From IMG/VR virus record IMGVR_UViG_3300045988_001437, positions 1-5,728 of that record: a stretch of DNA of 5,728 nt; one strand, 5' to 3'. Under the pieces are notes generated by a model. That model did not search any database, was not told where the DNA came from, and saw only the letters and a program-made list of their open reading frames with translations. Within the stretch, counting starts at the first letter, position 1, and every line of letters starts with the position of its first letter. Positions 1 to 5,728 of this stretch are shown here, piece by piece. This stretch comes from a virus. The position numbers were made by a program, and so were the translations under genes.

Positions 1-30
1 CTTCGGTTTAACGGTCTTGCGGTATGCCAT
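1..30 (-). CDS. Partial duplicate copy of the N-terminus of the 39-aa basic peptide gene (first 10 codons, MAYRKTVKPK). It is the same gene as 5564..5683, seen again because of the circular overlap.
   Basis: The reverse complement of 1-30 reads ATGGCATACCGCAAGACCGTTAAACCGAAG. The RBS AAGGAGGTG lies at 36-44 on the minus strand. Confidence 0.5.
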   Translation of the reverse strand, partial: MAYRKTVKPK

Positions 31-52
31 GATACCACCTCCTTTTTCTCTC

Positions 53-61
53 ATTTTACCA
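53..61 (-). promoter_or_regulatory. Candidate promoter P3, an extended -10 element TGgTAAAAT. The T14 tract lies immediately upstream. It would drive the J-like, RHH71, 92-aa, VP3, VP1 and VP2 operon. A duplicate copy lies at 5706-5714.
   Basis: The minus strand reads ccTTGCG-T14-GG-TAAAAT-gagagaaaaAGGAGGTGgtatcATG. The TG dinucleotide is at the correct position for an extended -10. The -35 is poor (TTGCGT). Confidence 0.3.
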
Positions 62-74
62 AAAAAAAAAAAAA
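61..74. repeat. A14/T14 homopolymer tract. Duplicate copy at 5714-5727.
   Basis: Direct count of 14 consecutive A on the plus strand. Confidence 0.9.
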
Positions 75-102
75 CGCAAGGCTGATTTTCGTCAACCTCA
101 CG
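61..102 (-). terminator. Weak hairpin (7-bp stem with two G-U pairs and a 14-nt loop, at 75-102) followed by a U14 tract (61-74). A possible terminator for the acidic-ORF transcript.
   Basis: The minus-strand RNA reads CGUGAGG-N14-CCUUGCG followed by U14. The long loop makes this uncertain, but the U-run is very strong. Confidence 0.3.
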
Positions 103-117
103 TTTTTAATTTTATTA

Positions 118-282
118 TTATCGGTTTTCGTATTCTTTCAGTTTTTCACAGATTGCGTCTGTCCATTCATCGTCCATGTCGTATTCTTCTTGTATTTCGT
201 CTCTGTCTGTGCTTCTCCATCCGCCATCGTAAAGAGCTGCTGCACAATCTTCAATATTTTCTTCGTAGAAATTGTATTTCAT
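118..282 (-). CDS. 54-aa highly acidic small protein, MKYNFYEENIEDCAAALYDGGWRSTDRDEIQEEYDMDDEWTDAICEKLKEYENR. Function unknown. It forms an autonomous expression cassette.
   Basis: Hand-translated. ATG at 280-282 on the minus strand with the SD GAAAGGAGAA 8 nt upstream. It carries 18 Asp or Glu against 6 Lys or Arg. Its own consensus promoter lies upstream at 323-351, and a hairpin plus T14 lies downstream. Confidence 0.6.
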   Translation of the reverse strand: MKYNFYEENIEDCAAALYDGGWRSTDRDEIQEEYDMDDEWTDAICEKLKEYENR

Positions 283-312
283 GGTTTATTCTCCTTTCAG
301 ATTTAATCCTTT

Positions 313-345
313 CTACACCTTTATTATACACCTTTTATATACACT
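313..345 (-). repeat. Three tandem copies of a 13-bp unit GTGTATAWWAAAG, each carrying a GGTGTA or GTGTA core, overlapping the -10 and spacer of P1. An operator-like array.
   Basis: Plus-strand tacacc at 314-319 and 327-332, and tacac at 340-344, on an exact 13-bp register. Confidence 0.55.
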
Positions 346-351
346 TGTCAA
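323..351 (-). promoter_or_regulatory. Promoter P1, a consensus sigma70 promoter. On the minus strand it reads TTGACA, then 17 nt, then TATAAT.
   Basis: The reverse complement of 321-352 is cTTGACAagtgtatataaaaggtgTATAATaa. The -35 element lies at 346-351 and the -10 element at 323-328, both on the minus strand. It drives the acidic ORF, whose start lies about 40 nt downstream. Confidence 0.6.
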
Positions 352-406
352 GCACTTTTTTGCCTTTGCTAGGAAGCGCTATCAGACTCCCGCCCGCAGG
401 CGCTCC

Positions 407-437
407 AAATGATAAGAGACCGGCTTTCGCCGGTCTC
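407..437 (-). terminator. Intrinsic terminator candidate downstream of Rep. It is a 9-bp perfect stem GAGACCGGC / GCCGGUCUC with a GAAA tetraloop, followed by UUAUCAUUU.
   Basis: Plus-strand arms lie at 416-424 and 429-437 with the loop at 425-428. On the minus-strand RNA the loop is GAAA, a GNRA loop, and the U-rich tract corresponds to 407-415. The element lies about 64 nt after the Rep stop. Confidence 0.5.
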
Positions 438-500
438 AGACTATTGGCGCGCTTCCGTTAGACTTTGTGTCAGCTGCCACACTACTTTATTTAGCAAATT

Positions 501-1616
501 TTATACTTCTTCTCTTATGAGTTTTTTGAATTTTTCTTGATTTTTCTTGTCTTTTAGGTCATAATATTCTTGCATGTTCAAGCCGGTCTGTCTCAACTGA
601 GCAAACAGTGCATCATTTGCGATTCTTCGCCGTTCGCGTTTGATGGCTTTCAGTTCTTCAGATTCGGCTTTTACTATTGTGTCTTCTATCGTCTCGCTTT
701 CTGCTTCAGATAATGGTTTGCTGTTTGAGTGTTCCAGATCAAACAGTTTATCAAAATATCGTGGTGGTTTTGTTCTCCTTCCGTTTTTCAGCTGGATTTC
801 ATCTTTTGCATAGATTTCATCTTTGTGTTCCTCATAGTATTGCATTCCGATTGCAGGATTTTTGCTCATCATGCAGCGTTCTGGTAATACTCCGAGCTCT
901 TCATAATATTTTTTGGAGTCCTTGCCATAAATTTTTTTTGTCGTATATCTGGCAGTGTATGCCATGTTTTTCCATTCTGCTGGTCCTACTACTACATGAC
1001 CCATACCCCACAGTTTTGTGAGCCACTCGACATTGTAGTATCTGAATCCGTTTTTCTGCTTGTAGATTTTCAGTTCTTCCGGTTTTATTGGCAGATCGTA
1101 CACGATCGCATGATAATGCGGTCTGTGTGTCTGACTTCCGTATTCTCCTGCTTGGTAGTACATCAGTTTTCCGGTATTTCTTTCATGGTATTCTAACCAG
1201 CGTCTTAGGCGTTTCCAGAATTTCTGCATGTCCTCATAGTTTAACGTTAAGTTCTCTATGATTATTTCGCCGGTTCTTTTGTTAACTCCCAAACCTTGAT
1301 TGTAAGACCACGGTACGTGGTCCTCATCGTATGTAAGCGTTAAAAACCACGCATTATCGTGATATGGCAGTTCCATTTCCATTCTGTTTGCCCAGCTGCT
1401 TGCATTTTGCATCTTACAGCCGGCACAGTGACCGCATGGTAGCAGCTGAGCGTTTTCGTCTTTCAGCTTTCTCAATAGCTTTTTTTCTAGGCTTTCGTTC
1501 CAAAACGGTCCCTCAAAGTTCTGTTGGTTGTTGTGCTTCTTTCCTGCCAGTAGGTATTTTTTCAGGCTTGTTATTTCGCCGTCTGCGAACCTTACTAATG
1601 GCTGTGTGCACCCCAT
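501..1616 (-). CDS. VP4: Replication initiation protein VP4 (371 aa), an HUH rolling-circle endonuclease of the phiX174 gpA superfamily.
   Basis: Motif 1 is FLTLTYD. Motif 2 is RPHYHAIVYD, the HUH motif. Motif 3 is MAYTARYTTKKIYGK, a YxxRYxxK motif carrying the catalytic Tyr pair. The N-terminal region contains the Cys cluster CGHCAGC. Confidence 0.93.
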   Translation of the reverse strand: MGCTQPLVRFADGEITSLKKYLLAGKKHNNQQNFEGPFWNESLEKKLLRKLKDENAQLLPCGHCAGCKMQNASSWANRMEMELPYHDNAWFLTLTYDEDHVPWSYNQGLGVNKRTGEIIIENLTLNYEDMQKFWKRLRRWLEYHERNTGKLMYYQAGEYGSQTHRPHYHAIVYDLPIKPEELKIYKQKNGFRYYNVEWLTKLWGMGHVVVGPAEWKNMAYTARYTTKKIYGKDSKKYYEELGVLPERCMMSKNPAIGMQYYEEHKDEIYAKDEIQLKNGRRTKPPRYFDKLFDLEHSNSKPLSEAESETIEDTIVKAESEELKAIKRERRRIANDALFAQLRQTGLNMQEYYDLKDKKNQEKFKKLIREEV

Positions 1617-1639
1617 ATGGATGTTTCACCCCGTTCACC

Positions 1640-1685
1640 TCAGTGGGCCCCAATAACTCTTCTTGATGTTATTGGGGCCCACTGA
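1640..1685. other. Perfect 18-bp inverted repeat TCAGTGGGCCCCAATAAC / GTTATTGGGGCCCACTGA with a 10-nt loop, lying between the RHH54 stop and the Rep start.
   Basis: The arms at 1640-1657 and 1668-1685 are exact reverse complements and GC-rich at the stem base. On the minus strand the hairpin ends 23 nt upstream of the Rep ATG, next to GGTGAA-N3-GGTGAA direct repeats (plus-strand copies at 1625-1630 and 1634-1639). Confidence 0.75.
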
Positions 1686-1729
1686 CACAAAATTTCTCGT
1701 TTCCTTCGTTTTCCTCATGGATTTTTGTT

Positions 1730-1894
1730 TCAATCGTTGAACCCTAAGAGTTGAGCATACATGTCGATTGCGTCCCTGATTATGTCGCTGTCGATGTATT
1801 TTTCCCCTGTTTTTCTGCTTTCTATGTATCTCAGTTCGTCCAGCTGTTTCTGTGTGAGGTTAACGTTTACTCTTTTTGCTACTTGACTTTTCAT
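1730..1894 (-). CDS. 54-aa CopG-like ribbon-helix-helix protein, MKSQVAKRVNVNLTQKQLDELRYIESRKTGEKYIDSDIIRDAIDMYAQLLGFND.
   Basis: Hand-translated because it is below the ORF-track cutoff. ATG at 1892-1894 on the minus strand with the SD AAAAAGGAGT 7 nt upstream. The segment KRVNVNLTQKQLDELRYIESRKTGEKYIDSDIIRDAIDMY aligns residue for residue in pattern with CopG KRLTITLSESVLENLEKMAREMGLSKSAMISVALENY. Confidence 0.6.
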   Translation of the reverse strand: MKSQVAKRVNVNLTQKQLDELRYIESRKTGEKYIDSDIIRDAIDMYAQLLGFND

Positions 1895-1929
1895 GATTAT
1901 ACTCCTTTTTAGGTAAGGCGTTCGATTCG

Positions 1930-1948
1930 TACACCCATAATATACACC
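1930..1948 (-). repeat. Two GGTGTA direct repeats 13 bp apart, flanking and overlapping the P2 -10 element. They are homologous to the P1 array.
   Basis: Plus-strand tacacc at 1930-1935 and 1943-1948. Confidence 0.5.
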
Positions 1949-1967
1949 TTCTTTCTGTGTTTGTCAA
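1939..1967 (-). promoter_or_regulatory. Promoter P2. On the minus strand it reads TTGACA, then 17 nt, then TATATT, immediately after the VP2 stop. It drives the RHH54 and Rep operon.
   Basis: The reverse complement of 1937-1968 is gTTGACAaacacagaaagaaggtgTATATTat. The -35 element lies at 1962-1967 and the -10 element at 1939-1944. It shares AAGGTGTATAWT-N3-GGTGTA with P1. Confidence 0.55.
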
Positions 1968-2900
1968 CTATCTATTGTTTCTTGCTGTGTGTCCGGGATT
2001 CCATTCGATATCCCCGTGTGCTTCTCCGCTGATTCCCCGTTCGTTTCCTCGTGTCGTGCTCTGGCTCTGCTGGCTGCTCTGCTGGCTCAGGTTGCTGATC
2101 TGCTGTGCACTGCTTGACATGATCTGACTTGTGGCCTGCTGCATTTGCTCTGCGCTGTACCATTCGTTCGACTGTTTGGCGCTGTTGATCGCGGCCATGG
2201 CGTTCTGTAAAAACTGACTTGTATTGTTGCCGTAGTCGTACATGCTTTGCATGGTTGCCGTGTGTGCGCTTGGGATGGCTGCGCTCTGAGTGTGTGCAAA
2301 GCTCTGCATTCCGCTGCTTGCTGTGCCGCCTGAAGGTGTGCTTGCTCCGAACCCGTTGTATGCTGCTAACACCGGGTTTAAACCTGCTGCTTTCAGGTCT
2401 TTCACGCCGCGCTGGTATGCCGTGGAACTCATTCTTTCAGCCCATGCTCGCTGTGCTGCAGCTTCTGCGCTGTTGTACTTCTGTGCGCTTGTCTGGCTTG
2501 CGAGGTTCAGGCCGTTTGCTACGAGATTGCTGAGCATGTTCAGGCCGTTTGCATAGCTCCACATGCCTGTCTGCAGATTGTTTGCTGTGGTTGCCTGTCC
2601 TGCGTTGAATCCTGCTGCTGCTTCTGCGTTGTTTCCGGTAGGACTTCCCAGCGCTGTCTGTAGGATTCCGCCCAGTGAGCTTGTGTTGCCTGTCGTTACG
2701 CTTCCACCGCCTGCGGTTGTTGTTCCGCTCATGGTTCCGCTCTGGCTTCCGCTGCTCATGCTTGTGTTCATGCCCTGCTGTCCCATGGCGCTGCTCGTGC
2801 TTCCGCTTGTGTTGCTGAACAGGTTCTTTGCTTGTCCTGCGATCGACAGACCCGTTGAAACGATCGGCAGCCATGTCGCTAATCCTGATAAGAGGCCCAT
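1968..2900 (-). CDS. VP2: Minor capsid or DNA pilot protein VP2 (310 aa). It has a Gly/Ser/Thr/Ala-rich low-complexity half.
   Basis: ORF track entry. The conserved pilot-protein motif [18 protein letters not shown] is present. The RBS AAGGAGGT lies 6 nt upstream of the ATG and overlaps the VP1 stop. The gene sits immediately after VP1. Confidence 0.85.
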
Positions 2901-2911
2901 ATTGTACCTCC

Positions 2912-4525
2912 TTAGATTGTATCGATGCCTGGGATGCTATAGATAGGCATCGGTCTTGTCCATGCCTGACTGTAATAGAAGTTACAGATAAACTGGTGAG
3001 AGTTCGAGCTCTGTACCGCGAGAGTTCTGTCGATGTTTTCTGTTCCTTCTTTGATCCAGCTGCTGGACAGGGTAGGAAGTGCGTCGTATTTGTCCGCATA
3101 GTGCCATGCATCCAGCGTCTGCGCGTAGGTGCTGCGCATTTCGGACGTTACCATGTTTGTGCGGTACCTGTAGTCGGCCCAGGCTTCCTGATAGCCGAAT
3201 ACCTCTTCATCCTTTGCCTGTCCCTGTGCATAAATCTCCTGATTGAGCACTGCTTGTTCACCGAGGTTTGCTAACATTGGGTCATAGTAGGAAAAGCGAG
3301 TGCTGCGCGTCCAAAGTCTGCTCAGACCCTGCTGATAGCTGTGATCTACTCGGATAGCTGCCAGACCGAGGACAAAACCATGCTCGGTCGCGCTGTATGT
3401 GCACATATTCCGGCTTAATGTTGTCATGGAATAAGCACCGGTGTTGCCCTGCGGACTCGTGCTGTCCGTGCTGGATGTCTGAATTACCTGATTGACGTTG
3501 ATCGGCATTCTGTGCCCGCCGATGTACTCAGACCGGTCAAGACGTGCATCCGGACTTGTCACACCCCAAGCGCCTTTCAGGATTTCTTTGTATCGCGTGC
3601 CGGTTCTTGCATCACGTTCGAAGATGTGCTGCACTGCGATTGCCTGCCGCAAGTCGTTGATTGTCGCAGTTGTTGCGCTTCCGAGGTCTGCCATCAAATA
3701 GCCGCTTGTTGCTACTGCAGTTGTTGAGGCCGTTGTTGCTTTGACTGACTCTTCAATTTTTCCGTTCGGCTGGTTGTAGTAGAAGTTTTGCATTGCTCTG
3801 CTTTCGCTTCCGCTGTTCAGCATGTTTCCATCTATGTCACATACTCCTATTTTTGCATTTCCCAGCATTGGGATCGTTACTGGCTCTGTCGATTTCTGCA
3901 GAGACGGCAGGCAGCTGGTGAAATAGTCCTTGTACTTACAGACCTTCAGCGGCAGTCCGCCCGCTTCTGCGTCCGTCAGGTTCGTTCCCGTGTTTACGCC
4001 GGTCGTGGTCGTGTCGTCCATGCTTTGGGTTACAGGTTGCTGCAGGTTTTCGTCTCTGAACCATTCGTTATATACCTTGCAGTACGCTCTGAAAGGCAGA
4101 CTGTTCACCTTCAGGCCGCTCACGCCTGTCGGGATTCCGAAGTAATCCGCCAGAGTCCCAACGTTCCAGCCGCCTTCTGGTGCGGTCGTTACCGGAGTTG
4201 TGTATTCGGTCGGTTCTGCCCAGAAAGTGCTGTCGTTCTGGCCCATGAGGTTTTGAAAGTGCTTCCAGAGCAGTCTGCTCGGAATGAAGAAAAAGTAGAA
4301 GTCCATGTATGCATTGTCCATCACCGGATACAGCGGTGTGGCCATGCGAACCAGTGCGTTCAGGTTGATCTTGAAGGTATCTGCAGGCAATACCTCGTCC
4401 AAATAGATCGGTACAAGGTCGCCTTCGTTCATGGTCGTCAGCAGATTGAAATCTCGCTGGAATTTCGCTCTTCGGATTTCCGCATGAGGTACCTGTGCAT
4501 AGTGCTGCTCACTGTTTCTGTTCAT
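2912..4525 (-). CDS. VP1: Major capsid protein VP1 (537 aa), Microviridae F-protein family of the gokushovirus type.
   Basis: The N-terminus YAQVP...[13 protein letters not shown]...[17 protein letters not shown]...[12 protein letters not shown]...[12 protein letters not shown] matches the conserved gokushovirus VP1 signature FAQVP..R..F..TTF..G.L.PI..DEVLPGDTF..ARMATP..P.MDN..FFVP.RL.W. The SD GAGGT lies 9 nt upstream of the ATG. Confidence 0.95.
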
Positions 4526-5009
4526 CTGCTTTTACCTCTTTTTTTGTTGATTCTGCTGCAGCCTGGCTTTGTGCTGCAGCATTGTTTTTCGTTGAAATGC
4601 CCATTTTTTCGAGCCATTCGGCTTCTCCTGCGGTCGCTGCCCAGTTCTGGAAGTTCATGCCGAACTTCTGTCTGATCTCCAGCGGCAGCTGGTCGAACTT
4701 CTCGCGCTGCTCGTTCATGAGGTTCAGGTATTCGGTGTATGTCTTCGGCAGTTTCGTGGTGTCGATGTAGTAGCCCGGCGTTGTCAGTGCCGTTTCATCT
4801 CCTGCAGCGTATCGGCTGAGTATTGCCATCACATCGCACTGGTCGCGATAGCTCTGGATTTTCTCGTAGGTGTTGACCTCTCCGACTTTTTCAAGGTACG
4901 GATGCCCGTTAGCATCGTACCTTTCTTTGTATTCCGGCTCCATGATGTTCCCGCAGCAGTTGCAGCGGACTTCCGGTTTTTCTTTTTCGTATGGTTTAAA
5001 GATCTTCAT
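4509..5009 (-). CDS. VP3: Internal scaffolding protein VP3 (166 aa), gokushovirus-like.
   Basis: ORF track entry. Segments such as YRDQCDVMAILSRY and FDQLPLEIRQKFGMNF resemble Chlamydia-phage VP3 as I recall it (DECDINVLMKKY and ELPSNLRKKF). The gene sits immediately upstream of VP1 and overlaps its start by 17 nt. The C-terminal tail is acidic and low in complexity. Confidence 0.7.
   Translation of the reverse strand: MKIFKPYEKEKPEVRCNCCGNIMEPEYKERYDANGHPYLEKVGEVNTYEKIQSYRDQCDVMAILSRYAAGDETALTTPGYYIDTTKLPKTYTEYLNLMNEQREKFDQLPLEIRQKFGMNFQNWAATAGEAEWLEKMGISTKNNAAAQSQAAAESTKKEVKADEQKQ
4993..5006. repeat. 14-bp direct repeat GGTTTAAAGATCTT, copy 1. On the minus strand it is AAGATCTTTAAACC, which forms codons 2 to 6 of VP3.
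   Basis: Identical to 5057-5070. It is composed of the overlapping palindromes TTTAAA and AAGATCTT. Confidence 0.7.
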
Positions 5010-5056
5010 TTTCTCTTTTTCACCTTTTTTCTCTCGTTGTATCGTTCTTTTTTTAG

Positions 5057-5070
5057 GGTTTAAAGATCTT
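5057..5070. repeat. 14-bp direct repeat GGTTTAAAGATCTT, copy 2. It lies immediately 3' of the 92-aa ORF stop codon on the minus strand.
   Basis: Identical to 4993-5006. The two copies are 64 bp apart. Confidence 0.7.
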
Positions 5071-5348
5071 TATGCTTTTTTCCCTCGTGTCGGTTTCTTT
5101 ATCGGCTGCTGCATGGCTTTCTTTTCCTGTTCGATGTTGTAGATCAGTTCCGGCACCTGCGTTGTGATTTCGCCGGTTTCGGTGTTGTACATGCCCAGCT
5201 TGTAAATTCGCTTGTCATCACAGTCTTGCTTTTCGGTTTCTTCGGTCAGCCAGTGGAAAGTGCGCTGCGTGACTTTCGGATTGATCACCATGATGTTGCC
5301 GAAGGTACCGGCCAGTTCGTCTTTGATTGCGTACATTTCGAGAATCAT
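5070..5348 (-). CDS. 92-aa hypothetical protein with a basic C-terminal tail (KKPTRGKKA). It may be a VP5-like nonstructural protein.
   Basis: ORF track entry. ATG at 5346-5348 preceded by GGAAAGGAATAAACA. It lies in the slot between the regulatory genes and the scaffold gene. I recognise no family from the sequence alone. Confidence 0.55.
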   Translation of the reverse strand: MILEMYAIKDELAGTFGNIMVINPKVTQRTFHWLTEETEKQDCDDKRIYKLGMYNTETGEITTQVPELIYNIEQEKKAMQQPIKKPTRGKKA

Positions 5349-5351
5349 TGT

Positions 5352-5567
5352 TTATTCCTTTCCCAGTTCGTAGATCTGTTTTGTGGTGATGTTATCGAGT
5401 CCGTAGCGCAGCAGCGCTCTTGTCACTTTCGATCTCGGGATTTCCAGTGCCTGGCCGATGTCTTCGATTTCGTCCAGCATTCCGATTTCTATTCCGATCG
5501 CAAATCGGGTTTTCAGTTTTTTCGGATCCTTCTGGTTGAATCGTTCTCTGATGTGGCCGCTGCTCAT
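5352..5567 (-). CDS. 71-aa ribbon-helix-helix (CopG/Arc/MetJ-like) DNA-binding protein with a basic N-terminal tail.
   Basis: ORF track entry. The sequence TRFAIGIEIGMLDEIEDIGQALEIPRSKVTRALLRYGL fits a beta-strand, helix A, a P-R-S-K turn and helix B. Compare the CopG segment GLSKSAMISVALENY. The SD is GAGGGGG. The start overlaps the upstream gene stop as ATGA, which suggests translational coupling. Confidence 0.55.
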   Translation of the reverse strand: MSSGHIRERFNQKDPKKLKTRFAIGIEIGMLDEIEDIGQALEIPRSKVTRALLRYGLDNITTKQIYELGKE

Positions 5568-5683
5568 AGTCTGATTCCCCCTCTGCTCGGTTTCGGATTG
5601 ACGTTGATCTTTTTGGTTTTCTTTGCGGTGTTGGTGAAGATTTTCTTGTCGATCTTCGGTTTAACGGTCTTGCGGTATGCCAT
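5564..5683 (-). CDS. Small, highly basic 39-aa protein, MAYRKTVKPKIDKKIFTNTAKKTKKINVNPKPSRGGIRL. It resembles the Microviridae J or gokushovirus ORF8 DNA-binding and packaging peptide.
   Basis: ATG at 5681-5683 on the minus strand, preceded by a strong SD AAGGAGGTG with 6-nt spacing. 40 codons, 11 Lys and 3 Arg. The stop TGA overlaps the ATG of the next gene as ATGA. It is below the length cutoff of the supplied ORF track and I translated it by hand. Confidence 0.6.
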   Translation of the reverse strand: MAYRKTVKPKIDKKIFTNTAKKTKKINVNPKPSRGGIRL

Positions 5684-5728
5684 GATACCACCTCCTTTTT
5701 CTCTCATTTTACCAAAAAAAAAAAAAAC
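5654..5728. repeat. Second copy of the 75-nt terminal redundancy, matching 1-75.
   Basis: Exact identity to window positions 1-75. Confidence 0.9.

Follow-up and report, generated by a model that had tools for sequence, protein, structure and literature searches.

A conserved slot with exchangeable cargo in a gut gokushovirus genome and its small acidic protein, a candidate counter-defence factor

Introduction

Morons are autonomous units of promoter, gene, and terminator inserted between conserved genes, a concept that comes from lambdoid and HK97 phage genomics. Some small acidic phage inhibitors, e.g. Ocr, T7 gp5.9, phi29 p56, AcrIIA4, and AcrF2, act as DNA mimics or sit in DNA-binding clefts. 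AcrIC5 is an experimentally validated inhibitor of type I-C systems, which blocks DNA binding and has orthologues spread over Proteobacteria, Firmicutes, and Actinobacteria (PMC7913775). By prediction, this highly acidic protein blocks access to the PAM site of Cas8c (bioRxiv 10.1101/2025.06.06.658234). Microviruses rank with the most abundant phages of the gut and have been described as near-devoid of accessory genes and genetically isolated; the most comprehensive survey of these phages reported very limited accessory repertoires and rare gene exchange with other phages, and left unexplained that peptides of ~65 aa sometimes link families (PMC9239249). CRISPR spacers of Firmicutes target gut Microviridae (PMC8530359), which would therefore benefit from an anti-CRISPR (Acr) protein.

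Here, we describe a region of a gokushovirus genome, contained in a stretch of 5,728 nt (the window), in which a gene for a 54-aa acidic protein lies between the Rep gene and the structural genes. The region, termed the slot below, resembles a moron in that it lies between two conserved genes, is equipped with a consensus promoter and an intrinsic terminator of its own, and differs in content among close relatives. It differs from a moron in several respects. It resides in a 5.65-kb ssDNA microvirus and not in a tailed phage, and its signals are conserved and the ORF alone is exchanged, as in a fixed slot and not an inserted unit. Furthermore, no empty slot was present among the 55 slot instances (duplicate contigs among them) obtained by promoter-core scans of IMG/VR and metagenome contigs. 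In base composition, the ORF (38.8% GC) is below the whole genome (47.7%) and close to the Rep (41.3%) and RHH-like (40.6%) genes.

The likeness to acr-aca loci comprises a strong promoter, a small, variable, and often acidic ORF, constant regulatory flanks, and cargo turnover, as well as the presence of a validated Acr family (AcrIC5) at the same locus in sibling genomes. Also, a repeat over the slot promoter recurs at that of a small RHH-like gene, which resembles Aca autoregulation. In contrast to acr-aca loci, the putative regulator is encoded first in the Rep operon, ~1.5 kb from the slot, and not in the slot operon, the slot repeats are direct with a period of 13 nt and not inverted, and the cargo of the window, which belongs to what we call the LYDGGWR family, is homologous to no known Acr. 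The acidic protein and the microvirus homolog of AcrIC5 are similar in size (54 versus 60 aa) and charge (-12 versus -10); they occupy the same genomic slot in siblings, and the two domains are fused in four tailed-phage clusters. With Ocr, gp5.9, p56, AcrIIA4, and AcrF2, the acidic protein shares a very small size, strong acidity, position-conserved Asp/Glu on helical surfaces, and early-type expression signals, but it is related to none of them in sequence or fold.

Results and Discussion

Genome organization and expression signals

The window represents a complete circular gokushovirus-type microvirus genome with a unit length of 5,653 nt, its ends carrying a 75-nt redundancy. The source phage is a human/animal-gut gokushovirus. 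All genes are encoded on the minus strand, in the order J/ORF8-like basic protein, 71-aa protein, VP5, VP3, VP1, VP2, 54-aa RHH-like protein, Rep/VP4, and acidic ORF; VP1 was matched by PF02305 (E = 1e-163). The gokushovirus core set (VP1, VP2, VP3, VP4, VP5, and ORF8/J-like) was located in full elsewhere in the window, and the acidic ORF is homologous to none of its members. The gene immediately downstream of the acidic ORF encodes the J-like protein, whose net charge is +12. In relatives, the position of the acidic gene between Rep and the J-like gene was invariant. The features of the region are compiled in Table 1. A search of the window with Rfam models gave nothing meaningful.

Table 1. 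Positions of the slot, its expression signals, and associated elements in the window
Feature	Position	Strand	Remarks
Slot promoter, -35 box TTGACA	351-346	minus	consensus match; kept in all slot-bearing relatives
Slot promoter, -10 box TATAAT	328-323	minus	invariant across alignment of 10 slots
Candidate operator AGTGTA / GGTGTA / GGTGTA	345-314	minus	period 13; spans spacer, -10 box, and start region of slot promoter
Shine-Dalgarno (SD) GAAAGGAG	298-291	minus	8 nt 5′ of ATG at 282; read from sequence
Cargo gene, 54-aa acidic protein	282-118	minus	stop codon included; from ORF list
Intrinsic terminator of slot	107-61	minus	A-tract, 11-bp stem 102-92 / 85-75, loop CGAAAA, T14 at 74-61
Extended -10-like element TGGTAAAAT	61-53	minus	directly after T-run; same sequence at 5706-5714
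Hairpin GAGACCGGC-GAAA-GCCGGTCTC	437-416	minus	downstream of Rep; terminator-like, weak U-tract TTATCATTTG; from terminator scan
Second promoter TTGACA-17-TATATT	1967-1939	minus	near-consensus; GGTGTA-N7-GGTGTA at 1948-1930
RHH-like protein, 54 aa	1894-1730	minus	candidate repressor of both GGTGTA promoters

The slot promoter (351-323) matches the sigma-70 consensus at 12 of 12 positions with a 17-nt spacer. It was the only 12/12 match in a promoter scan of the window, in which 12 promoter-like sites were detected versus 5.0 +/- 1.8 in shuffles. For the slot terminator, RNA folding gave -21.8 kcal/mol (z = -5.7), and none of 200 shuffles was equally stable. The stem holds three G-U pairs, so that the hairpin is expected to form only on the minus-sense transcript. 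The original prediction had described a cassette beginning at position 76 and consisting of a sigma70 promoter, a strong SD, an acidic ORF, and a downstream hairpin with T14. All of these elements are present, the promoter being the best of the window, while the boundary at 76 has to be shifted, since the T-run lies outside it at 61-74, within the terminal redundancy of the circular assembly.

The same prediction took a Rep terminator as the upstream bound of the cassette. A hairpin does occur downstream of Rep, but it does not amount to a clear terminator. Its U-tract is poor and the intergenic surroundings (352-500) are structured, with -54 kcal/mol (z = -2.9) for the RNA fold of 352-505, and the upstream boundary toward Rep is therefore weaker. 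This intergenic region is just 37-53% identical to the closest backbones.

On the downstream side, the extended -10-like element was found unchanged in eight of ten aligned slots, with the one-base variants TTTAAAAT in genome L155 and TAGTAAAAT in L172. Judging by sequence and position, it probably serves the J-like/VP5/VP3/VP1/VP2 operon as a late promoter.

The acidic ORF as a genuine gene

The encoded protein contains 18 Asp/Glu, 6 Lys/Arg, and 2 Cys residues, which agrees with the composition and net charge (about -12) given beforehand; its pI is 4.05. A first homolog search yielded 22 clusters, almost all of them from contigs 5.2-6.0 kb in length, and the gene was also found in fifteen IMG/VR genomes. 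Among 16 microvirus copies (103 usable pairs), the median pairwise dN/dS was 0.20, and variable sites were distributed over the three codon positions as 26/10/37, of 52 codons. Equal rates of synonymous and nonsynonymous change, which would have spoken against conservation at the protein level, are thus excluded, and by this substitution pattern the ORF is under purifying selection.

An ORF of just 54 aa without a curated family match might also arise by chance in an AT-rich intergenic region next to coincidental signals. We consider this so improbable as to be negligible and rejected it on the conservation data, as the low dN/dS and the coding-like codon-position pattern are accompanied by hundreds of homolog clusters, a confident AlphaFold2 (AF2) model (see below), and the retention of promoter, SD, and terminator in relatives. 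To judge from its signals, from which expression is predicted, the locus is almost certainly a genuine, autonomously expressed accessory cassette.

A conserved slot with exchangeable cargo

Comparison of the sequences of sibling genomes identified the region as a conserved slot with exchangeable cargo. Relatives without the acidic protein retain the promoter, leader, and terminator, followed by TGGTAAAAT, and have unrelated ORFs in between. The conserved flanks consist of (i) the promoter, TTGACAAGTGTAT...GGTGTATAATAAAGGTGTA; (ii) the leader through GAAAGGA; and (iii) the terminator, CGTGAGGTTGACGAAAATCAGCCTTGCG followed by the T-run. In an alignment of ten slots, these flanks were near-invariant, the interior could not be aligned, and the boundaries were sharp. 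Siblings had a near-identical terminator, with compensated changes in that of L155; other hairpin-plus-T-run terminators were present at the same position in L006 and L012. Two genomes (L001 and L008) carry the acidic gene without the terminator, followed by a Peptidase_M15_3 gene.

Seven mutually unrelated cargo types occur across the slot instances. The LYDGGWR family, including charge-neutral and longer variants, accounts for 38 of the 55, and a full-length AcrIC5 homolog for four (L155, L168, L187, and L202). The remaining 13 instances hold five types without detectable homology. Some of the other cargos are basic (+4, +5), and the slot need therefore not be exclusively anti-defence.

Cargo identity was decoupled from the genomic backbone. 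Five different cargos were found where Rep shares at least 91% identity with that of the window, i.e. the acidic type of the window, the L004-type acidic protein, the long variant of L165, the AcrIC5 homolog of L155, and the L176 type; between L155 and the window, identity amounts to 91% for Rep and 81% for VP1. Conversely, the acidic gene is about 75% identical in L001, L006, and L008 despite identities of only 42-51% for VP1 and 32-37% for Rep, and just 71-76% identical in genomes with 94% identical Rep. This mismatch between gene and backbone identity indicates that the cargo moves independently of the backbone. The initial reading of the locus as a moron or accessory cassette is borne out by the conserved flanks, the exchange of the ORF in siblings, the decoupling from the backbone, and the occurrence of homologs in tailed phages, with the differences from a classical moron noted above.

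The LYDGGWR family

The acidic protein of the window belongs to a large uncurated phage family characterized by the motif AAALYDGGWRs.D. When 1.84 billion representative proteins were scanned with a HMMER profile, 423 clusters (50% identity) were returned at E <= 1e-3; a profile search of a set of 5.8 billion proteins gave no fewer than 1,314 clusters at the 90% identity level. The family consensus reads roughly ..AAALYDGGWRs.DR.eLi.EY.L..eeAdaICekLkEyE. Members are labeled 'hypothetical protein' in every public source. Most of them are stand-alone proteins of 46-70 aa; the median length among 168 fetched proteins was 72 aa, multi-domain members included. Some consist of two tandem copies, and three stretches of P0074 were matched by HMMER. 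Others have extra domains at either end, either without assignment or as fusions to HTH_3 or RHH_1. N-terminal extensions of the form 'MYNKGVER...' in some database proteins were dismissed as artefacts, as they result from GTG/ATG starts called inside the -10 box and the leader.

Structure prediction, which had been proposed along with the original prediction, gave a confident result. With an alignment of 97 sequences, AF2 predicted an acidic three-helix bundle (pLDDT 91; helices 3-19, 24-34, and 38-53), in which the invariant GGWR forms the turn between helix 1 and helix 2. Across the family, Asp/Glu occupies positions 19, 26, 28, 33, 39, 42, 46, 50, and 52 in 66-99% of sequences, and the acidic positions in helix 3 (39, 42, 46, and 50) form an i+3/i+4 stripe. 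The mean charge of the domain in the family is -8.7. Most invariant residues (A14, L17, Y18, G20, G21, W22, and L48) look structural, with no obvious binding motif.

None of the Pfam, PHROG, NCBIfam, and PADLOC models matched the 54-aa protein. A search of PDB sequences with the LYDGGWR profile gave noise alone (best E = 0.089), fold and sequence searches of solved structures returned nothing specific and no match to a known DNA mimic, and the sole match of a fold search of BFVD was another member of the family. The libraries searched thus contained no relative of known function by either sequence or structure. Also, the partner domains in the fusion proteins P0048, P0023, and P0130 were without PDB relatives.

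Outside microviruses, the family is found mostly in tailed phages of gut Firmicutes, on gut-metagenome contigs of phages or prophages that measure about 40 kb. In these genomes, its members reside in clusters of small genes between the lysis module and lysogeny or early HTH or RHH regulators; antirepressor and Fic genes are among the neighbors, and in some loci an HTH_3 or RHH_1 gene lies downstream of the domain gene.

Association with AcrIC5

The cargo of L155 and L168 matched PF22147 (AcrIC5) with E = 2.7e-26 and 91.9 bits (cut-off 27) over positions 2-53 of 53, and the AcrIC5 structure 7YHR over its full length (E = 1.1e-11). By these matches, the cargo of the four genomes L155, L168, L187, and L202 is a genuine AcrIC5 homolog. 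A further association was observed within the LYDGGWR family itself. In four of the 74 longer members, all from tailed-phage clusters, the domain is fused to AcrIC5, which was the sole recurrent curated partner. The C-terminal domain of P0122, for example, matched 7YHR with E = 1.8e-7, and the fusion protein P0035 is encoded on a tailed-phage contig. These fusions represent a small fraction of the family (four of the 423 representatives), and among ~15 tailed-phage and bacterial loci no separate AcrIC5-like gene was found beside the domain, the known fusion being the only case. The idea that LYDGGWR might be a cryptic relative of AcrIC5 was discarded, because an alignment of the two profiles with hhalign yielded a probability of 0.1%.

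A shared repeat at the slot and RHH promoters

The pattern GGTGTA-N7-GGTGTA had three matches in the window versus 0.01 expected, all located at the slot promoter and the RHH/Rep promoter, where they overlap the -10 box and start region. The second promoter serves the RHH-like gene and, probably, Rep. In 15 of 15 genomes of the clade, the pattern was restricted to these two promoters; it was missing from three distant backbones.

The RHH-like protein showed weak matches alone, to the transcriptional repressor phrog_876 (E = 0.024) and to DUF7123 (E = 0.06), and a search of PDB sequences with its profile gave zero matches. Its homologs are 38-61% identical overall and 70% identical over the N-terminal 15 residues; the N-terminal segment of RHH proteins is the DNA-reading strand. 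A single-sequence model of the monomer, with an extended N-terminus and two helices, is consistent with an RHH fold without proving it. The candidate regulator gene belongs to a separate transcription unit, and the acidic cassette is monocistronic. Since the repeats are common to the slot and RHH promoters alone, we propose Aca-like co-repression; the shared motif suggests, by analogy, that the slot and the Rep operon are co-regulated, with the RHH-like protein as the putative binding factor.

Proposed function and alternatives

We favor a counter-defence role for the acidic protein because of its two independent associations with AcrIC5, the turnover of cargo, the genomic contexts, and the conserved acidic surface. 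The case is circumstantial, both the fusion and the same-slot argument being guilt by association, and we rate the chance that the acidic protein is a counter-defence protein as about even. The locus as a whole probably serves immune evasion, in a phage genome that ranks with the smallest. The original prediction had already pointed to anti-defence; AcrIC5 in the same slot of siblings and in fusions of tailed phages lends circumstantial support to this idea.

The segment 53-351 on the minus strand is an autonomous accessory-gene slot between Rep (VP4) and the J-like/structural operon, for which we propose the following course of events. Its consensus promoter and strong SD would lead to high expression, presumably once the double-stranded replicative form exists. 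The strong intrinsic terminator would shield the late promoter that follows. Co-infecting relatives could swap the cargo ORF by recombination, with the conserved promoter/leader and terminator as arms. The acidic protein may bind and block a nucleic-acid-targeting immune component of the host via the conserved acidic surface of helices 2 and 3, with a CRISPR-Cas effector as the leading candidate target; a DNA-mimic mechanism is possible. Finally, the RHH-like protein might repress the slot and RHH promoters, similar to Aca proteins at acr promoters.

A small, acidic, and helical protein behind a consensus promoter would also suit a host-takeover or regulatory factor acting apart from immunity, directed e.g. 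against RNA polymerase, a nucleoid protein, a replication/repair factor, or uracil-DNA glycosylase (which would shield single-stranded DNA intermediates), or a superinfection-exclusion or lysogenic-conversion factor. The spread of the family over many phage types fits such roles, as does its location in tailed phages at the lysis/lysogeny junction, the home of conversion and exclusion genes, with antirepressor, Fic, and HTH genes adjoining. We nevertheless consider them unlikely, as they leave the repeated AcrIC5 association (fusion and alternation in the same slot) unexplained, and turnover of cargo at the strain level is seen more typically at arms-race loci than among core takeover functions. 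A non-inhibitory helper module for oligomerization, solubility, adaptor, or co-factor/regulator functions, accompanying effectors such as AcrIC5, would account for the tandem copies, for the fusions at either end to many domains, HTH_3 and RHH_1 among them, and for conserved residues that lie mainly in the core or a turn. That the protein has this auxiliary role alone appears quite improbable to us. The great majority of members stand alone, the gene is the sole one of its microvirus transcription unit, is under purifying selection, and constitutes the dominant cargo; these observations hardly suit a mere helper that has no partner in a 5.6-kb genome.

Roles intrinsic to the phage, as an acidic chaperone or neutralizer of the J-like protein or as an accessory to Rep or packaging, have in their favor the complementary charges (-12 versus +12) and the invariant position between Rep and J. 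They are very improbable in our assessment, and the chaperone idea was rejected: siblings with near-identical J-like and Rep proteins carry unrelated cargos that are basic or AcrIC5, and the family is abundant in tailed phages, which lack a J-like protein.

Returning to counter-defence, we tentatively extend the proposal beyond the single genome, to an interpretation that is still somewhat doubtful. Gut gokushoviruses may possess a dedicated counter-defence slot that is swappable by recombination and subject to Aca-like RHH control, which would also act on Rep, and the dominant LYDGGWR cargo may represent a new, widespread anti-CRISPR/anti-defence family that passes horizontally between ssDNA microviruses and the dsDNA tailed phages of gut Firmicutes. 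If true, no phage 'anti-defence island' smaller than the gokushovirus slot, which consists of a single promoter, ORF, and terminator, would be known. Apart from its function, the locus shows (i) a fixed expression slot with strain-level exchange of cargo; (ii) a bona fide AcrIC5 anti-CRISPR family within gokushovirus genomes; and (iii) a family of at least 1,314 clusters common to ssDNA and tailed dsDNA phages. In the literature searched, neither Acr genes nor a swappable slot had been reported for gokushoviruses, an absence that is no proof of novelty. Each ORF between the slot flanks can be regarded as a candidate counter-defence gene; at 50-85 aa, these genes are of a size that can be synthesized and screened, and the slot thereby offers a compact discovery platform and a testable route to the hosts and defence systems of uncultured gut microviruses.

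Occurrence in cultured phages, plasmids, and bacterial genomes

The family is missing from the collections of cultured phages and plasmids; INPHARED yielded just two records, labeled 'Microviridae', and PLSDB none. A first scan of contigs of species-representative bacterial genomes returned nothing, and by the scans of this set LYDGGWR is rare in bacterial genomes. Among the tailed-phage and prophage contigs with a LYDGGWR gene, one example is a prophage of Acidaminococcus intestini. A scan of the species-representative genomes with a degenerate ALYDGGWR pattern gave 117 stretches, most of which were chance matches. Four were true (L092, L131, L132, and L134), and these derive from two Clostridia genomes, one genome of the Bacilli (Pradoshia), and one MAG labeled Candidatus Babeliales.

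Mosaicism and cargo exchange

Scanned in the rotated minus-strand coordinates of the window, identity to the closest backbones was 85-95% elsewhere, with local falls to 32-66% at several short segments besides the slot (the promoter-ORF-terminator cassette between Rep and the J-like gene). These segments comprise (i) the region of the 71-aa gene; (ii) the VP5-VP3 spacer; (iii) the VP1 loop region; (iv) the RHH region; and (v) an intergenic region. Such falls indicate further mosaic or recombination hot spots beyond the slot.

Divergent versions of the slot cargo were detected in the related genomes L018/L152, L147, and L154. They retained the helix-3 region and an N-terminal MKSYYEE-like start, and had lost the LYDGGWR motif. 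These versions carry a net charge of +1 to +3, a reversal of sign inside one slot lineage.

The acidic ORF (the window's own cargo) and the LYDGGWR domain of its family were also found in other genetic settings. Two distant gokushovirus backbones, L001 and L008, carry it without the terminator; directly 3′ of it, with a slight overlap, lies a Peptidase_M15_3 gene (E = 1.9e-24), likely encoding a lysis enzyme. The record MG945868.1 (1-5305) is labeled Microviridae yet has no capsid gene. It encodes a VP4-like Rep together with a plasmid-type Rep_1 protein (PF01446), and the LYDGGWR domain occurs in it three times (ORFs at 1140 and 3580); the element is probably plasmid- or satellite-like.

Some records were themselves composite. 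In the database proteins P0019, P0021, and P0022, the acidic ORF contributes its N-terminal half, which continues into the RHH C-terminus, an out-of-frame tail, or the VP2 C-terminus; these proteins stem either from genomes with a deletion or recombination or from chimeric assembly. At 6963 nt, the contig IMGVR_UViG_3300006298_000061 is longer than a single genome unit. Its two Rep genes differ from each other, sharing 67% and 51% identity with that of the window, and the assembly is chimeric or concatemeric.

Small genes and promoters around the slot and Rep

Coordinates of the features and relatives' loci
Feature	Genome	Position	Strand
Low-identity intergenic region	window	352-500	
Perfect 17-bp hairpin CAGTGGGCCCCAATAAC-N10-GTTATTGGGGCCCACTG	window	1641-1684	minus-strand sense
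RHH-like protein, 54 aa, preceding Rep	window	1730-1894	minus
Second promoter, near-consensus (11/12)	window	1930-1967	minus
71-aa gene	window	5567-5352	
ATG of MAYRK start	window	5683-5681	
Conserved 34-aa ORF	L003	1637-1795	
Conserved 34-aa ORF	L014	4912-5016	
Conserved 34-aa ORF	L147	1604-1708	
Conserved 34-aa ORF	L149	1619-1723	
Locus of terminator-less acidic ORF and Peptidase_M15_3 gene	L001	223-621	
Locus of terminator-less acidic ORF and Peptidase_M15_3 gene	L008	3462-3860	

In the stretch 5681-5707, identical in sequence to 28-54, the ATG of the listed 47-aa J-like ORF falls within the putative late -10 box (TGGTAAAAT). The true start is probably MAYRK, giving a protein of 39 aa with a net charge of +12; the Shine-Dalgarno sequence GGAGGTGG lies upstream of it. 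In many relatives the slot and the J-like gene are separated by a conserved 34-aa ORF (MITLKDIKGIFNQLRKILAMLDKIYHAMGLDKEE) with its own Shine-Dalgarno sequence. This ORF is missing from the window, which has the 71-aa gene after J in its place.

Ahead of Rep, the second promoter is predicted to drive the RHH-like gene, and it shares GGTGTA-N7-GGTGTA, a candidate operator motif, with the slot promoter. The hairpin sits past the stop of the RHH-like ORF (1730) and before Rep begins (1616). It lacks a U-tract; possible roles are attenuation, recognition by Rep, or serving as a single-strand origin or priming structure. Homologs of the RHH-like protein have kept the N-terminal strand, and the remainder has diverged.

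Follow-up and report, generated by a model that had tools for sequence, protein, structure and literature searches.

Paired promoters with boxes at 13-bp spacing and a candidate ribbon-helix-helix repressor in a clade of gut gokushoviruses

In the textbook picture drawn from phiX174, microvirus genes are expressed from constitutive promoters and the virus encodes no regulators. Proteins of the ribbon-helix-helix (RHH) type act as obligate dimers whose two-stranded sheet enters the major groove at repeated operator subsites. Among RHH repressors, omega repeats are 7 bp and MetJ repeats 8 bp long, and omega also binds inverted repeats. Arrays of direct repeats bound by omega are described for 2bnw. 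The sites of CopG from plasmid pMV158 lie one helical turn apart on a single DNA face, and four dimers cover about 45-50 bp including the -35 and -10 boxes (PMC2724298). A global microvirus survey (PMC9239249) makes no mention of regulators, promoters or DNA-binding accessory proteins, and in our full-text literature searches gokushoviruses were nowhere linked to RHH proteins, repressors or regulated promoters. The comparisons presented here suggest a repressor-controlled early gene circuit in a gut gokushovirus, a member of a family that has been thought free of regulators.

The window, by which we mean the whole stretch of DNA analysed (5728 nt), is a single circular genome with a terminal redundancy of 75 nt (1-75 / 5654-5728), and therefore represents a circularly permuted complete genome of ~5653 nt. 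All of its long ORFs lie on the minus strand. The structural and replication genes identified are the major capsid protein VP1 (Phage_F, E 1e-163), the scaffold VP3, VP5, the pilot VP2 and VP4/Rep, and the closest annotated relatives are gokushoviruses from human gut and pig faeces. An Rfam search of the window gave sub-threshold noise only. Along the coding strand, a promoter P2 is followed by RHH1, a stem-loop, Rep, a terminator-like hairpin, a promoter P1, an acidic ORF, a hairpin with a T14 run and the structural genes. The individual features are:

346..351, minus strand: -35 hexamer of P1, TTGACA
340..345 (about -29..-24), minus strand: P1 box 1, AGTGTA
327..332 (-16..-11), minus strand: P1 box 2, GGTGTA, overlapping the -10 hexamer TATAAT at 328..323
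314..319 (-3..+3), minus strand: P1 box 3, GGTGTA, with the predicted transcription start G316 inside it
118..282, minus strand: acidic ORF of 54 aa, AAALYDGGWR family, the cargo of P1
70..107, minus strand: terminator-like hairpin and T14 run at the end of the P1 unit
1962..1967, minus strand: -35 hexamer of P2, TTGACA, immediately 3' of the VP2 stop codon
1957..1960, minus strand: P2 box 1, inverted (ACAC), 13 bp upstream of box 2
1943..1948, minus strand: P2 box 2, GGTGTA, overlapping the -10 hexamer TATATT at 1944..1939
1930..1935 (-3..+3), minus strand: P2 box 3, GGTGTA, with the predicted transcription start G1932 inside it
1918..1921, minus strand: P2 box 4, inverted, ACGC in the window, 13 bp after box 3 and also the 3' arm of an inverted repeat with box 3
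1730..1894, minus strand: RHH1, predicted ribbon-helix-helix protein of 54 aa, first gene of the P2 operon and candidate repressor
1690..1641, minus strand: stem-loop between RHH1 and Rep
501..1616, minus strand: VP4/Rep, HUH rolling-circle initiator, second gene of the P2 operon (Pfam PF23343, E 4e-16)
416..437, minus strand: terminator-like hairpin between the Rep stop codon and P1
5567..5352, minus strand: second RHH-like protein, 71 aa, in the structural operon

The composite TTGACA-N11-AAGGTGTATAWT-N3-GGTGTA has exactly two matches in the window, at 351..314 and 1967..1930, both on the minus strand as the original prediction had stated, and none of 200 dinucleotide shuffles contained a match. 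The two promoters had also been described as homologous and near consensus. They are indeed the top sigma-70 matches of the window, with scores of 12/12 for P1 and 11/12 for P2 and spacers of 17 bp, and their gapless alignment is identical at all motif positions from the -35 hexamer through box 3. Both lie on the coding strand 5' of an ORF with a Shine-Dalgarno sequence. Their hexamers of the TTGACA/TATAAT type, 17 +/- 1 bp apart, oriented upstream of a gene and conserved in the clade, are those of sigma-70/sigma-A promoters. The assignment of the acidic ORF to P1 and of the RHH-Rep operon to P2 is supported. GGTGTA occurs five times in the window against 1.19 expected, four of these within the P1 and P2 sites, and TRF independently called an array of 13-bp period at 314-344 (2.4 copies, 88% matches). 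The three GGTGTA units ascribed to P1 do form a 13-bp array, but the first of them reads AGTGTA. P2 has the two GGTGTA units ascribed to it, but its 13-bp register also takes in two inverted boxes, ACAC at 1960..1957 and, in degenerate form, ACGC at 1921..1918. From the rule Y(-1)R(+1), 7 nt after the -10 hexamer, we infer that transcription would begin at G316 in P1 and at G1932 in P2; a start near box 3 is predicted also because, in analogous promoters of bacteria, the distance from RGTGTA to the beginning of riboswitch and T-box leaders is 2-14 nt.

Two further elements of the window were observed in passing. A candidate third promoter, for the structural genes, was seen by eye at ~45-60 on the minus strand (repeated at 5698-5713). 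It has a canonical extended -10 element, TGGTAAAAT, without a -35 hexamer and without GGTGTA boxes, and lies immediately after and overlapping the T14 run of the P1-unit terminator; in the relative L057 an extended -10 element after a terminator is arranged in the same way. From the Rep stop codon towards P1, the intergenic DNA (365-470, minus strand) contains a long-range complementarity, GGAAGCGC...GCGCTTCC, enclosing the hairpin 437..416. This region gave a sub-threshold Rfam match only, and might serve as an origin for the complementary strand or as a structure at the 3' end of a transcript.

Rep searches returned 53 related genomes with Rep identities of 51-95%, which together with the window form a clade of 54; 21 more distant microviruses (L117-L137, Rep identity 30-41%) were added. 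Promoters, phased conserved boxes and gene order can be read directly from these genomes. The P2-type promoter is present in every clade genome and has the consensus TTGACA-(a.acagAAAagA)-GGTGTATAWTATG-RGTGTA-nnAATCrnACACyT. The P1-type promoter is found in about half of them, with the consensus cTTGACA-AGTGTAT-nnnnnA-GGTGTATAATAAA-GGTGTA-GAAAGGA. The promoter core of the clade is TTGACA-N17-TATAAT with an A-rich upstream region. A census that ignored the boxes and used the -35 and -10 hexamers only found 101 coding-strand sites scoring at least 10/12, and 88 of these are P1 or P2 promoters with RGTG at -16..-13 and with GGTGTA, AGTGTA or GATGTA at -3..+3. Most of the 13 sites left over are intragenic, and they match weakly.

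The register of the boxes is equally regular. Among 27 unique P1 sequences GTGT is found at offset -13 (box 1) in 23, at 0 in all 27 and at +13 in 23, and ACAC at +26 in 7. Among 43 unique P2 sequences ACAC is found at -13 (box 1) in 22 and at +26 (box 4) in 41, and GTGT at 0 and +13 in all 43. The information content over 26 unique P1 sequences is 1.96 bits per position for the -35 hexamer, 1.86 for box 1, 2.0 for box 2 and 1.66 for box 3, with 1.22 in the spacer; in P2 it is weak for box 1 (0.86 bits), 1.83 for box 3, 1.75 for box 4 and 0.88 further downstream. The array is larger and more regular than first noted, with up to four boxes from about -29 to +15, the outer ones inverted in P2. 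Neither RHH1 nor boxes were found in the 21 distant microviruses, including two (L124 and L136) from the window's own metagenome; the promoter of L124 is a canonical TGTGnTATACT.

The order P2-RHH1-Rep is kept in 54 of 54 genomes, in each of which an ORF of 53-79 aa starts 48-54 nt after P2 box 2. RHH1 and Rep are probably co-transcribed, because no T-tract terminator lies between the two genes. The claim that this operon encodes an RHH protein is supported by structure prediction: an AF2 model built on a 60-sequence alignment (pLDDT 81.7) has an extended N-terminal strand and two helices, the beta-alpha-alpha protomer fold in a monomer prediction, and the sequence has an N-terminal strand in which polar residues, presumed to face the DNA, alternate with hydrophobic ones, as well as a conserved helix-2 N-cap. 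On this model RHH1 is a newly recognised member of the predicted CopG-like RHH fold. Its conserved parts are the N-terminal K-R-x-N-x-N-L-T and the helix-2 start S-D-I-I-R; R8, N10, L13, S36 and R40 are invariant and K7, N12, T14 and D37 are conserved to at least 90% in A1, with helix 1 and the C-terminus freely variable. The conserved residues are written in varied synonymous codons (five for R8, six for L13, both serine codon families for S36) and therefore reflect selection at the protein level. The DNA-reading strand of RHH1 is under purifying selection.

Sequence databases recognise RHH1 poorly. Pfam RHH_1 matched 4 of 20 members, sub-threshold only (best E 0.006), and a PDB profile search, a Pfam scan and a PHROGs scan gave no significant match. 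In hhalign the RHH1 profile aligned end to end and in register with pMV158 CopG (E 1e-4), and gave no alignment with Arc. The family comprises 352 clusters and is currently unannotated; the best 120 of the 352 are on contigs of ~5.9 kb or less without annotation. RHH1 and the boxes are both invariant and do not covary, and the variant N12F in L034 is accompanied by standard boxes. One of the two RHH proteins of the genome had been put forward as the probable regulator, and the comparison favours RHH1, which, unlike the second protein, co-occurs with the boxes throughout the clade. The second protein (5567..5352) aligns with CopG in the RHH register (hhalign probability 66%), is unrelated to RHH1 and is present only in the 11 closest genomes, and is therefore unlikely to be the cognate binder of clade-wide boxes. 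Its ORF overlaps the stop codon of a 47-aa basic ORF upstream.

Near-identical P1 sequences are found in genomes whose Reps are just 51-67% identical, and P1 therefore behaves as a portable cassette. In ~14 genomes its cargo is the acidic AAALYDGGWR protein of ~52 aa (motif AAALYDGGWR...DEW..AICEKLKEYE), and in others it is unrelated small ORFs, a set of which was seen at the cargo positions in L027-L073. The acidic ORF has no Pfam or PHROG match and is a candidate early accessory or host-interaction protein. Several P1 copies are rearranged: exactly one 13-bp unit, -10 included, is missing in L032 (5300-5360), truncated copies are found in L048 (5500-5560) and L063 (5380-5420), and P1 of L065 (5411-5460) contains AGTGTATAATAAA twice in identical form and reads AGTGTA at each of its three boxes. 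These rearrangements are repeat-mediated.

Almost every one of the 54 clade genomes has the stem-loop (1690..1641 in the window) between the RHH1 stop codon and the Rep start. The stem pairs perfectly over 12-19 bp and its sequence differs among lineages, with compensatory double changes at 13 of 16 predicted pairs and one G-U cell only, a pattern suggestive of a structure at the DNA level. There is almost no variation in the loop, (A/G)TCAAGARG, or in the 5' flank, TTGTGTCA. Read on the strand antisense to the genes, the loop becomes TCTTCTTGATG and contains CTTGAT, the core of the phiX174/pC194 nick site. The stem-loop is a candidate for a replication origin or for a control element of Rep expression.

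Our preferred reading, to which we would give an even chance, is that P1 and P2 are paralogous sigma-A/sigma-70 promoters lying under one type of operator array, RGTGTA/TACACY boxes at an exact 13-bp spacing from about -29 to +15, and that both would be repressed by a protein bound there. The array would cover the -10 element and the transcription start. Its likely binder is RHH1, the first gene after P2 and presumably co-transcribed with Rep; as RHH1 dimers accumulate they would fill the boxes and exclude RNA polymerase, checking Rep expression by autoregulation and silencing P1 simultaneously. P1, as a portable cassette, could thereby subject variable accessory genes to RHH1 control. We infer both the binding of RHH1 to the boxes and the repression that would follow from it. 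The position of box 4 at the exact 13-bp register fits a fourth protein site. We offer more tentatively the idea that RHH1 is a clade-specific master repressor reading GTGT boxes every 13 bp in either orientation, turning ~86 degrees from site to site, which would provide an early-to-late switch and Rep homeostasis, with P1 as a recombining plug-and-play cassette that may have reached an inovirus.

The geometry of the array sets limits to this proposal. The original prediction had spoken of a fixed helical spacing and of the classic layout of RHH operators. A period of 13 bp amounts to ~1.24 helical turns, so adjacent sites are rotated by ~86 degrees and do not all lie on one face of the DNA; the layout is therefore not the classic one, in which CopG sites are one helical turn apart on one face (PMC2724298). 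Cooperative same-face binding in the manner of CopG or Arc by a 54-aa protein is unlikely at this period. The co-occurrence of RHH1 and boxes is moreover confounded by shared ancestry.

Copies of the boxes outside the clade argue against the RHH1 reading. The central two-box composite is also found in large phages and at 34 bacterial loci, mainly in Clostridia (Ruminococcus, Oscillospiraceae) and also in Streptococcus, Acholeplasma, Patescibacteria and others; bona fide chromosomal promoters among the latter belong to c-di-GMP-I riboswitches and one T-box leader. No RHH1 homologue was found at the non-microvirus loci by tblastn or hmmsearch, no microvirus genes occur at the bacterial loci, and the genome scan did not identify the host. 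In addition L018, an inovirus-like contig of 4.6 kb with a G2P-type Rep and Zot, carries TTGCAA-GGTGTATAATAAAGGTG-TATAAT...GGTGTA directly after its Rep gene (3440-3500, minus strand). The unit AAGGTGTATAATA is repeated perfectly there, three times in tandem, with -35 hexamer and boxes arranged as in P1, and RHH1 was not found in the 4.6 kb of the contig. This array could stem from promoter-cassette exchange between ssDNA phages of one host. A literature search for the string GGTGTATAAT found unrelated primers only. The chromosomal and large-phage copies raise the question whether a protein of a Clostridia-type host, either a global regulator or a nucleoid protein, binds the boxes and is exploited by the phage. 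We consider this improbable: the matches span unrelated phyla and genes (c-di-GMP riboswitches, a T-box leader) with no coherent regulon, their number is roughly that expected by chance for promoter contexts, and these copies lack the outer boxes. The spacing itself is specific, with 25 matches at 13 bp against 4 and 3 when the downstream box is shifted by +/-1 base, and with the -35 hexamer in register in five independent large-phage promoters at 13 bp and in none at the shifted spacings. Recurrence in unrelated promoters only at 13 bp could mean that the boxes are intrinsic to the promoter, as remnant 13-bp duplications of the GGTGTATAATAAA '-10 module' without a dedicated repressor, retained for tuning RNA polymerase binding, spacer geometry or start-site choice. 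The perfect tandem units of L018, the identical units of L065 and the loss of exactly one unit in L032 point the same way, but 45 other strong sigma-A-type promoter matches at the same loci show different preferences, with TG at -15/-14 in 42% and A rather than G at +1 (28 vs 11), and with GTG at -15..-13 in just 9% and GTGT at the start in just 4%. The product of their positional frequencies is ~7-fold over uniform. On this rough estimate the scattered database matches are compatible with chance among promoters, but chance or positional preference cannot explain the invariance of the boxes across the clade. Outer boxes are lacking in 36 unrelated promoters. A generic RNA polymerase preference, at only ~7-fold and favouring TGn and A(+1) over GGTG/GTGTA, was discarded as the principal cause. 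No base-specific contact of RNA polymerase is known at -29..-24, but P1 box 1 is more conserved than the adjacent spacer, and within each unit conservation is limited to the RGTGTA part. We regard remnants of a promoter module as an unlikely account of the boxes.

Two other explanations concern nucleic acid structure and replication. Box 3 could pair with the inverted box 4, and the resulting stem-loop, in the leader of the mRNA or in viral ssDNA, would control stability or translation, the likeness to box 2 being only historical. In its favour 91% of cells pair, one covarying pair (AU 16, GU 13, GC 9) has zero mismatch, a result reached in 2 of 500 shuffles, and a U-G wobble occurs at another pair in the window and L002. 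The 'loop' AATC is nearly invariant, however, most P1 promoters retain box 3 without a partner, and boxes 1 and 2 are left unexplained, which makes this stem-loop a highly improbable explanation. As the predicted G(+1) falls within box 3, most of the 5' arm of the hairpin would be untranscribed, and a 5' hairpin in the mRNA, with its single covarying pair and its conflict with the predicted start site, was set aside as the weaker explanation. The boxes might instead be iterons of the HUH Rep, coupling origin recognition to rep repression in the style of geminiviruses and other CRESS-DNA viruses. Direct repeats do lie in the rep promoter, and a G2P-family Rep goes together with a box array in the clade as well as in L018, but these Reps are related at the superfamily level only (E 0.12), for which reason L018 was rejected as support. 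There are two separate arrays per genome, ~230 nt (P2) and ~1.3 kb (P1) from the only conserved stem-loop (1690..1641), whereas the repeats of CRESS viruses and geminiviruses immediately flank the origin stem-loop. We know of no iterons for microvirus Rep proteins, and hold this explanation to be the least probable of those weighed.

If RHH1 does repress P1 and P2, Microviridae would have their first described circuit dedicated to transcriptional regulation, and abundant gut gokushoviruses would regulate their replication and accessory genes like rolling-circle plasmids. The circuit would be directly testable, as it consists of one 54-aa protein and two 50-bp DNA targets, and would provide compact regulated promoter parts for Clostridia-type hosts. 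What appears novel is a putative RHH-autoregulated type of rolling-circle rep operon in viruses of a family from which no regulators are known, together with the unusual geometry of the presumed operator and a second, portable promoter.

The promoters of the clade resemble canonical sigma-70/sigma-A promoters in their TTGACA-N17-TATAAT core and A-rich upstream region. They differ from extended -10 (TGn) promoters in having no TG at -15/-14, the register being shifted to GTG at -15..-13, and from comparable promoters that prefer A(+1) in their predicted start at G. The RHH repressors Arc and Mnt of P22, SvtR of SIRV1 and ORF56 of pRN1 have short palindromic or inverted-repeat operators, unlike the arrays described here. 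The repeat-array binding that we propose for RHH1 is like that of omega, but omega of pSM19035 reads contiguous 7-bp heptads (WATCACW) which have no sequence relationship to the boxes, and here the period is 13 bp and the sequence between boxes is variable. The nearest counterpart is copG-repB under Pcr of pMV158. In both cases a small RHH gene (45-54 aa) comes first and the HUH rolling-circle initiator next behind one promoter, with co-transcription assumed here from the sequence, and in both the operator, a candidate one in the clade, overlies the core promoter with about four sites. The CopG sites are inverted TGCA boxes centred on the -35, on one face and with a 13-bp pseudo-symmetric element at the -35. 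The clade boxes instead read RGTGTA, are mostly direct, have a 13-bp period and are centred on the -10 and the start. Unlike pMV158, the clade also has a second promoter, P1, with a matching array, and its replicon is a virus rather than a plasmid.

Follow-up and report, generated by a model that had tools for sequence, protein, structure and literature searches.

A conserved Rep-adjacent hairpin as the probable viral-strand origin of gokushoviruses, with its orientation inverted relative to the genes in many lineages

Introduction

An exact inverted repeat immediately ahead of a replication gene raises the question of what it does there, i.e. whether it acts in the mRNA that runs through it, as a loading site for host factors, or as the place where the replication protein itself would cut. 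We asked this of a hairpin found in a viral sequence from IMG/VR (IMGVR_UViG_3300045988_001437), the whole 5,728-nt stretch of which is referred to below as the window. The initial annotation of this DNA, made from the letters alone, had picked out the hairpin as a cis-acting element tied to Rep or to replication, and had offered as possible roles a minus (complementary-strand) origin or a recognition site for primase or RNA polymerase, a gating of Rep translation, and an antisense-RNA target of the kind known from copG–rep regions. The question bears on strand polarity as well as on initiation, for in the microvirus mechanism established for phiX174 the strand that is nicked is also the strand that is displaced, circularised and packaged.

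Results and discussion

A gokushovirus-like genome and its Rep protein

Because bases 1–75 exactly repeat bases 5654–5728, the window is a genome closed into a circle, 5,653 nt long, and this genome is a gokushovirus-like member of the Microviridae. Every gene recognisable from the open reading frames, Pfam and PHROG lies on the minus strand (Table 1), as do several further small ORFs. The closest public records are microviruses from pig and human gut, including the 'Human gut gokushovirus' KX513873. A search of bacterial genomes for prophages of the window clade, by which a host might be named, gave no close match, the best being 36% identical and in a Clostridia MAG. A 48.8-kb contig of a Clostridia MAG carries the origin-like module described below, on the strand opposite to its coding strand.

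By its motifs, Rep (VP4) is an HUH rolling-circle initiator with two tyrosines, homologous to gpA of phiX174. The HUH motif reads RPHYHAI and the two-tyrosine (Y-x3-Y) motif YTARYTTKK, their counterparts in gpA being HFHAV and YVAKYVNKK; residues H167, H169, Y220 and Y224 are invariant (alignment A2), and the HUH region aligns with gpA in BLASTP. The hairpin is thus accompanied by a Rep carrying both catalytic motifs that belong to an origin of the phiX174 type.

The predicted Rep transcript would start at a promoter-like site (1967–1939), pass through a 54-aa ORF, the hairpin and Rep, and end at a terminator-like hairpin (437–416). The promoter-like site is one copy of a repeated element (314–351 and 1930–1967), the terminator-like hairpin sits inside a larger fold (361–470), and another clear terminator was called at 107–70. 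The 54-aa ORF has no match in Pfam or PHROG; from the stretch KRVNVNLT and the helices after it we infer, by eye only, a ribbon-helix-helix-like protein.

Table 1. Features of the window discussed in the text, with the strand and the basis of each assignment.
Feature	Position	Strand	Basis or remark
Terminator-like hairpin, downstream of Rep stop	416–437	-	Terminator scan; GAGACCGGC GAAA GCCGGTCTC and T-rich tail
Rep/VP4	501–1616	-	Pfam PF23343, E = 4e-16; PHROG 942 replication initiation protein, E = 2e-98
Rep leader	1617–1639	-	Read from sequence; Shine-Dalgarno-like GGGGTGA (1632–1626) and two GGTGAA
Candidate origin hairpin	1640–1685	+ (proposed functional, nicked strand)	Perfect 18-bp inverted repeat; covariation
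CTTGAT, putative Rep recognition and nick core	1662–1667	+	Matches phiX174 CAACTTG|ATA; cleavage predicted at G1665/A1666
TGACACAAAATTT, conserved 3' flank at and just past right-arm base; proposed Rep 'key binding' sequence	1683–1695	+	
54-aa ORF, upstream of hairpin; first gene of Rep transcription unit	1730–1894	-	ORF list
Sigma-70-like promoter, TTGACA-17-TATATT	1939–1967	-	11/12 consensus match; consensus match only
Pilot protein VP2	1968–2900	-	
Major capsid protein	2912–4525	-	Phage_F, E = 1e-163
Chlamydia-phage-type scaffold VP3	4509–5009	-	
ORF5	5070–5348	-	

Geometry and folding of the hairpin

The two arms (1640–1657 and 1668–1685) are complementary at 18 of 18 positions and enclose a 10-nt loop (1658–1667) that reads TCTTCTTGAT on the plus strand and ATCAAGAAGA on the minus strand, the plus-strand order of arm, loop, arm and flank being TCAGTGGGCCCCAATAAC-TCTTCTTGAT-GTTATTGGGGCCCACTGA-CACAAAATTT. 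An exact 18-bp repeat very unlikely to be due to chance had been claimed, and both parts of the claim stand: by our own arithmetic only ~1e-6 perfect 18-bp inverted repeats with a loop of at most 20 nt are expected in 5.7 kb, the window holds no other perfect long inverted repeat, and none of 200 shuffles folded as well as the hairpin region. Folding as RNA and as DNA, which the initial annotation had proposed as a check, predicted a single dominant hairpin on either strand (z of −5.2 to −6.1) that covers neither the Shine-Dalgarno sequence nor the Rep ATG. The coordinates agree with the distance of 23 nt given earlier, the hairpin ending at 1640 on the coding strand and the Rep ATG occupying 1616–1614. 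It had also been argued that the hairpin is no simple terminator; indeed, the stem runs into no T/U tract, whichever strand is read, and a terminator scan made no call at the hairpin. A scan against Rfam 15 found no match at 1600–1735, and two weak matches elsewhere in the window scored far under the gathering score.

The direct repeats described beside the hairpin fared less well. Two GGTGAA copies are present on the minus strand of the window, a distal one at 1639–1634 and a proximal one at 1630–1625 that overlaps the Shine-Dalgarno sequence, but they are not conserved: the distal copy already reads GGTAAA or GGCGAA in relatives whose Rep is 91–95% identical, and the repeat is gone in more distant relatives, where a purine-rich Shine-Dalgarno-like stretch and GAAAC persist. 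Since the distal copy varies among close relatives and the repeat vanishes further out, the direct repeat is not a conserved element, and we rejected the copies as iterons.

Conservation and covariation in relatives

Relatives were retrieved from IMG/VR through their Rep, which gave 53 loci with a Rep 51–95% identical to that of the window. A collection-wide search with the pattern TTGTGTCA-N11-19-TCAAGARG was discarded in favour of this Rep-anchored retrieval because it was too permissive, yielding mostly chance matches on large contigs. Nearly all loci that contained the upstream region have a hairpin of 12–19 bp ending 20–32 nt before the Rep ATG. Absence or lack of conservation in close relatives had been named beforehand as something that would refute the proposed role; we found the hairpin kept, with compensatory changes in the stem. 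Arms among the relatives read, for example, GGGCCCCAATAAC, GGGGGGAATAGAC, CTGGGGGGAAATGT and CCTAGCCCCAATAAC, and in an alignment of 45 sequences from the window clade both partners have changed in a compensatory way at 14 of 19 stem pairs, with 96.2% of cells paired. The covariation score of this alignment was reached by none of 500 shuffles, and controls slid along the sequence dropped to 31–51% paired.

The loop and one flank are kept as sequence. The coding-strand loop core TCAAGA (plus-strand TCTTGA) is invariant in all 45 window-clade rows, and in the coding-strand flank TTGTGTCA (plus-strand TGACACAA) seven of the eight bases are invariant in the same rows and the remaining one is conserved in at least 90%. 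A wider family alignment of 50 rows gave the same picture, all 12 inner stem pairs covarying around an invariant CTTG; its covariation score was 0.49 (shuffles 0.17, slid controls 0.08–0.11). Pairing in the stems is almost purely Watson–Crick, with seven internal mismatches, one of them G·T, in the 1,592 pairs of the family survey. This near-absence of G·T pairs, or of pairs compatible with G·U in RNA, points to a cruciform or hairpin in DNA rather than to an operator in mRNA. With so few mismatches, the asymmetry between G·T and A·C wobbles that we had considered for choosing the folding strand was uninformative.

A phiX174-type nick core and flank at fixed spacing

The gpA origin of phiX174 is a 30-nt element in which a spacer separates a recognition sequence (CAACTTGATA) from a key binding sequence (..GACCAC). 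In the phiX174 record J02482, CTTGAT lies at 4302–4307, and the annotation puts the viral-strand origin at 4306, which is the A after CTTG in CAACTTGATATTAATAACACTATAGACCAC. Both conserved parts of the window hairpin fall into this layout on a single strand, the loop carrying the nick core CTTG|AT(A) and the flank supplying a second conserved sequence about 21 nt 3' of it: TGACAC starts 21 nt after the C of CTTG, which places the G of GAC at +22. The combination CTTGW-N16/17-GACR occurs once in the window, on the plus strand, and CTTGAT is absent from the coding strand of the window.

To see how far this arrangement extends, we brought in ~130 more Rep-oriented contigs of microviruses, whose Rep went as low as ~30% identity, and scored 164 contigs for a strict module, defined as a hairpin of at least 9 bp with CTTG[AT] in its loop and GAC[AG] at its 3' base. 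The strict module was found in 143 of these 164 Rep-oriented contigs, compared with 0–17 for decoy motif pairs, and in 112 of these genomes it exceeds every other hairpin in length. Counted from the C of CTTG, the G of GAC lies 21 nt away in 49 and 22 nt away in 53 of 103 distinct modules. This spacing of 21–22 nt (102/103) is held although the stems measure 9–20 bp and the loops 4–18 nt, and the distance between CTTGAT and GACCAC in phiX174 is 21 nt. Bases next to the motifs are conserved too. CTTG, which with the following [AT] served as search anchor, is followed by A in 106 of 120 distinct modules and then by T in 108; around the GAC[AG] that the search imposed, T precedes in 120/120, A follows in 119/120 and the next base is C in 113/120.

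Classical members of the family carry related elements. The longest hairpin of the Chlamydia phage Chp2 (2904–2941), intergenic between VP3 and ORF8, reads CTAGCGTATAACAG-TCTACTTGAT-CTGTTATACGCTAG, and SpV4 has TGGGGCATAT-ATTACTTGTTATA-ATATGCCCCA; both phages thus have a hairpin with CTTGAT or CTTGTT in the loop, with a full match to the module or, in Chp2, a variant flank, and phiMH2K has a loose match only. The module is not fixed in its position relative to Rep. Among contigs in which it is inverted relative to the genes (see below), it lies at most 150 nt upstream of Rep in 47 and at most 150 nt past the Rep stop in 28, and among those in which it is not, it often lies 150–600 nt upstream or elsewhere.

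A model for initiation

A loop with the phiX174 nick core and a conserved flank spaced from it as in phiX174 argue for a plus (viral-strand) origin, and we consider it likely that the hairpin is the site at which Rep nicks the DNA to start rolling-circle synthesis of the viral strand. The module would then be homologous to the origin of phiX174, with the spacer base-paired to a left arm and the core thereby held in the loop. To this extent the earlier idea of a cis-acting element tied to Rep or replication has held up, and Rep nicking had been among the checks proposed with it. From homology to phiX174 we infer that cleavage takes place, which strand it hits and which polarity the virion DNA has. 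In supercoiled replicative-form DNA, the repeat would extrude or melt, and Rep (VP4) would dock on the conserved TGACAC at the base of the right arm and cut the single-stranded loop at CTTG|AT (plus strand, 1665/1666), becoming covalently linked to the 5' end while the 3'-OH is extended by a host polymerase. After one round the regenerated site would be cut again, and the displaced strand would be ligated to a circle and packaged. In the window clade, replication would on this scheme run head-on to transcription.

Alternative roles for the hairpin

The main surviving rival is a complementary-strand (minus) origin, in which the hairpin in the packaged strand would recruit primase, RNA polymerase or a PriA-type primosome. 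Single-stranded DNA phages such as phiX174, G4 and M13 do use intergenic hairpins in this way, a covarying stem around an invariant loop would also suit recognition by a host factor, and conserved Rep-adjacent hairpins of tiny microviruses have tentatively been read so (PMC9865509). The invariant loop is, however, the nick core CTTG|AT, with the flank at the 21–22-nt spacing of phiX174; the element bears no evident likeness to known primosome or primase sites, and one would hardly look for such uniformity in a host-factor site when the phages come from very different environments and hosts. We therefore regard this role, the first of those put forward in the initial annotation, as rather improbable. 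A minus origin at this place would still need the plus strand to be packaged, so that what is said below of polarity would stay as it is. Less probable again is a site of recombination or integration, whether Xer/dif-like or a folded single-stranded attP of the CTX-phage type, or a packaging signal. Some gokushoviruses are integrated prophages, the Clostridia contig mentioned above holds a module of the inverted class, and a palindrome with an imperfect spacer has the general look of such sites; yet the arms covary freely rather than match a host dif, arms of 13–18 bp around a spacer of 4–18 nt do not fit the 11-6-11 layout of dif, and the conserved parts are an asymmetric loop and one flank, as in a Rep origin. 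We give this reading little credence.

An element acting in the Rep leader at the level of mRNA, whether as a gate on translation, as an RNase III site or stability element, or as an antisense-RNA target, appears quite unlikely, although the window taken singly might suggest it: the predicted Rep transcript includes the hairpin between the ribbon-helix-helix-like ORF and Rep, the fold as RNA is strong, and the Shine-Dalgarno sequence adjoins the hairpin, which ends 23 nt before the ATG (20–32 nt in the window clade). The family comparison speaks against it. The module lies past the Rep stop in 28 contigs of the inverted class, or hundreds of nucleotides off, and in the lineages of the other orientation the transcript would bear the complementary loop; since the module can be upstream, downstream or distant of Rep and on either strand, moves that an mRNA-level operator would not tolerate, the proposed gate on Rep translation finds no support. 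The stems avoid G·U, the Shine-Dalgarno sequence is not sequestered by the stem, and Rfam holds no match. As for antisense control, a consensus scan found no plus-strand promoter-like site within 1600–1730 and no antisense promoter is conserved in the region, which leaves the copG–rep analogy unsupported as well. A secondary effect on Rep expression is another matter: because the hairpin is inside the predicted Rep mRNA at a tight distance from the ATG, it may have a secondary RNA-level role in the window clade. Least credible of all is an intrinsic terminator or attenuator between the 54-aa ORF and Rep. A GC-rich 18-bp stem between two cistrons would be in keeping with one, but the T/U tract is missing, the scan that was negative here called clear terminators elsewhere (437–416 and 107–70), and an invariant loop is not a terminator trait.

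Orientation of the module and the packaged strand

With the hairpin taken as the probable viral-strand origin, its orientation becomes of interest. The strand bearing CTTG is the coding strand in phiX174, Chp2, SpV4 and 63 of the sampled contigs ('sense'), and the virions of SpV4 and Chp2 reportedly carry the coding strand. In the other 80 of the 143 contigs ('anti') the whole module is on the non-coding strand. These comprise the window clade, two large clades and a separate small lineage, and the module is likewise inverted relative to the genes in the GenBank records MG945569 and KX513873. The window therefore departs from phiX174, whose origin is on the mRNA-sense strand, in having its genes on the minus strand and its module on the plus strand. 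A flip of the loop by recombination between the arms was considered and rejected, because the TGACAC flank is inverted along with the loop.

Base composition differs between the two classes. The AT skew of the coding strand is positive (+0.25 to +0.42) in 80 of 80 anti contigs and negative in 50 of 63 sense contigs, and at four-fold sites the coding-strand averages are close to mirror images, with T at 0.50 and A at 0.16 in sense contigs and A at 0.42 and T at 0.12 in anti contigs. The remaining 13 of the 63 contigs with a strict sense module are A-rich on the coding strand, three of them (L301, L285 and L305) with 52–60% A at four-fold sites, and the coding strand of phiMH2K is A-rich too. 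In view of these exceptions, composition alone is no proof of polarity, and we rejected AT skew as a stand-alone sign of the packaged strand.

Substitutions were examined as polarised singletons in ten clades (four sense, six anti) of genomes ~13% diverged. The ratio of C>T to G>A rates on the coding strand is 1.4–3.3 in sense clades and 0.63–1.2 in anti clades, two of the anti clades having a ratio near 1. The asymmetry of T>C versus A>G reverses between sense and anti in every clade, and an excess of C>A over G>T, by 4- to 15-fold, is seen in anti clades only. As support for the orientation reading, composition and substitution asymmetry together are suggestive but imperfect.

On a crude neighbour-joining tree of Rep, the anti contigs form one large clade and a second lineage (L195, L210 and L271), the sister of which (L282) is sense and T-rich; both anti lineages have positive skew and adjoin sense relatives of negative skew. 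Parsimony on this crude tree requires three changes of orientation, with sense ancestral.

A whole module on the non-coding strand, combined with a mechanism of the phiX174 type, would make the antisense strand the one that Rep nicks and that is then displaced and packaged. We lean slightly towards a reading that joins three statements and is to be judged as a whole, namely that a large and common group of gut gokushoviruses, the window clade and KX513873 among them, packages the strand antisense to its genes and would be negative-sense Microviridae; that the switch to the anti orientation arose at least twice and reverses the composition of synonymous sites; and that the hairpin-less origin of phiX174 is a derived half of the gokushovirus element.

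Implications

The module offers a family-wide definition of a gokushovirus origin (hairpin, loop CTTG|AT, TGACAC 21–22 nt downstream) that is tied to the origin of phiX174. With it, metagenomic microvirus genomes, of which there are thousands, could be annotated from a principled zero coordinate and on a principled strand, and it would serve as a minimal origin for gokushovirus replicons or phagemids. Its inverted orientation challenges the textbook picture of Microviridae as positive-sense. If antisense packaging is real, it would account for the extreme A-richness that many gut microviruses show on their coding strands, would bear on strand-aware quantification in ssDNA viromics, and would amount to a natural experiment in how single-strandedness and head-on replication and transcription have shaped mutation spectra. 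Our literature searches, the scope of which left the older papers on SpV4, Chp1/2 and phiMH2K outside, returned no described gokushovirus origin and no negative-sense microviruses.

Comparison with known systems

The nearest published parallel is found in the 'reekeekee-' and 'roodoodooviruses', which have Rep-adjacent intergenic hairpins with compensatory substitutions and an identical loop (PMC9865509). The authors left the function open while leaning to a minus-strand role, and reported no nick motif, fixed spacing or analysis of orientation. Compared by description, these hairpins and that of the window are alike in being Rep-adjacent and covarying and in having a constant loop. A reversal of composition with the orientation of an origin region has a counterpart in mitochondria, where inversion of the control region reverses strand asymmetry at four-fold sites (e.g. 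PMC4182315); this is an analogy only, as the mode of replication and the type of genome differ from those of microviruses.

In the hairpin loop beside rep that would hold the nick site, the element resembles the origins of CRESS-DNA viruses (circo-, gemini- and nanoviruses) and of pT181/pMV158 plasmids, in which, likewise, the stem is kept as structure and the loop as sequence. The loop sequence CTTGAT is unlike both the CRESS nonanucleotide NANTATTAC, which is absent from the loop of the window hairpin on either strand, and the plasmid motifs; no conserved CRESS-type iterons stand beside the stem, the GGTGAA copies not being conserved in relatives. The Rep of the window, too, is set apart from those of the CRESS viruses and these plasmids, being of the phiX174-like two-tyrosine class and without an S3H helicase domain. 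Double-strand origins of the pC194/pUB110 family have the nick core CTTGATA in common with phiX174 and with the window element, but they are plasmid origins, served by another Rep family and with other flanks.

The closest likeness is with phiX174 itself. Its origin (CAACTTG|ATATTAATAACACTATAGACCAC) and the window element have in common a CTTG|AT core with a GAC(C)AC-type sequence 21–22 nt downstream, a spacer containing A and T (..TTAATAAC.. in phiX174, ..GTTATT.. in the window) and service by homologous two-tyrosine HUH Reps. They differ in setting. That of phiX174 is contained in gene A, is carried by the coding (virion) strand and has neither a left arm nor a hairpin, whereas in the window the spacer is the right arm of an 18-bp hairpin, the core is in the loop, and the whole element is intergenic and on the non-coding strand.

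Genome ends, predicted promoters and terminators

The first 75 nt of the window recur exactly as its last 75 (5654-5728), and this terminal redundancy shows that the genome is circular, with a length of 5,653 nt. Two copies of a ∼38-nt element (314-351 and 1930-1967) each carry a near-consensus sigma-70 promoter, and a 54-aa ORF lies downstream of each copy. Such paired promoters within a repeated element, each preceding an ORF of this length, suggest two transcription units under similar regulation, of which the Rep unit would be one. The product of the 54-aa ORF that adjoins the origin hairpin looks ribbon-helix-helix-like from its sequence, resembling CopG, and could act as a repressor of the Rep promoter; Pfam and PHROG searches returned no match for this ORF.

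Downstream of the Rep stop codon, the outer pairing of a structured region surrounds a terminator-like hairpin, GAGACCGGC-GAAA-GCCGGTCTC, which on the minus strand runs into a T-rich tail. The region has fold z-scores of -3.1 as RNA and -4.1 as plus-strand DNA, and it is probably the Rep terminator. The features of these regions are collected in the table, together with a second terminator-like site and an origin module from a bacterial contig.

Features of the window and of contig L320
Feature	Position	Strand	Details
Structured region	361-470		Downstream of Rep stop; outer pairing GGAAGCGC/GCGCTTCC
Second terminator-like site	107-70	-	A14 run adjoining 16-bp imperfect hairpin (region 61-107)
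Sigma-70 promoter, near-consensus	351-323	-	TTGACA-17-TATAAT, 12/12 consensus match
Sigma-70 promoter, near-consensus	1967-1939	-	TTGACA-17-TATATT, 11/12 consensus match
54-aa ORF	1730-1894	-	Directly upstream of origin hairpin; contains KRVNVNLTQKQLDELRYIE
Anti-orientation origin module	L320 3728-3767		Upstream of Rep; CTTG-strand loop contains TTACTTGATTA, flank TGACACAAAA

Proposed origin regions in other contigs

An origin module in the anti orientation, i.e. on the non-coding strand as in the window, was found in L320 (CALWTI010000003.1) together with a Rep that shares 36% identity with that of the window; both are embedded within a 48.8-kb bacterial contig from an uncultured Clostridia MAG. 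This locus, a possible prophage, hints at Clostridia as host of the anti-class lineages. Members of the L185-L202 clade share a recurrent and conserved second short hairpin, TGTGGAAAAC-TTGA-GTTTTCAACA, ∼230 nt upstream of the origin hairpin.

Two contig ends carry sequence of a different kind. The terminal 5038-5167 of the IMG/VR contig L303 is a 62-bp perfect palindrome of Illumina Nextera adapter sequence (CTGTCTCTTATACACATCT...), an assembly artefact within a public viral contig. At positions 1-76 of L029, just upstream of Rep, a G-rich low-complexity run (GGGGGGGGGGGGGGCGCGGGGGGCGG...) replaces the hairpin; it probably arose as an artefact during sequencing or assembly.

Strand composition and substitution asymmetry

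The coding strand of the whole window is extreme in composition (35.7% A, 16.6% T), as are those of all its relatives (L001-L053), with ∼40% A and 10-13% T at four-fold degenerate sites. Among singleton substitutions in the anti clades (reference genomes WIN, i.e. the window, L030, L019, L187, L220 and L228), C>A on the coding strand far exceeds G>T (e.g. 65:10, 77:19 and 74:12), which corresponds to an excess of G>T on the CTTG strand, the proposed nicked strand. This asymmetry is absent from singleton substitutions in the sense clades, whose module lies on the coding strand. Oxidative damage in the single-stranded state may have left the G>T excess of the CTTG strand as its signature.

A simple rule equating the CTTG strand with the T-rich strand is contradicted by sense-module contigs (L301, L285/L287/L289, L305 and L296/L311) in which the coding strand is A-rich despite carrying a strict module, four-fold A reaching 0.52-0.60 in L301, L285 and L305. 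In phiMH2K (L173), where the match to the origin module is loose only, the coding strand is A-rich too.
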